Sequence record: MT129652.1
Reading direction: 5' to 3' (one strand)
DNA from: Escherichia phage MN01
Length of the DNA: 64,000 nt
Position numbers and translations under genes: made by a program
Notes under the pieces: model-generated
What the model saw: the letters and a program-made list of their open reading frames with translations, nothing else
What the model was told of the DNA's origin: nothing
Database searches by the model: none
Shown here: positions 1 through 64,000 of the stretch, in pieces
Layout of the letters: each line of letters starts with the position of its first letter
Numbering within the stretch: position 1 is the stretch's first letter

Positions 1-272
1 ATAACCATAACCAACCAGATCTTCTGGCCGCAGTAAAAGAAATCCATGAAGCCATTCGCCGTGCTGAGGAAATTGCAGACAAATATGAGACTCATTTTAA
101 TATATACCCTGCTCGCGGTATGGGCGGTGACTATTATTCTCCTGGCGCCTTGAAAGCTGACCTTGCTCATTGGGAAGAAGATGGTCATCCTGAATGGGCC
201 ATTGTTAATACTCATGACTACACAACCGACCTGGAAAATGGCGGTTGGGTGTCCTCTTCTTCTGAATGTTAA
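1..272 (+). CDS. Partial CDS (3-prime end); small protein ending GWVSSSSEC, first member of a tandem paralog family
   Basis: Open frame from window edge to TAA at 270-272; C-terminal W-x-SS-x-C motif shared with the next three ORFs; AAGGAA SD for next gene follows. Confidence 0.5.
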   Translation, partial: NHNQPDLLAAVKEIHEAIRRAEEIADKYETHFNIYPARGMGGDYYSPGALKADLAHWEEDGHPEWAIVNTHDYTTDLENGGWVSSSSEC

Positions 273-280
273 GGAATTAT

Positions 281-478
281 ATGTCTCGTGAATTAGATTG
301 TGCAATCCGTACTGCCGCAGCAGCTATTGAAAACGTTATCCAGATTTGCAAAGAAGAACGCGAAGAAGCTGATATCTATATCGATGGTGTTCGTGACCTA
401 GACCGACATATTACGCTTTATAATGGTTGTATTACTATTAGTGGTACCTCTTGGGTGTCCTCCTCTTACGAATGCTAA
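281..478 (+). CDS. Hypothetical small protein, W-x-SS-x-C C-terminal family
   Basis: ATG at 281 with AAGGAA 5 nt upstream; ends SWVSSSYEC; the C-terminus-plus-SD DNA block is repeated at 449-490 and 677-718. Confidence 0.55.
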   Translation: MSRELDCAIRTAAAAIENVIQICKEEREEADIYIDGVRDLDRHITLYNGCITISGTSWVSSSYEC

Positions 479-487
479 GGAAATAAA

Positions 488-706
488 ATGACTACTAAAA
501 CTGTTAAAGAAATCGAAGACCAAATCCGTGCACTAATCTGTGAAGGTCTGACTGCGGCGGATGAAACCGGCGAACACTTCCGCGCCGGTGGCGAAGAATA
601 TATTCCAGCTTCTAGCCCGGAATATGACGATTATGAATGGGTTCGTGATGAATATTGTATTCCAGAAGGTGAAGGTTTCTGGTTTAACTCCTCTATGTCT
701 TGCTAA
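488..706 (+). CDS. Hypothetical small acidic protein, W-x-SS-x-C C-terminal family
   Basis: ORF track 72 aa; ends FWFNSSMSC; SD AAGGAAA upstream. Confidence 0.55.
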   Translation: MTTKTVKEIEDQIRALICEGLTAADETGEHFRAGGEEYIPASSPEYDDYEWVRDEYCIPEGEGFWFNSSMSC

Positions 707-715
707 GGTGATAAA

Positions 716-949
716 ATGACTACTACTGTTGAACATGCTGAATTAGAAAAAGCTGCCCTTGAACTGGCCGCGCTGTATAAGAAAGTAAAAGATATGGCTT
801 TTGCTCAAGATTTCGGTGTCGAGCTTGATGATTATGACGGCGAAGTCCGTCTTGAAGACTGGTTGAACAGCTCTTGTTATGGTGAAGAAGCTGGGCGTAC
901 CTTCGTTGCTCGTGCCGATGGTAAAATCTGGTACCCAAGTTCATGTTAA
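716..949 (+). CDS. Hypothetical small protein, W-x-SS-x-C C-terminal family
   Basis: ORF track 77 aa; internal DWLNSSC and terminal IWYPSSC motifs. Confidence 0.55.
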   Translation: MTTTVEHAELEKAALELAALYKKVKDMAFAQDFGVELDDYDGEVRLEDWLNSSCYGEEAGRTFVARADGKIWYPSSC

Positions 950-1170
950 AATTAAAGAAAAGATATATTCGTAAAATAAATGGTCTTCGTGATTACGCCA
1001 AAGGTTGGCCGTTAAGTATTATTATGGCTGATAGACATCCACGTTACAATACCGAGTTGACTTATTACAAAAAGTATGATTCGTATTGTCGGTCTAAAGC
1101 GGGTCGTTTAGATGGTTCCTATGAAGAATATTTCGGTAAAAAACCTACTCGTATTTCGTTAGGAAAATAA
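943..1170 (+). CDS. Hypothetical basic protein
   Basis: 75 aa ORF overlapping previous stop; lysine/arginine rich; no recognisable motif. Confidence 0.3.
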   Translation: MLKLKKRYIRKINGLRDYAKGWPLSIIMADRHPRYNTELTYYKKYDSYCRSKAGRLDGSYEEYFGKKPTRISLGK

Positions 1171-1273
1171 TTTAATCACAAGGATGTGATAGGAGGACTT
1201 ATGCGCAGAAATTTAGTGTACAAGCTCAAAGAAACGTAGTATCATTATCTTGTCAACTAATGAGGAAACCATT

Positions 1274-1504
1274 ATGTGGTATTATGCCCCAATGGCTGAT
1301 GAGCCTGTAAAAATTAGCCGTGCTAAGTTTACAAAGATTTACGGTCTCGTTTATAAAAAGTCTGATTACGGTGTGCGTTTTGAAGATGCACACTGTATCA
1401 ACGACCCTTATAATGAAGACCTCTATGGCAAATTGGTTCCTATCGTTAAGGGGTCCGCCTCTGAGATGATAGATGAATCTAATATATCTGCTGCTGAAAT
1501 TTAA
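1274..1504 (+). CDS. Hypothetical protein
   Basis: Second in-frame ATG of ORF 1250..1504 has GAGGAAA SD; promoter-leader cassette (GTGTACA ... ATCATTATC) directly upstream. Confidence 0.45.
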   Translation: MWYYAPMADEPVKISRAKFTKIYGLVYKKSDYGVRFEDAHCINDPYNEDLYGKLVPIVKGSASEMIDESNISAAEI

Positions 1505-1523
1505 GTTATCTGAGGAAAATATT

Positions 1524-2483
1524 ATGATGTTAGTTATTGGTTCTCGTGCATTACATAACGCTGGCCTGATTGAAAGTCAGAAAATTGAAAACTCTGATTG
1601 GGACTTCATCGCTGACCAAGGTTCCTGGAACCACTTTAAAGCACGTATGTTCGGTGCTCATGTTCCTGTGGATAACCCTGATGTCCAAGCTTTTAAATGT
1701 ATGTACAATGGCAAAGAAACTTATTTTGAAGCTTATATTGTCCGTGCCCTGACCAACGTACGAGAAATTACTGGTGAGCTTCAAGACGAAGATTTCACCT
1801 CAAGTTATCGTCTCTTGAAATACGCTGAAAATCATATTAAGAAAGACCGTCTTACAGGTTTCTATTGGGCAACTCCTGATATTTGTCTGGCAATTAAACT
1901 GTCTCATCGTTACCTGAAGAACAATCCATTCTTCCTGAAGACCATGAGCCATATTAATTACCTTCGTAATAAGGGTGTTGTTCTTAATGATGAACTGCAG
2001 AAAATCATGCTGCAACGGCAGGCAGAAACACTGTCATACAGCCACCCTAAACTAGACGTGGGCAAGAAAACTTTCTTTAATGATACAATCTATACCCTTG
2101 ACCATGACTCCATCCACGAGGCCGTGGCGCTTGCTGATAAGCCTGCATATAAGTTCTATATGAAGGATGATTCAGAAGTCATGACCTCGCGTGAAAAATT
2201 TGAAGCACTCCCTGATGTTATTAAACTGGCAGGTGTTTATGAAGAAGCATGTGTACTTGCTCTGGAGCGTTCGCAGGTTCCCAATGAGTTTAATATCTCT
2301 CCATCCGTGAGCTTCCATATTGCTCTGGAAAAAGTCTGCACCTCCATTACTTCTGGATGGTTCCGTGAGTATGCCTGGGAACATTACCAGGAAGTGGTTA
2401 ATATGTACAACACCCTGGGTCGCGAAGACTATGTTAAACGTTTCAAGGCTAACCAACATTTAATTCGTCCTTTCACAAAATAA
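1524..2483 (+). CDS. Hypothetical protein (319 aa)
   Basis: Internal ATG at 1524 preceded by GAGGAAAAT SD; long open frame typical of phage coding density. Confidence 0.6.
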   Translation: MMLVIGSRALHNAGLIESQKIENSDWDFIADQGSWNHFKARMFGAHVPVDNPDVQAFKCMYNGKETYFEAYIVRALTNVREITGELQDEDFTSSYRLLKYAENHIKKDRLTGFYWATPDICLAIKLSHRYLKNNPFFLKTMSHINYLRNKGVVLNDELQKIMLQRQAETLSYSHPKLDVGKKTFFNDTIYTLDHDSIHEAVALADKPAYKFYMKDDSEVMTSREKFEALPDVIKLAGVYEEACVLALERSQVPNEFNISPSVSFHIALEKVCTSITSGWFREYAWEHYQEVVNMYNTLGREDYVKRFKANQHLIRPFTK

Positions 2484-2542
2484 GTGTGTACATCCAAGTG
2501 GGACTATGACACAATGGTCCCACAATCAATGAGGAAAATATT

Positions 2543-3229
2543 ATGAACGGTCCAAAAACTTTTAATTCTCAAGCTCATGCAGTAGGCAGTTTCGCTGGTA
2601 AAATTTCTAATGATAAAATCAAAAACGAAACTATGTTCTTTAACAGCTCATTGGCTTTCGCTTTTGACAATGGTGGCCCTATTACTCGTAGCTTTATCAT
2701 GAGTCTGCCGGATGATTGGAACACTGACCAGGTTGTATTTGATTCTCGGGTTCATATGCTTATGCCTGGTTGGTATCCTGCTATCCCAGGTTATCACCAT
2801 GATGATGTACCACGCCCGGATATTCCGGTTGGTCAACACTTTATTACTGCAGGGCAACCTGATTATGATAATCCTCGTTACCATTCTGAACATATTCTTG
2901 GTCTTGTTAACGCTGATGTGTGTCCTACTTATTTTGCAACCGGAACTGCGCAATTTAGTCAGATTCCTGAAGGCGAACTTATCTATCGCCAGTGGCATAA
3001 AGAAGTTCTGGAAAAAATTGAGTCCAATGAATTAACCAAGTGGGATGCTCCTGACCGCACGTTGCTCCAGTTTGATTGGCAGACATGGCATACAGGTTCT
3101 CGCGCAGTAAGTAATGGTTGGCGCTGGTTTGGTCGTGTGTCTCGTAATACTGACCGTGTTAAAAAGATTACAAATGAAATCCGCGTCAATGCTCAAGTAT
3201 ATCTGGAATTCCCTATGGAGGGCTGGTAA
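2543..3229 (+). CDS. Hypothetical protein, possible 2OG-Fe(II) oxygenase/cupin-like
   Basis: 228 aa; His/Asp cluster GYHHDD followed later by WHTGSR...RVSR, resembling an HxD...H...R triad; promoter-leader with inverted repeat upstream. Confidence 0.55.
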   Translation: MNGPKTFNSQAHAVGSFAGKISNDKIKNETMFFNSSLAFAFDNGGPITRSFIMSLPDDWNTDQVVFDSRVHMLMPGWYPAIPGYHHDDVPRPDIPVGQHFITAGQPDYDNPRYHSEHILGLVNADVCPTYFATGTAQFSQIPEGELIYRQWHKEVLEKIESNELTKWDAPDRTLLQFDWQTWHTGSRAVSNGWRWFGRVSRNTDRVKKITNEIRVNAQVYLEFPMEGW

Positions 3230-3816
3230 TGGCCCTTTATGAACCCGGCTGCATGGGTGTTGATGTAAACTTCATCCGCCGGGCAGAAAATACAGGTATA
3301 ATTGTATCAAGAGACGAATTTATGATTACCAAAAAATATTGGGCGAACCTTGATGATGGTGATGAAGGAATCAAGGTGGAAAATGTTGATTGGTCGCGAT
3401 GCAATCGTCATGTGAAAGAGCTTTTAATTAAGGAATATAAAATGGGATACATCATTAATGGGCATCAACCAGAACCGCTCAAAGAACAGACACCCGACCC
3501 ATTAATTTCTTATAGCAAGAAATATGGATTTCGTACCTGGAGTGATGAATTTGATAAGTTGATTTGTTCCAGGTTTTATGCCTGGGCTGGAATCTTATTT
3601 TTACCATTCCTGTGGTTTTTCTTGACAGGCAAAAATGAAGCACCCGTAGCTGTAATGGGCGCGTGCTTTTCTACTGCTCTTGCTGGGCTTATTGCATCAT
3701 TTTTATGGACTATGGTTATTGAAGTACCTTTTCGTATTTCTAAAGTTAAAAAGGTATATGACGATATCACTAAGAAAAATACATTGAACTCCTTTATTGA
3801 GGAATGCCGTAAATGA
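3229..3816 (+). CDS. Hypothetical membrane protein
   Basis: 195 aa; TAATG overlap with upstream stop; C-terminal hydrophobic helices (WAGILFLPFLWFFL, ALAGLIASFLWTMVI). Confidence 0.55.
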   Translation: MALYEPGCMGVDVNFIRRAENTGIIVSRDEFMITKKYWANLDDGDEGIKVENVDWSRCNRHVKELLIKEYKMGYIINGHQPEPLKEQTPDPLISYSKKYGFRTWSDEFDKLICSRFYAWAGILFLPFLWFFLTGKNEAPVAVMGACFSTALAGLIASFLWTMVIEVPFRISKVKKVYDDITKKNTLNSFIEECRK

Positions 3817-4049
3817 GTATTGCAATTTATATTAAATCCGAGTCATGTGATTCTTATCTGTATTCCTATGACACTGGAACACCAGAAGAGAAAATCAAAG
3901 ATGATTTAGAAACTGATTTAGATATGTTCCGCCCGATTTCTGAATACAGAATTCAAACTTCTGATAGTGAATCTCCTTCATTGGAAAACAGACTTGAATT
4001 TTTAATGAGTGATATTTTTAACCAATCATGGAAACGTGACGATGAGTAA
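3813..4049 (+). CDS. Hypothetical acidic protein
   Basis: 78 aa; ATGA start/stop overlap with upstream gene. Confidence 0.45.
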   Translation: MSIAIYIKSESCDSYLYSYDTGTPEEKIKDDLETDLDMFRPISEYRIQTSDSESPSLENRLEFLMSDIFNQSWKRDDE

Positions 4050-4500
4050 GAAAAACAAGGTGAAAGAATTATCTGCTGGCATTATTTTCATGACTGAAGA
4101 TAAAGAGTTATTCATGGGTCGTGTGACTGGTTCTCGTAAACCAGGTATGCCTGCACACAAATGGGACATCCCTAAAGGTCATGTTGAAGCTGGTGAATCC
4201 CCGATTGAAGCGGCTATCCGTGAAACCGAAGAAGAAACCGGGTTTACTCAATACGACCCGGCATTCTTAAAGGACCTGGGCGAATTCCGTTATTCAGATA
4301 ACAAAAATCTTCACCTGTTTTTGTACACGGTTCCGGTCGAGCATGAGCAGTTCAGACATAGTAAATGCTCTGCCTATCATACCTTCCCGGATGGTAGTTC
4401 GATTCCAGAGTTCGATGCATTTGCTCTGATTAAACCAAGTCAATGGCAGTATGTGATGGGCAAATCGATGTACAAGGTACTGACTCAAATTTTCGGATAA
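4042..4500 (+). CDS. nudE: Nudix hydrolase NudE (e.1)
   Basis: Nudix box GHVEAGESPIEAAIRETEEETGF; position immediately upstream of lysozyme as in T4. Confidence 0.8.
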   Translation: MSKKNKVKELSAGIIFMTEDKELFMGRVTGSRKPGMPAHKWDIPKGHVEAGESPIEAAIRETEEETGFTQYDPAFLKDLGEFRYSDNKNLHLFLYTVPVEHEQFRHSKCSAYHTFPDGSSIPEFDAFALIKPSQWQYVMGKSMYKVLTQIFG

Positions 4501-4526
4501 TAAATACCCCTATATAAGGGGGTATT
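4497..4526 (+). promoter_or_regulatory. Late-promoter-like TAATAAATA plus hairpin sequestering the lysozyme SD
   Basis: AATACCCC (4503-4510) pairs with GGGGTATT (4519-4526); SD AGGGGG sits in the 3-prime arm; ATG at 4527. Confidence 0.5.
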
Positions 4527-5018
4527 ATGAATATATTCGAAATGTTACGCATAGATGAAGGTTGTAAGTTGGATTTGTATAAAGATACTGAAGGCTATTG
4601 GACCATTGGTATCGGGCAACTGATAACTAAGAACCCATCAAAAGATGTTGCTCGTGCCGAGCTCGACAAACTCATGGGTCGCGTCTGTAATGGTCGCATA
4701 ACCCAGCACGAAGCTGAAACATTGTTTAACCGTTCGGTCGAAAAAGCTAAAGCCGGAATCTTGAGACACCCTGTCTTAAAACCTGTTTATGATGTGCTAG
4801 ATGAAGTTCGTCGTTGTGCACTCATTAATATGGTATTCCAGATGGGTGTTGCTGGTGTTGCTGGTTTTCCTAAGGGTATGCGACTTCTGAAGTCTAAATC
4901 ATGGGAAGCAGCTGCTAAGGAACTGGCGGACTCAAGATGGTATAAAGTCCAGACTCCGAACCGAGCCAAACGAGTTATAGAAACGTTCCGTACTGGAACT
5001 TTTAGCGCATACAAATAA
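4527..5018 (+). CDS. e: Endolysin (T4 lysozyme e, muramidase)
   Basis: N-terminus [12 protein letters not shown]...[13 protein letters not shown] and [12 protein letters not shown]...PNRAKRVI closely match T4 lysozyme. Confidence 0.95.
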
Positions 5019-5026
5019 GGTAAAAT

Positions 5027-5329
5027 ATGAAAACGTATAAAGAATTTATCACCGAAGCGCGCGTAAGTGCAGGTAAATTAGAAGCCGCTGTAAATAAAAA
5101 GGCCCATTCATTTCATGATTTACCAGATAAAGACCGTAAGAAACTTGTAAGCCTTTATATTGACAAAGAGCGTATTCTAGCTCTCCCTGGCGCTAACGAA
5201 GGTAAACAGGCCAAGCCTTTGAATTCTGTCGAAAAGAAAATTGATAACTTTGCTTCTAAGTTCGGCATGTCTATGGATGACCTTCAGCAAGCGGCTATCG
5301 AAGCAGCTAAAGCAATTAAAGGTAAATAA
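5027..5329 (+). CDS. Internal head protein (IPIII/IPII-like) with capsid-targeting sequence
   Basis: Starts [11 protein letters not shown], matching the T4 internal-protein CTS MKTYQEFIAE with an I-x-E protease site; 100 aa; adjacent to e as in T4. Confidence 0.7.
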
Positions 5330-5331
5330 CA

Positions 5332-5384
5332 GTTTACTTCCACGATACGTGTGATATAATGTTCTCCTACAAACATAGGAGAAC
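5332..5384 (+). promoter_or_regulatory. Sigma70-type early promoter followed by SD-sequestering hairpin upstream of denV
   Basis: GTTTAC (5332-5337), 17-bp spacer, TATAAT (5355-5360); then GTTCTCCT/AGGAGAAC inverted repeat (5361-5384) containing the SD. Confidence 0.5.
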
Positions 5385-5388
5385 AAAC

Positions 5389-5805
5389 ATGACTCGCATT
5401 AATTTGACCCTGGTATCTGAACTTGCTGACCAACATCTTATGGCCGAATATCGTGAACTTCCTCGCGTGTTTGGCGCTGTTCGTAAGCATGTGCAAAATG
5501 GTAAAAAGGTTTCTGACTTTAAAATCCCATCATCTTTTCTTTTAGGGACTGGTCATGTCACCTTCTTTTATGATAAGCTTTTGTTCCTTAAAAACCGACA
5601 TCAAGAACTTATTGCGGAATGTTTAAAGCGAGGGTTTAACATAAAAGATATTTCTACCCAAGACTTAACTGATATTCCTGATGAATGGAAGAATGATTAT
5701 CAACCATCAATCTGGTCAATTGAAATCAGTCAAGCTAGGCTGAATGAGAAAATTTCTCAAAAGCCCGCTTGGTACAAATACTATGGGAAAGCTGTGTACG
5801 CTTAA
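5389..5805 (+). CDS. denV: Endonuclease V (pyrimidine-dimer DNA glycosylase)
   Basis: [35 protein letters not shown]... near-identical to T4 endonuclease V; 138 aa. Confidence 0.92.
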
Positions 5806-5853
5806 CTACAAAGGTTGTATAATGATTTTATCAACCAAACAATGGAATATAAA

Positions 5854-6153
5854 ATGAAAACTTATCAAGAATTTATTACTGAAGCCAAAGCTCCTAAAGC
5901 ATTTCAAATTGGGGTTCAGGGTAATTTAGACCAACAATATGTTGATGCTATTGTAGCAAGCCTCGGTAAACAGGGTGTACAAGTGGATTTGGTTGATTTT
6001 ACTAAAGGTAATACTTTTAATATTGTTACATCTAAAGGTTCTTTAGCTAAAGTTAAAAAGGCCTTTGGTGTAGCACAAGCATACGAAATCGACCATTCTG
6101 AATTAGAAAATAAAGGTCGCCAGAACACAATTAAAGGTTCTGGTTCTTTCTAA
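5854..6153 (+). CDS. Internal head protein (IPII-like) with capsid-targeting sequence
   Basis: Internal ATG gives MKTYQEFITEAKAPKAF...; CTS identical in pattern to T4 IP proteins; 99 aa. Confidence 0.7.
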   Translation: MKTYQEFITEAKAPKAFQIGVQGNLDQQYVDAIVASLGKQGVQVDLVDFTKGNTFNIVTSKGSLAKVKKAFGVAQAYEIDHSELENKGRQNTIKGSGSF

Positions 6154-6313
6154 TAAAGGCAAGCCGGCCCTCTCCTCATGAACGTCGCGTCCTCTGAGTG
6201 ATGGACCTTTCCCTACCTGTAATAAGGTCGAGCCCAAGTGCGGTAAAGGGTTTACATACGGATACATGGATGAATTATGTGCCAAGGAACGGCCCCACAA
6301 TTAAGAGACAACT

Positions 6314-6841
6314 ATGAAATTTTTAACTCCAATTTATCTAACCTTAATGCACGCCTTCGCTGAACGCGCCATTGAACGCTTAGATTCAGACCAATACGCC
6401 TGGTATGAACCCGCTTCAAGAATGCAAGAGTTTGGTACTCTTAGACTTGATGGTGGAAGACAAACGGGTAAAACAAGTGCCATTGCGCAGTTTGCTGCGG
6501 ATTGGGTTTCTAAGGGTAATGATGTGATTGTTATGTCAAGTTCTTCGCATCGCTCACGAGAAATCTGTGATATAATAAAGCGGGTTTCTAAGGCACAGCC
6601 GCATCTTAATGTTGAACGACCTGGTTTTGTTGTATATGATACTGTTCGTTCATTTTTAGATGAAGATCATTTTCACAAGTATCGTGGACTGTCTGTTACC
6701 CGATTATTGATTATTATTGAAGAGCCTATTCGTCTCCCAGCGATGGATAAGTTCTATGAAGCTTATCAGACAATGATGAATAAATTTATGCGTCAGGGTT
6801 CTAAACCTCTGCCACTGTTCTTTGTGGTAGGAATGCAATGA
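6314..6841 (+). CDS. Hypothetical P-loop protein
   Basis: 175 aa; Walker-A-like GGRQTGKTS. Confidence 0.5.
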   Translation: MKFLTPIYLTLMHAFAERAIERLDSDQYAWYEPASRMQEFGTLRLDGGRQTGKTSAIAQFAADWVSKGNDVIVMSSSSHRSREICDIIKRVSKAQPHLNVERPGFVVYDTVRSFLDEDHFHKYRGLSVTRLLIIIEEPIRLPAMDKFYEAYQTMMNKFMRQGSKPLPLFFVVGMQ

Positions 6842-7137
6842 TGACTGATGAAGAACTTTTTGACAAAATCTACTTTATTCCAAAGGTTAGGTCTGAAGAT
6901 TTCGTAAAGAACTATGAAATCTTTAATAAAGCTAATTTCTTTGAGTATGTGTTTTTGTCTGGGCCTTTTATTGGGTCCAGATTTCGTTGCACTGCTCCGA
7001 GTATTCGCTTGATGAAGTTGGTTCCTTACTTTACTCTGGAATTTATTTCTGGACCGTGTAAGGGTATTATCACTCGTAGCCTCCTGACCTATGACCAGGA
7101 TGTGCGATTAATTAGTGACTGGAAAAAATATGTCTAA
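6838..7137 (+). CDS. Hypothetical protein
   Basis: 99 aa ORF; ATGA overlap with upstream stop. Confidence 0.45.
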   Translation: MMTDEELFDKIYFIPKVRSEDFVKNYEIFNKANFFEYVFLSGPFIGSRFRCTAPSIRLMKLVPYFTLEFISGPCKGIITRSLLTYDQDVRLISDWKKYV

Positions 7138-7344
7138 ATTGACTATTGAAGGTTCTGAAGAAGCTCTGAAGATGTTTGTTGACTGGTTCCACGAACAGGG
7201 CGAACAAGGCTTTATGGAATGTTGGGACGGCGGCCAATGGAATGGTAAAGAAATTGTTTACCCAACTACGTATATCTCCGTGCAAGGTTTGACTGAAGGC
7301 CTTCGTTTGGTAGAATACGATATCGCAACTGGCGAGGAAGTGAA

Positions 7345-7348
<4 letters not shown>
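7130..7348 (+). CDS. Hypothetical acidic protein
   Basis: Internal ATG at 7130 after GGAAAAAAT; 72 aa. Confidence 0.45.
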
Positions 7349-7928
<580 letters not shown>

Positions 7929-7984
7929 TGTACAAGCAGATTGAAATGAGTTATGATTATCCCATCAAACAAAAGGAGATAATC

Positions 7985-8443
7985 ATGACTACTATCGATT
8001 CAAGTGTTTACATTCGCCGCAATAAACTTCGTCGCATTTTTGAAACGGAGTTCCTCAAAATTAATAATGCTATCAACAAGGCTTGTAAAGAAGCAGGCCT
8101 TGAAGCATTCTTCATTAAGTACAGTCCGCACCTGTTGGACCGTGCAATCCAACGTGAAATTGATGAACAATATGTTTTTGACTTGTTTGGAAAAATCACA
8201 CCACATGTAAAAGAAATCGTTGAATTCCTGGAGATGAAACCACTCCCGGAAGTTGAAGCACAAATTGACCCGAATGTGAACTACCGTCCACTTCGTCTGG
8301 AAATCACAGACAAGAACCTGTGGTTAGGAATGACAGTTAACCCGGCTCTTCCTGGGAAGTCTCCAACCATGTGTTGTCGTATGGCGTTTGTTAACTCTAA
8401 TCGTCTGGAAGGAAAAATTAGCACAAAAGTAATTTATATCTAA
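7985..8443 (+). CDS. regB: Probable RegB-like sequence-specific endoribonuclease
   Basis: MTTIDSSVYIRRNKLRRIFETEF... resembles the remembered T4 RegB N-terminus; 152 aa vs 153 aa in T4; lies between denV and tk as in T4; AAAAGGAG SD. Confidence 0.5.
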   Translation: MTTIDSSVYIRRNKLRRIFETEFLKINNAINKACKEAGLEAFFIKYSPHLLDRAIQREIDEQYVFDLFGKITPHVKEIVEFLEMKPLPEVEAQIDPNVNYRPLRLEITDKNLWLGMTVNPALPGKSPTMCCRMAFVNSNRLEGKISTKVIYI

Positions 8444-8453
8444 TGGGGAATTC

Positions 8454-8996
8454 ATGAAAAAAGTAATCGCCACCTTACTATTGACAGTTAGTATGTCTGC
8501 CCATAGCGTAGAGCCTACTTTCAGTAATGAACAAATGGGAAACCTCCAATATGCTTATGCGTTTGGAGAACAGTTCCAGAAAAATGGTAAGTACAAAGAA
8601 AATCCGCACCAACATAATGGTTTGGGATATATCATGGCTGGTTTAGCCTGGCAGGAAAGTTCTGCCGGGATTAATACTGGATTAAATAAAGATAAGCACC
8701 ATGCATATGGTATATTCCAAAATTATCTTCCAACCATTCGCGAACGCGTGAAACAGGTTGGGTGGACAATGACAGATAAAGAAATAATCAAGATGATAAG
8801 CAAGAGAGAGAACAGCGCACGTTGGGCTTACATTGAGCTTTCATACTGGTTGAATATTCATAAGGGGGATATAAGAAAAACACTATCATCATATAACGCA
8901 GGGTGGAATGTGAAAGCTGGTAATACGTATGCTTCGCAGGTCCTAGAAAAAGCTAACTACTTAAAATCACGAGGCCTATTAAAAACGGTGGATTAA
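8454..8996 (+). CDS. Secreted lytic-transglycosylase-like protein
   Basis: N-terminal signal peptide MKKVIATLLLTVSMSAHS; motifs GLAWQESS, YGIFQ, SYNAGWN resemble family-1 lytic transglycosylase E-S / GLMQ / AYNxG. Confidence 0.55.
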   Translation: MKKVIATLLLTVSMSAHSVEPTFSNEQMGNLQYAYAFGEQFQKNGKYKENPHQHNGLGYIMAGLAWQESSAGINTGLNKDKHHAYGIFQNYLPTIRERVKQVGWTMTDKEIIKMISKRENSARWAYIELSYWLNIHKGDIRKTLSSYNAGWNVKAGNTYASQVLEKANYLKSRGLLKTVD

Positions 8997-8998
8997 AA

Positions 8999-9358
8999 AT
9001 GGTAAGAGTTATCACTTTAGCCATAGGGTTAGTATTCAGCATGGGAGGAATAGCTTCAGTACAGAGCGACGACAACAACAGCATCATAGAATATGCAACG
9101 AGGACGGCTAAAGATTATTGCGCAGCAAGCAATGTGGATTGTGTAATCCAGTTCAGCGCCAAGCTCACCGCAGCCTATAAAGACGGCCAAAATGATGTTG
9201 AACACACGCTTTTGAAAAAGAATGTATTGTCCAACAAATATGAAAAGAAATTATTTGAAATGGATTGCATTCTGTCAAGTGCAAAATATAAGGCGGCCTG
9301 CACCAGTATGGTGGACAGGTTAGTGGATTCATATAATAGAGGATTGAACTCTAAATGA
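8999..9358 (+). CDS. Secreted hypothetical protein
   Basis: 119 aa; signal-peptide-like N-terminus MVRVITLAIGLVFSMGGIASVQS; several Cys. Confidence 0.5.
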   Translation: MVRVITLAIGLVFSMGGIASVQSDDNNSIIEYATRTAKDYCAASNVDCVIQFSAKLTAAYKDGQNDVEHTLLKKNVLSNKYEKKLFEMDCILSSAKYKAACTSMVDRLVDSYNRGLNSK

Positions 9359-9828
9359 TTACCCAGTATATTAAGGGCGATATCGTCGCCCTCTTTCTTC
9401 AAGGCAATATTATTGCACATGGTTGCAACTGCTTCCACACAATGGGTTCTGGCGTAGCTGGACAGTTGGCGAAGGCTTATCCAAAAGTTTTAGAAATAGA
9501 TAAAACCACTACTGAATACGGTTCCAGAGAAAAACTCGGTGATATGTCTATTGTTTTTAAACATAAACCTATTGGGTTTGGTATGTGCTATAATTTGTAC
9601 ACCCAATATGAACCGGGCCCTAATCTTGATTATGGTGCTTTAGTAAATTGTATGATAGAATTAAATCTACAGGCAGAAACCCTTTTGTTTAAACCTGTAA
9701 TTTATATTCCTCGTATTGGTTGTGGTATTGCCGGTGGGGATTGGGAAAAGGTCTCTGTATTAATTGACATGTTTACTCCTGACATTGATTTAATAGTGGT
9801 GGATTATGAGCCAAGCTCGAATTCTTAA
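9355..9828 (+). CDS. Macro-domain (ADP-ribose binding/processing) protein
   Basis: Motifs AHGCNCFHTMGSGVAGQLAKAYP and IPRIGCGIAGGDW match the OARD1/TARG1-type macro-domain signature. Confidence 0.65.
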   Translation: MITQYIKGDIVALFLQGNIIAHGCNCFHTMGSGVAGQLAKAYPKVLEIDKTTTEYGSREKLGDMSIVFKHKPIGFGMCYNLYTQYEPGPNLDYGALVNCMIELNLQAETLLFKPVIYIPRIGCGIAGGDWEKVSVLIDMFTPDIDLIVVDYEPSSNS

Positions 9829-10012
9829 AACGGCCAAATGTGAAAAATGCGAATGGCCAGTAATCGCAGCTTTATGCAACGATGAAATGAATTGCGAATA
9901 TGATTACTGGTGGTACTGTTCTAATAAAGGATGTTCTAATCATAAGGGTGAAGGTTTTCATTCTGGTTATTGCGAACATCCTAAATTTGTGCGATATGGT
10001 GAACCGAAATGA
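9806..10012 (+). CDS. Hypothetical Cys-rich small protein
   Basis: 68 aa; CEKCEW...C...CEYDYWWYCSNKGCSNHKGEGFHSGYCEH suggests metal binding. Confidence 0.4.
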   Translation: MSQARILKTAKCEKCEWPVIAALCNDEMNCEYDYWWYCSNKGCSNHKGEGFHSGYCEHPKFVRYGEPK

Positions 10013-10194
10013 GTTTAAGTATTAGTCAGAAAAGTAGATTATTTGAGCTTATTCATGAGCTTTTGGATGAGCATGCAGAAGCAAACGCTTTTTACGATGA
10101 ATATGGCCCGATAGATGCCGAACATCAGGAAGAATTTGCTAATCGATTTGATGAGAAAGAAAACGAATTAATAGCTTATGTGAATACACTTTAA
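10009..10194 (+). CDS. Hypothetical acidic small protein
   Basis: 61 aa; ATGA overlap with upstream gene. Confidence 0.4.
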   Translation: MSLSISQKSRLFELIHELLDEHAEANAFYDEYGPIDAEHQEEFANRFDEKENELIAYVNTL

Positions 10195-10203
10195 GAAGGT
10201 GAT

Positions 10204-10776
10204 ATGGCGAGTTTAATTTATCATTACGCAGCAATGAATGCAGGCAAAACAGCTTCATTGCTGACTGCAGCTTATTCCTATAAAGAGCGTGGAATGAGTG
10301 TGCTTTTGCTAAAACCTGTTATTGATAATCGGGACTCGGAATCTGAAATTAAATCACGCATCGGTATTAGCCAGGAAGCAAACCTGGTAACGGCCGACAT
10401 GAACCTGTTTGAATTCTATAAATGGGCCGAGTCTCAAAAGGATATCCATTGTGTCCTGGTCGATGAAGCTCAATTTTTGTTACCAGAGCAAATTGACCAG
10501 TTAGCTCAAGTGGTTGATAATTACAATATCCCCGTTATGTGTTACGGGCTAAGAACAGATTTTCGGGGCCAATTATTTCCCGGTTCGGCCAGACTTCTGG
10601 CTATTTCAGATAAACTGGTTGAATTAAAAGGCGTCTGTCATTGCGGCCGGAAAGCAACCATGACCGCTCGAGTAATCGACGGTGCTGCTGTAAAGGACGG
10701 CGAGCAAGTATTGGTCGGTGGGAATGAATCGTACGTATCTTTATGCAGAAAACATTGGCTCGAATTAACAAGCTGA
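10204..10776 (+). CDS. tk: Thymidine kinase
   Basis: MASLIYHYAAMNAGKTASLL...KERGMSVLLLKP with P-loop and C-terminal CxxC...CRKH zinc site; 190 aa; matches T4 Tk. Confidence 0.92.
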   Translation: MASLIYHYAAMNAGKTASLLTAAYSYKERGMSVLLLKPVIDNRDSESEIKSRIGISQEANLVTADMNLFEFYKWAESQKDIHCVLVDEAQFLLPEQIDQLAQVVDNYNIPVMCYGLRTDFRGQLFPGSARLLAISDKLVELKGVCHCGRKATMTARVIDGAAVKDGEQVLVGGNESYVSLCRKHWLELTS

Positions 10777-10783
10777 GGTTCGC

Positions 10784-11059
10784 ATGGTATACAAGGTTTG
10801 GACGTATATCTCTATTTTGATATTTCTGGTTCTGGTTTTTGTTCCTATGCAACAGGACCAGGAAAGGTATGAGCGCGAAGTCGAAATCGTGGCAAGTACC
10901 TATCACTCGTTCAATAAAGAGTGTCCTAATAAAAATGGAATAAGCCTGCAACAAGCATACTATTTGTCAACGGTCACCAGTCCAAAACAACGGGTCTGGG
11001 TCGAACGTAATTTTGCAAGTTTATTTTCAGAGTACTGCTTTAATTTTAAACGTTTATAA
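10784..11059 (+). CDS. Hypothetical membrane protein
   Basis: 91 aa; N-terminal hydrophobic helix ISILIFLVLVFVP; late-promoter-like TATAAATA at 11055-11062 at its 3-prime end. Confidence 0.45.
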   Translation: MVYKVWTYISILIFLVLVFVPMQQDQERYEREVEIVASTYHSFNKECPNKNGISLQQAYYLSTVTSPKQRVWVERNFASLFSEYCFNFKRL

Positions 11060-11131
11060 ATACAGTTGCTAACTAGTATTCCGCTATGTTAAGGCTGCAA
11101 AGCGTAATCATGACCAACAATAGGAGTCCTT

Positions 11132-11425
11132 ATGGACCTTATTCGAGGACTTTCATTAAGTCTAATAATCCTGGGCTGTTTAGGTCCAAATCTGTCCTCT
11201 GCAGCAGAGGGGAAGTTTACCCAATATGCAGATAGTGCGATGAAGATTTATTCGCAATTCAAAGAACCAAGCGTACATCAATCCGAACAGTTCTGGGCAT
11301 TTATCAAGACTGAATGGAACAACAAAAGCCAATGCGAAACCGAAATCACCTGCAAAAGCGATGGTAAAGCTGCGGCGAGAGAGTATGCTAAATTAATGAA
11401 GGTAAAATTGGAAGATGAAATTTGA
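11132..11425 (+). CDS. Secreted hypothetical protein
   Basis: 97 aa; signal-peptide-like LSLSLIILGCLGPNLSSAAEG. Confidence 0.5.
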   Translation: MDLIRGLSLSLIILGCLGPNLSSAAEGKFTQYADSAMKIYSQFKEPSVHQSEQFWAFIKTEWNNKSQCETEITCKSDGKAAAREYAKLMKVKLEDEI

Positions 11426-11798
11426 TGATTTCGTAACGGGTCGTGGGTCTGAGGTGGATTCATACATTGGGTGGTTGTTAGTCTCTTTGGCTTATTTTAA
11501 GTCTGCCCATCTTGAAACCAAAAGTTACGCCCGCCATAAAGCTTATGATTTCTACTTCACAGAAATCCAAGGTCCACTCGACCAGTTCAGTGAGCAATGG
11601 TTAGGTTACAGCGGGAAACAATACAAAGCTGCATTACCGTCCGCCTCGGACTTGCCGAAAGATACAATTTTGTTTTTAGATGAAATGATTAAAAGCTCGG
11701 AAAGAGTCTATAAAGTTGTACCCAAGGCTATTCAATCGACTCTGGACGATATCGTTGGAGTTTTCTTTCAGACTAAGTATCTGTTAACACTAGAGTAA
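11415..11798 (+). CDS. Hypothetical protein
   Basis: 127 aa; followed by an intrinsic terminator. Confidence 0.5.
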   Translation: MKFDDFVTGRGSEVDSYIGWLLVSLAYFKSAHLETKSYARHKAYDFYFTEIQGPLDQFSEQWLGYSGKQYKAALPSASDLPKDTILFLDEMIKSSERVYKVVPKAIQSTLDDIVGVFFQTKYLLTLE

Positions 11799-11803
11799 TT
11801 CAA

Positions 11804-11832
11804 AAGGTCTGCCTTCGGGTGGACCTTTTTTC
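11804..11832 (+). terminator. Rho-independent terminator
   Basis: AGGTCTGCCTTCGGGTGGACCT hairpin (UUCG loop) followed by TTTTTT. Confidence 0.6.
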
Positions 11833-11899
11833 ATTTAGGGGGTTTACATCCTCATAAAAAGGGTGTACTATTATCCCATCAACTACTGAGGAGAACACA

Positions 11900-12103
11900 A
11901 TGAGAATTAAAAATATTAAGATTGATGCAGTTAATACTGGTGATGAGGTTGTTATCTATCTTAATGATTATGCAATCTTTATGGACAGTGCCACTGATGA
12001 AGAAGTGGTTGAACTCTTACAGAAAGCTCCATTTGAACTGTGTGAAGAAGATGCTACTCATCTTTCATCAGCAATTTTCTCATTATCATATGTGGTGGAA
12101 TAA
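11900..12103 (+). CDS. Hypothetical protein
   Basis: 67 aa; promoter-leader cassette (ATCCCATCAACTACTGAGGAG) immediately upstream. Confidence 0.5.
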   Translation: MRIKNIKIDAVNTGDEVVIYLNDYAIFMDSATDEEVVELLQKAPFELCEEDATHLSSAIFSLSYVVE

Positions 12104-12339
12104 TGAAACTTACAAATACCATGGTTTCATTGGAATATGAAACCAATAATCATATTCTTGAAATTAAGATATTTGATGACGGAAGCATATTTGCTGATTA
12201 CCGCGGATATAGAATTCGTCTGGAAAAGGACGAGCTCAAAGAGCCATGGCTCCTTAAAGACACTTTAAAGGGTTGTGGGTGTAAGCTGAAGACCACTCAA
12301 GCCCAAGAATTAATTTCTACCATCAAAAAATACTGGTGA
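12103..12339 (+). CDS. Hypothetical protein
   Basis: 78 aa; TAATG overlap with upstream gene. Confidence 0.5.
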   Translation: MKLTNTMVSLEYETNNHILEIKIFDDGSIFADYRGYRIRLEKDELKEPWLLKDTLKGCGCKLKTTQAQELISTIKKYW

Positions 12340-12343
12340 TATT

Positions 12344-12526
12344 ATGTTAACTACTGAACAGATTGAACAAATCCTTAAACTTGCTACTGCTATTGAACGC
12401 GATTCTTATGATAGTGCAGTAGAACATTGTGAAGGCTATTCATATTCCGGAATAGAGCAGTGTAAACGAGATTTAGCGAATTCTAAAGCAGCATTGGTTG
12501 AGTATCTGAATGAGTTGAAAGAATAA
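12344..12526 (+). CDS. Hypothetical protein
   Basis: 60 aa ORF; compact spacing. Confidence 0.45.
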   Translation: MLTTEQIEQILKLATAIERDSYDSAVEHCEGYSYSGIEQCKRDLANSKAALVEYLNELKE

Positions 12527-12783
12527 TGGCTGTTGGATTTGCAAAAGATGGTGCTGAACAGTTAGAGATGGAAGCGGTTGTACAAGCCGCTATCATCCAT
12601 GCGAGAGCACAGGTTACAGTTGAAAGGGAGTCTGCTGAATTCTGCTTTGACTGCGACGAAAAAATTCCTGAAGCGCGGAGACAAGCGATTAAAGGTGTGA
12701 TATATTGTGTTGGTTGTCAATCAATGCATGATGAAATTTTTAAACGTGAGCCACGTAACTGCTGGCATAGGAGCATGAGATGA
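12526..12783 (+). CDS. TraR/DksA-family C4 zinc-finger protein
   Basis: CFDCDEKIPEARRQAIKGVIYCVGCQ: CxxC-x17-CxxC spacing and IPE-ARR motif typical of TraR/DksA. Confidence 0.6.
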   Translation: MAVGFAKDGAEQLEMEAVVQAAIIHARAQVTVERESAEFCFDCDEKIPEARRQAIKGVIYCVGCQSMHDEIFKREPRNCWHRSMR

Positions 12784-12874
12784 TTTACTATCTTGAACCT
12801 TGGGCTTGGCTTACAATGCTTATTGGTCCAGTTTTAATAGGTTTATTCTTTTCATGGTTAGCGAGGAAACTGTA

Positions 12875-13072
12875 ATGTTATACGACCCAAGTGGTAATTC
12901 TGAAGACGGTATTATTGTCCTTTTGGCAGATGTTGAAGAGTCTGACGATGACATTTTTGTTAAAGATTGGGAAGAAAAAGGCGGAATAACAATCCAGCAA
13001 GAAAATGATATGATTTGTCTGAATGCGAGCCAAGTCGAAGAACTGTACAGTATTTTAAAACACAACCGTTGA
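12875..13072 (+). CDS. Hypothetical acidic protein
   Basis: Internal ATG at 12875 after GAGGAAA SD; 65 aa. Confidence 0.4.
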   Translation: MLYDPSGNSEDGIIVLLADVEESDDDIFVKDWEEKGGITIQQENDMICLNASQVEELYSILKHNR

Positions 13073-13082
13073 GGAACAGAAA

Positions 13083-13643
13083 ATGATTATTGAAACAACT
13101 GAATTGTTTGGCGAACTGACCGCTGAAGTAGTTAATAATGCAATTGAGCTTTGTCAAGAAGACGATAAAATCGTACTGACTATCCAAGATATTAAACCAC
13201 TTTATGATTTAAAGGTTTTGGATAAAGATGAATATCTTAGCGGTAGTTTTAGTGGTGTATTTGATATTAACGATGATGTATGTGCTCGCATTTATAAGAA
13301 CGATGGCGGGTTTAATATTGAAACAGATGAAAAATGCCTGAGCATTAGTAATTCTGATAAATTCTTTAAATGTATTTTCAAACTGTTCCAGGAAGAATGC
13401 AAGCCAGAAGTCGAATGGAAAGTCCCTGGACAAGATGCACTGATTCGCTCTAGTGAAACCTTTGACGGTGACGAAGAGGAATTGAATTATAATACCGAAC
13501 TGACTGTTGTTCAACATGACGGTCGTGACCAACTATGTATTACCCAAGTACACGATGGTTTTAATGAAGTGGTATTTACTAAAGACGAGCTAAAAGTTTT
13601 AGTCTCTTATCTGAACTCTGTTATCCCAACTATGAACTCTTAA
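13083..13643 (+). CDS. Hypothetical acidic protein
   Basis: 186 aa ORF. Confidence 0.55.
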   Translation: MIIETTELFGELTAEVVNNAIELCQEDDKIVLTIQDIKPLYDLKVLDKDEYLSGSFSGVFDINDDVCARIYKNDGGFNIETDEKCLSISNSDKFFKCIFKLFQEECKPEVEWKVPGQDALIRSSETFDGDEEELNYNTELTVVQHDGRDQLCITQVHDGFNEVVFTKDELKVLVSYLNSVIPTMNS

Positions 13644-13653
13644 GGAAAATATT

Positions 13654-14106
13654 ATGATTATCAATTCAAACTCTTGGCACGTTAAATTACACGACCGTTT
13701 TTATGACCGTCATTCTCGACCACACTCTTTGTGTGCTTATTTCTGGAAAATGATTTGGGCTTGTTTTGCTTGTGCTATTGTTGCAGGTAGTACGCTTTTT
13801 GGATTAACTGTTGCAGGCGCTGGTGTATTAGAACATTTCTTTGTATTAAGTACTCCTGTTCTGTTGAGTCTAGGGTTTGTTTTAGGGTTGGCTGCAATAG
13901 CTCTTATTATTGCGCTATCCATTGGTTTGGCATTAGGTGCGATGAATTTACACGCATGGTATGATGCACGTATAGAAGAAAAGGAATGGCAACGTATTCA
14001 AGCTGAGCGGGAAGGCCGAGAAATTAAAGAAAATATCGTTATTCAATACATTAAAGCTCGTAAATCTAAGATGTGCCCGGTAATCCATTTTGAGGCGAAG
14101 AAATGA
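13654..14106 (+). CDS. Hypothetical membrane protein
   Basis: 150 aa; two or three hydrophobic helices (MIWACFACAIVAGSTLFGLTVAGAG; VLLSLGFVLGLAAIALIIALSIGLALG). Confidence 0.5.
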   Translation: MIINSNSWHVKLHDRFYDRHSRPHSLCAYFWKMIWACFACAIVAGSTLFGLTVAGAGVLEHFFVLSTPVLLSLGFVLGLAAIALIIALSIGLALGAMNLHAWYDARIEEKEWQRIQAEREGREIKENIVIQYIKARKSKMCPVIHFEAKK

Positions 14107-15113
14107 GAACAGTTATGAAAGGCTACTTCGGTAGCCATCTTTATGGGACAAGTACTCCGGAATCTGATGTCGATTTTAAAGAAATCTTTGTTCCTCATCC
14201 GCGAGATATCCTGCTCGGAACCGCGATGAACCATACCAACCTGAACACAAATAACACGGCTACCAAAAATACAAAAGATGATGTTGACCATGAACTTTAT
14301 AGCCTGAAATATTTCTTTAAACTGGCAGCCGAAGGTGAAACCGTTGCCCTGGATATGATTCACACACCGGCTGACCTGGTAGTCAAATCCGATTTACCAG
14401 ATGTATGGAAGTTTATTCAAGACAACCGTTCGCGGTTCTATACAACTAACATGAAAGCCTATTTGGGGTATGTCCGTAAGCAAGCTTCCAAATATGGTGT
14501 TAAAGGTTCTCGATTGGCTGCACTGCGTGGTGTACTGGCAATCGTTAACCAGATTCCTGAACAGTGGGTCGACTATCAAGAAGGAATCCCTGATAAACTT
14601 CGTCGTACTAAGGTAGAAGATATCAAACATCGACTTCCTGAAAACGAGTTCTGTGAATGGGTATTCCATAACCATGAGAAAACAGGTCCTCAAACGTTCT
14701 ATACTGTCCTCGGACGTAAGTACCAAACTACTCTGTCATTGGTCGAGCTTAAGCAATCTCTGAATAAACTTGATGCCGAATATGGCGAACGTGCTCGTAA
14801 GGCTGAAGCTAATGAAGGTATTGACTGGAAAGCACTGAGCCATGCATATCGTGCAGGGTATCAATTGATGGAAATCTACCAAACAGGTGACTTGGTATTC
14901 CCATTGCGTGAAGCCTCTATCATTAAGCTGATTAAAGCTGGTGAATTACCATTTAAAGAAGTTCAAGAACTTCTTGAAGATACTGTCGATTTAGTTGAAG
15001 TTCTGGCCATCCAGGCTGCTAAGAATGGTATGCCTGCGAAGGTGGACATGAAGTTCTGGGACAAGTTTGTTGAAGAGGTATACCTTGACAACCACAATTC
15101 CTATTATCGTTAA
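14103..15113 (+). CDS. Pol-beta-superfamily nucleotidyltransferase-fold protein
   Basis: GS-x10-DxD motif (GSHLYGTSTPESDVDF) and downstream acidic VALDMIH; 336 aa with helical C-terminal domain. Confidence 0.6.
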   Translation: MRTVMKGYFGSHLYGTSTPESDVDFKEIFVPHPRDILLGTAMNHTNLNTNNTATKNTKDDVDHELYSLKYFFKLAAEGETVALDMIHTPADLVVKSDLPDVWKFIQDNRSRFYTTNMKAYLGYVRKQASKYGVKGSRLAALRGVLAIVNQIPEQWVDYQEGIPDKLRRTKVEDIKHRLPENEFCEWVFHNHEKTGPQTFYTVLGRKYQTTLSLVELKQSLNKLDAEYGERARKAEANEGIDWKALSHAYRAGYQLMEIYQTGDLVFPLREASIIKLIKAGELPFKEVQELLEDTVDLVEVLAIQAAKNGMPAKVDMKFWDKFVEEVYLDNHNSYYR

Positions 15114-15309
15114 CAAAGAAATCAAGGTCTTCTTATCATACGGAAGACCTCATAAAGGCCGCCGATGGTATCTCGAAGCAGTCTGTCGAGAAACTGGTCG
15201 TCGAATCAATATCAAGTACACATGCAAACCAACACCCAAGCAAACTCGCAGGTTTGCTAATTGGGCTATCAATAATATCAGATTCCATAATTTTTGGAGT
15301 GCAATCTAA
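15067..15309 (+). CDS. Hypothetical basic protein (uncertain)
   Basis: 80 aa ORF overlapping the previous gene by 47 nt; no alternative in-frame ATG; ends just before a terminator. Confidence 0.3.
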   Translation: MLKRYTLTTTIPIIVNKEIKVFLSYGRPHKGRRWYLEAVCRETGRRINIKYTCKPTPKQTRRFANWAINNIRFHNFWSAI

Positions 15310-15332
15310 GGACCCTTCGGGGTCCTTTTTTA
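15309..15332 (+). terminator. Rho-independent terminator
   Basis: GGACCCTTCGGGGTCC hairpin followed by TTTTTT. Confidence 0.65.
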
Positions 15333-15393
15333 TTTTAAAGGTGTACAAACTTGTCTCTGTTGATGCATAATGAATTTTTACTAAGGAGCCATT

Positions 15394-15570
15394 ATGAATC
15401 ATATGAGACCTCGCGTATCCAAACAAACGCGAGAAGAAGCGATTGAACATTTTAAACGCCATCATGGAAGTCAATCATGCGAGGTGATTGTTGGTATCGA
15501 CATAGAAAAGATGAAGGAAACTGCCAAGCACTACCAGGGCAGGATTGATATTAAAAATTATATAAAGTAG
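15394..15570 (+). CDS. Hypothetical small protein (58 aa)
   Basis: ATG at 15394 with AAGGAG SD 7 nt upstream; below the ORF-track size cut-off. Confidence 0.4.
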   Translation: MNHMRPRVSKQTREEAIEHFKRHHGSQSCEVIVGIDIEKMKETAKHYQGRIDIKNYIK

Positions 15571-15639
15571 TGTACATCAGTATGGGGATAGACGTATAAT
15601 GTTCCCATACTGAGTTACCAAATAAAAACGGAGAATAAA
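15567..15639 (+). promoter_or_regulatory. Promoter-leader cassette, family A (GTGTACA...TATAAT in hairpin loop...CATACTGAGTTACCAAATA)
   Basis: Near-identical copy at 16154-16223; AGTATGGG/CCCATACT inverted repeat brackets the -10 TATAAT. Confidence 0.5.
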
Positions 15640-15846
15640 ATGTTAGAATTAATCAAAGCTGCTGGTGAAAAAGGTCTGATGGTTAACACTCGTGACCCTG
15701 AACAACGTCAAGCATTTGGTGAGTTAAAAGCTAAAGGTCTGGTTAAAGCATCCCTTGGTATTGGTAATGCTTTGCGTGTGACTTTGACCCCTGCTGGTAA
15801 AGCAATGTTCTTCCCTAAACCATTACCAAAACGTCGTCGCAAGTGA
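15640..15846 (+). CDS. Hypothetical small basic protein
   Basis: 68 aa; C-terminal PKPLPKRRRK. Confidence 0.5.
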   Translation: MLELIKAAGEKGLMVNTRDPEQRQAFGELKAKGLVKASLGIGNALRVTLTPAGKAMFFPKPLPKRRRK

Positions 15847-15852
15847 GGAATT

Positions 15853-16155
15853 ATGAAAAAGTATGAACTTGACATGATTGACGCATGTCTGAAATCTGCT
15901 GACCATTTTAAGTTGAAAATGCACAAGTTAAGAGGAATGGTCAAAACTCCAGAAGAGAAGAAGCGTTATGCTCTGAAGGAGAAATGTAAAGCTCTTATCA
16001 TGATGGATAAGATGCAAATGGTCGCCGCAGAAGCTCACAGAACACGTAAAGCTGAGGCCCTTGGTGTTTATATGGCGGAGCAGCTCCATCGCGCCCAGCA
16101 AGCCGTTAAGAGCGTCTGGTTCAGCGGTGAAAATACTGAAAGAACTTTTAATTAA
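15853..16155 (+). CDS. Hypothetical protein
   Basis: 100 aa; bracketed by the two family-A cassettes. Confidence 0.5.
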   Translation: MKKYELDMIDACLKSADHFKLKMHKLRGMVKTPEEKKRYALKEKCKALIMMDKMQMVAAEAHRTRKAEALGVYMAEQLHRAQQAVKSVWFSGENTERTFN

Positions 16156-16223
16156 ATGTGTACATAGTATGGGGATAGACGTATAATGTTCCCATACTGA
16201 GTTACCAAATACTGGAGAATAAA
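16154..16223 (+). promoter_or_regulatory. Promoter-leader cassette, family A (second copy)
   Basis: GTGTACATAGTATGGGGATAGACGTATAATGTTCCCATACTGAGTTACCAAATA; differs from the 15567 copy at only a few positions. Confidence 0.5.
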
Positions 16224-16748
16224 ATGGAAGCCAAATCAATCTTTAATCTGATTAATTACAATAATGGTAATTTTAAATCAGAAGCACAAAGCAAGTTCTT
16301 TAATGATGTTGCTTGTGCAGGTGAGATTACAGTATCAGGTGGCCAAACTTATAAAAACGCCTGGAACTGGATTGTGACTGTTGATTCAGTTGGTATTGTT
16401 GATGTGTATAAAAACACCAATAAAAACCGCTCTTTGTTCTGGTCAAGAGAGACTAATGCTGAGTATCAGGCAACAAGAGCAAAGAAAAATATGCCTACTG
16501 AATCTGATGTACAAAACATCAAATCAGATATCCAGTATTATGATGGTCTGATTGCTGAACAACAAGCGGTGCTTGATAAGTTCAATGAAATCAAAGCATG
16601 CAAAGAAATTCCTGAATTCATGCGGGAATCAGTTAATGAACAATACAATCTCACTTCAGAGCGTATTGAAACCTATACCAAACAAAGAGCAGAGCGCCAG
16701 GTACTCCTTCAGAAGTTTGAAGAGCGTTTAAAGACGGTTCTCGCATAA
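16224..16748 (+). CDS. Hypothetical protein
   Basis: 174 aa ORF. Confidence 0.55.
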   Translation: MEAKSIFNLINYNNGNFKSEAQSKFFNDVACAGEITVSGGQTYKNAWNWIVTVDSVGIVDVYKNTNKNRSLFWSRETNAEYQATRAKKNMPTESDVQNIKSDIQYYDGLIAEQQAVLDKFNEIKACKEIPEFMRESVNEQYNLTSERIETYTKQRAERQVLLQKFEERLKTVLA

Positions 16749-16811
16749 ACGCTTTATACCAAGGATGGTATAATGGTTCTGACCTTTGATTAATCTATTG
16801 AGGAAATTATT

Positions 16812-17660
16812 ATGTCACAAGCAATTAATGAAATTCGTTCTGAAGTTAAAAAAGCTATTAAATTTGGTCGTATTCCAAGCACCAAAGATGTGGTTTTAAA
16901 TGTTCTATATATGATGTGGAATAAGTTCAATGTTTGTACTAATTCCGCTGAATTCACTAAAATCTTTGAAAAGACCACTGGCCTTCTTACATTAGAAGAC
17001 CGAGTCATGAAAACTCTTCATCGTTCAGGTATGTTGTCTCGTGCTAATGCCAAAATTTTACTTAAAAATTATAACAAAGGCTATGACCTTTATGGTCGTG
17101 CGATTAGCACCATGACGTTTGATGAAGTGGTTAAAGACCTTTGGAAAAACCAGCGTCGTTTACTGGCATTAGGTGCTCGTTTAGCAAGCGGTCAAGATAA
17201 ACAAATGACCTTTAAAACCAATAATTCTTTAGATTATAAACTATTTAATGTTATTAAAGGTCAAAAAGAAGGCGAATACAGTATTTCTTCTTTTAGTGGC
17301 TGCCAATATGATAATTGGAAGTTCCATCTTCGTTTAGCATTGTCTGAACTGGAATGCCAGGGTGTTCTTACCTTTTATGATGTTCAAACTGGAGGTGTCC
17401 AGCGTATTAAATTATGTCAAATTAAAGACCAAGTTGAAGTCGAGAGCCCCATTGAACAAGCTCCTAAAATGGAACCTGTTCCAGTGCGAAGCAATGAAAA
17501 ATATTCAGAGCAAATTGAGCTTTTCACTAAACAGATTGAAGAGCTTAATATCACCATCCAGCAACAAGATGATGAAATTTTCCGTCTGGCGGGACTGAAT
17601 AACGCGGCGAAAGCCGAACGTCAGAAACTGATGAACGTTATTGAATTGCTTAAGGATTAA
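16812..17660 (+). CDS. Hypothetical protein with C-terminal coiled coil
   Basis: 282 aa; heptad-like C-terminus EQIELFTKQIEELNITIQQQDDEIFRLAG... Confidence 0.55.
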   Translation: MSQAINEIRSEVKKAIKFGRIPSTKDVVLNVLYMMWNKFNVCTNSAEFTKIFEKTTGLLTLEDRVMKTLHRSGMLSRANAKILLKNYNKGYDLYGRAISTMTFDEVVKDLWKNQRRLLALGARLASGQDKQMTFKTNNSLDYKLFNVIKGQKEGEYSISSFSGCQYDNWKFHLRLALSELECQGVLTFYDVQTGGVQRIKLCQIKDQVEVESPIEQAPKMEPVPVRSNEKYSEQIELFTKQIEELNITIQQQDDEIFRLAGLNNAAKAERQKLMNVIELLKD

Positions 17661-17744
17661 TAATGGAATGGCTTGCTGTTCTTGGTTATGTAATCGTCGC
17701 CACAGGTATTCTGTGGCTTATATTCTCAAATATTGTAGGTTAAT

Positions 17745-17960
17745 ATGACCATTTTGAGTATCAGTATTATTTTTGGCTATCTTGTGGTAGGATTTATTAC
17801 TACCCTGTTGCTCCACAAGTTTGATAGTCCCTACGAAAGTGGGGACGAGTATGATGCGGCGTTCACAACATTTTGCTGGCCTATATTCTGGGTAGTCGCT
17901 GTTATAATGTGTGTGACCTGGCCTATTGCTAAATTCTATGAAAAATTATTTGGACTATGA
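17745..17960 (+). CDS. Hypothetical membrane protein
   Basis: 71 aa; two hydrophobic helices. Confidence 0.45.
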   Translation: MTILSISIIFGYLVVGFITTLLLHKFDSPYESGDEYDAAFTTFCWPIFWVVAVIMCVTWPIAKFYEKLFGL

Positions 17961-17961
17961 T

Positions 17962-18861
17962 ATGAAAATTAAAACTCGTGCTGAATATGCTAGTAGTTAT
18001 GAACCACATGACGGTCGTGTGACTCGTCTTATCGCAATGAATTCTTTGGTTAACTTTGGCAAAATCAAATCAGGTTCTGCTACCCAGGGGTATGGTCAAC
18101 GTATTGTAAGAATTAACTCTCTGAATGATTACTGCCGCCGCCCAGCGTTTTTGTTTGGTGCCACGGTTCGTAAGAGTATCAAGGAAATTCTGGCCGGCGG
18201 ATTTCGTATTCGCAAAGCTCCGGTTAACATCAAGAACTATAATTTTAACTCTGACAACTTGATTATCAATATCAAGAATGATGGTGTACAGATTAAGTTC
18301 AAACCAACCACCAAGGGCGATGTTGCTCTTTGTCATAACTTTAAAGAGGTTATGGGTATTGCGCTGTTTTATATGCGCCATGCTGTTGAATCGTACACGT
18401 TTGATGAAGATACAAATTATATCCACCAAACGGAAAAATTCCTCAAAACTATAGCTATTGATATTAAATTAACTAAAGAATATCTTTTGTCTTATGCTCC
18501 TTATCAAGAGAAAAATGAACCAGAAGATAAAAAGGAACCAGAAATGGAACGTATCCCTACCGCATCATATGGCCCAGCATTTGCAGGTCAGTTTAAATCT
18601 TACGACCAGACTAAAATTTCACCACTGGAAGTTAAAAATATGTATCAATGGAAAATCCAGCCCGACAGCTCTCTTGAAATCTTTAACCCACCAATGAAGC
18701 CTATTGAGAGCTATCATGCTGATGCTATCCGGGAATCGGTTAACCGCTTAAATGGTCTGATTGAAGATGAGAAAAAGGGTATCCAGGATGTTCTGAATCG
18801 CATCAAGAATATGGAAAAACAACGCAATAAATTGCAAGCTGCAATCAAAGCATTAAAATAA
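17962..18861 (+). CDS. Hypothetical protein with C-terminal coiled coil
   Basis: Internal ATG at 17962 directly after upstream stop; 299 aa; C-terminus IQDVLNRIKNMEKQRNKLQAAIKALK. Confidence 0.55.
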   Translation: MKIKTRAEYASSYEPHDGRVTRLIAMNSLVNFGKIKSGSATQGYGQRIVRINSLNDYCRRPAFLFGATVRKSIKEILAGGFRIRKAPVNIKNYNFNSDNLIINIKNDGVQIKFKPTTKGDVALCHNFKEVMGIALFYMRHAVESYTFDEDTNYIHQTEKFLKTIAIDIKLTKEYLLSYAPYQEKNEPEDKKEPEMERIPTASYGPAFAGQFKSYDQTKISPLEVKNMYQWKIQPDSSLEIFNPPMKPIESYHADAIRESVNRLNGLIEDEKKGIQDVLNRIKNMEKQRNKLQAAIKALK

Positions 18862-18862
18862 T

Positions 18863-18892
18863 GTTTACTTCCAAGGATGGAGGGAGTATAAT
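18863..18892 (+). promoter_or_regulatory. Sigma70-type early promoter
   Basis: GTTTAC, 18-bp spacer, TATAAT; upstream of gene 18920. Confidence 0.45.
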
Positions 18893-18919
18893 GAATTCCT
18901 ACTTTATGAGGAGAACACT

Positions 18920-19912
18920 ATGACGCGTAACGAATATATCCAGGCCTTTAATACCACTATTGATGCAAAAGTAAAACCATTAATAGGTGAATCGGCTATC
19001 CTTTTAATTATCAATTACTGGTTAAATCAGATTGACTCGACGATTGTTGCATCCGGTCGCTTCAAGAAAGACATTGCGACTATTGCGAGTCGTGCCGGTA
19101 AAGATGATATCAAGAAAACTTTTAAAGGTTCCCGAGTCCTGGCATACCTAGTTAATAAAGACCTTCTTAATAAGTTTGGTGTTGAATCCAGACGTGGTAA
19201 AGGTACAATTGGATATCATTGGTTTGGTGATGTTGAAAAATACTACCTTGATAATCAAGGCTATACTGTTTCTGAATTCGCAAATTGCTGGGCTCGTGAA
19301 TTCAGAGATAACAAAATGTCTATCATCAAATCAGCGACAAAATTGATGGGTGGCGATTATCGCACTATCTCCCATTTGGCTGAGCACATGATAAAGGTTA
19401 AAGAGTCTGGTGCAAACCAGGTAATTATTACAGCTAAGTATGGATTCTTTACGCCAGTGGCTACCCCAGAAAATGTCAAAAAGTATTTTGATGCTGCAAG
19501 TACGCTTACTTCACAGATGCAGTGTGCCCTTAATTATATGCGTACTGTTGAAAAAATTAAAGTAGACCCTATCACCAGTACTCATGGTTGGAAAGGTTGG
19601 AAAATTGTGGTGACATTACGCGAAGTTAAATGTGCAAAGCAACCAACTGTTGCAGAAATCCATAAAAAGAAAAATGAGGAAATTATGAACGCTCCGCATG
19701 AAGTTACCACCCTTGAAGACCTGATTGATAATCTGAATAATGAGCCAGTGAAACAAAAAGCGCCTGAAATTGTTGCCCTGGAAACAGCGTATAATGAAGC
19801 TCTTGCTGTTAATAAAAAAGCAACTGAAGACTATACAAAAGCCAAGCGACTTTGGGAAGAATCAACCAATCGTCTGGATAAACTGGAACAGGCCCTGGAG
19901 CTGCTGAAATGA
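18920..19912 (+). CDS. Hypothetical protein with C-terminal coiled coil
   Basis: 330 aa; C-terminus ...ESTNRLDKLEQALELLK. Confidence 0.55.
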   Translation: MTRNEYIQAFNTTIDAKVKPLIGESAILLIINYWLNQIDSTIVASGRFKKDIATIASRAGKDDIKKTFKGSRVLAYLVNKDLLNKFGVESRRGKGTIGYHWFGDVEKYYLDNQGYTVSEFANCWAREFRDNKMSIIKSATKLMGGDYRTISHLAEHMIKVKESGANQVIITAKYGFFTPVATPENVKKYFDAASTLTSQMQCALNYMRTVEKIKVDPITSTHGWKGWKIVVTLREVKCAKQPTVAEIHKKKNEEIMNAPHEVTTLEDLIDNLNNEPVKQKAPEIVALETAYNEALAVNKKATEDYTKAKRLWEESTNRLDKLEQALELLK

Positions 19913-20247
19913 AACAACGTTTAGCTGAAGATATTGCAGAAACTGCATTTCCAGAATGGACCCCCGCTGTGGGGGTTAATAAAGGTCTTTTAAAATTTAT
20001 TGAAAACGCCGAAGGCGAAGACCTTGTACAGTTAGGAAAGATTCATGGCTGTGATGATTATAGTCAGGTTCCCGATTGGGATATGGTAATGGCTATGGTT
20101 CGCCGCCGTGAACGCGCTTCTAAGAGCGTTCCAAACTGTCCAGAATGCGGAACTGAACAGGTCCAGTTGGTCCATTGGCAGACTAGCAATCTTCGTTATA
20201 AATGCAGACATTGTAAACACAAATTTGAGCGAGAAGAAAATGATTAA
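19909..20247 (+). CDS. Hypothetical zinc-ribbon protein
   Basis: 112 aa; CPECG-x17-CRHCKHKF zinc-ribbon pattern. Confidence 0.5.
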   Translation: MKQRLAEDIAETAFPEWTPAVGVNKGLLKFIENAEGEDLVQLGKIHGCDDYSQVPDWDMVMAMVRRRERASKSVPNCPECGTEQVQLVHWQTSNLRYKCRHCKHKFEREEND

Positions 20248-20419
20248 TTTAGACGAATTAAAAAAGCTTAAAGAAAAATGTGCTTTGGATATAAATGACT
20301 TCGCAAAACAAATTTGTGAAGTCCAGCCCATGCCGGATAATTTAGTGTCAGACATCCTGGAAGCACTTGATGGTAAATCACTTGTAATCAGTCCGCGAGA
20401 AGAAAATGGCAAAGCGTAA
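20240..20419 (+). CDS. Hypothetical small protein
   Basis: Internal ATG at 20240; 59 aa. Confidence 0.35.
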
Positions 20420-20648
20420 AGAATATCTTGAGACTGCTGATAAGGTGGTCCGTGAATTAACTCTGGCCTATTATAAAGAACACGGTAAACTTCCGGATAG
20501 TTATTCAGTATTGAAATCTGCTTTAACTCGTTCATATAATAATATGCGTTCAGAAGTTTATGGTATTATGGTCAAACATAAAGAACAAACCGGTCAATAC
20601 CCCGATTATACTGAGACCTTCAAACAAGTATTAGGAATTAAGGAATAA
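20406..20648 (+). CDS. Hypothetical protein
   Basis: 80 aa ORF. Confidence 0.45.
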
Positions 20649-20649
20649 T

Positions 20650-20913
20650 ATGTTTAAAGTATATGGTTATGATTCATCTATTCATCGCTGCGTTTTCTGC
20701 GATAATGCAAAACGTCTACTTGACGTTAAAAAACAACCTTACGAATTCATCAATGTTATGCCGGAAAAAGGTGTGTTTGATGATGAGAAGATTGCTCAAC
20801 TCCTGGCTGCACTTGGTCGCGAATCCCAAATTGGTTTGACCATGCCGCAAGTATTTGCCCCTGACGGAAGTCATATTGGTGGCTTCGACCAACTGCGAGC
20901 ATATTTCAAATGA
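20650..20913 (+). CDS. nrdC: Thioredoxin/glutaredoxin NrdC
   Basis: MFKVYGYDSSIHRCVFCDNAKRLL...TMPQVFAPDGSHIGGFDQLRAYFK closely matches T4 NrdC; CVFC active site; 87 aa. Confidence 0.92.
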   Translation: MFKVYGYDSSIHRCVFCDNAKRLLDVKKQPYEFINVMPEKGVFDDEKIAQLLAALGRESQIGLTMPQVFAPDGSHIGGFDQLRAYFK

Positions 20914-21077
20914 TTGAATTATTGTTGGGTATTTTGTATCTTATCATCGGTATTGGTTATGCTAAGACCCTAGCTAAATTAGATGATTTCGGTGCAGGTG
21001 ACTTTTGCTGGTGGCTAACGTCTATGATTTGTTGGCCTTTATTTCTGGTTGGTGCTTCATTCTGGAACTTTAAATGA
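20910..21077 (+). CDS. Hypothetical small membrane protein (55 aa)
   Basis: ATG overlapping the nrdC stop; two hydrophobic segments; below ORF-track cut-off. Confidence 0.35.
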   Translation: MIELLLGILYLIIGIGYAKTLAKLDDFGAGDFCWWLTSMICWPLFLVGASFWNFK

Positions 21078-21099
21078 TTGACAAATTTATGGTGGAATT

Positions 21100-21408
21100 A
21101 TGAGTGAATTAGACGGACAAACAATTTATCTGGGTGACGGTAAAGAAGACGACCTGGAATATAAACTATACGAATACATGGTAGCCCTGGCAAAGGAAGA
21201 AGGTATTGACTTTGCTGTGGCTAACCCGTATGGTGAGAACACTGTTGTAATTGGCGGCACTGCTTATGAAGTCCAATGGCAATACGTTGGCCTTGAATCT
21301 GAAGTATATGAAGAAGATAAGCATGGCGATTGGCATCCCATGGGCCCTTGGTACTGGGACGACGGCGAGCCTGATTTTGAAGTATCAAGCTATTGGAGTG
21401 ACCAATGA
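21100..21408 (+). CDS. Hypothetical acidic protein
   Basis: 102 aa ORF. Confidence 0.5.
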   Translation: MSELDGQTIYLGDGKEDDLEYKLYEYMVALAKEEGIDFAVANPYGENTVVIGGTAYEVQWQYVGLESEVYEEDKHGDWHPMGPWYWDDGEPDFEVSSYWSDQ

Positions 21409-21725
21409 CTATTGAAAATGAATTAGATGTTGATGCTGTTTTAAGCGAAATCATTGAAGACCATGATGCGTTTACTGAATCATACGAGTTTGAATTTTCG
21501 GACTACCTGGTTCCGGTTGAATTAGGCGAATGGACACAAACCGGCAAATACCAATATCGCCAAGCAATTTATTTCAGCAAGAAACATAACGTGCATGTGG
21601 CCGTAAACGAAACTCGTACTGGTTCTTATCATACTGACTGGGACCATATGGTCCCGACTGTTGAACTGGTCAAGCTCCAAGAACGTGTCGTAACCCAAAC
21701 TATCAGAGAATGGATTACGCTATAA
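21405..21725 (+). CDS. Hypothetical acidic protein
   Basis: 106 aa; ATGA overlap. Confidence 0.5.
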   Translation: MTIENELDVDAVLSEIIEDHDAFTESYEFEFSDYLVPVELGEWTQTGKYQYRQAIYFSKKHNVHVAVNETRTGSYHTDWDHMVPTVELVKLQERVVTQTIREWITL

Positions 21726-21772
21726 AACCATGGTATACCGCTCGATGGGAAACCGTCGAGCCAGAGGAACCT

Positions 21773-21802
21773 GTTTACAACGATTCCGAAATAGATTATA
21801 AT
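21773..21802 (+). promoter_or_regulatory. Sigma70-type early promoter
   Basis: GTTTAC, 18-bp spacer, TATAAT. Confidence 0.4.
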
Positions 21803-21840
21803 GAACCTTCAAACAATGATTTAATCGATATGGAGTTTGG

Positions 21841-22014
21841 ATATGAGTACCAAAATTGAAATCGGCCGTCATAAAGGCCGTCTGATTGAACATTCGCTTT
21901 ATGAATTGTCGGATTCTCGTAAGTTACCCGATGAAGAATCTGCTTTGATTTTTGCCGCAGCTGACTACATTCATTGGCTTGAAGCCCAACTCCGCTTTTC
22001 TGATGAGGCCTTCT
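21841..22014 (+). CDS. Hypothetical small protein (57 aa)
   Basis: ATG at 21841; stop overlaps next ATG (TGATG). Confidence 0.35.
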
Positions 22015-22015
22015 G

Positions 22016-22318
22016 ATGAATTTATTTGAATTTGAAGGTAAAACTATTCGTATTACTGAAGAAGATGTCGACCATTATGTTGACTGGCCTGAATTAAACG
22101 GCAATCGCGGTTTTGAGTCAGGCGAGCTCTGTGAAGGTGCTGAAGTTAAAATCTTGAAGGTGGAGATTTCTCCATGGGGCAATCCTGAAATCATTGGCGT
22201 AACTGCTATCGAATTCAATGGTAAGGTATACGAATACACTAAAGAAATGTTTGAAGATACTAAAGCTTCATTCTGGTGTTTTTGGACTAACGATGATAAT
22301 GAATTTGAGGTCGCATGA
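22016..22318 (+). CDS. Hypothetical acidic protein
   Basis: 100 aa ORF. Confidence 0.5.
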   Translation: MNLFEFEGKTIRITEEDVDHYVDWPELNGNRGFESGELCEGAEVKILKVEISPWGNPEIIGVTAIEFNGKVYEYTKEMFEDTKASFWCFWTNDDNEFEVA

Positions 22319-22491
22319 AAACTGCATTAGTCTATACCGAAAAGTTAAACGGTGACAAGGTCTGGAAACTTCTTATCAAAGGAAGCCCTACTGACCAGTT
22401 TATGGCCACCTGTGTGGGATTGTATACTCGTCCTACCAAAAAGATGATTCGTCAATTTAAACGGTTGCACCGTTCGTTCTACGGGGTCTGA
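22315..22491 (+). CDS. Hypothetical small protein (58 aa)
   Basis: ATGA overlap with upstream stop; basic C-terminus. Confidence 0.35.
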   Translation: MKTALVYTEKLNGDKVWKLLIKGSPTDQFMATCVGLYTRPTKKMIRQFKRLHRSFYGV

Positions 22492-22582
22492 TATGGATGC
22501 TCTTATTACGGTATTTTGGGTCGGAGTTGTTTTATTCGGATTGTTGTTAGTGCTAAGTTGCACTGCTAAACTATTAGGATAT

Positions 22583-22620
22583 TAATAAATACCCTTATCT
22601 AATAATGGTAAGGGTTTATT
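22583..22620 (+). promoter_or_regulatory. Late-promoter-like TAATAAATA plus hairpin sequestering the gene 49 start region
   Basis: AATAAATACCCTTA pairs with TAAGGGTTTATT immediately 5-prime of the ATG at 22621; same TAATAAATACCC motif as upstream of e. Confidence 0.5.
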
Positions 22621-23094
22621 ATGTTGTTGACTGGCAAATTATACAAAGAAGAAAAACAAAAACTTTATGATGCACAAGCTGGTAAGTGTCCAATTTGCCA
22701 CCGTGATTTGGACTCTGATGTTCAGGCCAACCATCTTGACCATGACCACGAATTGAACGGGCCAAAAGCCGGTAAGGTTCGCGGGTTACTATGCAATCTG
22801 TGCAATGGAACAGAAGGGCAAATGAAGCATAAGTTCAGCCGTTCGGGTCTGAAAGGTCGTGATGTTGACTACCTGGAATGGTTAGAGAGTTTGCTTGTCT
22901 ATCTGAAATCTGATTATACCGAAAACAATATTCACCCTAATTTTGTGACAGACAAAGCTAAAGAGTTCGGTCGCCTGGGGAAAGAAGAAATGATTCAGGA
23001 AATGCTTTTGAACGGCATGACTTATAATGAATCTGATACGAAGCCTAAACTACAAGCTTCATTTAAAAAACAACTGAGGAAATCGCTTAAATGA
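22621..23094 (+). CDS. 49: Endonuclease VII (Holliday junction resolvase)
   Basis: MLLTGKLYKEEKQKLYDAQAGKCPICHRDL...HLDHDHELNGPKAGKVRGLLCNLCN...KKQLRKSLK closely matches T4 gp49; 157 aa. Confidence 0.93.
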   Translation: MLLTGKLYKEEKQKLYDAQAGKCPICHRDLDSDVQANHLDHDHELNGPKAGKVRGLLCNLCNGTEGQMKHKFSRSGLKGRDVDYLEWLESLLVYLKSDYTENNIHPNFVTDKAKEFGRLGKEEMIQEMLLNGMTYNESDTKPKLQASFKKQLRKSLK

Positions 23095-23179
23095 TTAATT
23101 TTTATGGAATTATTGTATATTGTATTGGCGAAGCTATAAACAATTTAATACGATTGATGGGTGAGGAGTATCCTTCTCA

Positions 23180-23431
23180 ATGGCTATTCCTCGTAACCAA
23201 TACAGGACCTTTCTAATGAACAAATTTCGTAATGCTGTTTCTGATATCCTGGCCAATATTACATTTGTCTTGTTTATTGTGTGCCTTTTAATTCTGGTCG
23301 TCCCATTTGGATTGCTGTTTGTGATGATTGGCGCCCTGAGTACTGAAAAGGGCCTTGAAGGGTCTGAGTTCGACAAACGAATCCAGGCTGTCCATAGTGT
23401 TATTGCTAAAATGATGAAGGTGAAAGAATGA
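23180..23431 (+). CDS. Hypothetical membrane protein
   Basis: 83 aa; central hydrophobic helix ITFVLFIVCLLILVVPFGLLFVMIGAL. Confidence 0.4.
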   Translation: MAIPRNQYRTFLMNKFRNAVSDILANITFVLFIVCLLILVVPFGLLFVMIGALSTEKGLEGSEFDKRIQAVHSVIAKMMKVKE

Positions 23432-23727
23432 AACGTTTTGAAGAATATGTAGCTACTAATTGGACTGCATGGGACAAGTTCGGTGATGAATGGTACTTCC
23501 ACGACTGTGACCTGGACCCGAAATTCTTTGCTGATAAAGAAGAAGACCTTAAAGATATCTATGCTCTATCTGAGATTCATGGAATCAAACCGACGGTTTA
23601 TTTCTCTTTCGATGACACAGGTTTCCTTATTCAGATTTATGTCCCGTACGCAACTTCCAGCGATGAAGAAGTTATTAAAACCTGGAACTACCAAGGAGTG
23701 ATTTCCTGTGGGCCAAAACTCGACTAA
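23428..23727 (+). CDS. Hypothetical acidic protein
   Basis: 99 aa; ATGA overlap. Confidence 0.5.
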   Translation: MKRFEEYVATNWTAWDKFGDEWYFHDCDLDPKFFADKEEDLKDIYALSEIHGIKPTVYFSFDDTGFLIQIYVPYATSSDEEVIKTWNYQGVISCGPKLD

Positions 23728-24025
23728 GATTGAAATCTATGGTATTCCCGAAGAAGTCGGTCGATGCCCAGGTTGTATGCACGTCAGGAGCCTTCTGGGC
23801 TCCTTAAACCTTCCTTATACATTCTATTCAGTCCTTAACAAACAAGGCTCTGAAATCGCTTATGACAGGCCTTTAATCGTGTCTCTGGCCAAGCGTGCTG
23901 GATATCCTACCCTTAACATTCGTTACCCGGTGATTTTTGTCAATGATGAAAAAATGACCAATATTCCTGCCTTTAAAACAAAACTGATATCCCTGGGGTA
24001 TGACCAGGACTTAATTGAAGATTAA
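23708..24025 (+). CDS. Glutaredoxin/NrdH-like thiol-disulfide oxidoreductase
   Basis: GTG start with AAGGAG SD; KIEIYGIP-x5-CPGC active-site pattern and later YPVIFVND resemble a glutaredoxin fold. Confidence 0.55.
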   Translation: MGQNSTKIEIYGIPEEVGRCPGCMHVRSLLGSLNLPYTFYSVLNKQGSEIAYDRPLIVSLAKRAGYPTLNIRYPVIFVNDEKMTNIPAFKTKLISLGYDQDLIED

Positions 24026-24030
24026 AAAGG

Positions 24031-24092
24031 GGTGTACAAGCCCCTTTGAATGATGTATCATTATCCCATCAACTACTGATGAGGAAAACATA
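24031..24092 (+). promoter_or_regulatory. Promoter-leader cassette, family B (GTGTACA in hairpin loop, TATCAT -10, ATCCCATCAACTACTGATGAGGA leader)
   Basis: GGGG-TGTACAA-GCCCC hairpin; leader motif recurs at about 11862, 43640, 50280, 54410 and in degenerate form elsewhere. Confidence 0.5.
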
Positions 24093-24269
24093 ATGACTAT
24101 CCAAGATAAAGAAATTAAAGTCAACCAGTATTATTCAATCAACGGCAAAGCTGTTCTAGTAACTGAAATATCTAGCCTGGATGTGTGGTATACCATAATT
24201 GACCTTAATATTAAAATGATTTGTGACCGTGGTGTATTTTGTTCGATAGCTAAGGAAATTAAATTATGA
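24093..24269 (+). CDS. Hypothetical small protein (58 aa)
   Basis: ATG at 24093 directly after the family-B leader; stop overlaps next ATG. Confidence 0.4.
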   Translation: MTIQDKEIKVNQYYSINGKAVLVTEISSLDVWYTIIDLNIKMICDRGVFCSIAKEIKL

Positions 24270-24520
24270 GCCTGAAATTACACTCAATGAAAAATATCAT
24301 TACCCTTAATCTGGATGATGAGCGCCTAATTTTTCTCACCGTCACTGATAAGAATATTGAAATTGCAAATGGTCCTAAGACTTATTGCTGCCCAGTGAAG
24401 AATTGGAAGCATGTAACCTTTTTGACCCTGTGTGACCGTCTGAAAGACCTTAAGTTGGATTTGGATGTCAAAGATATCCAGTACATTAAAAATCTTATTG
24501 GATACAAACTGTTGAGGTAA
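24266..24520 (+). CDS. Hypothetical protein
   Basis: 84 aa ORF. Confidence 0.45.
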   Translation: MSLKLHSMKNIITLNLDDERLIFLTVTDKNIEIANGPKTYCCPVKNWKHVTFLTLCDRLKDLKLDLDVKDIQYIKNLIGYKLLR

Positions 24521-24522
24521 CT

Positions 24523-24816
24523 ATGGGTAAAACTATTCGTCGTAAAGATTTGTCTTCTAAAGATTTTAATTGCATAGCTAGACGTAAAGCGCCTGATGGT
24601 GTATCAGAAGAAACTTTAAACGAAAATATCTTCCGTTCAGACAAATGGAAGCGCATGAGCGGTGTTGATTCTGAAGTTAAGAATGAAATGAATCGTCAAC
24701 TGCGTAAAGAAGTTCGTCAGTTGAAAAAAGATGTATACGTTGAGGATGATTTGGATTATAATACTTCTCACCGTGTTGCAAAGCGTAAATCAAACGAATG
24801 CTATCGTTACAGCTGA
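24523..24816 (+). CDS. Hypothetical basic protein
   Basis: 97 aa; lysine/arginine rich. Confidence 0.45.
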   Translation: MGKTIRRKDLSSKDFNCIARRKAPDGVSEETLNENIFRSDKWKRMSGVDSEVKNEMNRQLRKEVRQLKKDVYVEDDLDYNTSHRVAKRKSNECYRYS

Positions 24817-24823
24817 GGAAAAT

Positions 24824-24955
24824 ATGAATATCAAACGTATGCTTTTTAAACAAGGGTTATACACTTTAAATTCTGCTCCAAAAGGCGATACAACCAAGTG
24901 GTCAGTAAATGACTGGATTGAATTTATTGATGAAAACGGTAACTGGAAAATTTAA
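24824..24955 (+). CDS. Hypothetical small protein (43 aa)
   Basis: ATG at 24824 after GAGGAAAAT SD. Confidence 0.3.
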   Translation: MNIKRMLFKQGLYTLNSAPKGDTTKWSVNDWIEFIDENGNWKI

Positions 24956-24956
24956 A

Positions 24957-25154
24957 ATGAATCCACAATCTAAATTGTCACAACGTATTGCAGAAGAACG
25001 TGCCAAATTTTTCCAGAACATGAAACACTCTGGCATTGAGGATGAAGTTTTTCTGAACTGGTTTTGGAATAATAAGTATGCAGCATGTGAAGGCGCACTG
25101 CTTTTGTCCGTTGCAATGATGTATGAAGGCTGGAAAGCGGCTAAAGCGCAATAA
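24957..25154 (+). CDS. Hypothetical small protein
   Basis: Internal ATG at 24957 directly after upstream stop; 65 aa. Confidence 0.4.
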   Translation: MNPQSKLSQRIAEERAKFFQNMKHSGIEDEVFLNWFWNNKYAACEGALLLSVAMMYEGWKAAKAQ

Positions 25155-25226
25155 AAACCAACGGGGTCATGGTATAATGACCCCAGGATAATAAAATTTT
25201 AATTTAATGAGACTGAGGAATATATC

Positions 25227-25553
25227 ATGACTGCATCTATCACTAACATCATCGCTAATTTCGCATTTGCTAAAGTTAACACTCTGATGAAATCTGGTTT
25301 TGTTACCCCTGAGATTCTGGACCAGTGGGAAGGCGATGTACAGAAACTGATTATTGCGGAAGGTCAGACAATGGGTAAAGCGCGTATTCGTGAAAGCCTT
25401 GTCCAGTATATCCTGAATGAATTTGATGTAGTAGCGTTTGGTTTACCGCTTCTGCGTGAAAACAAAGAAGTTTCTGATAAAGCTATCAAGCGTATGAAGT
25501 CCCAACGCAAGAAGGGGTTTGTTGACCTGAAAATTGTTAAGGGTGCAAAATGA
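25227..25553 (+). CDS. Hypothetical protein
   Basis: 108 aa; upstream GGGGTC-ATGGTATAAT-GACCCC hairpin with TATAAT in the loop. Confidence 0.5.
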   Translation: MTASITNIIANFAFAKVNTLMKSGFVTPEILDQWEGDVQKLIIAEGQTMGKARIRESLVQYILNEFDVVAFGLPLLRENKEVSDKAIKRMKSQRKKGFVDLKIVKGAK

Positions 25554-25813
25554 TGTGCCCTGCTATTGAATTACCTGAAGGTGTTGCGGTAATAGTATCT
25601 TACAAACATACGTATGCTAATGGAATTCGCCGAGCTCATAAAATTAGTCACGGTTACTATTTACAAAGGACTTTAAATTATTTCATTTCAATGGGATATG
25701 AATTCAGAATCTATCCTATGTGTACTAAAACCAAGTACACTAAAATCGATGCTTGGGAAGCTTGGGCGGAAGGCATGACATTAGACGAATTCCTGGACTA
25801 CTTAAATGATTAA
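25550..25813 (+). CDS. Hypothetical protein
   Basis: 87 aa; ATGA overlap. Confidence 0.45.
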   Translation: MMCPAIELPEGVAVIVSYKHTYANGIRRAHKISHGYYLQRTLNYFISMGYEFRIYPMCTKTKYTKIDAWEAWAEGMTLDEFLDYLND

Positions 25814-26072
25814 AATAAAACTCTCTAATTACGATAAAAACCTGGAAATGATTACTATGAAAGAAGAACTCCTGAATGATGTCCGCTTTACGGGTTATGC
25901 AGTTCAATTTAATAATGCTGGTGTTCTCCAGATTGAAGGTGACCACTTTATTATCGAATATGAATTTAAACAGTATTGGTTGTATGCCAAAGATGAAGTA
26001 GGTGGGATTGATTATGTTGACCAGTTTGATAAGCTTGACGATGTTTTAGAAGCTGCTCAGATGGTGTACTGA
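25806..26072 (+). CDS. Hypothetical acidic protein
   Basis: 88 aa ORF. Confidence 0.45.
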   Translation: MIKIKLSNYDKNLEMITMKEELLNDVRFTGYAVQFNNAGVLQIEGDHFIIEYEFKQYWLYAKDEVGGIDYVDQFDKLDDVLEAAQMVY

Positions 26073-26338
26073 TGCACATCAATCATACAATGATATCCAT
26101 CCAGGACCTGGGAACGTTTTGTGTGGATGAATTCATGAAAATAACATTCTTCCCGCATGCAGAAGGATATGGCTCTTGGGAGTCTCATATCGGCATGTTG
26201 AATGAAGGACAATACCGCAACGAGCATGACCGTCTGATGGAATTCATTAGTGATGCCGAGGTTATTCCTTATATTGACATTCATGAATTTAAGGCAATTA
26301 TGGAGAAGGTCTTTCAGGCTTACTGTTTACTTCGCTAA
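26072..26338 (+). CDS. Hypothetical protein
   Basis: 88 aa ORF. Confidence 0.45.
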   Translation: MHINHTMISIQDLGTFCVDEFMKITFFPHAEGYGSWESHIGMLNEGQYRNEHDRLMEFISDAEVIPYIDIHEFKAIMEKVFQAYCLLR

Positions 26339-26386
26339 TGCTTTGTATCAAGGATGATATAATATTCATATACTAAGTGAGGCGAT

Positions 26387-26944
26387 ATGAACGAAATTAA
26401 ATTAACTAAGAATAACTATGTAAATAATAAAGAGCTTTTGAAAGCTATTTCGGAGTGGAAACAGAAGCTGAATGCGAACACCGACCCGAATAAAATTATT
26501 CGCCAGAACGATGTTATTGGTCTGGCAATTATGCTTATAGCCGAAGGTCTTAGCAAACGTTTCAACTTCTCCGGATATACCCAATCTTGGAAGCAAGAAA
26601 TGATTGCAGACGGAATTGAGGCCGCAATAAAAGGTCTTCACAACTTCGACGAAACAAAATACGATAATCCACATGCTTACATAACAATGGCTTGCTTCAA
26701 TGCTTTCGTTCAGCGTATCAAAAAAGAACGTAAAGAAATGGCAAAGAAATATAGCTACTTCGTCCATAACGTGTATGATTCACGTGACGACGATATGGTG
26801 GCTCTGGCTGATGAAACATTTATCCAGGACATCTATGACAAAATGACACAGTACGAATCCTCTTTAGTTAAAGCGCCAGGGTCTGATAAGAGCGCCAAAG
26901 ATAAAGAAGGTGATTTGGATTTTTTATATGGAACATCAATTTGA
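26387..26944 (+). CDS. 55: Late-transcription sigma factor gp55
   Basis: [16 protein letters not shown]...[40 protein letters not shown]... near-identical to T4 gp55; 185 aa. Confidence 0.93.
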
Positions 26945-27161
26945 TATTACCGATTTTTTAGATAAAATCGAGGAAGACTTTACTGCGCTCCCATATTTCA
27001 TTAAACTTTATCTGCGAGACATAAAAGGTCTTCCAATTGATATCGACCCTTTAAACGTCCGGAATCTGGAATTTACTTCACCGGATAATAACGTTGATTA
27101 CCGTTATCATGTGGATAATGCTAATCTATATTTTACAATTGAGTTAACTCCCAAGGATTAA
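26928..27161 (+). CDS. Hypothetical protein
   Basis: Internal ATG at 26928 overlapping the gp55 end; 77 aa. Confidence 0.4.
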
Positions 27162-27162
27162 T

Positions 27163-27474
27163 ATGCAAGCTCCAGATATTTCTCAACTGACCGATAAGCA
27201 GATTGAAGAAGCACAGGAACGTCTCGAAGAAGCGAACGCGCTCGAAGCACAGAGTCAAGCAGCAAAGATTCTGAAAAAGAATGCTCGTGAAATTGCACGA
27301 CTGAATAAGCATGCTCAAGGGGCAGTGCTGGAAAACAATTTTGAAGCATACAAATACGCTTTAGCTAAACTGCGTGGGATTTACCGCCAACCCGTTACGG
27401 AAGACCTGATTAAGTTGATGTGGGATTCTACTCGCAAACAAATTTGGGAAATCGTAAATGGCATTAGTAAATAA
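27163..27474 (+). CDS. Hypothetical protein
   Basis: 103 aa; helical, Ala/Glu rich. Confidence 0.5.
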   Translation: MQAPDISQLTDKQIEEAQERLEEANALEAQSQAAKILKKNAREIARLNKHAQGAVLENNFEAYKYALAKLRGIYRQPVTEDLIKLMWDSTRKQIWEIVNGISK

Positions 27475-27658
27475 ACCCTTTAAACGGCTTCTTATTGGAG
27501 CCGCTTTCAGACTTCGCTCATATGGTAATATCTGTATCAAGCAGACTGAAACCGAATATAAAATGGTTGGGCAGTATTCCGATGAAATTTTTCGGATTGA
27601 ACCTGTGGCCAAGGTTTGGGTGGATTCACATCAACTTAAGAAGTGGTGGCAACGATGA
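27458..27658 (+). CDS. Hypothetical basic protein
   Basis: 66 aa ORF. Confidence 0.35.
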   Translation: MALVNKPFKRLLIGAAFRLRSYGNICIKQTETEYKMVGQYSDEIFRIEPVAKVWVDSHQLKKWWQR

Positions 27659-27748
27659 TAACGTGGACAGGTGGCTAATGAAAGACGAACATCCGGATTT
27701 TTAAGCTTATGAATGACGAATACGAAAAAGTTTAAGAGGTCATATGAA

Positions 27749-27922
27749 TGACGAATTCGACGGATTTTGATAAGATTAAATCTGACAAAAATGAGATGAT
27801 ACTTCAATTTGAAGCCGCTCGCATTAAAGCAGAAAATGAAGGTACTATTACCTATAAGCCTATCAAGTTCAGGTCTTCTCATGAACCTCTGTATGGTGTA
27901 TTAATTGGAAAGGAAGCCTAGT
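27749..27922 (+). CDS. Hypothetical small protein (57 aa)
   Basis: ATG at 27749 after AAGAGG; preceded by a short duplicated pseudo-start ATGAATGACGAAT. Confidence 0.3.
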
Positions 27923-27958
27923 GCTTCCTTTTTTGCTTTATATTCGGGATGATAAAAT
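27911..27958 (+). promoter_or_regulatory. Terminator hairpin immediately followed by a MotA-box middle promoter
   Basis: GGAAGC-CTAGT-GCTTCC + TTTTTT; then TTTGCTTTA, 12 nt, TAAAAT. Confidence 0.5.
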
Positions 27959-27978
27959 GAACCAACTGAGGAGATTAT

Positions 27979-28122
27979 ATGGAATTATTTTTAGGATATG
28001 TTGTGTTATTCATGGCATTCTACACATTCACACGAGCTTGTTGGATAGGATTCTTTTCTACTCCTGACGGGTTCATTTCAATAATTTTATTTTGCACTGC
28101 GATAACGGCGCTTGGCTTATGA
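27979..28122 (+). CDS. Hypothetical small membrane protein (47 aa)
   Basis: ATG after GAGGAG SD; hydrophobic; stop overlaps the gene 47 start (ATGA). Confidence 0.35.
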   Translation: MELFLGYVVLFMAFYTFTRACWIGFFSTPDGFISIILFCTAITALGL

Positions 28123-29138
28123 AAATTTTAAATTTAGGTGATTGGCACTTGGGTGTCAAAGCTGACGACCCATGGGCTCAAAACATTCAACGTGATGGTA
28201 TTTTACAGGCGATTGCATATTCCAAAGCGAATGGAATTAAAGTCTGGATTCAATATGGTGATATTTTTGACGTCCGTAAGGCCGTAACGCATAAGACGAT
28301 GGAATTCAGCCGTGAGATTATGGAACTCCTTCGTGAAGCAGGAATTACTATGCACACGATAGTCGGGAACCATGACATGAATCTGAAGAATAAGATTCAT
28401 CCTAATGCTATCACTGAACTCCTGAATAAGTATGACCATGTTAAAATCTACGACAAGCCAACGACTGTTGATTTTGACGGTTGTCAGATTGATATGATTC
28501 CATGGATGTGTGACGAGAACGCGACTGACATTCATCAACACATCAAAACTTCTGGTGCCGAATATTGCATCGGTCACTGGGAATTAACCGGGTTTTATTT
28601 CTATAAAGGATTGAAATCCCACGGGCTTGAGCCTGATTTCCTTAAGAAGTACAAGCAGGTTTGGTCTGGACACTTCCATACCATTTCAGAAGCTGCAAAC
28701 GTTAAGTACATCGGGACACCATGGACATTAACGGCAGGTGATGAGAACGACCCGCGCGGGTTCTGGGAATTTGATACCAAAACCGAAGAGATGAAATTTA
28801 TTCCGAATGAAACCACCTGGCATCGGAAGATTTTCTATCCAAACGAAACTATTAACTACGACGACTTCAAAGACTTATCAGTCCGTGTTATTGTAGAAAA
28901 AGTCGATAAAGACCTGACCAAGTTCGAATCCGAATTAGAAAAGCGTGTGCATGAATTGCGTGTTGTCAATAAGGTTGATAACAGTGTTGATACGACTGAC
29001 TCCGAAGAAGAGTTAGATATAAAACGCTTAACTGATATGATGGCAGAATATATCGATGCATTACCTGACGCCAATGAGAAAGAATCAAAAGCTCTCAAAG
29101 CATTGGCCAACAAATTATACCTTGAGGTGCAACCATGA
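28119..29138 (+). CDS. 47: Recombination nuclease subunit gp47 (Mre11/SbcD-like)
   Basis: MKILNLGDWHLG phosphoesterase motif I, GDIFD, GNHD motifs; 339 aa as in T4. Confidence 0.92.
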   Translation: MKILNLGDWHLGVKADDPWAQNIQRDGILQAIAYSKANGIKVWIQYGDIFDVRKAVTHKTMEFSREIMELLREAGITMHTIVGNHDMNLKNKIHPNAITELLNKYDHVKIYDKPTTVDFDGCQIDMIPWMCDENATDIHQHIKTSGAEYCIGHWELTGFYFYKGLKSHGLEPDFLKKYKQVWSGHFHTISEAANVKYIGTPWTLTAGDENDPRGFWEFDTKTEEMKFIPNETTWHRKIFYPNETINYDDFKDLSVRVIVEKVDKDLTKFESELEKRVHELRVVNKVDNSVDTTDSEEELDIKRLTDMMAEYIDALPDANEKESKALKALANKLYLEVQP

Positions 29139-29398
29139 GACTTTATGATTTTAATGAAGCGGGGCTTGAGCATATCCGCGAATGTGATGTGGTTGACGAC
29201 GATAATCAACCGAATACTATTAAGTATTGGTTTGAAGCTATCACTGACCGGGAAACCGGTCAACTTATCAAAGTCTATGTAGTCACCGATTGGGCCGTGG
29301 AATTTAGCTTTAATGTAATGGAAGATGATACTCCAGAGACATTAATTCATATGGCTGAATCATGCATCAAGGATGCTTATTATGATGAAGACTTTTGA
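29135..29398 (+). CDS. Hypothetical acidic protein (46.2 position)
   Basis: 87 aa; ATGA overlap; synteny between 47 and 46. Confidence 0.5.
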   Translation: MRLYDFNEAGLEHIRECDVVDDDNQPNTIKYWFEAITDRETGQLIKVYVVTDWAVEFSFNVMEDDTPETLIHMAESCIKDAYYDEDF

Positions 29399-29591
29399 AT
29401 TTAATCTTGACGATGAATTTGTAGCAAATATTGATTATACCGAAGAAGATTCTAGATATATCGGAATAATTTATATCACATCAAAAACGGCGCAGGGAGT
29501 GGTTTGCATGGCTGAATTTGATGAATGCTTTTTAGATTATGATGATATGATAGAATGGTCTAAAAGATACATTAAAAGGAATCTTTTGTGA
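29373..29591 (+). CDS. Hypothetical acidic protein (46.1 position)
   Basis: 72 aa ORF. Confidence 0.45.
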   Translation: MLIMMKTFEFNLDDEFVANIDYTEEDSRYIGIIYITSKTAQGVVCMAEFDECFLDYDDMIEWSKRYIKRNLL

Positions 29592-31270
29592 AGACTTTTA
29601 AGCTTAAGAAAGTTATCTATAAAAATATTATGTCGGTTGGTGCTCAACCGATTACTGTTGAACTGGATAAAGTCCAGAAAACTCTGGTCACCGGCAAGAA
29701 TGGTGCGGGTAAATCTACGTTCCTTGAAGCGGTTACTTTTGCTATGTTCGGTAAGCCTTTCCGTGATGTAAAGAAAGGCCAGTTGATTAACTCGAGCAAC
29801 AAAAAAGATATGCTCGTTGAATTGTGGATGGAATATGATGGAAAAGAATACTATATCAAACGCGGGCAAAAACCCAATGTTTTTGAAATCTCTTGTGGCG
29901 GTAAACGTCTTGATGAATCTGCCAGCAGTAAAGACTTCCAAGCGGAATTTGAACAGCTTATCGGAATGTCATACGCCAGTTTCAAACAAATCGTCGTACT
30001 CGGCACAGCTGGATATACCCCTTTTATGGGCCTATCCACTCCTGCAAGAAGAAAACTCGTCGAAGACCTGTTAGAGGTTTCTGTACTGGCCGATATGGAT
30101 AAGCTGAACAAATCTCTTATCCGCGAAGTCAATAGCCAAATCCAGGTTATGGATGTACAGCATGACGGTATCGTTCAACAGATTAAAATCTATCAGGACA
30201 ATGAAGACCGTCAAAGAAAATTGTCAGGTGATAATCTGTTGCGACTGCAAACGATGTATGATGAACTTGCCACAGAAGCACGTGGAATCAAGGCAACTAT
30301 CGAAGAAGCAACGACAAGACTGACTGAAATAATCTTGGGAGAAGACCCCGAGCATGAACTCACGAAGTTAAAGCAGGAATCATTCCTGATTAAATCGAAG
30401 ATTGACGATTATCGAAAGGTTGTCAGCCTGTACGAGAAAGGTGGTTGTTGTCAGACTTGTGCTAGTCAGTTGCATCCAGGAGACCCTATTGTCGCCAGGA
30501 TTGAGTCAAAGATTGAAGAATGTAATGCATCGGCTGATAAGCATAAAGCTCGTCAGAATGCTGTTCAGGAGCAATTTGATACGTATTCTGCTGCAAGACA
30601 AAACCAGCGTACAATAGCACAAGACATTCAAACTAAGAAACAAACCTTAGTCCAGACTGTCGAAAAGGCTAAAAAGGTTAAAGCATTAATCGAGCAAGCC
30701 AAGTCAGAATTCATTGACCACGCAGCAGACATTAAAATGCTTCAAGACCAGCTTGATAAAATAGTCAAACAGAAATCTGACCTTGTGATGGAAAAATATC
30801 AACGTGGTATCCTAACGGATATGTTGAAAGATTCTGGTATTAAGGGCGCGATTATTAAGAAATATATTCCTATCTTTAATAAGCAGATAAACGCTTATCT
30901 TAAAGTTATGGAAGCTGATTATAGCTTTACGTTAGATGAAGAGTTCAACGAAACGATTAAATCTCGTGGTCGTGAAGACTTCAGCTATGCATCATTTAGC
31001 CAGGGTGAAAAAGCTCGTATCGATATTGCATTGCTGTTTACATGGCGCGATATTGCTGCAAAAGTATCTGGTGTGCAAATTAGTACGTTGATTCTGGATG
31101 AGGTCATGGATTCAGCCACTGACGCCGAAGGCATCAAAGCTATCCAGGCAATTATCAATAAATTGGAAGGTCAAAACGTGTTTATCATCAGTCACCGAGA
31201 CCATGACCCAGAAGCATATGGACAGCATCTTCAAATGAAAAAAGTCGGTCGATTTACTGTTCTGGAATGA
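29588..31270 (+). CDS. 46: Recombination ATPase gp46 (Rad50/SbcC-like)
   Basis: GTG start; Walker A TGKNGAGKST, central coiled coil with CxxC zinc hook (GGCCQTCASQ), signature SQGEKARI, Walker B LILDEV; 560 aa as in T4. Confidence 0.93.
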   Translation: MKTFKLKKVIYKNIMSVGAQPITVELDKVQKTLVTGKNGAGKSTFLEAVTFAMFGKPFRDVKKGQLINSSNKKDMLVELWMEYDGKEYYIKRGQKPNVFEISCGGKRLDESASSKDFQAEFEQLIGMSYASFKQIVVLGTAGYTPFMGLSTPARRKLVEDLLEVSVLADMDKLNKSLIREVNSQIQVMDVQHDGIVQQIKIYQDNEDRQRKLSGDNLLRLQTMYDELATEARGIKATIEEATTRLTEIILGEDPEHELTKLKQESFLIKSKIDDYRKVVSLYEKGGCCQTCASQLHPGDPIVARIESKIEECNASADKHKARQNAVQEQFDTYSAARQNQRTIAQDIQTKKQTLVQTVEKAKKVKALIEQAKSEFIDHAADIKMLQDQLDKIVKQKSDLVMEKYQRGILTDMLKDSGIKGAIIKKYIPIFNKQINAYLKVMEADYSFTLDEEFNETIKSRGREDFSYASFSQGEKARIDIALLFTWRDIAAKVSGVQISTLILDEVMDSATDAEGIKAIQAIINKLEGQNVFIISHRDHDPEAYGQHLQMKKVGRFTVLE

Positions 31271-31275
31271 GCCTC

Positions 31276-31992
31276 TTATTGAGGCTTCATTTTGCAGTTA
31301 TCAAAATGCCAACGTTTCATATTAGCTGGCATACCGACTACATTACAGTGTGGACACTGAATTTTGGGGTCCACCTTTTTCTTCCGGTTTGGATTGGATT
31401 TGCAGAATTGTTGGTGAGTGGATATAACACACTTTTTACCTTCAAGCCCGCAAAATTCACAATTTAAAATTTCATGTTTAGCTTGTTTTAAACCTACTGA
31501 AATTTTTTGCTTTTGCTTTTCCGGAATAGTATGAACAACCTTGTTTGGACCTTTGGAACAGTTATCAAAATGCCAACGATTCATATTGCCAGCGAGACCG
31601 GTTTTTCCACAGTGTGGACATTCGACTCTCGGTTTTAATTTGGCGGATTCTGACATTTTCTTTCTGGTTTCATCGGAGAAAATTTTATTTTGTTGAGCTT
31701 CCAAGTTTTTACGACGAAGCCATCCAAATAATTTGTTTTTGCTTCTGTCGGCATTTGGTGCAGAAACTGTCATCATGCGCGCGGCATAGACCAAAGAAGC
31801 GTTATTTGGATGCATTTTGACCAACAGTTGATGGCAAACGAAATGTTCCTCGGGAGTTAAATCAACAAGATTTGAAGCGTCGTCAGCCCCACCCATACAA
31901 CGGGGTATAATGTGATGGCTTTCAGAGTATGTGGTTAATTTGCGATTCAATGCTCTGCTAATAAGCTTTTGGTAAATGATGTTATAATTCAT
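31276..31992 (-). CDS. HNH homing-endonuclease-like protein with duplicated C-terminal zinc fingers
   Basis: Only long minus-strand gene in the region; HNH core SESHHIIPRCMGGADDASNLVDLTPEEHFVCH; repeats CPHCGKTGLAGNMNRWHFDNC and CPHCNVVGMPANMKRWHFDNC; start taken at internal ATG (MNYNIIYQ). Confidence 0.7.
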   Translation of the reverse strand: MNYNIIYQKLISRALNRKLTTYSESHHIIPRCMGGADDASNLVDLTPEEHFVCHQLLVKMHPNNASLVYAARMMTVSAPNADRSKNKLFGWLRRKNLEAQQNKIFSDETRKKMSESAKLKPRVECPHCGKTGLAGNMNRWHFDNCSKGPNKVVHTIPEKQKQKISVGLKQAKHEILNCEFCGLEGKKCVISTHQQFCKSNPNRKKKVDPKIQCPHCNVVGMPANMKRWHFDNCKMKPQ

Positions 31993-32005
31993 ATCAGACC
32001 CTTGT

Positions 32006-32224
32006 TTGATACTGCAACGGATAATATTATTTATGAGCAATTTTTTAACCGGGCAGCATTTACTGGCTGTCCCTGAAATTAAACGGTATGTGTTAGTTAA
32101 TACCTTTTCGAAAGATGAACACCTTGTCACTGAACGTGACTTGCAAAACGCTTTCGGTGAAGAATATGTTAAAATAATCGCGAACAGACACAATGCCTGG
32201 TTCGCATATGAATACTTTGATTAA
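32006..32224 (+). CDS. Hypothetical protein (uncertain; 45.2 position)
   Basis: 72 aa ORF between the HNH gene and rpbA; no motif. Confidence 0.3.
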   Translation: MILQRIILFMSNFLTGQHLLAVPEIKRYVLVNTFSKDEHLVTERDLQNAFGEEYVKIIANRHNAWFAYEYFD

Positions 32225-32248
32225 TTGATAATGAATAGAGAGAATATT

Positions 32249-32656
32249 ATGAACAACGTAACTGCTAAAGATATCCAAGTTAAAACCATCCGCACTGACG
32301 CTAACCCGCATAACCAAAACCGTGTGCGCAAATCCTGGGTTCTGGCCTGTGATGAAGCATCTGCTACCCGTCTGCAGTCTCTGCCGCAAGAAATTAAATT
32401 CATGCTGTACGGTGTGATTGATACTGATGTATCTGATAAGTGGATTGAACTGATGCGTAATCACTACAACGATTCACTGGCTGCTGGTGCTAAACTGGTT
32501 ATCGACCGTGACGGTTCCGAACGTCTTGAAGATGATTATTGCGTTAACTCTGACGACCATCTGGTGCAAGCTGGTTCTATTATTGCTGCACAACTTCCAG
32601 AGTATATTGAATCTCTTCCGGAAGCTATCCGCAAACAAATGGCAGTTGTTGCTTAA
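32249..32656 (+). CDS. rpbA: RNA polymerase-binding protein RpbA
   Basis: Synteny between 46 and 45; about 135 aa; internal ATG after AGAGAGAAT SD. Confidence 0.55.
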   Translation: MNNVTAKDIQVKTIRTDANPHNQNRVRKSWVLACDEASATRLQSLPQEIKFMLYGVIDTDVSDKWIELMRNHYNDSLAAGAKLVIDRDGSERLEDDYCVNSDDHLVQAGSIIAAQLPEYIESLPEAIRKQMAVVA

Positions 32657-32686
32657 TTAATTTTGATTTGAATAAAAGGTAATTAA

Positions 32687-33382
32687 ATGAAATTCTCTAA
32701 AGACACTATCGCAGTTCTGAAAAACTTCACTTCCATTTACTCTGGCATTATGCTTAAGCCAGGTAATACCATCCTGACTCGTTCCGTAACTGGAGCGTCA
32801 TATGGCGAATCTGAAATCAATGATACAATTGACTTTGAAGCTGCGATTTATGACCTGAACGGCTTCTTAAGTATCCTGGGCCTGGTAACTGACCAAGCTG
32901 AAGTATCTCTGGCTGAAGACGCATCAAACATCATTATCAAAGACCAACGTTCAACGATTCACTGGCCTGCAGCAGACCCGAGCACTATCGTGTTCCCTGC
33001 TAAGAAGATTCCTTTCCCGGTAGCTAAGGTTATCTTCGACCTGAAAGGTAGTGACCTGCAGCAGCTTCTGCGCGTGGCTGGTGGTTTGTCTCTGGATACT
33101 TTTGCAATCACCAACAAAGACGGTAAGATTGTTATCCATGGTTATAATCAGCTCGAAGATAAAGAGTTGGCGCGTCCATTGTATTCCCTGGTGTGTGGCG
33201 ACTACGAAGGCGATGCAGCGTTTAAATTTATCATTAACAAACTGAACATGAAAATGATTCCGGCTGATTACCGTGTTATGCTTTGGGCGAAAGATGATAA
33301 ATTTGCTACGAAGTTTGAAGGCACACAAGCAAGCTATGTGATTGCAATGGAACAAGGCTCTAGCCACGAATTCCAAGATTAA
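32687..33382 (+). CDS. 45: Sliding clamp gp45
   Basis: MKFSKDTIAVLKNFTSIYSGIMLKPG...TIHWPAADPSTIVFP...LLWAKDDKFATKFEG closely matches T4 gp45. Confidence 0.95.
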   Translation: MKFSKDTIAVLKNFTSIYSGIMLKPGNTILTRSVTGASYGESEINDTIDFEAAIYDLNGFLSILGLVTDQAEVSLAEDASNIIIKDQRSTIHWPAADPSTIVFPAKKIPFPVAKVIFDLKGSDLQQLLRVAGGLSLDTFAITNKDGKIVIHGYNQLEDKELARPLYSLVCGDYEGDAAFKFIINKLNMKMIPADYRVMLWAKDDKFATKFEGTQASYVIAMEQGSSHEFQD

Positions 33383-33405
33383 TAAATGGGGCTTCGGCCC
33401 CATGG
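33383..33405 (+). promoter_or_regulatory. Intercistronic RNA hairpin between 45 and 44
   Basis: TGGGGC-TTCG-GCCCCA stem-loop with no trailing T-run. Confidence 0.4.
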
Positions 33406-33438
33406 AGTACAAAGTAGAAACTAATATGAGGAAAATAT

Positions 33439-34398
33439 ATGTTAACGGTTAATGACAAAGAATTCATGTGGGAACAAAAATACCGCCCAGGTACATTATC
33501 AGAGTGTATTCTTCCTGCTCATGATAAAGAAACATTAGAGGCGATTGTTAAAAAAGGTTTGATTCCTAACTTGATTCTGGTCAGTAGTTCCCCTGGTACT
33601 GGTAAGACAACAGTTGCGAAAGCTATGTGCGCGGATACAAATTCTGATATGCTGTTTGTTAACGGCTCCGATTGCCGAATTGACTTTGTGCGTAATGAAT
33701 TGACTCGCTTTGCATCGTCCAAATCAATCGAAGGACGCCGCAAGGTAATCGTTATCGATGAGTTTGACCGTGCAGGTCTGGCTGAATCACAACGACACCT
33801 TCGCAGCTTTATGGAAGCTTATTCAAGCAACTGTTCAATCATTATGACCGCGAACAATATCGATGGCATCATCACTCCGTTGCAGTCTCGTTGTCGCGTA
33901 ATTAAGTTTGGTGAAGCAACTCCGGCTGACCAGACTACTATGATGAAAGAGATGATTCATCGCGCAGTCGCGGTATGTAAAAATGAAGGCGTTGAAATCG
34001 AAGACCTGAAAGTTGTTGCTGCTCTGGTTAAGCATAACTTCCCGGACCTGCGTAAGACAATTAACGAACTTGACCGTTACTCTGCAAAGGGTGTTATCGA
34101 TTCCGGTATTCTGAGTATCGTGACAAACAATCGCACGCCAATTGATGATGTGATTGATGCCCTTAAGGACCGCAACTTTAAAGTTCTCCGTGGTCTGGCT
34201 CCTAAGCATGCAAATGATTATTCAAACTTCATTGCAAAGCTGGCTGATGAAATGTACGGCAAACTGACTGGTGCAAGCATTATCCGTATGTATGAGATTG
34301 TGGGTGAGAATAATCAGTACCATGGCATTGCAGCCAATACCGAAGTTCACTTGACTTATCTGTTTGCTCAACTGGCTGGGGAAATGAAATGGCTGTAA
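33439..34398 (+). CDS. 44: Clamp loader large subunit gp44 (AAA+ ATPase)
   Basis: Walker A SPGTGKTT, Walker B VIVIDEFD, SRC motif; closely matches T4 gp44; 319 aa. Confidence 0.95.
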   Translation: MLTVNDKEFMWEQKYRPGTLSECILPAHDKETLEAIVKKGLIPNLILVSSSPGTGKTTVAKAMCADTNSDMLFVNGSDCRIDFVRNELTRFASSKSIEGRRKVIVIDEFDRAGLAESQRHLRSFMEAYSSNCSIIMTANNIDGIITPLQSRCRVIKFGEATPADQTTMMKEMIHRAVAVCKNEGVEIEDLKVVAALVKHNFPDLRKTINELDRYSAKGVIDSGILSIVTNNRTPIDDVIDALKDRNFKVLRGLAPKHANDYSNFIAKLADEMYGKLTGASIIRMYEIVGENNQYHGIAANTEVHLTYLFAQLAGEMKWL

Positions 34399-34967
34399 GT
34401 CTCTTTGATGATGACGTTCAATTAAACGAACATGAGGTTGCGTGGAAATCACGCGACTTTAACAAAATTCAGGAATTGTCCGATTCATACAAAGAGAAAG
34501 CAGAAAATGAATTGTTCGCGATTCTTAATGACATAACCGTTAGCAAAAAACCACGGAACCTGATTCAATCGGAAAACTACAATAAATTCTGGTTGGAAAA
34601 CGCATTGAGTCAACATGTCGATTGCATTATGCAGGTGAATGTGATGAACTTAATCGGTTCCGGGTTAACAGACCAACAGCATTATAATTATTTGCTGCAT
34701 GCAGTTCCACAAGGCAAGCGTTATGGCAAATGGGCAAAGGCTGAGCCGGATGTGGTCAACGTCCAGCTTGTGTTAAAGCTTTTAATGAAATATTATACAA
34801 TTAATGCAGATGATGCTTTGATGTATATGGAAACATTGAAAGTCAAAGGTAGTCTTAAAGATGTTTTGAAAAAGACAAAAGGTCTGGTAACGGATGAATT
34901 CTTAAAGACCGTTACCAGTAATGTGAAAGAACAAAAAGAAATTAAAAAACAAATATTGGAATGGTAA
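34389..34967 (+). CDS. 62: Clamp loader small subunit gp62
   Basis: QLNEHEVAW...KRYGKWAK...GLVTDEFLK...VKEQK matches T4 gp62; overlaps the gp44 stop. Confidence 0.9.
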   Translation: MAVSLFDDDVQLNEHEVAWKSRDFNKIQELSDSYKEKAENELFAILNDITVSKKPRNLIQSENYNKFWLENALSQHVDCIMQVNVMNLIGSGLTDQQHYNYLLHAVPQGKRYGKWAKAEPDVVNVQLVLKLLMKYYTINADDALMYMETLKVKGSLKDVLKKTKGLVTDEFLKTVTSNVKEQKEIKKQILEW

Positions 34968-34968
34968 A

Positions 34969-35337
34969 ATGATTGAAATTACATTAAAGCAACCTGAAGA
35001 CTTCCTGAAAGTTAAAGAAACTCTGACCCGTATGGGCATCGCAAATAATAAAGACCGTGTACTGTACCAGAGCTGCCACATCCTCCAGAAGCAAGGTCGT
35101 TACTATATTGTTCACTTCAAAGAAATGCTGCGTATGGATGGTCGTCAGGTGGATATTGATGGCGAAGACTATCAGCGCCGTGATTCCATCGCTCAACTGC
35201 TCGAAGACTGGGGCTTAATCGCTATCAAAGAAGAAGAGCATAATGAATTGTTCGCAGTAACAAACAACTTCCGTGTTATCTCCTTTAAACAAAAAGACGA
35301 CTGGAAGCTCGTAGCCAAATATACAATTGGTAATTAA
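34969..35337 (+). CDS. regA: Translational repressor RegA
   Basis: MIEITLKQPEDFLKVKETLTRMGIANNKD...; 122 aa as in T4; between 62 and 43. Confidence 0.9.
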   Translation: MIEITLKQPEDFLKVKETLTRMGIANNKDRVLYQSCHILQKQGRYYIVHFKEMLRMDGRQVDIDGEDYQRRDSIAQLLEDWGLIAIKEEEHNELFAVTNNFRVISFKQKDDWKLVAKYTIGN

Positions 35338-35346
35338 TTTAAAGCA

Positions 35347-35367
35347 AAGGGACTTCGGTCCCTTTTG
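35347..35367 (+). terminator. Rho-independent terminator (followed by TATAAT)
   Basis: GGGAC-TTCG-GTCCC + TTTT, then GTAGTATAAT. Confidence 0.55.
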
Positions 35368-35427
35368 TAGTATAATAGCGTCAAGTCATAAAACAAAAGT
35401 CAATCACTCGACTATAAAGGAAACCAA

Positions 35428-38142
35428 ATGCAAGAATTTTATTTAACTATCGAACAAATCGGTGACAATCTGCTCGAACGATATATTGACAAGAACGGTC
35501 ATGAACGTGTTCGTGAAATCCCTTATGCTCCATGCTTGTTTATGCACGCCCGCGAAGACCAGGCTGCAAAGTATACAGACATCTATAATAAAGGTTGTGT
35601 GAAAAAAGAATTCGATTCCATGCGTGATGCATCCCAGTGGATGAAGCGAATGAATGAAATGGGTCTCGAAGCTATGGGTATGGATGACTTTAAACTCGCA
35701 TACTTGTCCGACCGTTACCCGCACGAAATCAAATACGATTCAAGTAAAATCCGTGTGGCTAACTTCGATATCGAGGTGACATCTCCTGATGGGTTCCCTG
35801 AGCCGTCTGAAGCACGTCACCCTATTGATGCCCTGACACACTATGATTCGGTAGACGATAAATTCTATGTCTTTGACCTTTTGAGCTCACCATACGCCAC
35901 TGTGGAGCAATGGTCTATCGATATTGCTGCCAAGCTGCAAGAAGATGGCGGCGATGAAGTCCCTGAAGAAATCCTGGAAAAAATTGTTTATATGGCTTTC
36001 GATTCAGAAGAAGAAATGCTCCAGCAGTATTTGGTATTCTGGAACGAGAAAACTCCGGTTATGTTAACTGGTTGGAACATCGAGAAGTTTGATATTCCAT
36101 ATATCTACAACCGCCTTAAAAATGTATTTGGTGAAGCTACGGCAAAACGTCTGAGTCCACATCGTCGTACAAAAGTTAAGGTCATTAACAACGGTTTCGG
36201 TGAAGAACAAGAAATCATTCAGATTCTGGGTATCTCTGTTCTGGATTATCTGGACCTGTATAAAAAGTTCAGCTTCACAAACCAACCGTCTTATTCGTTG
36301 GATTATGTTGCGGAATCTGAACTGGGTGTTGGTAAACTCCCGTATGATGGTCCGATTTCTAAACTGCGTGAATCAAATCACCAGCGGTATATTTCTTATA
36401 ACATCATTGACGTTTATCGTGTTGTGCAGATTGACCGTAAGCGGCAGTTTATTAACCTGAGTCAGTCAATGGGTTATTACGCAAAAATGCAGATTCAGTC
36501 TGTATTCAGCCCAATCAAAACTTGGGATGCGATTATCTTTAACAGCCTGAAGACTCAAAACAAAGTCATTCCGGAAACCAAATCGCATGTTCGTCAATCG
36601 TTCCCTGGTGCATTTGTTAAGGAACCGATTCCGAACGCATACAAATATGTAATGAGCTGTGACTTAACATCTCTGTATCCGAGCATCATCCGACAGATTA
36701 ACATCAGTCCAGAAACGATTGCCGGGTCATTTACACCAGCGCCGATGTATGAATACATTGCAGGAACTGCTGACCGCCCATCTGATACATTTAGTTGTGC
36801 TCCAAACGGTATGATGTATTTTAAAGATGTTGCGGGTATTATTCCGACAGAAGTCACCAAGGTGTTTAATCAGCGTAAAGAGCACAAAGGTTATATGCTT
36901 GCGGCTCAACGTAATGGTGAACTGATTAAGGAAGCCCTGCGTAATCCAGGAACTGGTACAACCGAGCCTGAAGTTGATTATCGTTATGACTTCGATGACA
37001 ATATGAAAACAACCTTGCACGGTCTGAATCAAACAGTTCTGAATGGTATGTTGTACAAAGCGCAGATGGAAGAAGTTGCAGGCATGACCGCACAGATTAA
37101 CCGTAAACTGCTTATCAACAGTTGTTATGGCGCTCTGGGTAATATCTGGTTCCGTTACTTTGACCTGCGAAATGCAACCGCGATTACATCTTTCGGACAA
37201 CTTGCATTGCAGTGGATTGAGCGTAAAGTTAACGAATATTTTGATAGTGTTTGCGGTACAAGTGGTGAAACATATGTATTCTATGGTGATACTGACTCCA
37301 TTTATATCCAGTGCGATAACCTGATTAAAAAGGTTGGTGGTGAATCTAAATTCCGCGATACAAACCACCTGGTTGACTTCATGGACAAGTTTGCGAAAGA
37401 CCGTTTGGAACCGGCAATCGATAAAGCTTTCCGTGAGCTGGCTGAATACATGAACAACAAACAGCACCTTATGTTTATGGACCGTGAAGCGATTGCATGT
37501 CCTCCGCTTGGTTCTAAAGGTGTTGGTGGATTCTGGACAGCGAAGAAGCGTTATGCTCTGAACGTGTACGATATGGAAGGCACACGATATGCTGTTCCGA
37601 AACTGAAAATCATGGGTCTGGAAACTCAAAAGTCGAGCACACCAAAAGCATGTCAGAAAGCTCTGAAAGAATGTATCCGCCGTATGTTGCAAGAAGGTGA
37701 AGAATCTCTGCAGACATACTTCAAGGAATTCAATAAGGAATTTAATGAGCTTAACTACATGACCATTGCAGGTGTATCATCGGTTAACAACATCCAGAAA
37801 TATAATGAAGGTGGTTTCCCTGGATTTAAGTGTCCGGCTCATATCAAAGGCGTGCTCGCTTACATGCGTGCAACCAAAGGGTTGAAGACTGTTCCACAAA
37901 TCATGGAAGGGGAAAAGGTGTATGTGCTTCCTCTTAAAGTTGGTAACCCGTTTGGCGAAACCGTGATTGCATGGCCATCAGGGATTGAACTCCCGATTGA
38001 AATTCGTGACCAAGTCTTGCAATGGATGGACTACAACACACTGTTCCAGAAGACTTTTGTTAAGCCATTGACAGGGTTCTCTGAAGCAGCTAAGGTTGAT
38101 TACGAGAAAAAAGCATCTCTTTTTGATATGTTTGACTTTTAA
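35428..38142 (+). CDS. 43: DNA polymerase gp43 (family B, with 3-5 exonuclease)
   Basis: Exo motif FDIEV, polymerase motifs SLYPSII and YGDTDS; 904 aa; strong similarity to T4 gp43. Confidence 0.97.
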   Translation: MQEFYLTIEQIGDNLLERYIDKNGHERVREIPYAPCLFMHAREDQAAKYTDIYNKGCVKKEFDSMRDASQWMKRMNEMGLEAMGMDDFKLAYLSDRYPHEIKYDSSKIRVANFDIEVTSPDGFPEPSEARHPIDALTHYDSVDDKFYVFDLLSSPYATVEQWSIDIAAKLQEDGGDEVPEEILEKIVYMAFDSEEEMLQQYLVFWNEKTPVMLTGWNIEKFDIPYIYNRLKNVFGEATAKRLSPHRRTKVKVINNGFGEEQEIIQILGISVLDYLDLYKKFSFTNQPSYSLDYVAESELGVGKLPYDGPISKLRESNHQRYISYNIIDVYRVVQIDRKRQFINLSQSMGYYAKMQIQSVFSPIKTWDAIIFNSLKTQNKVIPETKSHVRQSFPGAFVKEPIPNAYKYVMSCDLTSLYPSIIRQINISPETIAGSFTPAPMYEYIAGTADRPSDTFSCAPNGMMYFKDVAGIIPTEVTKVFNQRKEHKGYMLAAQRNGELIKEALRNPGTGTTEPEVDYRYDFDDNMKTTLHGLNQTVLNGMLYKAQMEEVAGMTAQINRKLLINSCYGALGNIWFRYFDLRNATAITSFGQLALQWIERKVNEYFDSVCGTSGETYVFYGDTDSIYIQCDNLIKKVGGESKFRDTNHLVDFMDKFAKDRLEPAIDKAFRELAEYMNNKQHLMFMDREAIACPPLGSKGVGGFWTAKKRYALNVYDMEGTRYAVPKLKIMGLETQKSSTPKACQKALKECIRRMLQEGEESLQTYFKEFNKEFNELNYMTIAGVSSVNNIQKYNEGGFPGFKCPAHIKGVLAYMRATKGLKTVPQIMEGEKVYVLPLKVGNPFGETVIAWPSGIELPIEIRDQVLQWMDYNTLFQKTFVKPLTGFSEAAKVDYEKKASLFDMFDF

Positions 38143-38211
38143 GTGTTTACAACGGCAAAGGACTGCCGTATGATTACTCCATCAACTGATGATTAAATTA
38201 AGGATATTAAA

Positions 38212-38454
38212 ATGGAAACATTAATTGCAGGTACTGTTGTTCTTGGCGCTGGTTCTTTCTTCCTGGCTGCACTGGCATATTTTCTGCCGTGGATTATCGC
38301 ACTACTGCGAGGAACCAAAAGTAATTGCGGAATCTTCTTTGTTAACCTCCTGTTAGGTTGGACAATGGTCGGATGGTTTATTGCATTTATCTGGGCACTC
38401 GTTGCTGAGCGTAAATCAAACGCACAAGTAATTATCATCAAGGAAACCAAATGA
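38212..38454 (+). CDS. imm: Imm-like superinfection immunity membrane protein
   Basis: 80 aa, two TM helices, LLGWTMVGWFIAFIWAL motif; immediately downstream of 43 as in T4. Confidence 0.55.
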   Translation: METLIAGTVVLGAGSFFLAALAYFLPWIIALLRGTKSNCGIFFVNLLLGWTMVGWFIAFIWALVAERKSNAQVIIIKETK

Positions 38455-38594
38455 AGATAATTACAATTATTGTACTGACTGCATTTTTTAGTATGTCAAT
38501 CTATTGGGCAATAATGACTCCGCATATGATTCCAACTTTAATTTTGGGTTGGGTATTTTTGGGACTCCAAGCTCGCTATGAATGTTTTAATTGA
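38451..38594 (+). CDS. Hypothetical small membrane protein (47 aa)
   Basis: ATGA overlap with the imm stop; hydrophobic. Confidence 0.3.
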   Translation: MKIITIIVLTAFFSMSIYWAIMTPHMIPTLILGWVFLGLQARYECFN

Positions 38595-38604
38595 GGAAAA
38601 TACA

Positions 38605-39108
38605 ATGAAAAAGTTAGCTATCGCAGCTGTTATGCTGCTATCTGGTTGTGCTTACCAGGGTGATGTTGTTAATGCCAACGAGATTGGTAAAGCGCGAATT
38701 GCTGCAGACCGTCAGGTGCATAATGGTTCCTTTGATTTCAAAGGTGGTACTGGACTTATCTACAAACGCGACAACAATCAATGTGGAAATAACTGCGCGA
38801 AATATGCTCAACGTGAAGTTGAATATCAGCGTGAACAAGCCGCGAAGCATGATGAAGTAATCGCTAAATTGGAAGCAGAAACCAAGCGACAAAATGACCT
38901 GGATACTGTTAACCAGATTTCACAGGTCTGCATGTCATATATCAATATGCAGATAAACATCATGCGTGCAGAAGCTTATCAGGCAGCGGAGACGGGTTCT
39001 CCAAAAGCCAATGAGTATCGCGATATGTATCAGCGTTCTGCTCAAAACCGTCTGAGCTATATTAATAAATGTGTAGCTAAAGAGAAAGCACGCCAAGGTA
39101 TTAACTGA
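38605..39108 (+). CDS. Putative lipoprotein
   Basis: Signal peptide with lipobox MKKLAIAAVMLLSGC after GAGGAAAAT SD; helical/coiled C-terminal region; 167 aa. Confidence 0.55.
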   Translation: MKKLAIAAVMLLSGCAYQGDVVNANEIGKARIAADRQVHNGSFDFKGGTGLIYKRDNNQCGNNCAKYAQREVEYQREQAAKHDEVIAKLEAETKRQNDLDTVNQISQVCMSYINMQINIMRAEAYQAAETGSPKANEYRDMYQRSAQNRLSYINKCVAKEKARQGIN

Positions 39109-39215
39109 TGCTATTATTACTTCTGATTGTTGGAACAGTAATTGGTTTGCTGCTATTAGAAAAGCGTAATAAGCATTTGGCTGAAGAAAACTGGAAACGT
39201 GGAAACGTTTACTAA
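39108..39215 (+). CDS. Hypothetical single-pass membrane peptide (35 aa)
   Basis: MLLLLLIVGTVIGLLLL... ; ATG overlaps the lipoprotein stop. Confidence 0.3.
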   Translation: MLLLLLIVGTVIGLLLLEKRNKHLAEENWKRGNVY

Positions 39216-39242
39216 ATTACTCTGAACTGCGAGAAAAATATT

Positions 39243-39371
39243 ATGATTGGTACGCTATTGATTAGTCTGTGGCTGTTGTCTGCATTTGGTATTGGTTTTA
39301 TGTACTGGTGGGACAAACGTCAGACCCGGAAGATTGTTGAACGTGCAATTAATCGTGGATTCAATCGTTAA
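39243..39371 (+). CDS. Hypothetical single-pass membrane peptide (42 aa)
   Basis: MIGTLLISLWLLSAFGIGFMYWW... hydrophobic N-terminus, basic C-terminus. Confidence 0.3.
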   Translation: MIGTLLISLWLLSAFGIGFMYWWDKRQTRKIVERAINRGFNR

Positions 39372-39450
39372 TTGCTCTAAAAATACAGTGATATAATTAT
39401 CCTATCTTAAACCTGTGAGAAAAATATAATGGTGCCTATGGAAAAAATGA

Positions 39451-40629
39451 ATGTCTATTGCAGATTTGAAATCCCGTTTGATTAAAGCTTCTACATCTAA
39501 AATGACTGCGACTCTTACCAAGTCCAAGTTTTTTAATGATAAAGATGTAGTTCGTACAAAAATCCCGATGCTGAACATTGCAATCAGCGGTGCACTAGAT
39601 GGTGGTATGCAGTCAGGTTTGACTATTTTTGCTGGTCCGTCAAAACACTTTAAATCCAATATGGGTTTAACGATGGTCTCTGCATATATGAACAAATACC
39701 CCGATGCAATCTGTTTGTTCTATGATTCAGAATTTGGTATCACAGAAGCATATCTTCGTGCAATGAAAGTAGACCCGGAACGTGTTATCCATACACCAAT
39801 CCAGTCGGTTGAACAATTGAAAGTTGATATGGTTAACCAGCTTGAAGCAATTGAGCGTGGTGAAAAAGTCATTATCTTTATTGACTCAATCGGTAACATG
39901 GCGTCGAAAAAAGAAACAGAAGATGCGATGAACGAAAAAGTCGTTGGCGATATGACTCGTGCTAAATCCCTGAAATCTCTGTTCCGTATTGTTACCCCAT
40001 ATTTTAGTATCAAGGATATTCCTTGTGTCGCGGTTAACCATACAATCGAGACGATTGAGATGTACAGCAAAACCGTTATGACCGGTGGTACAGGTGTTAT
40101 GTATTCTGCGGACACAGTATTCATTATCGGCAAACGCCAGATTAAAGAAACTGGTAAAGAACTTGAAGGTTTCCAATTTGTTCTGAACGCCGAAAAATCT
40201 CGTATGGTCAAAGAGAAAAGTAAATTCTTCATTGATGTAAAATTCGATGGTGGTATTGACCCGTATTCTGGTCTGCTTGATATGGCAATGGAAATCGGAT
40301 TTGTGGTGAAACCGAAAGTTGGTTGGTATAACCGTGAATATCTTGATGTTGAGACCGGTGAAATGGTCCGCGAAGAAAAATCATGGCGTGCAAAAGATAC
40401 TAACTGCACCGAATTCTGGGGTCCGTTGTTCAAGCACGAACCTTTCCGCGATGCAATCAAACGCCATTACCAACTGGGTGCAATCGATAGCAATGCTGTT
40501 GTTGATGCCGAAGTTGATGCGCTTATTGCCTCCAAGGTTGAAAAATACTCTGCTCCTGAAGGTAAGACAAAACCGTCTGCTGCAGATATCGAAAACGATT
40601 TAGATATGATGGAAGACCTTGATGAATGA
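39451..40629 (+). CDS. uvsX: Recombinase UvsX (RecA-like)
   Basis: MSIADLKSRLIKASTSKMTATLTKSKFFNDKDVV..., Walker A GPSKHFKS; 392 aa vs 391 in T4. Confidence 0.95.
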   Translation: MSIADLKSRLIKASTSKMTATLTKSKFFNDKDVVRTKIPMLNIAISGALDGGMQSGLTIFAGPSKHFKSNMGLTMVSAYMNKYPDAICLFYDSEFGITEAYLRAMKVDPERVIHTPIQSVEQLKVDMVNQLEAIERGEKVIIFIDSIGNMASKKETEDAMNEKVVGDMTRAKSLKSLFRIVTPYFSIKDIPCVAVNHTIETIEMYSKTVMTGGTGVMYSADTVFIIGKRQIKETGKELEGFQFVLNAEKSRMVKEKSKFFIDVKFDGGIDPYSGLLDMAMEIGFVVKPKVGWYNREYLDVETGEMVREEKSWRAKDTNCTEFWGPLFKHEPFRDAIKRHYQLGAIDSNAVVDAEVDALIASKVEKYSAPEGKTKPSAADIENDLDMMEDLDE

Positions 40630-40963
40630 TATCGATTTATCTGATTTAGATAATTTCGAGAAAGATGCGGAGGGAGCTAAGGCTCCTTCTGTACCTTACT
40701 ACGAAAAAAGTTTGGAGATTATCCGGCAATCCATGGGAACTGTACGACAGGAAATTCTGTTATCACTCCCTGATGGGTCCAGTCACATCGTGTACGTAAC
40801 CGGAATTAAAATTGAACCATCTGGAAAAGTTTCAGTTGATTTCGGCACCCCTTCTGAAGACCGCAAAGCGGAGCTTGCAGTGCATGTAGAAAAGTGTGTT
40901 ACAATGCAAATACAAGATGAAATTGATAAGATTAAAATGAAAAAGAGGTGGTGGAAGTGGTAG
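40619..40963 (+). CDS. 40: gp40-like protein (head vertex assembly chaperone position)
   Basis: 114 aa; synteny between uvsX and 41. Confidence 0.55.
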   Translation: MMNDIDLSDLDNFEKDAEGAKAPSVPYYEKSLEIIRQSMGTVRQEILLSLPDGSSHIVYVTGIKIEPSGKVSVDFGTPSEDRKAELAVHVEKCVTMQIQDEIDKIKMKKRWWKW

Positions 40964-42387
40964 AAACTATTTTATCCCAGCTACTCTTTAACAAGGAATA
41001 TTTTGTTAAAGTCTGGCCATATCTGAATAACACATATTTTGAAAAGGGTCCAGCGAAGACCCTTTTCAATACGATTAACGAACACGTAAAAGAATATCAA
41101 GCGGTACCAACTAAGACTGCACTTGATATCGCGCTCGACAGCTCTGACCTTTCTGAAGTCGAATATGAAGGCACAAAGAAACTCTTAGGAGTCCTGGCCG
41201 ATACTCCAGAAGACCAGGAATGGTTGGTTAAAGAAACCGAGAAGTATGTACAGAAGTCTGCGATGTTCAATGCCACATCCAGGATTATCGAAATTCAGAG
41301 CAATGCCGAACTTCCGAAAGATAAACGTGATAAACGAATCCCGGATATTGGTGCTATCCCTGATATCATGCGGGATGCATTATCTATCTGTTTTGACTCT
41401 GCCCTGGGCCATGACTGGTTAAACGATTACGAAGCTCGATTCCAGACTTATCTGAACAAATCGAAAAAGGTTCCGTTTCGCATTAACATCCTGAATAAAA
41501 TCACGAAGGGTGGAGTTGAGTATGGTACAGAGAACGTTTTACTGGCCGGGACAAACGTCGGGAAATCTCTAGGACTTTGTTCATTAGCCGCTGACTATCT
41601 TCAGACTGGTCATAATGTGCTTTATATAAGCATGGAAATGGCTGAAGAAGTATGTGCCAAACGTATTGATGCCAACTTGCTGGATGTGTCTCTGGATGAT
41701 ATTGATGAAGGTCATATATCATGGGCGGAATATAAAGCTAAGATGGAAAAATGGCGTGCTTCCGGGACTCTTGGGACTCTGAAGATAAAACAATATCCAA
41801 CTGGTGGTGCTCATGCGGATACCTTCCGCGCATTGCTGAATGAATACAAACTGAAGCAGGGGTTTGTACCGGATGTGATTATTGTTGACTACCTGGCAAT
41901 CTGCGCAAGCTCAAGACTGAAAACGTTTACCGAAAATAGTTACGGTCTGATTAAGATGGTTGCAGAAGAACTTCGTGGTCTGGCAGTCGAGAAAAATGTG
42001 GTTCTATGGACCGCGGCGCAGACAACCAGGGGCGCGAACGTTGCAGCTGAGATTGATATGGCTGATATCGCAGAATCCTTTGGTATTGCTCACACGGCTG
42101 ACTTTATGTTGGGTGTTGTTGAGACCGAAGAATTCGCTCAAATGGGGCTGCAGTTAATCAAACAGCTTAAGTCTCGTTATGGCGATAAGAACTACTATAA
42201 TAAATTCAAGATGGGCGTTAAGAAAGGCAATCAGCGCTGGTATGAGGTTGATGATGATTCGGCTCCTAAACAAGGCCCTACGGTTAAAGAAGCCACCGGT
42301 GAGATGAATCGCCAGGCTGAAATGAATAGACAAACCAGGGTCAACAGGAGCGACCTGGACGACCTCGCTGCTCAAATGAAATTTTAA
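40957..42387 (+). CDS. 41: Replicative DNA helicase gp41 (DnaB-like)
   Basis: GTG start (40948, 40951 or 40957; T4 begins MVEIILS); Walker A GTNVGKS; strong similarity along the whole length. Confidence 0.95.
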   Translation: MVETILSQLLFNKEYFVKVWPYLNNTYFEKGPAKTLFNTINEHVKEYQAVPTKTALDIALDSSDLSEVEYEGTKKLLGVLADTPEDQEWLVKETEKYVQKSAMFNATSRIIEIQSNAELPKDKRDKRIPDIGAIPDIMRDALSICFDSALGHDWLNDYEARFQTYLNKSKKVPFRINILNKITKGGVEYGTENVLLAGTNVGKSLGLCSLAADYLQTGHNVLYISMEMAEEVCAKRIDANLLDVSLDDIDEGHISWAEYKAKMEKWRASGTLGTLKIKQYPTGGAHADTFRALLNEYKLKQGFVPDVIIVDYLAICASSRLKTFTENSYGLIKMVAEELRGLAVEKNVVLWTAAQTTRGANVAAEIDMADIAESFGIAHTADFMLGVVETEEFAQMGLQLIKQLKSRYGDKNYYNKFKMGVKKGNQRWYEVDDDSAPKQGPTVKEATGEMNRQAEMNRQTRVNRSDLDDLAAQMKF

Positions 42388-42403
42388 AATATTTTTAAAA
42401 AAG

Positions 42404-42485
42404 GGGTGTACAAGCCCCTTGTCTTAGGACATAATGATTCCGTACTGAGTTACACAATAAACCAACTGTTAAAAAGGAAAACCAT
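42404..42485 (+). promoter_or_regulatory. Promoter-leader cassette (GGGG-TGTACAA-GCCCC hairpin, CATAAT -10, CGTACTGAGTTACACAATA leader)
   Basis: Hybrid of the family A leader with the family B style hairpin. Confidence 0.45.
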
Positions 42486-42788
42486 ATGTTTAATCAAACC
42501 GATATGAACCGTTACTATTTTGGTCAGTTCGCTCGCCGTGATGAAAACTGTGCTGCTCTTATCGCATCAGGCATTCAAACTGGTAAATTAATAAAGCTCA
42601 AAAGCGATGTTCAACCTTCATCTGTTCGCAGCTCTCTTCGTGAGTATCTGCTTGCAGGCGGTGAAGTATATGTTATCGCTGAACCTTTTGTTAACGTGTG
42701 TGATGATTACACAATTAGTGTGACTGTTATGCACCCAACTACTGGGAAAATTCGTTGTCTGACTATGCACAACTATGAGTTGGCGTAA
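42486..42788 (+). CDS. Hypothetical protein
   Basis: 100 aa; terminator follows. Confidence 0.5.
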   Translation: MFNQTDMNRYYFGQFARRDENCAALIASGIQTGKLIKLKSDVQPSSVRSSLREYLLAGGEVYVIAEPFVNVCDDYTISVTVMHPTTGKIRCLTMHNYELA

Positions 42789-42795
42789 GTGAACA

Positions 42796-42818
42796 AAGGG
42801 GCTTACAGCCCCTTTTTC
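42796..42818 (+). terminator. Rho-independent terminator
   Basis: GGGGC-TTACA-GCCCC + TTTTT. Confidence 0.6.
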
Positions 42819-42856
42819 TTATGTTATAATGACTCTATCAACTACTGGAGAATAAA

Positions 42857-43174
42857 ATGAAAACCATTGATTGCAAGGCAGAATACAAAGTTTATTATCA
42901 TGGGTCAAGCTCTAATGCTGGAATCCAAAATATGCTTTGTCCTCCTGATGCAACTGGTGTTCTGTCAGAAGTTGGACGTAAGAAAAATTTAGGGCGTGTG
43001 TTTTTTACTGAAGATATTGGTTTGGCGCGTATCTATGCAGGAAGAGCAGCTCGCTCATATGGAGGAGAACCCCGTCTTTATCGTGTGATTGCACCGGTTG
43101 ACGTGGTTTGTTTAAATGATACTAAAGGCGCAACAGTTTATCACGCTGCCTGGGCCTTTTGTGAGGAAATCTAA
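42857..43174 (+). CDS. Hypothetical protein
   Basis: 105 aa ORF. Confidence 0.5.
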   Translation: MKTIDCKAEYKVYYHGSSSNAGIQNMLCPPDATGVLSEVGRKKNLGRVFFTEDIGLARIYAGRAARSYGGEPRLYRVIAPVDVVCLNDTKGATVYHAAWAFCEEI

Positions 43175-43378
43175 ATGTATAAATTAGAGAACGTAGTGTT
43201 TATTGGTTGGTTTGAAAATGGTAATATGTTTACCAAAGAAACCGCCCTGGATGTCAGTGACAAAAATATGATTGAATGGGTTACAGTGCAGTATGCAGAA
43301 GTGAATAATGCGCTGGTTAAAGCCTTTGTTAATGACAATAAAGTTTTTGAATATGATGCCCGCATTGAGGAAATTTAA
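43175..43378 (+). CDS. Hypothetical protein
   Basis: 67 aa; TAAATG junction. Confidence 0.45.
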   Translation: MYKLENVVFIGWFENGNMFTKETALDVSDKNMIEWVTVQYAEVNNALVKAFVNDNKVFEYDARIEEI

Positions 43379-43618
43379 ATGAATATCGCATTAATGAAAC
43401 CTACCCCTAGTTCTTTTTGGAATAAATCTTTTGGTAAGCATAATATGTTTATCCAACGCACCGTAAGCAGCTGGGAACTAGTTCTTTCAGTCGGCCACAA
43501 TGATTATGAACAAGAATACGTAGAGTTCTTCGATTTTCCTGTGAAACCTACCAAGCGTCAGATTCGTCAGACAAAACGCAAATTCCGCAAAATTTATCTG
43601 GAAGATGCATTAAAATAG
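43379..43618 (+). CDS. Hypothetical basic protein
   Basis: 79 aa ORF. Confidence 0.45.
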   Translation: MNIALMKPTPSSFWNKSFGKHNMFIQRTVSSWELVLSVGHNDYEQEYVEFFDFPVKPTKRQIRQTKRKFRKIYLEDALK

Positions 43619-43675
43619 TGTACAACAAAGGGATAATGCTGTATATTATCCCTATCAACTACTGAGGAGATTGAA

Positions 43676-43969
43676 ATGAAAAAGTTATTAATCGCGGCAA
43701 TTCTTACCGTAGCATCATGTGGTACAGCTCCAGTTACTGCTGGACTTGATAAAGACCTTTGTGAGTGGTCTATGACTGCCGACCAGACTGATGTTGAACA
43801 TCAGATTTATGCTGATATCATGAACATAACTAAACGTGACCGCCCTGATATGGTTAAAGAAGTATCTGACCAATTGACTTCTGGTGACGTTATGCAGTAT
43901 AACTATGTTCTGTATTGCGATGCTTCATTTGACAATAGCAAAATTGTTCAATGGGTTACAGGTGAATAA
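43676..43969 (+). CDS. sp: Spackle-like periplasmic protein (possible superinfection exclusion)
   Basis: 97 aa with signal peptide MKKLLIAAILTVASCGTAPVTA; same size and position (between 41 and 61) as T4 Spackle. Confidence 0.5.
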   Translation: MKKLLIAAILTVASCGTAPVTAGLDKDLCEWSMTADQTDVEHQIYADIMNITKRDRPDMVKEVSDQLTSGDVMQYNYVLYCDASFDNSKIVQWVTGE

Positions 43970-43970
43970 A

Positions 43971-44408
43971 ATGATTAACAGAAATTTAGTTATCAAAAAA
44001 CTTCGCTGTAAAAATCCAAATGCACAGGCATACCGGGTGTTTTGGAGCGATGAAATTCAATACCTGGGTTATTTTCTTGTTGATAGTGATGACAGAATTA
44101 CGTTTGCTCATAAGCTTCTTAACAAAGAATTAAACCATTGGCAAGAACTTATTGCAGTCAAGTCTAAATTATTTTCGCGCAATACAATGCACCAATTGGT
44201 TTATTTTTTCGCTGATGGTATTCCTGACAAGGTTGAATTTGATGGGTTTGAATTTAAAGACATCAACCCTGACAATGAATTGAATGACAGTATTGTTAAT
44301 ATGGGTATCCCAGGTAAGTACATTAAAAACAGTCTTTTGAAACTTCTGGAAACCCCTGTATATTCAGTAGACGACCAAATTTTTAATGCCTTTATGAAGC
44401 GAGATTAA
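43971..44408 (+). CDS. Hypothetical protein ending DDQIFNAFMKRD
   Basis: 145 aa; C-terminal 11 codons plus junction repeated at the end of the next gene. Confidence 0.5.
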   Translation: MINRNLVIKKLRCKNPNAQAYRVFWSDEIQYLGYFLVDSDDRITFAHKLLNKELNHWQELIAVKSKLFSRNTMHQLVYFFADGIPDKVEFDGFEFKDINPDNELNDSIVNMGIPGKYIKNSLLKLLETPVYSVDDQIFNAFMKRD

Positions 44409-44409
44409 T

Positions 44410-44778
44410 ATGTATATTCAAAGCGATTTATCTTATCTGAATTTTGAATTAGTTAAAAATAATGATGGTAATGCTCATTATGAATTCCGTGAACCCAGGT
44501 TTAATCAGGCGATTGGTTATATCATCGTTAAAGATGATGTTATCATAAAGGCTCGCTCATTTATGGTAATGAATGGGCCTTATGAAGATACTCGTGGCTA
44601 TCCATTTGATAAAAAGAATGTACGCGATTGTGCAGCATGGATAACCGGAAACCCTGAAATTGGGGTCATGTTATCTACTGAAGCAAATGACATTCTGGAT
44701 GCTGGCTGGGTTAAAGCTCAAGAACCGCCTACTGATATTGATGACCAGATTTTTAATGCTTTCATGAAGCGAGGTTAA
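44410..44778 (+). CDS. Hypothetical protein ending DDQIFNAFMKRG
   Basis: 122 aa; shares only the C-terminal block with the upstream gene. Confidence 0.5.
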   Translation: MYIQSDLSYLNFELVKNNDGNAHYEFREPRFNQAIGYIIVKDDVIIKARSFMVMNGPYEDTRGYPFDKKNVRDCAAWITGNPEIGVMLSTEANDILDAGWVKAQEPPTDIDDQIFNAFMKRG

Positions 44779-44779
44779 T

Positions 44780-44971
44780 ATGACTGCAATGTGTACGGGC
44801 TCTAAGATTTCGGTCTTCCAGATTTTTGAAGAATATGAAATCGTGTCGCAAGACCAAGAAGCAATCCATGTTATTGCTGATGATGGGGTTACCTGGATTA
44901 TTCCGTTGTATCATGAAGACACTTATGAAGTGACTGATGCAAATGGTGATAAAGCTATCTTCGTTGTATAA
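44780..44971 (+). CDS. Hypothetical small protein
   Basis: 63 aa ORF. Confidence 0.4.
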   Translation: MTAMCTGSKISVFQIFEEYEIVSQDQEAIHVIADDGVTWIIPLYHEDTYEVTDANGDKAIFVV

Positions 44972-44974
44972 ATA
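44967..44974 (+). promoter_or_regulatory. Late promoter (TATAAATA)
   Basis: Exact T4 late-promoter consensus 17 nt upstream of the ATG at 44991. Confidence 0.45.
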
Positions 44975-44990
44975 GCGGAAAGGGGGTGTT

Positions 44991-45158
44991 ATGAAAACAT
45001 TCAAAGATTTTATCAACGAAGATATGGTTGCCGGTGATGCAGGCGGAAACCCAACTAATATCGCAACAGGTACCACTTCCGGGGCAGTTGTCAATAAAGG
45101 CCCTGAACAAATCCCATCAAAAAAGCGTAAGAACAAAGACGATAAACCTACAGTATAA
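44991..45158 (+). CDS. Hypothetical small protein with CTS-like N-terminus (MKTFKDFINED)
   Basis: 55 aa; N-terminus resembles the internal-protein capsid-targeting sequence; late promoter upstream; reading frame depends on the A-run at 45117-45124. Confidence 0.35.
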   Translation: MKTFKDFINEDMVAGDAGGNPTNIATGTTSGAVVNKGPEQIPSKKRKNKDDKPTV

Positions 45159-45190
45159 TGGTCCTTCGGGGCCATTGAAATGAGGAAACT

Positions 45191-46219
45191 ATGTCATATA
45201 TTGATAAAGAATTTGCAGTCAGAGCTTTATCGTATCAACCACGTTATAGAGAAGTCACCGGGAGCACATTTAAGGCAAACTGTCGTTGCAAGGTTTGCGG
45301 TGACTCTCAGAAAGATTCACACAAGGCCCGATTCTGGGCGTATACCAATCCGGCTGACGGTGCGGTTTACGTGAAATGTTTTAACTGTGACTACTCCACG
45401 CATATAAGCAAATACATAAAAGAGTTTGAGCCTGATTTACATCGGGAATATATGGTTGAGAAGTATAAGGAGAATGCCTTTGGCAGACAACGTAATGAAG
45501 TTGCAGAAACTCCGAAAGAACCAGAAAAAACTCCGGTTATTGAGCAACTTGCTTTTTGCGAAAGAATCGATACTTTACCAGAAGCGCATCCGATAGTTAA
45601 GTATGTAAAAAGTCGGTGTATTCCGAGCAATGTTTGGAACCGGTTATGGTTTACAAACAAATGGCCTGCATTAGTTAACTCCGTTAATCCTGGGACGTAT
45701 AAGAATGAAACGAATGAACCACGCTTGGTTATTCCTATCTTCAACGGCAAAAAAGAAATCGAATCTTTCCAAGGACGAGCTCTTCGCAAAGATGCACCAC
45801 AAAAATATATCACAATCAAAGCCCACCCAGAAGCTTCCAAAGTCTATGGTGTAGACAAGATTGACGAACGCAAGCGCGTGTGGGTAATGGAAGGTCCGAT
45901 TGATAGTTTGTTTATCCCTAACAGCATTGCGATAACCGGTGGAACATTAGCATTGGAAGCCGTTCCTTATGCAGAAACCCGAGTATGGGTAATGGACAAC
46001 GAGCCAAGACATCCTGATACGATTAAACGTATGAAGAAACTTGTTGAAGCCGGTGAAGCCGTTATGTTCTGGGACAATGCACCATGGCATACGAAAGACA
46101 TAAATGAGATGGTTAAATCAGAGGGTGCAACCCCTGAACAAATCGAATCATATATGGCCGATAACGTTACTCAAGGGCTGCTGGCGAGAATGCGACTTTC
46201 GAAGTACGCAAAAGTTTAG
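45191..46219 (+). CDS. 61: DNA primase gp61
   Basis: N-terminal zinc-binding CRCKVCGDS...CFNC, TOPRIM-like core; 342 aa as in T4. Confidence 0.9.
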   Translation: MSYIDKEFAVRALSYQPRYREVTGSTFKANCRCKVCGDSQKDSHKARFWAYTNPADGAVYVKCFNCDYSTHISKYIKEFEPDLHREYMVEKYKENAFGRQRNEVAETPKEPEKTPVIEQLAFCERIDTLPEAHPIVKYVKSRCIPSNVWNRLWFTNKWPALVNSVNPGTYKNETNEPRLVIPIFNGKKEIESFQGRALRKDAPQKYITIKAHPEASKVYGVDKIDERKRVWVMEGPIDSLFIPNSIAITGGTLALEAVPYAETRVWVMDNEPRHPDTIKRMKKLVEAGEAVMFWDNAPWHTKDINEMVKSEGATPEQIESYMADNVTQGLLARMRLSKYAKV

Positions 46220-46416
46220 GAAGGGATTCCGGTAAAGTAACCGATGATGGAATGGATATGTTCCATTGTGACCTGGGGTAAGTGTACCCCTTGTGATGCA
46301 GCGATAGGCACAACCAGTAAGTTCCACAGAAAAACATCAAGAGCTAAAAAGCCCATGATTAGTTTTTTGTCTTTCTTACTGGTTAATTTCCAAATCTGAT
46401 AGAATAATGTTCCCAT
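46216..46416 (-). CDS. Hypothetical small membrane protein, minus strand (paralog 2)
   Basis: 66 aa; GGTGG SD on the minus strand; LWNLLVVPIAASQG motif shared with the neighbouring minus-strand gene. Confidence 0.45.
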   Translation of the reverse strand: MGTLFYQIWKLTSKKDKKLIMGFLALDVFLWNLLVVPIAASQGVHLPQVTMEHIHSIIGYFTGIPS

Positions 46417-46424
46417 AGTTCCAC

Positions 46425-46622
46425 CTATACAAGGCCGATTAATGCCAGTGAAACATCTACAACCGATTCGAGCGCGACGACTGGTAATATAATACCATAT
46501 GTCAATGCAACAGGAGCAACAATGAAGTTCCAGAGTAGAACTGAACAGAGCACCGAAAGGACCAGAATCGTTCGCTTACGACTGCCTTTGATGGCTTGAA
46601 TTAGACTAGATAGTTTTAGCAT
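46425..46622 (-). CDS. Hypothetical small membrane protein, minus strand (paralog 1)
   Basis: Start at internal ATG with AGGAGG SD 6 nt upstream (minus strand); LLWNFIVAPVALTYG motif; 65 aa. Confidence 0.5.
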   Translation of the reverse strand: MLKLSSLIQAIKGSRKRTILVLSVLCSVLLWNFIVAPVALTYGIILPVVALESVVDVSLALIGLV

Positions 46623-46706
46623 ATATCCTCCTTTCTTGTATTTATGCTTCAAACCAATACGATATAATTAACATACAAATAACATGAATTGATAAGGAAA
46701 AATATA

Positions 46707-47225
46707 ATGGCTCATTTTAACGAGTGTTCTCAACTGATTGCGGGTGTTGATAAAGCTGAAGAAGCTTATGACAATGCAATTATCGAAGGTACTGACCCGC
46801 TGCAGATTATGCTTGATATGCAGAAATCTTTGCAGGTCCGGTTGGCTACTGAAAAACCAGAATATAACTCACATCCAGATGAATTGGCTACTGCAGGTGA
46901 TGTTGTTACCTGGCTCCGCAACCAGAAAGATTATATTGATGATGAATTCCGCGAACTGATTACTGCATTAGGTGGCATGTCCAATGGCGAGAAAGCTGCC
47001 TCGGCCGTATGGAAACCATGGAAAGCACAACATGGTGAAATGCAGCAAACCCTGATTAACGATTTGTCTCCTGAAGACCAGCTCGAAATTAAATTCGAAA
47101 TGATTGATATCCTGCACTTTGTTCTGAACATGTTCCATGGTCTTGGTCTATCTGCAGAAGAAATCTTTAAACTGTATTACCTGAAAAACGCTGAGAACTT
47201 TGCTCGTCAGGACCGAGGTTATTAA
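46707..47225 (+). CDS. 56: dCTP pyrophosphatase gp56 (MazG-like)
   Basis: MAHFNECSQLIAGVDKA...DPLQIMLDMQ...EDQLEIKFEMIDILHFVLNMF...NFARQDRGY closely matches T4 gp56. Confidence 0.9.
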   Translation: MAHFNECSQLIAGVDKAEEAYDNAIIEGTDPLQIMLDMQKSLQVRLATEKPEYNSHPDELATAGDVVTWLRNQKDYIDDEFRELITALGGMSNGEKAASAVWKPWKAQHGEMQQTLINDLSPEDQLEIKFEMIDILHFVLNMFHGLGLSAEEIFKLYYLKNAENFARQDRGY

Positions 47226-47506
47226 TGGCTCGTTTAAATAAACGTCAGCTTAAGAAAGCTCGTAAGAAGCATATTAATGATATAATTGAAAACGCTAATG
47301 TTGAAATCTTTGTAGAACTTTTAGCCAATCAACTAAAAAATTTATCTAAACAAGAAATTGCTATGAATACTGAAAATGCTAAAAATGTAATCGAAACTCA
47401 TAATGTTTTTGCCCAAGCTACTGCTGAATACATTGCTAATCCTACTGCTGAAAATCTAGCTAAAATGACCGAAGCCAATAAAGCAGTCCAAGCCGCCAAA
47501 TTGTAA
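47225..47506 (+). CDS. Hypothetical protein
   Basis: 93 aa; basic N-terminus. Confidence 0.5.
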   Translation: MARLNKRQLKKARKKHINDIIENANVEIFVELLANQLKNLSKQEIAMNTENAKNVIETHNVFAQATAEYIANPTAENLAKMTEANKAVQAAKL

Positions 47507-47508
47507 GT

Positions 47509-47516
47509 TATAAATA
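47509..47516 (+). promoter_or_regulatory. Late promoter (TATAAATA) for soc
   Basis: Exact TATAAATA about 32 nt upstream of the soc ATG. Confidence 0.55.
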
Positions 47517-47547
47517 CACCTGTAATTAAACATCAAAGGAGATAATT

Positions 47548-47781
47548 ATGGGTGGTTTCGTTAATATCAAAACCTTTACGCATGCAGCTGGTGAAGGTAA
47601 AGAAGTTAAAGGTACTGAGGTTTCAGTTCCATTTGAAATCTATTCTGATGCGCATCGTATTGCTAATGCTCATTATCAGACTTTCCCTTCGGCCGTTGCA
47701 GCCTATTCTACTGTAGTGACTGATGCTGCTGACTGGAAGACCAAGAATGAGGCAATGTTTACGCCGACCGATATTGTTTAA
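47548..47781 (+). CDS. soc: Small outer capsid protein Soc
   Basis: GFVNIKTF...EVSVPFEIYSDAHRIANAHYQTFPSAVAAYSTV matches T4 Soc; 77 aa. Confidence 0.85.
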   Translation: MGGFVNIKTFTHAAGEGKEVKGTEVSVPFEIYSDAHRIANAHYQTFPSAVAAYSTVVTDAADWKTKNEAMFTPTDIV

Positions 47782-47785
47782 TTAT

Positions 47786-47832
47786 AGGGACTCTTCGGAG
47801 TCCCTTTTTGCTTTTAATAGAAGCGGTATAAT
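47786..47832 (+). promoter_or_regulatory. Terminator hairpin followed by a MotA-box middle promoter
   Basis: AGGGACTC-TTCG-GAGTCCCT + TTTTT; then TTTGCTTTT, about 11 nt, TATAAT (47827-47832). Confidence 0.55.
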
Positions 47833-47857
47833 TATTTCAATTACAGAGGAGAATACT

Positions 47858-48055
47858 ATGTTAAACCGTTGGATTAAACCAAATAAAGCTTTAGATGAAA
47901 TTATTGCTCATGATGTCCATTTTAAGTATGGATTGGGTGTGTTTGATGAGGTTATCGTACATTCATTCATGATGCATGACGATGACTCTTTAGAATTCAA
48001 TATTGAAATCCGATGTGATGATGGTAAAGTTGAATTTAAACGAGGTTTCCTATGA
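47858..48055 (+). CDS. Hypothetical protein
   Basis: Internal ATG at 47858 after GAGGAGAAT SD; 65 aa. Confidence 0.4.
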   Translation: MLNRWIKPNKALDEIIAHDVHFKYGLGVFDEVIVHSFMMHDDDSLEFNIEIRCDDGKVEFKRGFL

Positions 48056-48393
48056 TTAGTTGGCTCAAGAATTTATTCAAGACTAAACCTGGTGAGGGTG
48101 TGGTTCCAGTTAACGTGCCAGATGTTAAGCTAAGAGAATATGTTTACATGGGCGACGGCATGATGGAAGAAGTGGTCAAATCGAAATCAAAAGACCTATA
48201 TTCTACAATGTCAGAAGAAGACTTACAAAAACGTTTAACTCGACTGCAAGAACAAAGAGCTCAAGCGCAAAGCAGTATCGATACTACTTCGATTGTGGTC
48301 ACCGCTGCTGCAGTCAGTTCGTGGACCGGTGATTCGTCTTATTCCTCCTATGATTCGGGAAGCTGTGATTCGTCTTCCAGCTCGTGTGATTAA
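48052..48393 (+). CDS. Hypothetical protein with Ser-rich C-terminus
   Basis: 113 aa; C-terminal SSWTGDSSYSSYDSGSCDSSSSSCD. Confidence 0.45.
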   Translation: MISWLKNLFKTKPGEGVVPVNVPDVKLREYVYMGDGMMEEVVKSKSKDLYSTMSEEDLQKRLTRLQEQRAQAQSSIDTTSIVVTAAAVSSWTGDSSYSSYDSGSCDSSSSSCD

Positions 48394-48588
48394 ATGAGAA
48401 TTACAAGTTGGCTTAAAGATTGGTTGGTTACTCCAGGGATTGATGATTCCTGGGTGGCCAGAGCCGAGGAAGAAATGCAGCGCGAAGCCGAAGAATGGGC
48501 CGTTAACGGGCTTAAAGCCATGCAGGAAAAGAAGACCGAACGAGCAGCGCTTAAACTGATGCGTGATATCTACGGAGATAAATCATGA
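48394..48588 (+). CDS. Hypothetical protein
   Basis: 64 aa; N-terminus [10 protein letters not shown] resembles MISWLKNLFK of the upstream gene. Confidence 0.4.
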
Positions 48589-48734
48589 CACAAGAAGACG
48601 CTGAACGCCGGGCAAAAGAAGCGCTGGATTTGCTTTTGAAAATTGGCAGTAAAATGATGGAAGAAAACGAAAAGTACATCAAGGAAAATAAAGTTCCTGA
48701 TGGTCCATTAGTTGGTAAGAGGAAATCATTATGA
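48585..48734 (+). CDS. Hypothetical small protein (49 aa)
   Basis: ATGA overlaps at both ends. Confidence 0.35.
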
Positions 48735-49219
48735 AAGTATATGAATTAGAATTCTATGTCCGTGATTCCGCTGGACAGACACGACCTTACGATGCTACCG
48801 CATGCCTTATCATGGTTTACAATGGCATGGATTCGGTCACTGCATTGGAAACAAAATTAATGAACCTGACGATGCCAGAAAACGTTATGCTGAAAGTATT
48901 TCATAGAAAAAACGTTAATGTGGCCGAAGGGTGCCCGTTTACTGTTTCCGAAGCTCTGCACATCAAAGGCTATCGTTATCCGGACCATTATGCAGAAGGA
49001 ACCGCGGATATTTTCTATAAAGATACTGATAAAAATTCCAATGAACGTCTTCAGGGTCGCACTTATCTGATTTCTGCACCTGAAGACCTTACTGAAGTCG
49101 AACGTCAGATTTGGAAACACTTTGATATCGGCTTGCGCTTTACTTTAACAGAAGAAGCTCTGCGCGATACTAAAATGCGTGCTCGTATGTATGGTTACGG
49201 TCCTATCGGTGGTTACTAA
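48731..49219 (+). CDS. Hypothetical protein (mrh position)
   Basis: 162 aa; position between soc and the modA/modB-like genes. Confidence 0.5.
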
Positions 49220-49398
49220 TGGATTTATTTGAACTTTTTGAAGAGCCTAAAGCTCCTACGGAAGCCCGTGTTGACCTAGTTGACGAACTTGATGCGATTA
49301 TACAGAAGCACGGTTTTAGCCTCCCAATGGAAGTTCTACGCGACCTGGCCTCATATTATGACGACCCACCTCCATGGGCACCATGGGTGAAACAATGA
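49219..49398 (+). CDS. Hypothetical small acidic protein (59 aa)
   Basis: TAATG overlap; ends PPPWAPWVKQ. Confidence 0.35.
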   Translation: MDLFELFEEPKAPTEARVDLVDELDAIIQKHGFSLPMEVLRDLASYYDDPPPWAPWVKQ

Positions 49399-49649
49399 AC
49401 TGGTTAACAAATATTCCCACATCGGCGCTGGATATCGACCGTAAACATGCTCATAAGGAAATCGAGCAACAAAAAATTAATCGGTTACAAAGGCTTAAGA
49501 CTGAATCCGAGACAATTAAAGCCGAACGACCGACAGAATCGAAAAGTTCTTACTCATCATATCAATCTCCTAACTCATCATATCAATCTCCTATTGGCAT
49601 GGCCGTAGACATTGCAGTCTTTGGCGTTCCACTTGGAGTGTTTAAGTAG
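49395..49649 (+). CDS. Hypothetical protein with SSYSSYQSPNSSYQSP repeat and hydrophobic tail
   Basis: Internal ATG at 49395; 84 aa. Confidence 0.35.
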   Translation: MNWLTNIPTSALDIDRKHAHKEIEQQKINRLQRLKTESETIKAERPTESKSSYSSYQSPNSSYQSPIGMAVDIAVFGVPLGVFK

Positions 49650-49705
49650 TTTACTTACTCCCCTCCTAATGACATAATGGTCTTTCTTACAACAGAGAGA
49701 CCATT

Positions 49706-50266
49706 ATGAACATCATCAAATCTGATACCGAACCCAACCAGTTAAAATTTAGTGAAATGGAGATAGCTTCATTATTTGAATGCCGCACATCAAAGGTTGA
49801 TAAGACCTTGCATTCAAATGTCAACTCAATCATCAAGTCAAGGTTGTCTATACCCGATACAGTCTTGTGGCGCGGAGTAACCCAGCAAGAGATTGATTTG
49901 TTAGATGAAGCAAAAGAATCAATGCAACCTTTTGAATTTGGACGGGTAACCTCCTTTACAGAAGACTATGGTATTGCCAGGGATTTTGCTGCAATGGAAT
50001 ATGTGACTAGGACTATCGTCAGATTGAATCAGACCAAAGCTTTTTGTTACCATGATGCGATGCGCAAAATCGCGCTTGACGTTCCACTGGAATTCTTCAA
50101 TACAGCTTCTGGTTCCGCCCGGGCAGCTACATTAAGGCGCGAAGAATACATGGACATGATTGATTCTGAGCTTGAATGGTTTGTTCCAGTTGACCAGAAA
50201 TTCGTGGTAGTTGACGCTGGATTTGTTGGTGATTATTATGTTCTTGACTGTGTACAAGAGCAATAA
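49706..50266 (+). CDS. ADP-ribosyltransferase, ModA/ModB-like (first copy)
   Basis: R-S-ExE triad candidates LWRGVT, TSFT, ELEWFVP; 186 aa; tandem with a paralog. Confidence 0.6.
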   Translation: MNIIKSDTEPNQLKFSEMEIASLFECRTSKVDKTLHSNVNSIIKSRLSIPDTVLWRGVTQQEIDLLDEAKESMQPFEFGRVTSFTEDYGIARDFAAMEYVTRTIVRLNQTKAFCYHDAMRKIALDVPLEFFNTASGSARAATLRREEYMDMIDSELEWFVPVDQKFVVVDAGFVGDYYVLDCVQEQ

Positions 50267-50310
50267 GACACGTTAAGATGTTCCTATCAACTACTGATGA
50301 GGATAATAAA

Positions 50311-50925
50311 ATGCTGTACACTGATGACGTTTTGAATGGAATTATTGACACTGCCGCTTCTAGCGAGTCTTTTCGTGACCAATGTCAAGCTGAGATTGAT
50401 GCTCTTTATACAGATAATGAGCAATCAGTACTCTGGCAGTGTATGGAAAATAAACCCGACCTGATTCAAGAAGACTTGTCCAGGATTATCCGCAACAATC
50501 TGAATACTGCACCGCCGGCAGCATTGTTCCGTGGTATATCAAAGAAAACCATGGAATACCTGGAAGATTTAAGATATGTTGGTGCAATAATTGAGTTCAA
50601 CCGTGTGATGAGTTTTTCCAGAGACTGGCAGGTTGCAAGAAATTTTGCATCATACAGTTTCTATGGCACAAGGAACATTTTCTGTATAAACAATGCACCA
50701 TATGCGTATAACTATCAGGAAGCAATCTTCAAAATGATTTGCGGTGCTCCTCCCGAAGAGTTCAATGGTGCATATCCAGAAGCAACCAGGAAGTCAAACC
50801 TACACCTGGTTAATGATGAGGATGAGTTTATGTTTCCCGCTGGGACTACGCTTCGCGTAGACTTGATTGAAACTCACCCATTGAATAACCTTTATACTGT
50901 TTGGCATTTGACTGTTTTGAACTAA
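50311..50925 (+). CDS. ADP-ribosyltransferase, ModA/ModB-like (second copy)
   Basis: LFRGIS, MSFS, DEDEFMFP motifs; 205 aa; family-B leader upstream. Confidence 0.6.
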   Translation: MLYTDDVLNGIIDTAASSESFRDQCQAEIDALYTDNEQSVLWQCMENKPDLIQEDLSRIIRNNLNTAPPAALFRGISKKTMEYLEDLRYVGAIIEFNRVMSFSRDWQVARNFASYSFYGTRNIFCINNAPYAYNYQEAIFKMICGAPPEEFNGAYPEATRKSNLHLVNDEDEFMFPAGTTLRVDLIETHPLNNLYTVWHLTVLN

Positions 50926-50982
50926 CCAAAGACCTTAGAACCATTATACGCAGTAAAAATAAAAGCGTTAAAGGTGAAAAAG

Positions 50983-51060
50983 TAGTGTACATGAAAGATG
51001 AACAGTGTATAATAATTTCATACTGAGTTACCAAATCGTCCGTAAGATGAGAAAAATAAC
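50983..51060 (+). promoter_or_regulatory. Promoter-leader cassette, family A variant
   Basis: GTGTACATGAAAGATGAACAGTGTATAATAATTTCATACTGAGTTACCAAAT. Confidence 0.45.
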
Positions 51061-51804
51061 ATGAATATGTCAAAAGAAGAGTTTGAATTAAAAGTTTACA
51101 AACGTCGCGAGCATACCAAAACGTCTGCAAAACGTCGTAACAAGGATTTCAATCTGTCTAGTAAGTATATTGCTAATCTTTTGAAACAAGAATTCTGTGC
51201 GTATTCTGGTGAACGTTTTGATGAAAATTCAACTCAAGATAAAGTTTCCTTTGAACGCTTTAACAATGATATAGGTTATATTGAAGGCAATGTTATCCCT
51301 GTCAAAACTAAGTACAACGGTTTACGTGCTGATTTATCTCTTGATGAACTTAAACGTGCACAGACTCGTTTGGCGGTGCGTATTAATGGCGGTTCTAAGA
51401 TGCCCAATAGTTTTAAAGTAACTCCTGATGGCTATTATAAAATTCGCAAAATTGTTAAAAATATTAAAGATACTGAACGTGGAATCAAGAAGCGTCAAAA
51501 ACATTTAAAAGAGCTTTATAAAAGTGGCGCTAAAGATACCACCCCTTCTGTGATTGCAGTCAAGGCTCGTATACATGGACAAATGGCTTCCATTGGAACT
51601 AGTCAACGTGGACTGAAAATGGTTATGGGTGGTCCTGACTGGCGTCTGAAAATGAAATCATCTGACGCTGAAACGCGTTACGATATGTATGATAAAATTA
51701 TTCAAGGTCTGGAGCGTTTAGATAAGTTGTCATTCATTGACCGTCTTAAACTGAAACGTGGCCTGCCTTTGAACGCGTCAATTTTTAAACTGATTAGAGG
51801 TTAA
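51061..51804 (+). CDS. srd: Srd-like protein
   Basis: 247 aa basic protein at the T4 srd position (between the modA/modB-like genes and dda.1/dda); no motif confirmed. Confidence 0.4.
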   Translation: MNMSKEEFELKVYKRREHTKTSAKRRNKDFNLSSKYIANLLKQEFCAYSGERFDENSTQDKVSFERFNNDIGYIEGNVIPVKTKYNGLRADLSLDELKRAQTRLAVRINGGSKMPNSFKVTPDGYYKIRKIVKNIKDTERGIKKRQKHLKELYKSGAKDTTPSVIAVKARIHGQMASIGTSQRGLKMVMGGPDWRLKMKSSDAETRYDMYDKIIQGLERLDKLSFIDRLKLKRGLPLNASIFKLIRG

Positions 51805-51805
51805 T

Positions 51806-52105
51806 GTGATGTACTACGCATATGTGCTGGTCCACAAAGATAAAGATGGTTTTGAACACCCATTGGAGTATAATGGAAAGGTTACCTTATACACCACAAA
51901 AGCGGGCGCAGAATATGAACTTGCCAACTATTCATATACTACAAACCGATATTTAAGTATGGGACGTATTGAAACCAGTTACATTCCCAGGAAGTGGTGG
52001 TTTGATAAACGGGAAACAAAAACAGTTTTTCCTACTGAAGAACACGCACGAGAATTGAAACAGGTTTTATATACTTTATATGTTAAGCGAGTAAAATTGG
52101 CATGA
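51806..52105 (+). CDS. Hypothetical protein (dda.1 position)
   Basis: 99 aa; ATGA overlap with the dda start. Confidence 0.5.
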   Translation: MMYYAYVLVHKDKDGFEHPLEYNGKVTLYTTKAGAEYELANYSYTTNRYLSMGRIETSYIPRKWWFDKRETKTVFPTEEHARELKQVLYTLYVKRVKLA

Positions 52106-53430
52106 TTAAATTTGAAGACTTGAACACAGGACAAAAAGAAGCTTTTGATTATATCACTGAAGCTATTCAGCGACGTTCAGGGGAATGTATCACTCTGAAT
52201 GGTCCAGCTGGCACAGGTAAGACCACTCTGACAAAATTTGTCATTGACCACTTAGTGCGTAATGGAGTTATGGGAATTGTGCTCGCTGCACCAACTCACC
52301 AGGCGAAAAAAGTTTTATCTAAATTGTCTGGTCAAACAGCGAATACAATCCATAGTATCTTGAAGATTAACCCGACCACATATGAAGACCAAAACGTTTT
52401 TGAACAGCGCGAAATGCCTGACATGTCAAAATGTAATGTTCTGGTTTGCGATGAAGCAAGTATGTATGACGGGTCTCTGTTTAAGATTATTCTTAACTCT
52501 GTTCCTGAATGGTGTACTATTCTTGGGATTGGTGATATGCACCAGCTGCAGCCGGTTGACCCAGGAAGTACACAACAAAAGATAAGTCCATTCTTTACGC
52601 ATCCTAAGTTCAAACAGATTCATTTGACTGAGGTCATGCGAAGCAATGCTCCTATCATTGAAGTGGCGACAGAAATTCGCAATGGTGGTTGGTTCCGCGA
52701 CTGTATGTATGAAGGTCATGGCGTGCAAGGTTTCACCTCACAAACTGCTTTAAAGGATTTCATGGTAAACTATTTCAGTATTGTAAAAGATGCTGATATG
52801 TTGATGGAAAACAGGATGTATGCATACACGAATAAATCAGTTGAAAAACTGAACAATATTATTCGTCGCAAGCTATATGAAACGGATAAAGCATTTTTAC
52901 CGTATGAAGTCCTGGTTATGCAAGAGCCGCACATGAAAGAGCTGGAATTTGAAGGTAAGAAATTCAGCGAAACCATTTTTAATAATGGTCAGTTGGTTCG
53001 CATCAAGGATTGCAAATACACTTCCACCATTCTCCGTTGTAAAGGCGAATCGCACCAGTTAGTGATTAATTACTGGGACCTGGAAGTTGAGTCAATTGAT
53101 GAAGATGAAGAATATCAGGTTGACCGCATTAAAGTTTTACCAGAAGACCAGCAACCAAAATTCCAGGCATATCTGGCGAAAGTTGCTGACACATACAAAC
53201 AGATGAAAGCCGCTGGTAAACGTCCAGAGTGGAAAGACTTCTGGAAAGCGCGCAGGACCTTTTTGAAAGTTCGTGCTCTTCCGGTCAGTACAATCCACAA
53301 GGCCCAGGGCGTTTCAGTGGACAAAGCATTCATCTATACTCCATGCATCCATATGGCCGAAGCTTCATTAGCGAGCCAGTTGGCTTATGTTGGAATCACA
53401 CGAGCGAGGTACGACGCATATTATGTATAA
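52102..53430 (+). CDS. dda: DNA helicase Dda (SF1B)
   Basis: Walker A GPAGTGKTT; LAAPTHQAKKVLSKLSG...; C-terminal TIHKAQGVSVDKAFIYTP; strong match to T4 Dda; 442 aa. Confidence 0.95.
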   Translation: MIKFEDLNTGQKEAFDYITEAIQRRSGECITLNGPAGTGKTTLTKFVIDHLVRNGVMGIVLAAPTHQAKKVLSKLSGQTANTIHSILKINPTTYEDQNVFEQREMPDMSKCNVLVCDEASMYDGSLFKIILNSVPEWCTILGIGDMHQLQPVDPGSTQQKISPFFTHPKFKQIHLTEVMRSNAPIIEVATEIRNGGWFRDCMYEGHGVQGFTSQTALKDFMVNYFSIVKDADMLMENRMYAYTNKSVEKLNNIIRRKLYETDKAFLPYEVLVMQEPHMKELEFEGKKFSETIFNNGQLVRIKDCKYTSTILRCKGESHQLVINYWDLEVESIDEDEEYQVDRIKVLPEDQQPKFQAYLAKVADTYKQMKAAGKRPEWKDFWKARRTFLKVRALPVSTIHKAQGVSVDKAFIYTPCIHMAEASLASQLAYVGITRARYDAYYV

Positions 53431-53668
53431 AGTACATAAAGAAGATTTAGATAATCTTATCTATGGTATTCAGGACGCGGTTGAATTTTTCGAAGATAAT
53501 CCGACTATCGTCGTGCAGGGTAATTACGTTTTGCTGGAACTGAATCTTATTCGGAAACGTATGGCCGCGATTGAATATTTTAACAATGAAGAGCCAGGGA
53601 TTTTTATCTCCGACTATGTTGCTGGTGAAATTCAGAAATTAAAAGAGATGTGCGATGGTTGCTGGTGA
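53423..53668 (+). CDS. Hypothetical protein (dexA.1 position); C-terminus altered by tandem duplication
   Basis: Internal ATG at 53423; reading frame runs into the second copy of the 40-bp repeat and ends ...EMCDGCW. Confidence 0.45.
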   Translation: MYKVHKEDLDNLIYGIQDAVEFFEDNPTIVVQGNYVLLELNLIRKRMAAIEYFNNEEPGIFISDYVAGEIQKLKEMCDGCW

Positions 53669-53697
53669 AATTCAAAAATTAAAAGAGATGTGCGATG
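53618..53697 (+). repeat. 40-bp tandem direct duplication (2 copies, 1 mismatch)
   Basis: GTTGCTGGTGAAATTCAGAAATTAAAAGAGATGTGCGATG at 53618-53657, repeated at 53658-53697 with CAG to CAA; spans the upstream stop and the dexA ATG. Confidence 0.9.
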
Positions 53698-54378
53698 ATT
53701 GATGCTATTATTGACTTTGAAACTCTGGGAAACGGCTCGAAGGGAGCCGTTATTGACCTGGCTCTGATTACATTCGAATCTGACCCTGCTATTGTGGAAT
53801 CATTCGAAACCCTGGTTAATCGCGGCAAACGTATTAAGTTCAGTCTCGAATACCAAAAAGGTAAGCGGTTGTTCGACACAACAACCATGGGTTGGTGGAA
53901 AAAGCAATCAGCGGAAGCCCGTGTTAACTTGGCTCCTTCTGCACAAGATGTTGATACTCTGACCGGTATCCAACAAGCAATTGATTATCTGAATGGTAAT
54001 GGAATTAACAAATACGAAAGCCTTATGTGGTGTCGTGGAATGTCTTTTGACTTCCCGTTGTTTGTTGACCTTATCCGCGACCTGCAACGCAATGAGGGGA
54101 TTCCTGAGCGCGAATTGAATACCTATGACCTGGAGCCGGTTGTATTCTGGAACCAGCGAGATATCAGGACAGCCATCGAAGCCCTATCACTCGTCCGTAA
54201 GATGTGTGAAACTCCATTACCGAAGGGGACTTTAGATGGATTTGTGGCGCATGATTCGGTGCATGACTGCGCGAAAGATATTTTGATGTTGAAGTATGCC
54301 CAGCGCTATGCTCTTGGTTTAGATGAAGTTCCTTCCGAAGAAGATGCAGACCCATTATCTTTACCGAAAAAACGATAA
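53695..54378 (+). CDS. dexA: Exonuclease A (DexA, DEDD family)
   Basis: MIDAIIDFETLG...WCRGMSFDFP...GFVAHDSVHDCAKDILMLKYA matches T4 DexA; 227 aa. Confidence 0.92.
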   Translation: MIDAIIDFETLGNGSKGAVIDLALITFESDPAIVESFETLVNRGKRIKFSLEYQKGKRLFDTTTMGWWKKQSAEARVNLAPSAQDVDTLTGIQQAIDYLNGNGINKYESLMWCRGMSFDFPLFVDLIRDLQRNEGIPERELNTYDLEPVVFWNQRDIRTAIEALSLVRKMCETPLPKGTLDGFVAHDSVHDCAKDILMLKYAQRYALGLDEVPSEEDADPLSLPKKR

Positions 54379-54445
54379 AAAGTAGTGTACAAGGCCAATG
54401 GAAAGAGACATAATTATCTCATCAACTACTGATGAGGATAACAAA

Positions 54446-54703
54446 ATGATTACTTCTTTTGAAATTGGCCAACAATATGAAATGTCTGCTCTTCAAGCTG
54501 CTGAAGCAGGTCTGACTAAAGCGTTTGAATGTGCATTTACAAATATTCGTGGTAAAATCTTTACTGTCAATAAAATTGCGGTATATGATAAAGAAACAGA
54601 CATGAACAAAGGCATCTACTTGAACGTGTCAAACGCAAAAGGTCGTCGTGAAATTATGGTTGTACAACCTAACCAACTGGCGATGTTCAATAAGGTTGCA
54701 TAA
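54446..54703 (+). CDS. Hypothetical protein
   Basis: Internal ATG right after the family-B leader; 85 aa. Confidence 0.45.
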   Translation: MITSFEIGQQYEMSALQAAEAGLTKAFECAFTNIRGKIFTVNKIAVYDKETDMNKGIYLNVSNAKGRREIMVVQPNQLAMFNKVA

Positions 54704-55458
54704 TGAAACCAGAATTTATTGACTTTGATGTTGTAAGCATGTATGTTCGCCCAATTAAACCATTAAAACTTGAGAAACAAAATATGACTATTGAAATTAA
54801 CAAAACTTATCAACTGATTGAACCTATTATTCAAAACGCAGCTATGGTTTCTGGGTATAATACTCTGACTGATGCTTTAGGCGAAGGTGAATTTATTGTT
54901 GAAACTTTTGTAAAAAGTAACTGGTTTGATAAAGCATATATTCTACATGCACGTCGCCTTGATACAAATGAAGTAGAAAAAATTACGGTTTATGAAGCTG
55001 AGATTGAACTCTTCAAAGAAGTTGAAGAAACTCCTATCAAAGTTGGTAAAACCTATCAGCTTATTGAAGATGCTAGTCAGTTTGGAAAGACCGTTGCAAT
55101 GCATGCTGGTTGGCGCGTACTGAAAGGTATTTTTGGATTTGCTCCATTTACCGTTAAAACAGTTAAGTACCACAATCACCAAAGCATCTTTGAATTTACT
55201 GCGGTCAATGAATCAGGTGACAATCTTGAAGCTATCCTTTATCCGCGTGAATCTGTACTGCTGGAAGAAGTTAGCGAACTGGGTGACCCTATTGACTTGC
55301 TGTGTAAACCAGTTCAAATCAAACGCCCATTTAACAGTTCCATTTGTGGTTGGGTAACAGACCAGTGGATTGAAGAGGGTGTTGAACTCCTGAACGTTGT
55401 TCATGCTGGTGAATTTACTGTTGTACCACGTTCCATGGTTGTTGAAATTTTTAATTAA
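54703..55458 (+). CDS. Hypothetical protein with internal repeat; paralog of 55538..56098
   Basis: 251 aa; repeated NKTYQLIEPIIQNAAMVSG / GKTYQLIEDASQFGKTVAMHAG; C-terminal GWVTDQWIEEGVELLNVV...FTVVPRS shared with the next gene. Confidence 0.55.
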   Translation: MKPEFIDFDVVSMYVRPIKPLKLEKQNMTIEINKTYQLIEPIIQNAAMVSGYNTLTDALGEGEFIVETFVKSNWFDKAYILHARRLDTNEVEKITVYEAEIELFKEVEETPIKVGKTYQLIEDASQFGKTVAMHAGWRVLKGIFGFAPFTVKTVKYHNHQSIFEFTAVNESGDNLEAILYPRESVLLEEVSELGDPIDLLCKPVQIKRPFNSSICGWVTDQWIEEGVELLNVVHAGEFTVVPRSMVVEIFN

Positions 55459-55537
55459 ATTTAAAGTGTACAAACTCTTGGGGTCGGAGTATAATGACCC
55501 CACTGGAGAATAAACTTATTAACCAAGAGAGAAAATT

Positions 55538-56098
55538 ATGAAAGTTGAAGCTGGCGAAATCGTTCGCGTATCCAAAAAATCTCGTTCAAGAGCTGCTGGA
55601 CGTTTTGTTGAGGTTGTCAGTATTCGTGCTGATATTTTTGTTGACCATCCTGATAATGAAGTAAAGGTGCGTATCATTCCCAAAAATGGTCAGACTGAAA
55701 CTCAATTCGCTTATGTACGTGCTAAATTCCTGGAATCAACTGCTATCACTGCCACCAACCTCCCTGTGGTTGAAGAAGTTGAATCCCATGATGGATATGT
55801 GTGCGAAAGCAATGATATTCGTGGCGTAATTGCTCAAGACGTTGAAACCATTGACCAGTCTCATGTTGGGGTTGATTTTAAATGGAAATTGGGCAAAGGT
55901 GTCTTTTTTGTTTCACCTAAACCGTTTGAATATGTTGACGAACCTTTTGGTACTTATGAAACCACTAGCATGTCTGGTTACATCACAGACCAGTGGGTTG
56001 AAGAAGGCGTTAAGCTCTATAACATCGTGTTCCTTGGAACCTTTAAGGTGGTTCCTGAAAGCTTTATCGTTGAGTATGCTGATATTCATCGTGCCTAA
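55538..56098 (+). CDS. Hypothetical protein; paralog of 54703..55458
   Basis: 186 aa; C-terminal GYITDQWVEEGVKLYNIVFLGTFKVVPES. Confidence 0.55.
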   Translation: MKVEAGEIVRVSKKSRSRAAGRFVEVVSIRADIFVDHPDNEVKVRIIPKNGQTETQFAYVRAKFLESTAITATNLPVVEEVESHDGYVCESNDIRGVIAQDVETIDQSHVGVDFKWKLGKGVFFVSPKPFEYVDEPFGTYETTSMSGYITDQWVEEGVKLYNIVFLGTFKVVPESFIVEYADIHRA

Positions 56099-56146
56099 AT
56101 TATAAAAATGATAGGGTAATTTTGCCCTATCAATGAGGAGAATATT

Positions 56147-56371
56147 ATGTTTAATGAAGATTGTGTAACCACTTCCCTGACCGCTGAAGAGTTTTGGGAT
56201 ACTGCTGAAAGTGATAAAGTGATTGTGAAGAAAAACATCAATGAATTTCTTTGCACCACTGATATCATTTATGTGTATGCAGACAAAGACGCAGAACTAC
56301 CTAGCTATGCACTGTTCCGCGAAGAATCAGAAAATGGTACAGATTTTTGGAAGGAGATTTATAATGTCTAA
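56147..56371 (+). CDS. Hypothetical acidic protein
   Basis: 74 aa ORF. Confidence 0.4.
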   Translation: MFNEDCVTTSLTAEEFWDTAESDKVIVKKNINEFLCTTDIIYVYADKDAELPSYALFREESENGTDFWKEIYNV

Positions 56372-56735
56372 ATTTGAAACTGATAAGTGGTATTATTTTA
56401 AAGATAATGTTGCTGAAAGCAGATTCCGTTTGTTATGCTCTGATAATGATAATATAGCCAATGCTATAATCAATGGCGAGGGATTTAGACCAGTCAGAAT
56501 TGAAGATGGTGATGTGTATAAAATGGAATTATCAACTGGTGAATTTGTGAGCCTATTCATAAAGGAAGATGAATTCCGTTTCTTTGAAGAAGAAAAAGAT
56601 GACGATACTGAAGATGAATGCGAAGACGCAGCTCCATCTGAGCCAAGCGAATTCCCTTTGACTAAAATCACCATCTCTAATAACTCCGAAGCCTGGACCG
56701 TTTACCAGATGTTGAAAGCACACTTTAAGGAATAA
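56364..56735 (+). CDS. Hypothetical acidic protein
   Basis: Internal ATG at 56364 after AAGGAG SD; 123 aa; Asp/Glu-rich stretch. Confidence 0.45.
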   Translation: MSKFETDKWYYFKDNVAESRFRLLCSDNDNIANAIINGEGFRPVRIEDGDVYKMELSTGEFVSLFIKEDEFRFFEEEKDDDTEDECEDAAPSEPSEFPLTKITISNNSEAWTVYQMLKAHFKE

Positions 56736-56736
56736 C

Positions 56737-56913
56737 ATGCCACTTTATGATTACAAATGTCAATCTGATGACTGCGCGAAAGAATACGAAAAAATCAAGA
56801 AAATCTCTGAAAGAGATAATGATGTTTGTCCTGATTGCCATCGGCTGGCTGTTCGGTTAGTCTCGGCTCCTAAACATGTTAATGGCGGTTTTTACGACCT
56901 GCTGACTAAGTGA
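56737..56913 (+). CDS. FmdB-like zinc-ribbon small protein (58 aa)
   Basis: MPLYDYKCQSDDC...CPDCH pattern typical of the FmdB/regulatory zinc-ribbon family. Confidence 0.45.
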   Translation: MPLYDYKCQSDDCAKEYEKIKKISERDNDVCPDCHRLAVRLVSAPKHVNGGFYDLLTK

Positions 56914-56919
56914 GAAATT

Positions 56920-57180
56920 ATGAAATACATTAATCGTTCTATTGCCGCGCTGGTGCTGGCGGTTTCATTGGCTGGTTGTACTGATGCAGATAACGCCATT
57001 CGTGTATTAGATGCAAACGGCTATGAGCAAATCCAAATCACCGGTTATAACTGGTTGGGTTGCTCTGAAGATGATTTTCAGCATACTGGTTTTACAGCCG
57101 TAGGCCCAACTGGTAAGAAAGTTAAAGGAACTGTTTGTTCTGGTTTGCTGTTTAAGAATTCAACCATCCGATTTGAATGA
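56920..57180 (+). CDS. Putative lipoprotein
   Basis: Signal peptide with lipobox LAVSLAGC; 86 aa. Confidence 0.45.
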   Translation: MKYINRSIAALVLAVSLAGCTDADNAIRVLDANGYEQIQITGYNWLGCSEDDFQHTGFTAVGPTGKKVKGTVCSGLLFKNSTIRFE

Positions 57181-57592
57181 GGCTATTATGTTTAAAATTG
57201 GAAAGAGTTATTGCATTAAAGATTTAGATGGCTTCCTTAAACATGTCGGTATGCCCGGTAGCATTTTGAACCAACAAGGAACCTCTATTATTGATTTGGT
57301 TACTACCAAAGAGTTTTCAGTCACTAAGATGGAAGCAAATGTTGTTACGGAATTTAGTACTATCGATGGAACTGGATTTTCTTTCCATAGTCGTAATGGA
57401 ACCGGTCTTATTTTTGGTGATGAATTTAAATATTTTGAAGAAACCCCGATAAAGGAATGTGATTCTGAAATAACCGAACAGGAATCAAAAGAGGATATCG
57501 TTGTTACCGGTGGCGATGTTATTATTACGGTTAAAACTGAAGTCGGACGCCTACAAGCTATTAAAATGTTAGAGCAGCTTCGATTCAAATAA
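57173..57592 (+). CDS. Hypothetical protein
   Basis: 139 aa; terminator follows. Confidence 0.45.
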   Translation: MNEAIMFKIGKSYCIKDLDGFLKHVGMPGSILNQQGTSIIDLVTTKEFSVTKMEANVVTEFSTIDGTGFSFHSRNGTGLIFGDEFKYFEETPIKECDSEITEQESKEDIVVTGGDVIITVKTEVGRLQAIKMLEQLRFK

Positions 57593-57635
57593 AAGGCCTT
57601 CGGGCCTTTTTGCTTTAAAATATGTGACTTATAAT
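57593..57635 (+). promoter_or_regulatory. Terminator hairpin followed by a MotA-box middle promoter for gene 39
   Basis: AGGCC-TTCG-GGCCT + TTTTT; TTTGCTTTA, 12 nt, TATAAT (57630-57635). Confidence 0.55.
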
Positions 57636-57657
57636 ACCTCCATACACAAGAGGAAAG

Positions 57658-59490
57658 ATGATGATTAATAATGAAATTAAAGTACTCTCGGACGTTGAGC
57701 ATATCAAAAAACGTTCCGGGATGTATATTGGTTCCAGTTCAAATGAAGCGCATGAGCGATTCTTGTTTGGTGAATATAAGTCCGTAAGCTATGTTCCTGG
57801 TATTGTAAAACTGATTGATGAAATTATCGATAACTCTGTTGATGAAGCAATTCGCACCAGTTTTAAATTTGCCAATAAAATTGATGTCCAAATTAAAGAT
57901 AATCAGATTTCGGTTTCCGATAATGGCCGTGGTATTCCACAGGCAATGGTTACAGACCAAAACGGTGAACAAATCCCTGGCCCTGTTGCAGCATGGACTA
58001 TTCCAAAAGCTGGTGGTAACTTCGGCGATGATGCTGAACGTAAAACTGGCGGGATGAACGGCGTCGGGTCTTCTCTGACCAATATTTTCTCTGTATTGTT
58101 TACCGGGATTACCGCTGATGGTGCAAATGAAATCACCGTTAACTGCTCCAATGGTATGGAAAACAAATGTTGGTCGACTAAGAAATCAAAAGGTAAAGGT
58201 ACGACTGTTATATTTATTCCAGACTTTAGTCACTTTGAAGAAAATAGTCTGTCCCAGATTTATCTGGATATTACATTGGACCGTCTGCAGACTCTTGCGG
58301 TTGTTTATCCGGATATTCAGTTTACCTTTAATGGTAAAAAGGTTGATGGTAATTTCAAAAAGTTTGCCAAGCAATTCGGAACCGAAGTTGTTATCCAGGA
58401 AACTGATACAGTATCGATGGCCTTTACGACTAGTCCGGATGGTTTCCGTCAGTTGACTTATGTCAACAACATTCATACAAAGAATGGTGGGCACCACGTT
58501 GAATGTGTTATGGATGATATCTGTGAACATCTTCAACCAGCCATTAAACGCAAATATAAAGGCATTGAGGTGACCAAGGCACGAGTTAAAGAATGTCTCA
58601 CCATGCTTATGTTCATCCGCGATATGAGCAACATGCGATTTGATTCCCAGACTAAGGAGCGATTGACTTCTCCGGCTGGTGAAATTCGAAATCACATTAA
58701 GATTGATGCCAAGAAAATCGCGCAAGCTATTCTGAAAAATGAACCGCTGATTATGCCGATTGTTGAAGCTGCATTAGCCCGTAAATTGGCAGCAGAGAAA
58801 GCAGCAGAGACAAAGGCGAATAAGAAAGCTTCGAAGGCCAAGGTGCAGAAACATATCAAGGCAAACGAATGGGGTAATGATAAACTGGAAACGACTCTGT
58901 TCCTGACCGAAGGTGATTCCGCAACCGGTCCATTTATCAAGGTTCGCGACCGTGAATTGCAAGGTGCTTATCCGTTACGCGGTAAGTTCAAAAACACATG
59001 GGGTCTGAAAGCTGTTGACGTTATGAAGAACGCCGAAGCCTTTGATGTGTGTGCGATTACTGGTTTAACGATTGGACAACCGGCCGAGAATATGAATTAC
59101 CGAAACATTGCTATCATGACAGATGCGGATGTGGATGGTGTCGGTAGTATCTATCCATCGTTATTGGCGTTTTTCAGTAACTGGCCAGAGTTGTTCCATG
59201 AAGGACGAATTCGCTTTGTGAAAACTCCTGTTATTATTGCGCAGCTCAAAGATAAACAAGAATGGTTCTATTCTCTTCCTGACTATGAAGAAGCTAAGGA
59301 TAAACTTCCGAAGCACACCATCCGATATATCAAGGGGCTTGGTTCTCTGGAAGATGCCGAGTACAAACGCGTATTGCTCGAACCGGTATTCGAAGTTGTT
59401 GAATTACCTGACAACTGGAAAGAACTGTTCGAAATGCTCTTCGGTAAAGATTCCCAGCAGCGTAAAGATTGGATGAATGCGACACTATAA
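57658..59490 (+). CDS. 39: DNA topoisomerase II large subunit gp39, fused with the gene 60 portion
   Basis: GHKL ATPase motifs (IDNSVDEA, DNGRGIP, GGMNGVGSS) and C-terminal TOPRIM region in one 610 aa frame; close match to T4 gp39. Confidence 0.95.
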   Translation: MMINNEIKVLSDVEHIKKRSGMYIGSSSNEAHERFLFGEYKSVSYVPGIVKLIDEIIDNSVDEAIRTSFKFANKIDVQIKDNQISVSDNGRGIPQAMVTDQNGEQIPGPVAAWTIPKAGGNFGDDAERKTGGMNGVGSSLTNIFSVLFTGITADGANEITVNCSNGMENKCWSTKKSKGKGTTVIFIPDFSHFEENSLSQIYLDITLDRLQTLAVVYPDIQFTFNGKKVDGNFKKFAKQFGTEVVIQETDTVSMAFTTSPDGFRQLTYVNNIHTKNGGHHVECVMDDICEHLQPAIKRKYKGIEVTKARVKECLTMLMFIRDMSNMRFDSQTKERLTSPAGEIRNHIKIDAKKIAQAILKNEPLIMPIVEAALARKLAAEKAAETKANKKASKAKVQKHIKANEWGNDKLETTLFLTEGDSATGPFIKVRDRELQGAYPLRGKFKNTWGLKAVDVMKNAEAFDVCAITGLTIGQPAENMNYRNIAIMTDADVDGVGSIYPSLLAFFSNWPELFHEGRIRFVKTPVIIAQLKDKQEWFYSLPDYEEAKDKLPKHTIRYIKGLGSLEDAEYKRVLLEPVFEVVELPDNWKELFEMLFGKDSQQRKDWMNATL

Positions 59491-59517
59491 ATAGATACGG
59501 GAGAATATTCTCCCGTC
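59486..59517 (+). promoter_or_regulatory. Late promoter (TATAAATA) overlapping the gene 39 stop, followed by a hairpin
   Basis: TATAAATA at 59486-59493; inverted repeat ACGGGAGAATATTCTCCCGT at 59498-59517. Confidence 0.4.
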
Positions 59518-59532
59518 TTATAGGAGAAGTCC

Positions 59533-59685
59533 ATGAAAAAGTGGTGGGTTACGTTGTCAAATGGCGAATACGGTTATCTGTGGGCCGATACTAAACCTCT
59601 GTTTGCATCCTTTGTCACCATTATGTGCGAGACTTGGGATGGCGAATACTATACCGCATATGGGCAAGTCTATAAAGTTGAGTAG
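59533..59685 (+). CDS. Hypothetical small protein (50 aa)
   Basis: ATG after AGGAGAAG SD; Trp/Tyr rich; terminator follows. Confidence 0.3.
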   Translation: MKKWWVTLSNGEYGYLWADTKPLFASFVTIMCETWDGEYYTAYGQVYKVE

Positions 59686-59688
59686 CCA

Positions 59689-59711
59689 AAAGGACCTTCG
59701 GGTCCTTTTTT
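59689..59711 (+). terminator. Rho-independent terminator
   Basis: GGACC-TTCG-GGTCC + TTTTTT. Confidence 0.65.
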
Positions 59712-59761
59712 ATTATGTACAAGCCACAAAAATTACGTTAAGATATCCTTGAGGTGAACAT

Positions 59762-60061
59762 ATGATTATGTCTGACGGAAGTTTAGTTAATCTGCAGAAT
59801 GTTGCACGTTGTATTATGGAAGCTGGTCTGAGGAAGGTACAGGAGCTCCCAGATAGCGACAGGAAGCGAAGTTACTTGTTGGCTGTAAGAGCATCAGCCA
59901 TGAGCATTAAGGCTGGCCAGAAGGTTCCTGAGGAGCGAATTGAAGCACTCCTTGCATTGATATACCATGGCCAAGAACATAAAGCTACCATGCGTAGTAT
60001 GAGAAAAATATTGCAGGAGATTGGAAATGACAAACTTCAAAGTGAATATGGAACTGTTTGA
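59762..60061 (+). CDS. Hypothetical protein
   Basis: 99 aa ORF. Confidence 0.45.
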   Translation: MIMSDGSLVNLQNVARCIMEAGLRKVQELPDSDRKRSYLLAVRASAMSIKAGQKVPEERIEALLALIYHGQEHKATMRSMRKILQEIGNDKLQSEYGTV

Positions 60062-60230
60062 TAAGGCTATCCATAAAGAATACCGTGTTATCCAACGATT
60101 TTTTGATATAAGAGAAGCTGAAGAGTTTAAAGAACGCTTCAAAGAAATCCGTATTAAAATAGCTTCAGACACCGCAACAAAGGATGAACTTCTTGAAGTT
60201 GCAGAATTAATCAAACGTAACATAAAGTGA
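60021..60230 (+). CDS. Hypothetical protein (start uncertain)
   Basis: 69 aa ORF overlapping the previous gene; alternative ATG at 60048. Confidence 0.35.
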   Translation: MEMTNFKVNMELFDKAIHKEYRVIQRFFDIREAEEFKERFKEIRIKIASDTATKDELLEVAELIKRNIK

Positions 60231-60237
60231 GAAAAAC

Positions 60238-62472
60238 ATGATTTTAGAAACTGAAAAGGAAACAATCCTTGGTAATGGTGCCAAGGCATCAGCATTCACA
60301 ATCCAGGCATCTCCAAAGGTGTTTAAGATTCTGACCAGCGACCTTTACACAAATAAGGTGCGTGCAGTTGTTCGTGAGCTGATTACCAATATGATTGATG
60401 CTCATATGCTCAATGGCTGTCAGGATAAATTCATTGTCCAAGCTCCTGGTGAACTGGACCCACGTTTTGTGTGTCGTGACTTTGGTCCGGGTATGAGTGA
60501 TTTCCAGATTCGTGGTGATGAAAATACTCCAGGTCTGTATAACAGTTTCTTTGCATCATCCAAGGCTGAATCCAATGATTTTATTGGTGGCTTTGGTCTG
60601 GGTTCTAAATCTCCGTTCAGTTATACAGAGACGTTTAGCCTGATTTCGTATCATGATGGCCAAGTTAATGGTTATGTCGCTTATATGGATGGCGATGGTC
60701 CACAGATTAAGCCGACCTTTAGCGAACCAATGAAACCCGGTGACCGTACGGGGATTGAAGTTGTTGTCCCGGTTGATAGTAATGATTTTGGTAAGTTCCG
60801 CCACGAGATTTCATATATCATGCGCCCATTTGCTGGACTGGCTGAAGTACAAGGCGTAGGCGAAATTAATTACTTCCCGGAATTTGATGATTATTATGCT
60901 CCAGAGCGTATTGATTATAGCAGCCCAGAACGTTATGGTCTTTATGCAATTTACGGTGGAATTGTTTATCCAATTGCCGACGGTTATACAAAGAAAACCT
61001 GGATGACCGCCAAAAATGATGTTGTCTTTATTAAGTTCCCGATGGGTTCGTTGGATATTGCACCTTCTCGCGAAGCATTATCACTGGATAAACGTACGGT
61101 CGCAAATATCGTTGAACGTATTGAATCCCTTGATAAGAAAGTCATGGAAGATGATTGTAAGAAATGGCAGGAATCAGAATGTATCCGCCACACGTATCGC
61201 GAATTACAGAGTCTGAGTTATGAAGCTCGTAATTTTCTGAAAGCTCGTAATGCTGAAACGAAATTTACGAAATCGCAATTGACCTTTAACCAGATGTATG
61301 AAATGTTCGAGCTGGACAAAGACCTTATTAATGCCGGGGTTGTCTATGATATCTATAGCACTACCCGTCTGAAACGTCTGCGTAACTCAAGCTCGAACAC
61401 GAATACTGCAAGCCTGACGAGCATGTTTGGTATTCAGAATAATACCTTGAACATTGTTATTGACGATGCTAAAGGGCGAATTGCGATGATTCGGGGCATC
61501 AGTTCAATGCTGTATGACACCAGCGCGAAAGCCAAAAAGCTCAAAGCATCTGGTAAAGTCCCGACTGTACAAGGTAGTAGTCTATTGTTCGTTGACCCAA
61601 CCAGCGAAATTCAAACACGTCTGATGGTTCAACTTCAAGAACGATTTAAAGGCGATACAGTTAATATCTATCGTACGTCTGAACTGACCGCCCTTGTAAA
61701 AGACTGGATTCCGGTTGCTGACCCGAAAGCGCGCGTTAAGTCAAAGACTCCATCATTGATTCGTTGGACTAAAACTAATGGCAAATGGCAGTCTGTTGAA
61801 GAATTTACATGTGCAGCTGATGCAGAGGAAATCGATGGTTATGCTGTATTCATTAACCGCAGTAGCATTTCCCCGTTGAATCAAGAATATGGCACCACGA
61901 CCTTCGGGACCCAGACATTGTGTAAACTGGCAAACCTGTTGGAAATCAATGAATTCTGTGTTATTCGTCCACAGCTTCAGAAAAAGGTTACCAAGCTGGC
62001 GCAGTGTGATTGTTTGATTGAAGCTGCAGTCAATCGTTATGTGGAATTGATTGATTCAGTTGATGCGGACCAGTACATTGCCGCTTCAAGCCGTTCGCGT
62101 TATTATATTCCTATCCTGTCTGAATATGCGGAACTGAATTTTATGTTCAAGTATTTTTATGCAAAAGATGTTCAGAAAGATGTGAATACTGACTATGCCG
62201 AACTAATGCAGTTCAATAAGTTCTTTGCTTATAACGCATATAACAGTGGAACGGTTGATAAGACCATGCAGGAAACTCTGGTCCTTTGTAATAAGATTTA
62301 TGACGACCTGACCAAAAACGCTTCGGTAACAAGTGATAAAATGGTTTTTGAATTTGAAAAGAATCACCCGATTGTTTCACACTTTTTATATAACCGTAAC
62401 GCCATGTCAACTGAACAAGTACAGAACGTTGCTCAAATCATGAAGGCCGTGGAAGCGGCCAATAAGGAATAA
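60238..62472 (+). CDS. rIIA: rIIA protein (membrane-associated, GHKL-type ATPase domain)
   Basis: N-terminal N-box ELITNMIDAH and G-box DFGPGMS; 744 aa (T4 rIIA about 725 aa); followed directly by an rIIB-like gene. Confidence 0.8.
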   Translation: MILETEKETILGNGAKASAFTIQASPKVFKILTSDLYTNKVRAVVRELITNMIDAHMLNGCQDKFIVQAPGELDPRFVCRDFGPGMSDFQIRGDENTPGLYNSFFASSKAESNDFIGGFGLGSKSPFSYTETFSLISYHDGQVNGYVAYMDGDGPQIKPTFSEPMKPGDRTGIEVVVPVDSNDFGKFRHEISYIMRPFAGLAEVQGVGEINYFPEFDDYYAPERIDYSSPERYGLYAIYGGIVYPIADGYTKKTWMTAKNDVVFIKFPMGSLDIAPSREALSLDKRTVANIVERIESLDKKVMEDDCKKWQESECIRHTYRELQSLSYEARNFLKARNAETKFTKSQLTFNQMYEMFELDKDLINAGVVYDIYSTTRLKRLRNSSSNTNTASLTSMFGIQNNTLNIVIDDAKGRIAMIRGISSMLYDTSAKAKKLKASGKVPTVQGSSLLFVDPTSEIQTRLMVQLQERFKGDTVNIYRTSELTALVKDWIPVADPKARVKSKTPSLIRWTKTNGKWQSVEEFTCAADAEEIDGYAVFINRSSISPLNQEYGTTTFGTQTLCKLANLLEINEFCVIRPQLQKKVTKLAQCDCLIEAAVNRYVELIDSVDADQYIAASSRSRYYIPILSEYAELNFMFKYFYAKDVQKDVNTDYAELMQFNKFFAYNAYNSGTVDKTMQETLVLCNKIYDDLTKNASVTSDKMVFEFEKNHPIVSHFLYNRNAMSTEQVQNVAQIMKAVEAANKE

Positions 62473-62473
62473 T

Positions 62474-63451
62474 ATGTTTAATATCAAATGTATGTCTAAA
62501 GCCGAACAAGCTGATGTGGTCCAGATGTATTCAACGGGCAATTATACCCAGCCTGAATTGGCAGAATATTTTGCTGTGTCCGTTGACACCATTCGCCGCG
62601 TTTTGAAAAATGATAAAGAATCAAAATTAGCTAGAACCATTTCCGCATCACTGAAAGCAGCTGTTGGTGTGGCGATTAATGCTCCGGTGACAGTAACGGT
62701 TGAAGTCCCGGTTGCTGATACAATCGGCGGTAGCCGCCCGGAAATCGTATGGAACGCATCAAGCAAATTCGTTTCCATCACCGAAGGCCGCACGGTCTGG
62801 AACGCAACAAAAGACCATAAACACTTTGATGATATTATTCAGGCATTGATTGAATTCCGGTATGAAGATGCTATCGAGTTTATCTCTATCAAAGCTGCAG
62901 TGCAAAAATATGTGAAAGGTGATGTGCGTATTGAAGGTGGTAGCCTGTTCTATCAGGGAATTGAACTGCGCTCTGGTTTGGTTACTCGTATCATCGATTC
63001 AATGCAAAATGGCGAAGACTTTGAATTCTATCTGCCATTCCTTGAAAATCTCCTTGAGAACCCGAGTGAGAAAGCTGTACAGCGTTTGTTTGACTTCTTG
63101 GTTGCTAACGATATCGAAATCACCGAAGATGGCCATTTCATCGCCTGGAAAATGGTTCGTTCAACCTACAAAGATTGCCACTCAAATACATTCGACAACA
63201 GCCCTGGTCAATATGTTAAAATGCCGCGCTCTCGTGTGAATGACAATGACGAACAGACCTGTTCAACTGGGCTGCACGTTTGTTCTAAAGGTTATATCGG
63301 AAGTGGCTTTGGTCATGGTGATGGGCGCATCGTATCCTGTAAAGTTCACCCGCGCGATGTTGTAAGCATCCCGGTGGATTATTCCGATAGTAAGATGAGG
63401 GTTTGCGGTTACCTGGTTCTTGAAGATGTGACCGAACGTTTCAATGATTAA
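62474..63451 (+). CDS. rIIB: rIIB protein
   Basis: 325 aa directly downstream of rIIA with N-terminal helix-turn-helix-like segment (ELAEYFAVSVDTIRRVL); synteny. Confidence 0.7.
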   Translation: MFNIKCMSKAEQADVVQMYSTGNYTQPELAEYFAVSVDTIRRVLKNDKESKLARTISASLKAAVGVAINAPVTVTVEVPVADTIGGSRPEIVWNASSKFVSITEGRTVWNATKDHKHFDDIIQALIEFRYEDAIEFISIKAAVQKYVKGDVRIEGGSLFYQGIELRSGLVTRIIDSMQNGEDFEFYLPFLENLLENPSEKAVQRLFDFLVANDIEITEDGHFIAWKMVRSTYKDCHSNTFDNSPGQYVKMPRSRVNDNDEQTCSTGLHVCSKGYIGSGFGHGDGRIVSCKVHPRDVVSIPVDYSDSKMRVCGYLVLEDVTERFND

Positions 63452-63935
63452 ACAAACAATTGCTAAAGATGGCTCGGCTCGTGGTATTGTCCACGGGCTA
63501 GGTCACACGCCTGAATACATTGTATGGATTGGCATGAAAGCTCGGTGTTGCAATCCAACACATATTAGTTATTCTCGATATGGCGGTCGGGGTATCACTG
63601 TTTGCGATGAATGGCTGCATGATTTTGAAAGATTTTATACAGATATGGGGCCACGACCCACTGACAAACATCAACTTGACCGAACAGATAACGATAAAGG
63701 GTACTCTCCCGATAACTGCAGATGGGTTAGTCCAGGCGAGAATGCTTTAAATAAGCGCCCGTATAATAACAACAAGTCTGGATTTAAAGGAGTCTCGTTT
63801 GATAAACGAGCTTTGAATAAACCATGGCGAGCCACTATTATGCGAAATAAAAAACAAATTCAAGTCGGAGCTTTTGCAACTCCAGAAGAAGCAAATGAAG
63901 CTCGATTAAAATATATGGAAGAACACAATGTCTAA
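63444..63935 (+). CDS. HNH endonuclease domain protein with C-terminal AP2-like DNA-binding domain
   Basis: YSPDNCRWVSPGENALNK (HNH_3-like) followed by NKSGFKGVSFDKRALNKPWRA...GAFATPEEANEA (AP2-like); 163 aa. Confidence 0.6.
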   Translation: MIKQTIAKDGSARGIVHGLGHTPEYIVWIGMKARCCNPTHISYSRYGGRGITVCDEWLHDFERFYTDMGPRPTDKHQLDRTDNDKGYSPDNCRWVSPGENALNKRPYNNNKSGFKGVSFDKRALNKPWRATIMRNKKQIQVGAFATPEEANEARLKYMEEHNV

Positions 63936-64000
63936 AGAAATGTTAGGTTTCCAAGCACGTGTAGTTGAAGAATATGACCAGCTGGTTTTGAAAATCAATG
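63928..64000 (+). CDS. Partial CDS (5-prime end), hypothetical
   Basis: ATG overlapping the upstream stop; open to the window edge (MSKEMLGFQARVVEEYDQLVLKIN...). Confidence 0.35.
   Translation, partial: MSKEMLGFQARVVEEYDQLVLKIN

Follow-up and report, generated by a model that had tools for sequence, protein, structure and literature searches.

PeSLs are repeated intergenic motifs that run from the stop codon of the upstream gene through an A/T-rich start and sigma-70-like −35 and −10 boxes to a 3′ end made up of a Shine-Dalgarno (SD) sequence and start codon (Arbiol et al. 2010, PMC2839356). Their stem-loop, often of the form polyG...polyC, can occupy five possible positions, including one that overlaps the −35 box. 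One stem-loop from RB49/phi1 has terminator-like activity, and lacZ fusions and inverse PCR have served as tests of PeSL expression, termination, and mini-circles (Arbiol et al. 2010, PMC2839356). PeSLs were later extended to T4/PST (TTTACW-N17-TAYWAT) and KVP40/nt-1 (Comeau et al. 2014, PMC4122927). The T4 early promoter itself has GTTTAC at −36 to −31, an A-rich stretch at −40 to −44, and a TAnnnT −10 element; positions −3 to −1 are C-rich in the early promoters of RB69, RB49, and 44RR, and deviations from the T4 early hexamer occur in other T4-like genera too (Hinton 2010, PMC2988021; Nolan et al. 2006, PMC1524935). The RegB/S1 target is the 11-nt sequence GG*AGRAYARAA, with GGAGAAUAAAA as the T4 optimum. 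GGAG needs no specific upstream sequence for cleavage, GGAA sites are poorly cut even in a good context, and just two GGAU sites are cut in T4, one of them in motB.2 (Durand et al. 2006, PMC1702504). The T-even internal-protein (IP) locus has conserved flanks, as summarized from Repoila et al. 1994 in PMC4122927.

We present here a family of intergenic repeats from a 64,000-nt stretch of the Escherichia phage MN01 sequence (GenBank accession number MT129652.1), referred to below as the window. By their sequence, the repeats are very probably T4-like early-gene expression cassettes of the PeSL type. This cassette type is known and is uncatalogued in the genus to which the phage belongs, and the interpretation first given to the repeats is essentially the published PeSL idea.

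Genomic setting and anatomy of the cassettes

The window derives from a T4-like coliphage of the Straboviridae, Tevenvirinae, genus Gaprivervirus (the VR7/SP18/TH44 group). A 4-kb query around the focal site matched 597 phage records, the best matches being VR7, VR20, TH44, and pEC-M719-6WT.2, with 91 to 96% identity. TH44, the closest complete genome, was used as the main comparison, with VR7 second. Under the VR7 annotation, the + strand of the window is the direction of early transcription and carries all of the early genes, in the order e/denV, regB, tk, mobD, nrdC, 49, nrdH, 55.x, 55, 47, 46, 45, 44, 62, regA, 43, imm, uvsX, 40, 41, dmd, 61, 56, modB/modA, srd, dda, dexA, motB, 39, and rIIA. 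Pfam returned nothing above threshold for the small ORFs adjoining the cassettes or for the minus-strand ORF at 31276 to 32193.

Nine stop-to-ATG gaps on the + strand are filled by one module (family A), six with an exact 12-mer leader and three with degenerate forms (Table 1). The module reads, in order, a −35 element (G)TGTACA, a 17-nt spacer, a TAnnnT −10 element, a (C/T)-rich −3 to −1, ATCAACTACTG(A/G), and an SD and ATG, and each cassette takes up an inter-gene span of 55 to 70 nt between two + strand genes. The 12-mer ATCAACTACTGR is found exactly at 11878, 24068, 42837, 43654, 50286, and 54421, on the + strand in every case, and a repeat finder clusters the exact copies with degenerate ones at 1209, 7921, and 38145. 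Within the window, TGTACAAGCCCC with up to two mismatches occurs 12 times against 2.9 expected, a count matched by 0 of 100 shuffles, and the 17-nt leader ATCCCATCAACTACTGA with up to three mismatches occurs six times against 0.24 expected. These counts bear out the recurring promoter-leader family that had been proposed in a sequence-only reading of the window. The sequence from 24026 to 24095 reads as described there, each position named for a copy is a cassette between the stop of a + strand ORF and the next ATG, and, of the proposed degenerate copies, those at 1216, 7928, and 38145 are confirmed.

Table 1. Coordinates, in window positions, of the parts of the focal cassette and of the other copies.
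Feature	Position	Strand	Detail
TAA stop of nrdH homologue (ORF 23708..24025)	24023..24025	+	Cassette starts directly after
Stem-loop AAAGGGGU / GCCCCUUU, loop GUACAA	24026..24047	+	−35 in loop and inner stem
−35 heptamer GTGTACA (hexamer TGTACA)	24032..24038	+	Gaprivervirus variant of T4 early GTTTACA
−10 hexamer TATCAT	24056..24061	+	17 nt after −35
Discriminator TATCCC	24062..24067	+	C-rich −3 to −1, like other T4-like early promoters
ATCAACTACTGA, predicted +1 to +12	24068..24079	+	Invariant leader core, G-poor, unstructured
Shine-Dalgarno GAGGA and A-rich spacer up to ATG	24081..24092	+	Motif GGAA here
Downstream gene, T4 55.6 homologue, 58 aa	24093..24269	+	ORF, homology
Family-A cassette, upstream of mobD.5 homologue	11842..11902	+	GTTTACA, N17, TACTAT, exact leader
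Family-A cassette	42795..42859	+	Stem-loop GGGGC-TTACA-GCCCC and T-run around −35 CTTACA; −10 TATAAT; leader ATCAACTACTGGAGAATAAAATG
Family-A cassette, upstream of sp-like gene	43618..43678	+	Stem-loop GGGATAAT/ATTATCCC at 43629-43653, over −10
Family-A cassette, upstream of modA	50239..50313	+	Weak 8-bp stem TGTTCTTG/CAAGAGCA
Family-A cassette after dexA, without stem-loop	54385..54448	+	SD region GGATAACAAAA fits RegB/S1 consensus
Degenerate family-A cassette	1216..1276	+	Leader GTCAACTAATGAGGA
Degenerate family-A cassette, upstream of regB homologue	7928..7987	+	Leader ATCAAACAAAAGGAG
Degenerate family-A cassette, gene 43 / imm gap	38145..38214	+	Leader ATCAACTGATGA
Twin of focal 5′ module	42398..42488	+	23 nt identical AAAAAGGGGTGTACAAGCCCCTT, joined to other leader family (GATTCCGTACTGAGTTAC...)

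In an alignment of 22 copies, the −35, the −10, and the leader keep a fixed register around a variable spacer, and the 17-nt spacers of different copies are unrelated in sequence. The −35 element takes the form GTGTACA, GTTTACA, or GCTTACA and is preceded by an A-rich tract. Counted as hexanucleotides among 19 cassettes, GTGTAC accounts for 13, GTTTAC for 4, and GCTTAC or ATGTAC for 2. Over the same 19 cassettes, the A+T content of the 14 nt preceding the −35 is 78% (42% A), compared with 60% (31% A) window-wide. Each copy carries boxes that are sigma-70-like by sequence (TGTACA, TTTACA, or CTTACA, then N17 and TAnnnT); the predominant TGTACA matches TTGACA at four of six positions and is one base off the T4 early TTTACA. 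The six bases of the discriminator, the last three of which are CCC, CCT, or CTC, lead into the 12-mer, which is followed by the SD and, 6 to 9 nt after it, the ATG. The predicted +1 is the A seven bases after the −10, for a predicted 5′ UTR of about 16 to 26 nt.

The motif search across a full genome that the sequence-only reading had proposed was run on complete TH44. A leader-only search there found 15 sites, all 15 of them on the early-gene strand with the full promoter, SD, and ATG architecture, and these bona fide copies varied neither in strand nor in their register to the −10 and ATG. Five further near-matches were bare, without the −35/−10 register and the SD and ATG. An exact-pattern leader scan of IMG/VR returned at least 120 loci, nearly all of them lone chance matches in unrelated contigs, and was kept out of the statistics.

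In T4, consensus early promoters occupy the orthologous gaps nrdH|55.6, 43|imm.1, and dexA|motB.2 and those at sp, srd, and motB. The T4 nrdH|55.6 gap contains a separate terminator hairpin and, about 90 nt later, GTTTACA-N17-TATTAT. A middle (MotA) promoter was rejected for the aligned copies, which have no TGCTT box around −30. The proposal of a promoter with a fixed leader is thus well supported at the level of sequence by the boxes, the 17-nt spacing, the A/T-rich tract, the C-rich −3 to −1, the constant strand and position, and the T4 promoters at the orthologous gaps. We infer that a host sigma-70-dependent early promoter in each cassette drives the downstream early gene. Transcription would start at the A of ATCAACTACTG and yield a short, unstructured 5′ UTR ending in the SD and an A-rich spacer.

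Stem-loops and their relation to termination

Folding detected significant stems around the −35 at 24026 to 24047 (z = −3.4), 42401 to 42420, and 42795 to 42815 (z = −3.5). The focal stem-loop has a folding energy of −13.3 kcal/mol for a 43-nt segment and −11.3 kcal/mol in the other fold. GGGG..CCCC arms are confined to 24026 to 24047 and 42401 to 42420, the latter accompanied by the other leader family. Across the family, the stem is found at the −35 (24026, 42401, 42795, and 50239), at the −10 (43629), or upstream (11802). The stem at 50239 to 50262, which is A/U-rich and weak, surrounds the −35 within the end of modB, while the 11842 cassette has a separate terminator-like hairpin upstream, at 11802 to 11829, and just a weak stem between the boxes. 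Folding of copies 1216, 7928, and 54385 gave no meaningful stem; these three are therefore, strictly speaking, early promoters and not full PeSLs. The suggestion that the −35 lies within a GC hairpin throughout the family does not hold up, as the stem is elsewhere in the 43618 and 11842 copies and absent from these three.

Some of the hairpins have been retained through compensatory change. In the orthologous cassettes at 42795, the stem is GGGGC/GCCCC in the window versus GGGGG/CCCCC in VR7, and at the motB promoter it is GGGGTC/GACCCC in the window versus GGGACC/GGTCCC in T4.

Among the cassette stems, only that at 42795 to 42815 looks like a + strand intrinsic terminator: it receives a + strand terminator call and overlaps CTTACA-N17-TATAAT, a 10/12 promoter match. 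On the + strand, the focal hairpin is followed by UUUGAAUG, with only three U's; it has no U-tract on the coding strand, and the terminator scan makes no + strand call. Because no U-tract follows them, classical intrinsic termination is doubtful for most of the cassette stems. The coupling of termination to re-initiation that had been proposed for these modules is accordingly plausible for a minority, in that 42795 to 42815 passes both the terminator and the promoter scan, and finds no backing in the focal hairpin or in the stemless copies.

A strict version of that proposal makes every member bifunctional, with a GC hairpin that contains the −35 terminating transcription and the same DNA re-initiating it with a fixed leader. 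Besides the 42795 copy, the stability of the focal hairpin and of its twin at 42401 to 42420 speaks for it, as does the terminator-like behavior of the RB49/phi1 stem-loop in the PeSL papers. We nevertheless consider it unlikely: a stem encloses the −35 in only three to four of the nine family-A copies in the window, the focal copy has the downstream sequence described above, and the TH44 site matching 42406 is without the 5′ arm and keeps promoter and leader.

On the minus strand, UUUUU follows the focal hairpin, and this is the only strand on which the scan calls it (24047 to 24026; seven pairs, four of them GC, then TTTTTAATC). The hairpin could then be mainly an intrinsic terminator for late-direction or antisense transcription at the entry to the early region, and the 42398 twin shares the A5 tract that precedes the stem. 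However, no nearby gene or promoter was identified on the minus strand; the A-tract serves equally well as the UP-like A-rich element found upstream of all cassettes, and it is on the + strand that the related 42795 hairpin carries a T-run. This explanation is improbable in our view.

We favor an early-gene expression cassette in which the stem-loop is an optional part, placed upstream of the −35, around it, between the boxes, or over the −10. Only readthrough RNA from the upstream gene could form the stem-loop, which may act there as an attenuator or a terminator or shield the 3′ end of the upstream mRNA.

Conservation of the leader and a candidate RegB/S1 site

The best-conserved part of the cassette is +1 to +12, as judged at six orthologous loci that were picked for having the leader in the window, TH44, and VR7. 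When the window was compared with TH44 and with VR7 at these preselected loci, +1 to +12 had 1 change in 144 sites, compared with 2/84 for the −35, 5/84 for the −10, 7/72 for the discriminator, and 19/192 for the spacer. Among the 842 phage records matched by a 38-nt consensus were T2, RB51, and a large number of Tequatrovirus and Klebsiella T4-like phages, with 10 to 12 places per genome in Gaprivervirus versus 1 to 4 in Tequatrovirus. In T4, the imm.1 and cef promoters both carry exact ATCAACTACTGA, and sp has a nearly exact copy. The leader lies upstream of tRNA.4, adjoining an Ip gene, in RB51 and upstream of an nrdC.4-like gene in a JS98-type genome, and the orthologues of the degenerate 38145 copy in VR7 and T4 have it in exact form. 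One Tevenvirinae record annotates the sequence adjoining the leader as a predicted early promoter. We judge from these sequences that the 12-nt block is old. The leader was not found quoted in the literature searched.

That the leader might be a structured cis-regulatory RNA (a riboswitch, an attenuator, or an sRNA-like element) or a translational enhancer pairing with 16S rRNA is highly improbable. A stem of 5 to 7 bp, CAUCA/UGAUG, is possible next to the SD in three copies, but it is missing from the TGAGGAG variants. Leaders folded from +1 gave 0 to −5.7 kcal/mol, no different from shuffles, and an Rfam scan of the whole window at the gathering threshold returned no match. Against E. coli 16S rRNA, the most stable duplex reached −8.3 kcal/mol, worse than the shuffle mean of −9.4 kcal/mol. 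Both structured RNA and 16S pairing were rejected on these grounds.

The 3′ half of the leader fits better with a known function. In many cassettes, the SD and A-rich spacer read GGAGAAUAAAA, GGAUAAUAAAA, or GGAUAACAAAA, and GGAG or GGAU followed by AAYAAAA occurs at 42847, 50301, 54436, 15630, and 16214. Agreement with the RegB/S1 consensus is 11/11 positions at 42847, 50301, and 54436 and 10/11 at 11890 and 38202. The window has a regB homologue behind the degenerate 7928 cassette, and the T4 motB.2 leader is the orthologue of the 54385 cassette. Because the block fits the 11-nt site, the phage RegB nuclease could shut off early mRNAs whose SD and spacer match. The focal copy departs from the RegB/S1 consensus, reading GGAAAACATAA (GGAA), as does the 1216 copy, which also has GGAA; the focal mRNA is therefore predicted to be RegB resistant and would escape this shutoff.

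RegB leaves the 5′ half of the leader, AUCAACUACUGA, unexplained, because no sequence upstream of GGAG is required, and the conservation of +1 to +12 is accounted for by no component of the PeSL model, by no RegB site, and by no 16S pairing. The whole short UTR would lie within the ribosome and S1 footprint and has probably come under selection for the efficiency of initiation, escape, and ribosome loading. A more speculative idea, to which we give only a small chance, is that AUCAACUACUGA is a discrete functional signal in its own right, beyond promoter or ribosome-binding site. If so, S1 or the 30S subunit might land on it, it might determine promoter escape, or it might tag a subset of immediate-early mRNAs for a fate under phage control, such as early shutoff, 5′-end-dependent decay, or NAD-cap handling. 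With a 12-nt start that shows tighter conservation across Tevenvirinae than the promoter boxes do, the leader is of wider interest and may merit experiments.

Exchange between cassettes and comparison with known systems

Copies of the 23-nt 5′ module AAAAAGGGGTGTACAAGCCCCTT at 24024 and 42398 do not differ, and the one at 42398 is joined to the leader GTTCCCATACTGAGTTACC; because the twin of the focal 5′ module carries the other leader family, the modules are mosaics. Blocks of 23 nt and 20 nt are identical between non-orthologous copies, and since such short identical blocks are shared, the cassettes are likely to recombine with one another. Such recombination would produce mosaics, promoter swaps, and the gain or loss of promoter-plus-ORF units.

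Several differences from TH44 and VR7 are of this kind. A unit of promoter and 58-aa ORF at 15340 to 15556 is present in the window and absent from TH44, with its junction in ...AGTGTACA. In TH44, a family-A cassette and ORF are inserted exactly at 42388/42406, and the resident promoter is without the 5′ GGGG arm. A gene replacement at 43383 to 43611 ends at the −35 of the 43618 cassette, and in VR7 an insertion of 650 nt lies 8 nt ahead of the promoter at 2486. Upstream of denV, VR7 and TH44 have a family-A leader, whereas the window has an unrelated hairpin leader (5332 to 5389). The −35 holds the junctions of the 15340 to 15556 indel, of the TH44 insertion at 42388/42406, of the gene replacement that ends at 43611, and of the denV promoter swap. 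Boundaries fall inside cassettes in 5 of 28 events relative to TH44 or VR7, some of them exactly in GTGTACA (p = 0.008 against uniform placement). Compared with other gene junctions, the same 28 events showed no enrichment (odds ratio, 1.4; p = 0.57), so a recombinogenic role of the cassettes is illustrated by these cases and not demonstrated.

Exchange of this extent, between loci and between genomes, together with the blocks identical in non-orthologous copies, might suggest that the repeats are no more than recent duplications, gene-conversion products, or recombination scars and that the leader has no selected function. This is very unlikely. The same leader stands at early promoters of T4, RB51, JS98-type, and Klebsiella T4-like phages next to spacers that are unrelated across these phages, the orthologous comparisons give 1/144 changes in the leader against 19/192 in the spacer, and strand and register to the −10 and ATG do not vary.

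Read as expression cassettes, the repeats suggest that early expression in Gaprivervirus is organized by terminator-promoter-leader cassettes, previously described from three other T4-like branches, with a slightly different −35 box. They also provide sequence-level examples of how cassettes may let near-identical phages gain, lose, or re-promote small accessory genes, which is relevant to annotation and to the engineering of therapeutic coliphages.

Among the known systems, the cassettes share with the PeSLs of RB49/phi1, T4/PST, and KVP40/nt-1 the A/T-rich tract, sigma-70-like boxes at N17, and the 3′ SD and start codon, as well as a polyG/polyC stem-loop whose variable position includes the −35, and repeated, partly identical copies at indel and replacement junctions between close relatives. 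They differ in a −35 of TGTACA, compared with TTGACA in RB49 and TTTACW in T4/PST, in coming from a genus outside those analyzed, with several copies stemless, in the near-invariant 12-mer from +1 to the SD, which is absent from the descriptions in the PeSL papers, and in that enrichment of rearrangements at cassettes could not be demonstrated here. T4 early promoters have the same architecture and the same place upstream of early genes, and at three of them the leader is identical or nearly so. In the window, the third base of GTTTAC is G in most copies, and AAAAAGTA/GG takes the place of the extended T4 upstream block TTTCACAAAGTT. Rho-independent terminators likewise have a GC-rich stem-loop directly after a stop codon; the focal copy differs from them in being without a coding-strand U-tract and in having a stem that encloses a promoter element. 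The resemblance to the RegB/S1 site lies in a single-stranded GGAG/U and A-rich stretch in most cassettes, with a regB homologue in the window, although the focal and 1216 copies have GGAA and the site covers only the 3′ half of the leader. As for the IP locus, RB51 and TH44 have tandem arrays in which the cassette stands ahead of tRNA.4 and of Ip genes, whose ORFs begin with MKTYQEF.

Leader families and their cassettes

A second leader family, GTTCCCATACTGAGTTACCAAATA, occurs at four sites in the window and is probably the one that the sequence-only reading had listed first. In its copies, the -10 and the start site are spanned by a 12-bp stem (AGTATGGGGATA...GTTCCCATACT), and 46 nt are 100% identical between two of them. 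It shares CCCAT...ACTGAG with family A, the repeated early-promoter, short-leader and Shine-Dalgarno cassettes. In TH44 and RB51, three family-A cassettes stand in tandem in a stretch of no more than 650 nt upstream of tRNA.4 and of ORFs that start with MKTYQEF, the internal-protein targeting sequence; the internal-protein locus thus uses the family-A cassette.

Positions of the features compared
Feature	Genome (locus)	Coordinates
Second leader family	Window	15570-15640, 16158-16224, 42406-42486, 50985-51061
Identical 46 nt	Window	15579-15624, 16166-16211
Tandem family-A cassettes	TH44 (L003)	43400, 43733, 44042
Tandem family-A cassettes	RB51 (L131)	1120-1540
217-nt unit	Window	15340-15556
773-nt segment	Window	31268-32042
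62-nt direct repeat	Window	31295-31356, 31559-31620
Paralogous genes	Window	43884..44408, 44410..44778
Similar 3′ ends	Window	44370-44412, 44740-44782
imm to uvsX	Window	38212-39451
denV upstream region	Window	5332-5395
Focal hairpin	Window	24026-24047
motB early promoter	Window	55466-55538
motB counterpart	T4 (L132)	7215
Upstream of cef	T4 (L132)	6560-6620

Segments that differ among relatives

The window has a 217-nt unit made up of a GTGTACA promoter and a 58-aa ORF that matches nothing in Pfam. TH44 lacks this unit, with the junction falling within the -35 heptamer; VR7 carries a different segment of 387 nt at this position. Both relatives lack a segment of 773 nt that lies between gene 46 and 45.2/rpbA and contains an internal 62-nt direct repeat (77% identical), small plus-strand ORFs, and a 305-aa minus-strand ORF for which Pfam returned nothing significant. 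Two small paralogous genes adjoin each other in the window, and their 3′ ends are 88% identical over 43 nt. TH44 and VR7 are about 190 nt longer here, which suggests that a tandem gene varies in copy number. Between imm and uvsX, the window and VR7 each have a single ORF (176 aa in the window) in the place that gene 42 (dCMP hydroxymethylase), beta-gt, and segA occupy in T4, a hint that glucosyl-hydroxymethylcytosine DNA may not be made in this group.

Stem-loops at promoters and leaders

Upstream of denV, the promoter-leader is unlike its counterparts in VR7 and TH44, which have the family-A-like leader ATCAACTACGG. Possible pairing within the window leader, GTTCTCCTA-caaaca-TAGGAGAAC, would sequester the GGAG Shine-Dalgarno. 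The hairpin around the -35 between the nrdH stop and the 55.6 homologue, which had been proposed to double as a weak terminator for the upstream gene, was terminator-like on the minus strand only in a terminator scan, with TTTTT following the stem there; a possible role is to halt transcription that runs antisense or in the late direction.

A stem-loop lies over the -10 of the motB early promoter. The stem is GGGACC/GGTCCC in T4 and GGGGTC/GACCCC in the window, and its retention through two compensatory double changes suggests that it is under selection. Upstream of T4 cef, the promoter spacer holds ATCAGTAGTTGAT, the exact reverse complement of the leader ATCAACTACTGAT that follows it, and pairing of the two gives a 13-bp stem that covers the -10. 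This stem resembles the promoter-early stem-loop (PeSL), a published cassette type of T4-type phages, and is made from the leader itself.

Follow-up and report, generated by a model that had tools for sequence, protein, structure and literature searches.

A single long gene on the minus strand, located immediately beyond the 3' end of gene 46 in the DNA analysed here (a 64-kb stretch, hereafter the window), raises the question of whether it represents a functional endonuclease that moves between phage genomes, or a gene of some other origin or role. Free-standing HNH endonuclease genes are abundant and well known in T4-like phages. The DNA was assigned to a Gaprivervirus, i.e., a T4-like coliphage of the VR7/SP18 group, with best DNA matches that are 90-97% identical.

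The locus between genes 46 and 45.2

The gene in question extends from 31276 to 31992 on the minus strand (ATG at 31992, TAA at 31278-31276) and encodes a protein of 238 amino acids, followed by the stop codon; the interval 31271-32005 given in an earlier note on this DNA is a loose bracket around this ORF. Its left neighbour is gene 46 (29588-31270, plus strand), which is preceded on the same strand by gene 47 (ending at 29138), gene 46.2 (29135-29398) and gene 46.1 (29373-29591). The right neighbour is gene 45.2 (32033-32224, plus strand), whose 63-residue product matches PHROG 1045 with an E value of 1.1e-29. The earlier note was correct in naming gene 46 as one flank but had taken rpbA for the other; rpbA follows gene 45.2, ends at 32656 and does not adjoin the endonuclease gene. 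Further downstream, and likewise on the plus strand, are gene 45 (32687-33382) and gene 44 (33439-34398). The product of gene 46 is an SbcC/Rad50-like recombination nuclease subunit, with which T4-type phages process broken DNA for recombination, and it is on recombination that homing depends.

The assertion that this is the only long minus-strand gene was borne out for the whole window, in which it represents the sole credible minus-strand gene of at least 150 residues. Two further minus-strand ORFs that long plus-strand genes do not shadow, at 20032-20535 and 57208-57702, were rejected as genes, since they overlap tiled plus-strand ORFs and match no PHROG family. No paralogue of the endonuclease gene was found in the window. 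An Rfam scan of positions 30500-33000 returned neither a group I intron nor any other family, and an intron-encoded origin was therefore rejected; the gene is free-standing, being positioned between the conserved genes 46 and 45.2 and outside any intron or intein.

Nuclease core, zinc fingers and known relatives

The encoded protein matches PHROG 655, annotated as 'homing endonuclease', with an E value of 6.6e-67. It contains the HNH core SHHIIPRCMGGADDASNLVDLTPEEHFVCH, and its beta-beta-alpha-metal catalytic core spans residues 24-54 (31831-31923, minus strand), of which H26, H27, N41, H50 and H54 are invariant in a family alignment of 24 homologues. The Pfam HNH model alone is sub-threshold for this protein (16.8 bits versus a cut-off of 21.4), while T4 MobB, which is 44% identical to it over the N-terminal 126 residues, passes the threshold of the same model. 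The motif SHHIIPRCMGG...SNLVDLTPEEHFVCH aligns with the HNH motifs of McrA and Cas8-HNH. A sequence search of the PDB yielded marginal HNH-motif matches only, and neither structure searches of the PDB with the predicted model nor an NCBIfam search with the protein sequence returned anything significant.

The remainder of the protein harbours three CCHC zinc fingers with spacings of x12, x11 and x12, none of which is covered above threshold by any Pfam or NCBIfam model. Finger 1 (CPHC-x12-H-x3-C) comprises residues 125-145 and is encoded at 31558-31620, finger 2 (CEFC-x11-H-x3-C) comprises residues 178-197 and is encoded at 31402-31461, and finger 3 (CPHC-x12-H-x3-C) comprises residues 213-233 and is encoded at 31294-31356, in each case on the minus strand. 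The ligands of finger 3, i.e., C213, C216, H229 and C233, are invariant in all 24 of the 24 homologues, and this C-terminal finger is thus the family-invariant one. Finger 1 is preceded by a NUMOD3-like helix (residues 107-119), for which the NUMOD3 model is sub-threshold in the present protein but significant in homologues; in more distant relatives, NUMOD3 repeats often stand in place of fingers 1 and 2. From the letters alone, the earlier note had correctly recognized the HNH core, and its two fingers of the form CPHC-x12-WHFDNC are genuine and correspond to fingers 1 and 3, although finger 2 had been missed. The direct DNA repeats of about 50 bp that it reported at 31296 and 31562 are also real, yet extend over 62 nt at 31295-31356 (copy A) and 31559-31620 (copy B), being 77% identical and 264 nt apart; they are simply the coding sequence of fingers 3 and 1, respectively.

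An AlphaFold (AF2) model built on the family alignment exhibits a mean pLDDT of 88.7 and predicts two HNH strands (residues 24-27 and 42-45) followed by a helix (residues 47-60), after which come repeated units composed of a helix and a hairpin-helix finger. Each finger is modelled as a beta-hairpin plus a helix, with finger 1 reaching a pLDDT of approximately 90.

Over the N-terminal 116-126 residues, identity to T4 MobB and MobE amounts to 44% (E ~1e-26 for residues 1-118), and both of these proteins share with the endonuclease the MNYxxIY start and the HHIIPRCMGG...N...EEH motif, while their genes are likewise free-standing between conserved genes. Mob proteins are by definition united by a common N-terminal nuclease domain, the C-terminal domain being specific to each protein (PMC2790892). 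In keeping with such a definition, the C-terminal part of MobB consists of two NUMOD1 repeats where the endonuclease has fingers, and MobE is only 141 residues long, with an ORF of its own that lacks a finger, whereas the endonuclease comprises 238 residues and three fingers. The insertion sites also differ, those of MobB and MobE being associated with alpha-gt or nrdA/nrdB, as opposed to 46/45.2, where gene 46 is the probable target. Furthermore, the endonuclease gene is antisense to its neighbours and has an apparent late-type promoter of its own, while mobE is devoid of a promoter of its own (PMC2790892). On the basis of the shared nuclease domain, the protein is counted among the free-standing HNH endonucleases of the T4 Mob group.

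A second likeness was found in the C-terminal half, where BLASTP aligned residues 154-236 with the two-finger domain of I-TevIII at 35% identity (E = 4e-11). The I-TevIII protein used for this comparison is the full-length, 269-residue protein of phage Pu-Krd-SF5; the finger region of I-TevIII (residues about 208-266) is a tandem of CX2CX12-13HX3C units. Fingers 2 and 3 of the endonuclease align with fingers 1 and 2 of I-TevIII, respectively, and the two proteins have in common the finger spacing CX2CX11-13HX3C and the inter-finger linker CK-NPNR. In I-TevIII of phage RB3, which is encoded in the nrdB intron, each of the two CX2CX12-13HX3C fingers holds one zinc, and DNA binding depends on them; the protein is a dimer that generates a double-strand break with 2-nt 3' overhangs, and alanine mutants at H26, H27, N39 and H48 were assayed for cleavage and DNA binding (PMC1865063). 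These four positions are counterparts of the catalytic residues of the endonuclease, the H26 H27 N H pattern being present in both. In contrast, BLASTP detected no similarity between the N-terminal nuclease domains of the two proteins, I-TevIII resides in a group I intron whereas the endonuclease gene is free-standing, and the endonuclease has a third finger beyond the two of I-TevIII. Because of the lack of N-terminal similarity and of an intron, the protein was classified as a member of the Mob group with an I-TevIII-type binding domain, and not as an I-TevIII orthologue. Judged by their sequence, its fingers are of the known I-TevIII type, zinc binding, DNA binding and dimerisation by way of the C-terminal region having been shown biochemically for I-TevIII only, and the protein as a whole reads as a modular join in which a nuclease domain of the Mob type is combined with a finger domain that is of the I-TevIII type but has one finger more.

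It is considered highly likely that the gene encodes a functional free-standing T4 'Mob'-type homing endonuclease, in which a Mob HNH domain, NUMOD3-like helices and three I-TevIII-type CCHC fingers are combined and which is predicted to cleave DNA. T-even phages commonly harbour defunct homing endonuclease genes (PMC2790892), T4 mobA and I-TevIII being examples, and the gene might thus conceivably encode an enzyme that no longer cuts and that is kept by linkage or mobilised in trans, as is the truncated I-TevIII of T4 by MobE. Such a state is unlikely, however, in view of the full-length ORF in all ten copies examined, the conservation of all catalytic residues and zinc ligands, and dN/dS values relative to the window copy of 0.06-0.15, also where dS exceeds 2. 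These values, together with the intactness of all copies, argue against a decaying remnant and are indicative of purifying selection on the endonuclease gene; moreover, no second endonuclease gene was found nearby in the window.

Distribution of the gene and the foreign end of gene 46

Comparison of the 46/45.2 junction among relatives, which the earlier note had proposed as a check, separated five other carriers in the phage collection (P8, P479, DK-13, PSD2001 and TH15), in which the gene is intact and the protein 96-99% identical, from approximately 22 distinct close Gaprivervirus relatives without the gene; presence in all relatives with no sign of mobility, which the note had named as a refutation, was not what was observed. 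The inserted segment is 762 nt long (31271-32032), and in the empty alleles its place is taken by a 34-nt 46/45.2 intergenic region.

An alignment of 13 genomes (six carriers including the window, and seven non-carriers) spanning about 6 kb with 740 polymorphic columns contains 55 fixed differences between carriers and non-carriers. Forty-two of these fall within positions 31075-31269, at the 3' end of gene 46 (plus strand), and the other 13 within 31977-32044, a region that covers the junction and the first codons of gene 45.2, which starts with MSNF in carriers and MADF in non-carriers; the remaining ~4800 aligned columns contain none. The 3' end of gene 46 therefore appears as a foreign, apparently co-converted tract linked to the endonuclease gene, and it fits the pattern of MobE, an enzyme that nicks the adjoining gene, nrdB, in phage T2 and whose flanks are co-converted upon inheritance (PMC2790892). 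Outside the five other carriers, the tract is at best ~77% identical to any phage in the collection; the search for its donor within that collection was thus negative, which suggests that the donor is unsampled.

The flanking sequences follow a different pattern. The nearest relative of TH15 in the flanks is the non-carrier VR26 (2-3% divergence), while TH15 is 8-9% removed from the other carriers; the window differs by 0.2% from the non-carrier TH54 in 45.2-rpbA, and P479 is nearest to the non-carriers VR20 and SP18. Within the tract and cassette all carriers are 0-4% apart, whereas outside the tract they do not group together, which implies that the genomic backgrounds hosting this one cassette and its hitch-hiking tract number at least three. 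Part of the tract (31192-31204) has reverted to non-carrier sequence in the window, which here differs from the other five carriers.

The insertion of a free-standing homing endonuclease gene that had been postulated for this locus is accordingly supported by the Mob-like domain, the 34-nt empty sites, the linked foreign tract, the presence in at least three backgrounds and the orthologues at this site in other genera, and mobility between phage genomes is supported by sequence comparison. In principle, the linkage of the foreign tract could also have arisen by ordinary recombination with some divergent phage, no nuclease being involved.

Orthologues that are 60-77% identical, equal in length and located at the same site in the same antisense orientation were identified in Dhakavirus (FB, MX01 and Bp7), Marfavirus (Klebsiella phage pzk-kv8, or kv8) and Tequatrovirus (RB32 and many others), while a record named Mosigvirus, with a protein 63-64% identical, is reckoned as a fourth other genus by database match. 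ORF054w of RB32 and its orthologues encode proteins of 238 residues with three fingers, as does the endonuclease gene, and share its site and orientation. The carrier RB32 and the non-carrier T4 are ~98% identical across genes 47 to 45, but only 70-92% identical over the final ~300 nt of gene 46, with gene 45.2 showing no difference; the divergent tract thus appears to be one-sided in the same way as in Gaprivervirus. In the Dhakavirus carrier FB, the C-terminus of gp46 is Tequatrovirus-like, unlike that of the non-carrier JS10. None of 23 T-even loci sampled from IMG/VR by way of gp46 C-termini carries the endonuclease gene, which suggests that the element is not highly invasive in that sample.

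A domesticated nuclease, serving in competition with or exclusion of co-infecting relatives or parasites, or in regulation of neighbouring genes, with self-propagation being secondary, would be compatible with the overlap of the cassette with the 45.2 start and its replacement of the 45.2 promoter region, and has parallels in defensive genes derived from homing endonuclease genes in other phages (PMC10448857) and in I-TevI, which also acts as a repressor (PMC2988022). This role is nevertheless improbable, as selfish homing predicts just such a sporadic distribution (five of ~27 Gapriverviruses) and so closely linked a co-conversion tract, as a gene of benefit to its carriers ought to have reached fixation more widely, and as the sequence offers no sign of a second activity. 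That the gene is ancestral to the 46-45.2 region and was deleted from most relatives, as opposed to being a spreading insertion, is very improbable: although presence and absence alone leave gain and loss indistinguishable and copies are found at this site in five genera (including the record named Mosigvirus), the ~200 nt of gene 46 that are ~23% divergent from all non-carriers, in a region that otherwise diverges by 2-3%, point to import from a distant donor, carrier flanks fall in three lineages, and the empty alleles of Gaprivervirus, T4 and RB69 exhibit an orderly middle-promoter-like sequence that would not be expected after repeated precise deletions.

The kind of element is already known, and the present case adds little that is new in kind: near-identical genes are labelled 'homing endonuclease' in GenBank, and the RB32 orthologue was annotated as 'similar to mobB' in 2006. 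In the literature, no account of an endonuclease located at 46/45.2 was found, the orthologues being known as database annotations, nor was any cleavage, nicking or mixed-infection study of the endonuclease or its orthologues. The value of the locus is that of a clean natural example, with a sharply bounded hitch-hiking tract of 200 nt in three backgrounds of one genus.

Predicted homing and expression

For a functional homing endonuclease of the Mob type, the events would be initiated by co-infection of one cell with a carrier and a relative that lacks the gene. The enzyme is expected to bind the 46/45.2 region of the non-carrier through its fingers and to nick or cut that DNA, probably in the last 200-300 nt of gene 46, whereupon recombination-dependent repair, with the carrier genome as template, would transfer the cassette together with the neighbouring end of gene 46. 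Self-cleavage of the carrier would probably be prevented by the divergence of its own gene 46 at the 3' end. Both the target position and the protective role of the divergence are suggested by the tract, which is always on the gene 46 side and has not been eroded by recombination. By analogy with MobE and I-TevIII, recognition and nicking or cutting of the non-carrier allele is probably the activity of the enzyme, which may nick, like MobE, or cut both strands as a dimer, like I-TevIII. A search of gene 46 for target or immunity determinants compared six carrier with 28 non-carrier alleles and found no column that separates the two groups. The presumed target region at the end of gene 46 encodes two motifs of the Rad50-like ATPase, Walker B and the His loop. 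The 46/45.2 junction would suit the mapping of Mob-type targets as well as the study of finger-imposed dimeric double-strand cutting and of cross-genus shuffling of the end of an essential recombination gene.

Several signals surround the gene. A hairpin, AGCCTC-TTATT-GAGGCT (31270-31286), lies where gene 46 and the endonuclease gene converge, the stop codon of the latter falling in its loop, with calculated energies of -14.5 kcal/mol for the plus-strand RNA and -12.0 kcal/mol for the minus-strand RNA. It was not called by a terminator scan. The hairpin is kept in FB, MX01 and kv8 and is thus part of the cassette in three genera, while the empty alleles are without it.

Upstream of the endonuclease gene, CATAAATA (32028-32035, minus strand) matches seven of the eight positions of the T4 late-promoter consensus TATAAATA, with C for T at the first base; it is situated 36 nt upstream of the ATG and overlaps the 45.2 start codon on the opposite strand. 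A perfect TATAAATA is found 35-45 nt upstream of the ATG in FB, Bp7, MX01, RB32 and kv8. Since this sequence occurs only four times in the window, chance is an unlikely explanation for its being conserved at this position in several genera. An AAGGG is present 7-11 nt before the endonuclease ATG. The gene is therefore probably expressed late, from its own putative promoter and on the strand opposite to that of the surrounding early and middle genes. A sigma-70-like match, TTAAAA-16-TATTAT (32021-32048, minus strand), also lies upstream of the gene and constitutes weak evidence, being the only such match in 1.4 kb as compared to 4.3 expected by chance.

In the empty alleles of Gaprivervirus, T4 and RB69, the interval that separates gene 46 from gene 45.2 contains a middle promoter with a MotA-box-like element, (T)GCTTTA-N11/12-TATAAT; the literature searched contained no published middle promoter for 45.2. 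In the window, AGCTTTT-N12-TATAAT (31964-31988, plus strand) is antisense to codons 2-10 of the endonuclease gene, and this sequence may replace the displaced MotA-box middle promoter and serve gene 45.2. In four genera, the occupied alleles have retained TATAAT opposite codons 2-4, while the box is not conserved in RB32. In Gaprivervirus, the empty-site promoter shares 11 nt, GATGTTATAAT, with the strand antisense to the start of the endonuclease gene; this identity is absent in other genera and was consequently rejected as evidence of homology.

On a bolder and less probable reading, the segment would be a self-contained expression cassette. It would then combine a hairpin that ends gene 46 transcripts, a late promoter of its own, a substitute promoter for 45.2-rpbA-45, and a three-finger nuclease that nicks like MobE, dimerises like I-TevIII and is aimed at the conserved ATPase end of gene 46. 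The hairpin would stop gene 46 transcripts before they run antisense through the endonuclease gene, and the substitute promoter, hidden antisense to the first ten codons, would stand in for the displaced MotA-dependent middle promoter. If this were true, the gene targeted for homing would itself serve the recombination that homing depends on. The gene 46 side of the cassette differs in RB32, where the hairpin is absent and the ends of gene 46 and of the endonuclease gene overlap by 8 nt.

Possible split and recombined relatives of the endonuclease

The CCHC finger that is invariant in the family of the window's HNH endonuclease (CPHCGKKVNKGNALRWHYDKCKFK) also forms the C-terminal end of NrdB.1 of phage T4, an 83-amino acid protein encoded on the minus strand (NC_000866, locus L102, positions 4717-4968), where it is preceded by NUMOD3-like sequence. 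Immediately upstream of, and adjoining, nrdB.1 lies mobE (positions 4992-5417 of the same locus), whose 141-amino acid product possesses an HNH domain without the finger. Based on these sequence features, T4 mobE and nrdB.1 together look like a full-length member of the window endonuclease family that has been split in two ORFs; nrdB.1 goes unmentioned in the paper describing MobE (PMC2790892).

The finger module furthermore seems to occur apart from the Mob HNH domain. Many environmental viral contigs from IMG/VR (loci L042-L100) match the window protein solely over residues ~100-236, its NUMOD3 and CCHC finger part; their matches do not extend to the Mob HNH domain, so that elsewhere this module appears to be joined to other N-terminal domains. 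Matches to PHROG families 27406 and 12324 are likewise limited to the NUMOD3 and CCHC finger part.

Gene 46 in carrier phages

Within the foreign tract at the 3' end of gene 46, positions 31192-31204 of the window carry the non-carrier sequence CACCGAGACCATGAC (encoding HRDHD), while the other five carriers exhibit five substitutions across this segment, a D to E replacement among them. Because the window, itself a carrier, has the non-carrier sequence in this small mosaic patch, the alignment suggests that this segment is dispensable for self-protection. In phage Bp7, gene 46, the neighbour of the endonuclease gene, is annotated as two fragments (locus L018, positions 2400-3732), which could represent a frameshift, a sequencing error or element-linked damage. 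In addition, tblastn matched several endonuclease orthologues (Bp7, IME281, 04086) in two pieces, over 732 nt rather than 714 nt.

Other polymorphic sites and minus-strand ORFs

Two further long minus-strand ORFs of the window, of 167 (positions 20032-20535) and 164 amino acids (positions 57208-57702), are probably not genes, as both overlap tiled plus-strand ORFs and neither matches a PHROG family.

Phages VR26 and TH15 possess an insertion of ~850 nt, absent from the window, between rpbA and gene 45 (window-equivalent 32658-32680), which encodes a 210-amino acid 'putative DNA endonuclease' on the plus strand. The rpbA/45 gap is a second polymorphic endonuclease site, less than 1 kb from that between genes 46 and 45.2. 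An insertion of ~535 nt between genes 45 and 44 of VR20 (window-equivalent 33415-33424), encoding a 196-amino acid hypothetical protein, was not found in the window or in the other relatives examined. Gene 46.1 (positions 29386-29588) represents another presence/absence polymorphism: the window has this gene, and SP18, VR26 and TH15 lack it.

Follow-up and report, generated by a model that had tools for sequence, protein, structure and literature searches.

Between gene 43 and uvsX, Escherichia phage MN01 probably carries an ordinary T-even imm region, with the cytosine-modification genes missing

We analysed a 64,000-nucleotide stretch of Escherichia phage MN01 (MT129652.1), hereafter the window, which belongs to a Gaprivervirus, a VR7-like relative of T4, and has 97% nucleotide identity to phages TH40 and vB_EcoM_RZ (RZ), in which the same ORFs are already annotated. 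Between gene 43 and uvsX lie five closely spaced ORFs, all on the plus strand; the original prediction had listed these same five, and every one was recovered where it had been placed. The interval, its flanks and related features are:

35428–38142, plus strand: gene 43, the left flank (60% identity to T4 gp43)
38146–38174, plus strand: early-type sigma-70 promoter-like site (TTTACA, 17 nt, TATGAT; consensus scan, 10/12 matches, weak as a match alone because the scan finds fewer sites than in shuffled sequence)
38212–38454, plus strand: imm, 80 aa
38451–38594, plus strand: ORF for a 47-aa two-helix membrane protein
38605–39108, plus strand: lipoprotein gene, 167 aa (the mechanical ORF, 38578–39108, is 176 aa)
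39108–39215, plus strand: ORF for a 35-aa single-pass peptide
39227–39245 and 39413–39431, plus strand: two copies of a 19-nt direct repeat, CTG(C/T)GAGAAAAATAT(T/A)ATG (repeat search, 17/19 identical)
39243–39371, plus strand: ORF for a 42-aa single-pass peptide
39373–39397, plus strand: middle-promoter-like site for uvsX (MotA-box-like TGCTCTA, 12 nt, TATAAT; read from the sequence)
39451–40629, plus strand: uvsX, the right flank (79% identity to T4 UvsX)
43676–43969, plus strand: spackle (sp) homologue (placed by colinearity with VR7 sp at 19233–19526)
46707–47225, plus strand: intact gene 56, dCTPase/dUTPase (tblastn with T4 gp56, 67% identity over 172 aa, E 1.5e-77)

Codon-usage scores place imm, the lipoprotein gene and the 42-aa ORF above all 111 wrong-frame ORFs, and are borderline for the 47-aa and 35-aa ORFs (0.07 and 0.06, respectively, against the same set). 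Stop and start codons overlap where imm meets the 47-aa gene (ATGA) and where the lipoprotein gene meets the 35-aa gene (TGATG). By hydropathy analysis, Imm and the 47-aa protein each have two hydrophobic stretches, whereas each small peptide has a single one, at its N-terminus. The early-type promoter-like site begins four bases 3′ of the gene 43 stop and contains a 6-bp stem in its spacer (ACGGCA/TGCCGT, 38152–38169); it probably drives one tightly packed transcript, whose early timing we infer from this site. The downstream edge of the cluster is marked by the site ahead of uvsX, which we take to be a putative middle promoter from its agreement with the T4 middle-promoter consensus and which is invariant in five of five haplotype representatives. 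Rfam returned no match on 37900–39700, and a terminator-like hairpin occurs only once, within the 47-aa ORF, a count at chance level.

The cluster is headed by a genuine Imm orthologue, preceded by an AAGGA ribosome-binding site. Its product matches Pfam PF14373 (Imm_superinfect; E 1e-17, model positions 2–42 of 42) and phrog_1039 (E 1.8e-30) and is 68% identical to Imm of Dhakavirus JS98; because the PF14373 score (64.2 bits) exceeds the cut-off of 27.9 and identity to T4 Imm reaches 52% over the full length (83 aligned positions), a superinfection-exclusion function is well founded for this gene. The part of the original prediction that saw an exclusion module here therefore stands for imm, and found no supporting evidence for the other four genes. 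The roles of Imm and Sp in superinfection exclusion have been described for T4 (PMC7677548, PMC6832632). MN01 Imm, with hydrophobic stretches at about residues 3–33 and 39–66, would insert in the inner membrane and, by analogy with T4, most likely blocks DNA entry of later-arriving T-even phages, acting alongside the separately encoded Spackle. The gene for the latter, the second T4 superinfection-exclusion gene, is situated in MN01 4 kb downstream of the cluster and outside it.

The 47-aa protein, whose gene was named ‘42.1’ by the VR7 annotators and has counterparts in RB69 ORF054c and JS98 orf44, matches phrog_3610 over its full length (positions 1–47 of 47, E 2.7e-26). Fifteen positions are invariant across five genera, including IYW, P..MIPTL and a C-terminal CFN. 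The T4 homologue is an unannotated 49-aa ORF between imm and gene 42, which likewise overlaps the imm stop through ATGA and is 57% identical to the MN01 protein over 30 aa. On sequence grounds, we identify the 47-aa product as a conserved Tevenvirinae envelope protein that is not always linked to imm.

For the lipoprotein, a GAGGA ribosome-binding site lies 8 nt upstream of the ATG at 38605, so the product is the 167-aa protein originally described and not the 176-aa mechanical ORF. The prediction of a lipoprotein with a helical C-terminal domain was likewise upheld, by a lipobox (LSGC, with Cys15) and by an AlphaFold2 model (mean pLDDT 73) that combines a β-hairpin with a long helical hairpin; the helical C-terminal part spans residues 60–163 or thereabouts, and pLDDT exceeds 90 from about residue 100. 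The protein is probably lipidated at Cys15 and, since residue +2 is Ala, its predicted destination is the outer membrane, where it probably resides. Four additional Cys are conserved (60, 64, 109 and 156), and two disulfides probably staple the protein. Like the 47-aa product, it is a conserved Tevenvirinae envelope protein, with relatives in other genera, that does not always accompany imm.

The same protein matches phrog_1754 (E 6.2e-47; residues 10–170 of the 176-aa ORF on profile positions 2–147 of 148). Aligned with hhalign to T4 Imm.1, using a profile built without T4 Imm.1, it gives 96.3% probability (E 1.8e-9, 92 columns), a signal that comes partly from the signal peptide and the motif right after it. 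Pfam DUF5481 (PF17578), which scores 234.6 bits with the T4-type sequence P0016, does not match the MN01 lipoprotein at E up to 1; a bridging sequence (P0037) was found by the lipoprotein family profile and has a weak DUF5481 match of its own (E 0.001). The lipobox and matching Cys positions are common to the MN01 protein and Imm.1. We conclude from the hhalign result, the bridging sequence, the Cys pattern and synteny downstream of gene 43 that the lipoprotein is, as far as its sequence can tell, a remote relative of T4 Imm.1.

Searches for a function returned little. An exhaustive search of 1.84 billion representative proteins with the lipoprotein profile yielded only 24 relatives, and a Pfam scan of ten of them gave no domain beyond the weak match of P0037. 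Foldseek comparison of the model with the PDB produced nothing below E 1 and generic helical hairpins only, comparison with BFVD recovered the protein’s own family only, and a profile search of PDB sequences was empty. In NCBIfam the only match, to a putative T6SS immunity lipoprotein family, lay in the signal peptide and scored 16.9 bits, short of the cut-off of 43; PADLOC returned no match, and neither sequence nor fold searches pointed to receptor binding. The envelope-remodelling role that had been proposed gained no support for the lipoprotein, the 47-aa protein or the peptides, for which Pfam, PHROGs, NCBIfam, PADLOC, PDB sequence search and Foldseek supplied no functional lead.

Neither the 35-aa nor the 42-aa ORF has homologues beyond Gaprivervirus, and neither matches Pfam or PHROGs; the 42-aa peptide has a basic C-terminal tail. 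Four haplotypes occur: both ORFs (RZ, TH40 and MN01), the 42-aa ORF only (VR7), the 35-aa ORF only (VR25) and neither (SP18 and EAWsc9). The 35-aa ORF is intact in RZ, VR25, phage 212 and UPEC01, with 1–3 synonymous and 0–3 non-synonymous codon changes, and the 42-aa ORF is intact in RZ, VR7, phage 212 and VR20, with an invariant stretch of 31 C-terminal residues. These distributions mark the two peptides as apparently genus-restricted accessory genes, carried as separate presence/absence cassettes. Through the 19-nt repeat, the start context of the 42-aa ORF duplicates sequence preceding uvsX, and the repeat may have a role in cassette gain and loss. A preprint on the Emp peptide that mentions Gaprivervirus was considered and set aside; it concerns a 109-aa protein adjoining motA, at a different locus.

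As predicted, no ORF in the interval is big enough for gp42 or a glucosyltransferase, and T4 gp42 and beta-gt match nothing in the window. Searching beyond the locus, with alpha-gt and JS98 orf38–42 added, revealed no credible homologue in the window, complete VR7 or the rest of RZ. We used tblastn, which left only chance-level matches (E 0.05–0.5), and phmmer on every six-frame ORF of 60 aa or more (VR7; window plus RZ), which reported no match up to E 10; the one ThyA-fold gene in the window, VR7 and the rest of RZ is td. Genome-wide, this absence covers the 64 kb of MN01, the remainder being read from the relatives VR7 and RZ. Because these closest relatives held no cassette gene, the discovery of gene 42 or glucosyltransferases elsewhere, which the original prediction had named as grounds for abandoning it, did not come about. 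Published work also reports that gp42, the hmC enzyme, is absent from the genus Gaprivervirus (PMC8056088, PMC12115623). The position between the trio of imm, 47-aa and lipoprotein genes and uvsX is occupied in JS98 by the cytosine-modification cassette and in T4 by genes 42 and beta-gt. In the Mosigvirus- and Kanagawavirus-type relatives examined, cassette and core genes are interleaved between gene 43 and uvsX. The cluster adjoins uvsX because Gapriverviruses lost this cassette. In T4 the hmC genes stand alongside homologues of the three core genes; nothing was therefore replaced in MN01, and the idea that the cluster stands in place of the hmC genes has to be given up.

With gene 42 missing, the intact gene 56 becomes relevant. 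DenB, Alc, Ndd and dNMP kinase are listed in the VR7 and RZ annotations, and a restriction-digest study found the cytosines of VR7 DNA to be modified but unglycosylated (PMC6326788). A dCTPase kept and cytosines modified without the cassette raise the possibility of a non-ThyA enzyme. That Gapriverviruses make a cytosine derivative through such an enzyme, with the 43–uvsX interval as the scar of the lost cassette, is a tentative proposal to which we give clearly less than even odds. In a non-exhaustive search for a replacement enzyme, Pfam analysis of ten VR7 ORFs without T4 names and ten window ORFs identified only DUF7275/DUF7277, a T5orf172/MUG113 domain and a PinA-like inhibitor. PDB sequence searches with three candidates gave chance-level matches or none, T4 Dam had no homologue, and a crude scan detected no motifs of C5 or N4/N6 DNA methyltransferases.

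Could the five genes instead form one coherent, novel exclusion or envelope-remodelling device in the hmC slot, in which Imm and the hairpin protein, in the inner membrane, cooperate with helper peptides and a lipoprotein of the outer membrane? A membrane or exported location is predicted for each of the five products, the genes are packed behind one promoter-like site with stop/start overlaps, and T4, JS98 and Gapriverviruses all keep imm together with genes for the small hairpin protein and an Imm.1-type lipoprotein. Yet the core genes occur independently, with 1248 phage records for Imm, 549 for the 47-aa gene (tblastn matches) and 120 for the lipoprotein, and with imm and the 47-aa gene 10.7 kb apart in the Mosigvirus CAU_ECP01; gene order differs between T4 and MN01, and members of the genus can do without the two small peptides. 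In Kanagawa-, Winkler- and Kagamiyamaviruses the order is gene 43, lipoprotein, arabinose-5-phosphate isomerase, 47-aa ORF and nucleotidyltransferase, so that in Kanagawa-type phages the lipoprotein and 47-aa genes lie on either side of a sugar isomerase gene and imm is not found between them. Against this record, a single device seems to us improbable. The position of the 47-aa gene between the isomerase and nucleotidyltransferase genes, seen in RB69-like, PEi20, CHI14 and EcS1 phages, and inside the arabinosylation cluster of Mosig-, Kanagawa- and Winklerviruses, would suit a protein, perhaps together with the lipoprotein, that is functionally part of the DNA-modification pathway. Nevertheless, both T4 (glucosyl-hmC) and Gapriverviruses, which have no arabinosylation cluster, retain the gene and its 15 invariant residues, and its product is a hydrophobic hairpin whose 47 residues would not accommodate a catalytic domain; we regard a place in that pathway as very unlikely.

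The placement of a small inner-membrane protein gene directly 5′ of the lipoprotein gene bears a superficial likeness to an i-spanin/o-spanin arrangement, which would make the two a lysis pair with no role in exclusion or envelope protection. That T4-type spanin genes (pseT.3 and pseT.2) are located elsewhere in VR7 and RZ, that the candidates sit in the early region behind an early-type promoter-like site, that the mature lipoprotein (about 150 aa) is helical and predicted to be Cys-stapled with no C-terminal membrane segment, and that neither protein matches a spanin PHROG or Pfam family leave this explanation hardly credible. A less remote doubt concerns the two small ORFs, which might be chance ORFs in a variable spacer generated by recombination between repeated regulatory sequences: they have no relatives outside the genus and no family match, their presence varies between near-identical phages, the codon score of the 35-aa ORF is borderline, and the 19-nt repeat borders the 42-aa cassette. 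However, no examined carrier has a disrupted copy of either ORF, in most comparisons synonymous changes equal or outnumber non-synonymous ones, and the C-terminal tail of the 42-aa peptide is fully conserved. The codon score of the 42-aa ORF lies above those of all 111 null ORFs, both ORFs have plausible ribosome-binding sites, the 35-aa start overlaps the lipoprotein stop, and several depositors have annotated them; we consider chance origin unlikely.

The reading that we favour, with a probability of roughly 75%, is that the MN01 cluster represents the usual imm region of a T-even Gaprivervirus, one that annotators have already recorded. Its only unusual trait is that the cytosine-modification genes are missing, a puzzle already noted in print; this absence, like the gene identities, homologies and synteny, is shown by the analysis. 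The trio of imm, 47-aa and lipoprotein genes appears from the comparisons to be ancestral. As with every function and protein location that we infer here, the roles of the two other core products would be conditional, and our best guess is that the 47-aa protein and the lipoprotein both support protection of the infected cell envelope and are not obligate partners of Imm; a weaker alternative is that these two proteins and Imm form an envelope-spanning complex.

In itself the cluster is of minor importance, its gene set being annotated in dozens of deposited Gaprivervirus genomes and imm being a textbook T4 exclusion gene. Annotators may find use in the distant relationship that the lipoprotein appears to have with T4 Imm.1, in the unannotated and widely conserved 49-aa membrane-protein gene of T4, and in the two tiny peptide genes, each of which seems to be present or absent independently of the other. 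The broader question, of a T-even phage that retains dC-exclusion machinery without a ThyA-type dCMP-modifying enzyme, has already been raised in the literature, and the MN01 locus gives no answer to it.

Comparison with known systems places the locus among its relatives. The phage-encoded envelope lipoproteins Llp of T5 and Cor, which block receptors to achieve exclusion and are made after infection or from a prophage, offer a possible analogy for how the MN01 lipoprotein might act; they have no sequence relationship to it (the phrog_1119 (Cor) match, E 0.026, is confined to the signal peptide) and no fold match. The T4 imm region (order 43, imm.1, imm, 49-aa ORF, 42, beta-gt) has the same three gene families in the same interval, but there the lipoprotein gene precedes imm and the small ORF, whereas in MN01 it follows them, and Imm.1 has 126 aa against 167 aa. 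After the trio, T4 continues with 42, beta-gt and segA, and MN01 with two small peptides and then uvsX. JS98 (order 43, imm, orf44, orf43, orf42–orf38, uvsX) is closer: its orf45 (imm), orf44 and orf43 have a gene order identical to that of MN01, and its small protein and lipoprotein show 56% and 54% identity, respectively. Its trio is followed by a five-gene, 4.2-kb arabinosylation cassette, orf42–orf38 (including a ThyA-like gene and genes of RB69 type for sugar activation and transfer), which is wholly absent from the MN01 window, and JS98 in turn lacks the 35-aa and 42-aa ORFs. Closest of all are the published Gapriverviruses VR7, SP18, RZ and TH40, which share 92–97% nucleotide identity over the locus, have imm, ‘42.1’ and the lipoprotein gene annotated alike, and vary only in the two small ORFs, of which RZ and TH40 carry both, like MN01.

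The interval between gene 43 and uvsX carries five ORFs, a layout that was predicted originally and is borne out by ORF calls, by hydropathy (two hydrophobic segments each in Imm and the 47-aa protein, a single segment in either short peptide) and by the LSGC lipobox of the lipoprotein. Escherichia phages TH40 and vB_EcoM_RZ share 97% identity with the locus (38100–39460), and VR7, VR20, VR26 and SP18 share 92–96%; all are T-even phages of the genus Gaprivervirus. Genes on the + strand of the window run 45, 44, 62, regA, 43, cluster, uvsX, 40, 41, opposite in orientation to the T4 map.

Features of the 43–uvsX interval, and the spackle homologue
End 38142, + strand: gene 43, upstream edge of the interval
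38146–38174, + strand: promoter-like site TTTACA-17-TATGAT (consensus scan)
38212–38454, + strand: imm (ORF call)
38451–38594, + strand: 47-aa ORF (ORF call)
ATG 38605 (mechanical ORF from 38578), + strand: lipoprotein gene, GAGGA ribosome-binding site ahead of the 38605 ATG
39108–39215, + strand: 35-aa ORF (ORF call)
39243–39371, + strand: 42-aa ORF (ORF call)
Start 39451, + strand: uvsX, downstream edge of the interval
43676–43969, + strand: spackle homologue (ORF call and relation to VR7)

Starting the lipoprotein at 38605 gives a 167-aa product, as annotated by other depositors. Stop and start codons overlap between imm and the 47-aa ORF (ATGA) and between the lipoprotein gene and the 35-aa ORF (TGATG). 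Ahead of uvsX, the sequence TGCTCTA, 12 nt, TATAAT (39373–39397) is presumably a middle-promoter-like site with a MotA-box-like TGCTCTA, assigned from the T4 middle-promoter consensus. Directly after gene 43, the spacer of the early-type promoter contains a 6-bp stem (ACGGCA/TGCCGT, 6-nt loop, 38152–38169), loosely resembling promoter-plus-stem-loop cassettes described in T4-type phages.

The T4 interval goes on with 42, beta-gt and segA, whereas in JS98 the three core genes (imm, orf44, orf43) are followed by orf42–orf38 and then uvsX. The JS98 record labels orf42–orf38 as RB69 orf052c-, 051c-, 045c-, 048c- and 047c-like; a recent study established RB69 gp48, part of an arabinosylation cluster, as a 5-hydroxy-dCMP synthase (PMC13326640). 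T4 gp42 and beta-gt have no match in the 64-kb window, in line with the expectation that the interval lacks both gp42 and a glucosyltransferase. Searches by tblastn, and by phmmer against all stop-to-stop segments of 60 aa or more, extended this absence to the relatives: neither complete VR7 nor the window combined with the rest of RZ holds a homologue of T4 gp42, alpha-gt, beta-gt or JS98 orf38–42, and td is the only ThyA-fold gene found there. Because no cassette homologue occurs anywhere searched and the trio precedes the cassette in JS98, sequence comparison indicates that the cluster is a conserved neighbour of the modification genes, not their replacement, and that it is the cassette that was lost. 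In itself, the cluster is ordinary and has been annotated before. The original prediction of a superinfection-exclusion or envelope-remodelling module where T4 carries its hydroxymethylcytosine (hmC) genes thus stands as to the presence of Imm and the absence of modification genes, and falls as to a substitute for them.

Imm matches Pfam PF14373 above cut-off (E 1e-17) and shares 52% identity with T4 Imm over the full length. T4 Imm is an inner-membrane protein produced immediately after infection, and together with periplasmic Spackle confers superinfection exclusion (PMC7677548, PMC6832632); by analogy, the window Imm would do the same job. The three core genes are probably not one obligate module. 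Imm occurs in 1248 phage records, small siphoviruses among them, and the lipoprotein in 120; in Mosigvirus CAU_ECP01, 10.7 kb separates imm from the 47-aa gene, and in Kanagawa-type phages the lipoprotein and 47-aa genes lie on either side of a sugar isomerase gene, and imm is not found between them. T4 and this phage also arrange the trio in different orders.

The 47-aa protein falls in phrog_3610 (E 2.7e-26), with 15 invariant positions across Gapriver-, Dhaka-, Winkler-, Kanagawa- and Kagamiyamaviruses. By tblastn it is present in 549 phage records, where the matching region often lacks annotation. Its T4 homologue is a 49-aa ORF, MKSKIIAALLLILMIIISIYYSVTVPLMIPTIILGWSLLLLQVKYECIN, in the 153 bp that separate imm from gene 42 (minus strand, 6377 down to 6228 of the T4 locus L004, NC_000866 about 26227–26376; 57% identity over 30 residues, E 3e-10), which overlaps the imm stop by ATGA exactly as in the window. 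The T4 RefSeq record does not annotate it, nor do many Tequatrovirus records.

The lipoprotein is a member of phrog_1754 (E 6.2e-47). Dhaka-, Winkler-, Kanagawa- and Kagamiyamaviruses encode homologues immediately after gene 43 or imm, and when 1.84 billion proteins were searched exhaustively with a profile, no more than 24 relatives emerged. A family profile built with T4 left out matches T4 Imm.1 (96.3% probability, E 1.8e-9, 92 columns), a 126-aa lipoprotein of Pfam DUF5481 encoded between 43 and imm, and one of the 24 relatives (P0037) also matches DUF5481 weakly. Since the Pfam model itself fails to match the window lipoprotein, we class it by sequence as remotely related to DUF5481 and outside the family proper. 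The AlphaFold2 model (mean pLDDT 73) comprises a disordered tether, a β-hairpin at 41–55 and a long helical hairpin, with confident modelling from around residue 100 onward, which upholds the predicted helical C-terminal domain; structure searches of PDB and BFVD found nothing similar outside its own family. The protein would be exported by Sec and lipidated, with outer-membrane sorting suggested by Ala at +2, and Cys 60, 64, 109 and 156, conserved in addition to lipobox Cys15, may form two periplasmic disulfides. Since the genus encodes pseT.3/pseT.2 spanins at another site and the cluster lies in an early region, the cluster lipoprotein and membrane protein are unlikely to act as spanins. 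At a guess, the 47-aa protein and the lipoprotein might both help to protect the envelope.

The 35-aa and 42-aa ORFs occur, by DNA similarity, in Gapriverviruses only, and alignment of the lipoprotein gene–uvsX spacer resolves four haplotypes.

Haplotypes of the spacer
Both ORFs: this window, RZ, TH40, TH44, phage 212, DCP80, pEC-M719-6WT.2
42-aa ORF only: VR7, VR20, VR26, CJ20, DK-13, P479
35-aa ORF only: VR25, UPEC01, TH41
Neither ORF: SP18, EAWsc9 and others

In all carriers examined the two ORFs are intact, with synonymous changes equalling or exceeding non-synonymous ones in most comparisons, and the 42-aa peptide keeps its basic tail unchanged throughout. The codon-usage score of the 42-aa ORF is higher than that of any of 111 wrong-frame control ORFs, and that of the 35-aa ORF is borderline. 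The start context of the 42-aa ORF duplicates sequence ahead of uvsX as a 19-nt repeat (39227 and 39413), which would fit gain or loss of the 42-aa cassette by recombination between short repeats.

Elsewhere, the window departs from VR7 at several places. A 305-aa ORF (31276–32193, minus strand, between gene 46 and 45.2/rpbA), whose only Pfam match is a weak zinc-ribbon (E 1e-3), lies mostly in a 773-bp segment (31269–32041) that has no VR7 match; the ORF may be a mobile insertion. Next to gene 39, a 139-aa ORF (57173–57592) has no Pfam match; the segment in which it lies, 57184–57609, is absent from VR7, which has an ORF annotated 'endonuclease VII' at this position. A 100-aa ORF (22016–22318) with a PinA peptidase-inhibitor domain (PF10465, E 2.9e-6) also sits in a segment without VR7 match. 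The window lacks VR7ORF135c (VR7 60683–61333), an annotated restriction endonuclease: at about 2478 the alignment jumps from VR7 61340 to 60689. The 744-aa rIIA ORF (60238–62472) is two overlapping CDS in the RZ record (L020 10059–12288), probably through a frameshift or sequencing error.

The cytosine question is interesting but has been published before, and the five cluster genes have no bearing on it. Two earlier surveys found the gp42 (hmC) enzyme missing from Gapriverviruses, which keep dCTPase, DenA, DenB, Ndd and Alc, and both propose an unknown non-canonical base (PMC8056088, PMC12115623). A limited search of genus-specific ORFs gave no substitute cytosine-modifying enzyme. In VR7 (L010 36496–37243) and RZ (L019 22493–23276), full-length alc has a second short Alc-like ORF (77–88 aa) immediately upstream, which may be a partial duplication or split gene and could be relevant to the treatment of cytosine-containing DNA. 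Between 56 and 61 the window, unlike T4, has no dam homologue. Gene 56 (46707–47222) is intact, its product being 67% identical to T4 gp56, above DNA polymerase (60%) and primase (59%); the corresponding value for VR7 is 76%, and gene 56 is therefore mosaic within the genus. From restriction digests, VR7 cytosines are reported to be modified but unglycosylated (PMC6326788), and BREX blocks VR7 fully, as it does non-glucosylated T4 (PMC6326788 and supplement).

Follow-up and report, generated by a model that had tools for sequence, protein, structure and literature searches.

The window analysed here, a 64,000-nucleotide stretch of Escherichia phage MN01 (MT129652.1), carries, in its gene 41-to-61 region, the series dmd - 61.4 - sp - "61.2 slot" - 61.1 - 61 of a T4-like Gaprivervirus (SP18/VR20-like). 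The interval from 43.3 to 45.3 kb matches 85 phage genomes, the top match being Gaprivervirus ECML-359 at 98% identity. The annotated order in the relatives DK-13, SP18, VR20 and VR7 is dmd, a 61.4-like gene, sp, a 145-aa gene and a 117-122-aa gene that the records label "similar to T4 gp61.2"; another 61.4-like gene usually comes next, and the series closes with a 63-aa gene, 61.1 and the gene for primase gp61. The corresponding order in T4 is dmd, 61.4, sp, 61.2, 61.1, 61. Three of the genes of the window are called A, B and C in what follows (Table 1).

Table 1. Genes, repeat copies and C-terminal tails between the 61.4-like gene and the primase gene (window coordinates)
Feature	Position	Strand	Evidence or remark
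61.4-like gene, 79 aa, DUF7279, upstream of sp	43379..43618	+	Pfam DUF7279 E 1.1e-19; phrog_2375
sp, orthologue of Spackle, 97 aa with signal peptide (mature from ~residue 23)	43676..43969	+	Pfam, PHROG, PDB
Gene A, 145 aa, narrow family of Gaprivervirus and Dhakavirus	43971..44408	+	phrog_8539 E 2.5e-93
Tail of A, SVDDQIFNAFMKRD	44364..44405	+	sequence, relatives
Copy 1 of the direct repeat: final 12 codons of A with stop and following ATG	44370..44412	.	reference copy
Gene B, 122 aa, RB32ORF033c type, single-module AdfA homologue	44410..44778	+	phrog_4122 E 1.1e-50
Tail of B, DIDDQIFNAFMKRG, short predicted helix past a flexible linker	44734..44775	+	AF2 model
Copy 2 of the direct repeat: final 12 codons of B with stop and following ATG	44740..44782	.	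88% identical to copy 1
TAATATG stop/start junction	44776..44782	+	extra-gene site in relatives
Gene C, 63 aa, RB69 ORF033c type, downstream neighbour	44780..44971	+	phrog_3249
61.1 homologue, 55 aa	44991..45158	+	phrog_1823 E 1e-32; annotations in relatives
gp61 DNA primase, context anchor	45191..46219	+	primase annotation in all relatives

The sp gene encodes a genuine and ordinary Spackle orthologue. Spackle acts in superinfection exclusion, as an inhibitor of the tail lysozyme gp5. The product matched the Pfam family T4_Spackle (PF25676) over residues 1-96/96 (E 1.7e-43, 147.6 bits against a cutoff of 27), phrog_1586 "spackle periplasmic" (3.4e-43) and PDB entry 6x6o, "Protein spackle" (E 3.5e-38), and it aligns with T4 Sp without gaps at 66% identity. 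Residues 23-97 match the mature PDB chain 7cn6, and the signal peptide, MKKLLIAAILTVASCGTAPVTA, lies N-terminal to them; as in T4, the gene has the 61.4-like DUF7279 gene on its upstream side and the 61.2 slot downstream. T4 Spackle (Sp, gene 61.3; PDB 6x6o, 6xc0, 7cn6) has the same length, signal peptide and synteny, with no notable difference, which bears out the preliminary description of this product as Spackle-like.

Two structured elements were observed in the flanking intergenic sequence. A 10-bp stem-loop (43629-43653, in the GGGATAATGC...GCATTATCCC region) occupies part of the 57-nt gap between the 61.4-like gene and sp; it overlaps promoter-like hexamers (43619-43647), has a fold z score of -1.5, and is the only feature nearby that resembles the PeSL shuffling cassettes discussed below. 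A stable UUCG-tetraloop hairpin, AUGGUCCUUCGGGGCCAU, lies at 45156-45173, between 61.1 and gene 61.

The repeat and the shared C-terminal tail

The preliminary description had noted that the two genes downstream of sp share the ending DDQIFNAFMKR(D/G) together with a repeated block of DNA, and both were recovered here. Gene A ends ...YSVDDQIFNAFMKRD and gene B ...TDIDDQIFNAFMKRG, with the shared ending reading DDQIFNAFMKRD in A and DDQIFNAFMKRG in B. The DNA repeat is 43 nt long and includes the TAATATG that forms the stop codon and the next ATG; its two copies differ by four synonymous codon changes and one amino-acid change, in the last codon (D/G), and their longest exact runs are 11-12 nt. 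The back-translated tail motif occurs twice in the window and not at all in 100 shuffles. Both tails recur in all the Gaprivervirus relatives that were fetched, which disposes of the idea that the repeat is an artefact or absent from relatives.

The tail can be described by the consensus S-[IV]-D-D-Q-I-F-N-A-F-M-[KN]-R-[GD], 12-14 residues in length and carried by both A and B (in peptide form, SIDDQIFNAFMNRG). T4 gp61.2 likewise ends in VSIDDQIFNAFMNRG, followed by the TAATATG of 61.1. The tail places hydrophobic residues at positions i, i+1, i+4 and i+5, the pattern of an amphipathic helix, and the linker that separates it from the body varies widely in length across the family. The AF2 model of B (pLDDT 79.6) predicts a helix at residues 110-120, with the linker and tail at pLDDT 50-56 and the core at about 90. 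This anatomy is compatible with a tethered docking helix, as is the low pLDDT of the modelled tail, although such a score is no proof of a docking motif.

Relationship of genes A and B to AdfA

The product of T4 gene 61.2 is AdfA, a small protein without assignment to any known family; it binds the ADP-ribosyltransferase DarT1 and thereby blocks it (PMC11257639). Few phage counter-measures to DarTG are known besides AdfA, and its mechanism is only partly understood. Residue 164 decides DarT1 binding, and both T4 AdfA and RB69 AdfA(R164H) bind and neutralise the toxin (PMC11257639). A T4 delta-adfA phage has no DarTG1 phenotype (PMC11257639), and the biological role of even this founding member is therefore provisional. 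T2 is said to be without adfA (PMC11257639), and it carries, in the slot after sp, a 118-aa protein with the AdfA tail.

A BLASTP comparison of A with B returned an 18-residue C-terminal stretch as its sole match, and the database models of AdfA reach B by the same route: phrog_3781 and Pfam AdfA (PF23813) match B at its extreme C-terminus only. The window B scored 20.5 bits against Pfam AdfA, below the cutoff of 27 and with only the tail matched, and the window A did not match that model at all. In this they differ from the T2-type B protein, which is 45-47% identical to gene B and whose residues 22-118 align to profile positions 113-211 with 32.5 bits against the same cutoff. A search of homologues with the B sequence alone returned close relatives only, and an alignment query was needed for AdfA. 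A profile of the B family then matched 210-aa AdfA proteins in 5.8e9 sequences (E 2e-5, 27% identity over 96% of B), and a broader B profile matched an AdfA representative in two stretches (E 4.4e-8). To judge from these searches, the AdfA/B family is small and confined to T4-like phages, because only seven proteins matched in 1.84e9 representatives.

The relationship extends beyond the tail. With the tail trimmed, each half of AdfA was matched by B (P 4e-4 and 8e-4), and its N-terminal half matched its C-terminal half (P 1.4e-4), these tail-trimmed profile P-values being modest (1e-3 to 1e-4) and drawn from shallow alignments (Neff 1.3-4) after several tries. Since B matches both halves and the halves match each other, AdfA looks like a two-module internal duplication and B like one such module. 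The profile alignments show the B body to be homologous to AdfA, as a single module that corresponds to its C-terminal half. AdfA is about 210 aa long with two putative modules, whereas B (122 aa) has one, as A (145 aa) probably does, and the two stand in tandem; all share the slot after sp and an identical tail. Residue 164 of AdfA is part of the helix NINHIAS. In the alignment this helix corresponds to helix 68-79 of B, with Asp73 opposite residue 164, and the specificity position that is H or R in AdfA is accordingly D in B.

The evidence that places gene A is weaker. Its own AF2 model (pLDDT 45.9) was too poor for fold searching. When the B model was searched with Foldseek against viral models, the second-ranked match was the 145-aa A homologue of VR25 (E 3.9e-5, TM 0.60) and the fourth an AdfA-sized protein of 212 aa (E 7.4e-4); and hhalign aligned tail-trimmed A with a merged module profile in colinear fashion (A16-99 with B19-96, 78-91 columns, P 7.7e-4). 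The link of A to the family consists of that one Foldseek match, partly aided by the identical tail, and that one hhalign result. The order of elements in A is that of B, a beta-meander with the hairpin GYFLVDSDDRI, then helix, strand, helix and tail, and A stands where AdfA stands in the sp-AdfA-B arrays of Tequatroviruses. We regard it as likely that A belongs to the AdfA-type module family.

It might instead be supposed that A, and possibly other members, arose when a body unrelated to AdfA became fused in frame to the 3' end of a resident 61.2-type gene. This would account for the observation that BLAST, Pfam and PHROG all link A to B and AdfA through the tail only, for the weak scores of tail-trimmed A against B alone (P 0.03) and against AdfA (P 0.06-0.14), and for the narrow and young-looking family of A, which was found in 85 phage records with all sequences at least 74% identical. 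Such a capture is nevertheless unlikely, for it does not predict the colinear match to the merged module profile, a Foldseek TM score that extends over the whole B model, or the shared element order and array position. A and B are best read as diverged AdfA-family paralogues, not as unrelated genes with a common junction. The "otherwise dissimilar" proteins of the preliminary description are therefore dissimilar at the level of BLAST, but profile and fold comparisons link their bodies.

Several record labels and marginal matches were encountered in the course of these searches. In PQ341120.1 (L027, 884-1691) the label "serine/threonine protein kinase" is attached to the A homologue and "DUF2528 domain-containing protein" to the B homologue, and the record of Yersinia phage P8 labels the neighbouring genes "DNA polymerase", "exonuclease" and "major capsid"; neither set of labels is supported by Pfam or NCBIfam, and an NCBIfam scan of A, B, AdfA, T2 B and the two divergent members described below (P0014 and P0022) gave zero matches. 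Six short stretches of a 968-aa protein, P0061, aligned to positions 52-82 of the B profile (E 6e-5), a match that is probably repetitive or compositional. In the 141-kb record PQ671644.1 (phage DCP80; L030, 2234-2906), B is followed by modA in place of C, 61.1 and 61, and the A homologue has two places; the layout reflects either a rearrangement or an assembly problem.

Gene exchange after sp and selection on the tail peptide

Comparison with related phages, which the preliminary description had proposed as a search for alternative genes between the repeats, revealed slots that differ by whole genes. After sp, T4 has AdfA only and T2 has B only; other Tequatroviruses, namely the phage of L022, R5505 and EC.W5-4 (the latter two by coordinates), have AdfA and B in tandem; Gaprivervirus has A and B; VR26 and the JS98/JS10/VR5 group have A and no B; and L031 and L033 have one divergent module each. 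A tail-bearing gene always lies directly after sp, and the genes for the divergent modules, P0022 in L031 and P0014 in L033, directly follow a T4_Spackle gene and are themselves followed by homologues of gene C. The contig with P0022 also carries an HNH endonuclease gene between gene 41 and dmd (L031, 371-991).

The ends of these differences fall at the tail or at the junction that follows it. In VR26, A is followed directly by the 61.4-like gene, and the identity between T4 and T2 starts exactly at the Ser-Ile codons of the tail, 6 nt before GATGAC, and continues at 97.5% over the next 400 nt. VR20, DK-13, SP18 and VR7 have, between B and C, an extra 73-aa 61.4-like (DUF7279-type) gene, ...PTKRQIRKLKKAH..., which is missing from the window, ECML-359, pEC-M719-6WT.2, EAWsc9 and Yersinia phage P8; the difference (window against VR20; L003, 1880-2075) amounts to 196 nt, with its endpoints in AATATG microhomology. 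The indel endpoints of neighbouring genes thus coincide with the repeated tail or with the stop/start junction, which shows that gene gain, loss and swapping in the slot end there and that the exchange is real.

These observations are also what one would expect if a block of about 40 bp were kept as a recombination site at the DNA level, the peptide being incidental, a reading in line with the preliminary description, which called the block a repeated gene-junction cassette. The block is exactly where indels and allele swaps end, the window lacks the extra 61.4-like gene between AATATG repeats, and the A and B tails are identical in their DNA in VR20, DK-13 and P479. Known cassettes of this kind, the PeSLs of T4-type phages, are intergenic shuffling elements that combine a strong sigma-70-like promoter with a terminator stem-loop (2010, PMC2839356; PMC4122927), and the block resembles them in that a short repeated sequence marks gene borders within a plastic region and indels the size of a gene end at it. 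It differs from them, however, in being coding, unstructured and conserved at the amino-acid level only. The RNA at the two junctions folds with -3.2 and -12.8 kcal/mol (z +2.1 and +0.15) and is unstructured; no promoter is common to both repeat copies, the sole promoter-like match lying before copy 1 alone (44337-44364). A PeSL-like element at the junctions was rejected on these grounds.

The pattern of codon changes also argues against conservation of the DNA. Between family members the codon differences in the tail are almost all synonymous and the reading frame is always kept. Since a codon table compiled from motif-selected loci is circular with respect to amino-acid conservation, the evidence used here comes from two non-circular comparisons. 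P0022 and P0014 were found by a full-length profile and not by the motif; their bodies are 27% and 45% identical to B, and both keep DDQIFNAFMNRG. In alignment A2, in which the bodies fall to 27% identity, 11 of the 12 tail columns are invariant. The tail of L033 differs from that of an RB69-like AdfA in 9 of 12 codons, every change being synonymous, and L033 has a different junction, with a separate intergenic SD and no TAATATG. Because the tail codon changes are almost all synonymous, these comparisons show that selection acts on the tail peptide and not on the DNA.

Nor do the two tails of one genome resemble each other unusually. The mean distance between A and B tails was 1.88 within genomes and 1.70 between genomes (permutation p = 0.90), a result that lends no support to gene conversion between them. 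Free third codon positions beside fixed amino acids, the L033 junction, exact runs of only 11-12 nt and the lack of a PeSL-type stem-loop or shared promoter together leave a DNA-level cassette largely refuted as the primary cause of the repeat, and we consider that explanation improbable. The modular exchange by junction homology proposed in the preliminary description stands insofar as whole-gene differences are bounded at the tail; we read the exchange as following from the conserved tail, not as explaining it, because the tail is the only homologous patch between the paralogues and between phages.

A further alternative would place the constraint in the RNA, with the AU-rich, unstructured 3' end, its GAGG and the TAATATG serving as the ribosome-binding region of the next gene. 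In its favour, GAGG stands 6 nt ahead of the next ATG, neither junction RNA is structured, and the T4 delta-adfA allele published as "61.2 delta 65-196" retains the final 12 codons (PMC11257639). An initiation element would, however, explain at most the last two or three codons, and the A version reads GAGAT; L033 has its separate SD, the genes downstream of the tail differ (B, 61.4-like, C or 61.1), and variation confined to synonymous sites is unexpected for an RNA element. We consider this explanation highly improbable. The 43-nt repeat would instead combine the coding sequence of the tail with the usual T4-type SD/stop/start junction (GAGGTTAATATG). Taken together, the results make it probable that sp is followed by two tandem AdfA paralogues and that the repeat is the coding sequence of their invariant tail.

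A possible role for the invariant tail

In the arrangement that we propose, each paralogue would have a single globular module of about 100 residues that evolves fast, joined by a flexible linker of variable length to an invariant C-terminal amphipathic helix. By analogy with the binding of DarT1 by AdfA, A and B may be early anti-defence proteins in which the variable body binds a variable host toxin, while the constant tail would dock on something that does not vary, either a hub protein of the phage or host or a conserved groove of the target toxin. The tail could also be the landing point at which recombination resolves, since it is the sole stretch alike between paralogues and between phages, and bodies would thereby be gained, lost and replaced in the manner of cassettes. 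A protein motif under strong selection can in this way mimic a recombination cassette in a plastic phage region, and secondarily act as one.

Tethered C-terminal docking peptides are found in the sliding-clamp-binding tails of gp43, gp55 and gp33 of T4 and RB69 and in the neutralising tails of type II antitoxins. The tail described here shares with them a folded body, a flexible linker and a short terminal hydrophobic helix, docking being putative in the present case. More speculatively, the tail may be a portable functional peptide that either docks on a constant hub or plugs a conserved groove of the toxin, and it may define a wider AdfA superfamily; we put this forward only tentatively. One candidate hub would be the sliding clamp of the phage at the replication fork, the site at which single-stranded DNA comes under attack by DarT-type toxins. 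Such a superfamily of anti-defence proteins with a variable head and a constant tail would include the T2-type, Gaprivervirus and Dhakavirus genes, which have hitherto gone uncounted as adfA, and new heads would be tried by recombination ahead of an unchanged tail.

Spackle and AdfA were already known; the tandem single-module relatives, the likely duplication within AdfA and the invariant tethered tail appear not to have been described before. AdfA looks like a duplicated module, its sole unvarying part is a tethered helix of 12-14 residues, and phages described as adfA-negative, such as T2, together with the genera Gaprivervirus and Dhakavirus, carry shorter relatives in its slot. The invariant tail offers a concrete handle for finding a binding partner.

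Some further C-termini in the window and in T4 may be recorded here. The gp43 of this phage (35428-38142) ends in KKASLFDMFDF, which we take to be a clamp-binding peptide of the RB69 type; its LFDMF resembles the IFNAF of the tail, a likeness over five residues that could be due to chance. The C-terminus of gp55 (26387-26944) was noted beside the gp43 ending, and a text search of the papers covered here for the clamp-binding peptide SLFDMFDF returned nothing. Near the start of the window (120-949) lie four small tandem ORFs of 50-77 aa with similar C-termini (GGWVSSSSEC, TSWVSSSYEC, GFWFNSSMSC and GKIWYPSSC); they are probably what the preliminary description called a junction cassette at the start of the window, and they resemble a further array of tandem paralogues in which the C-terminus is conserved. 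In T4 (L005, 3133-3759, minus strand), the 61.2 deletion allele mentioned above (PMC11257639) would leave residues 197-208, which, assuming the numbering of the 208-aa annotation, are DDQIFNAFMNRG, exactly the tail and in frame.
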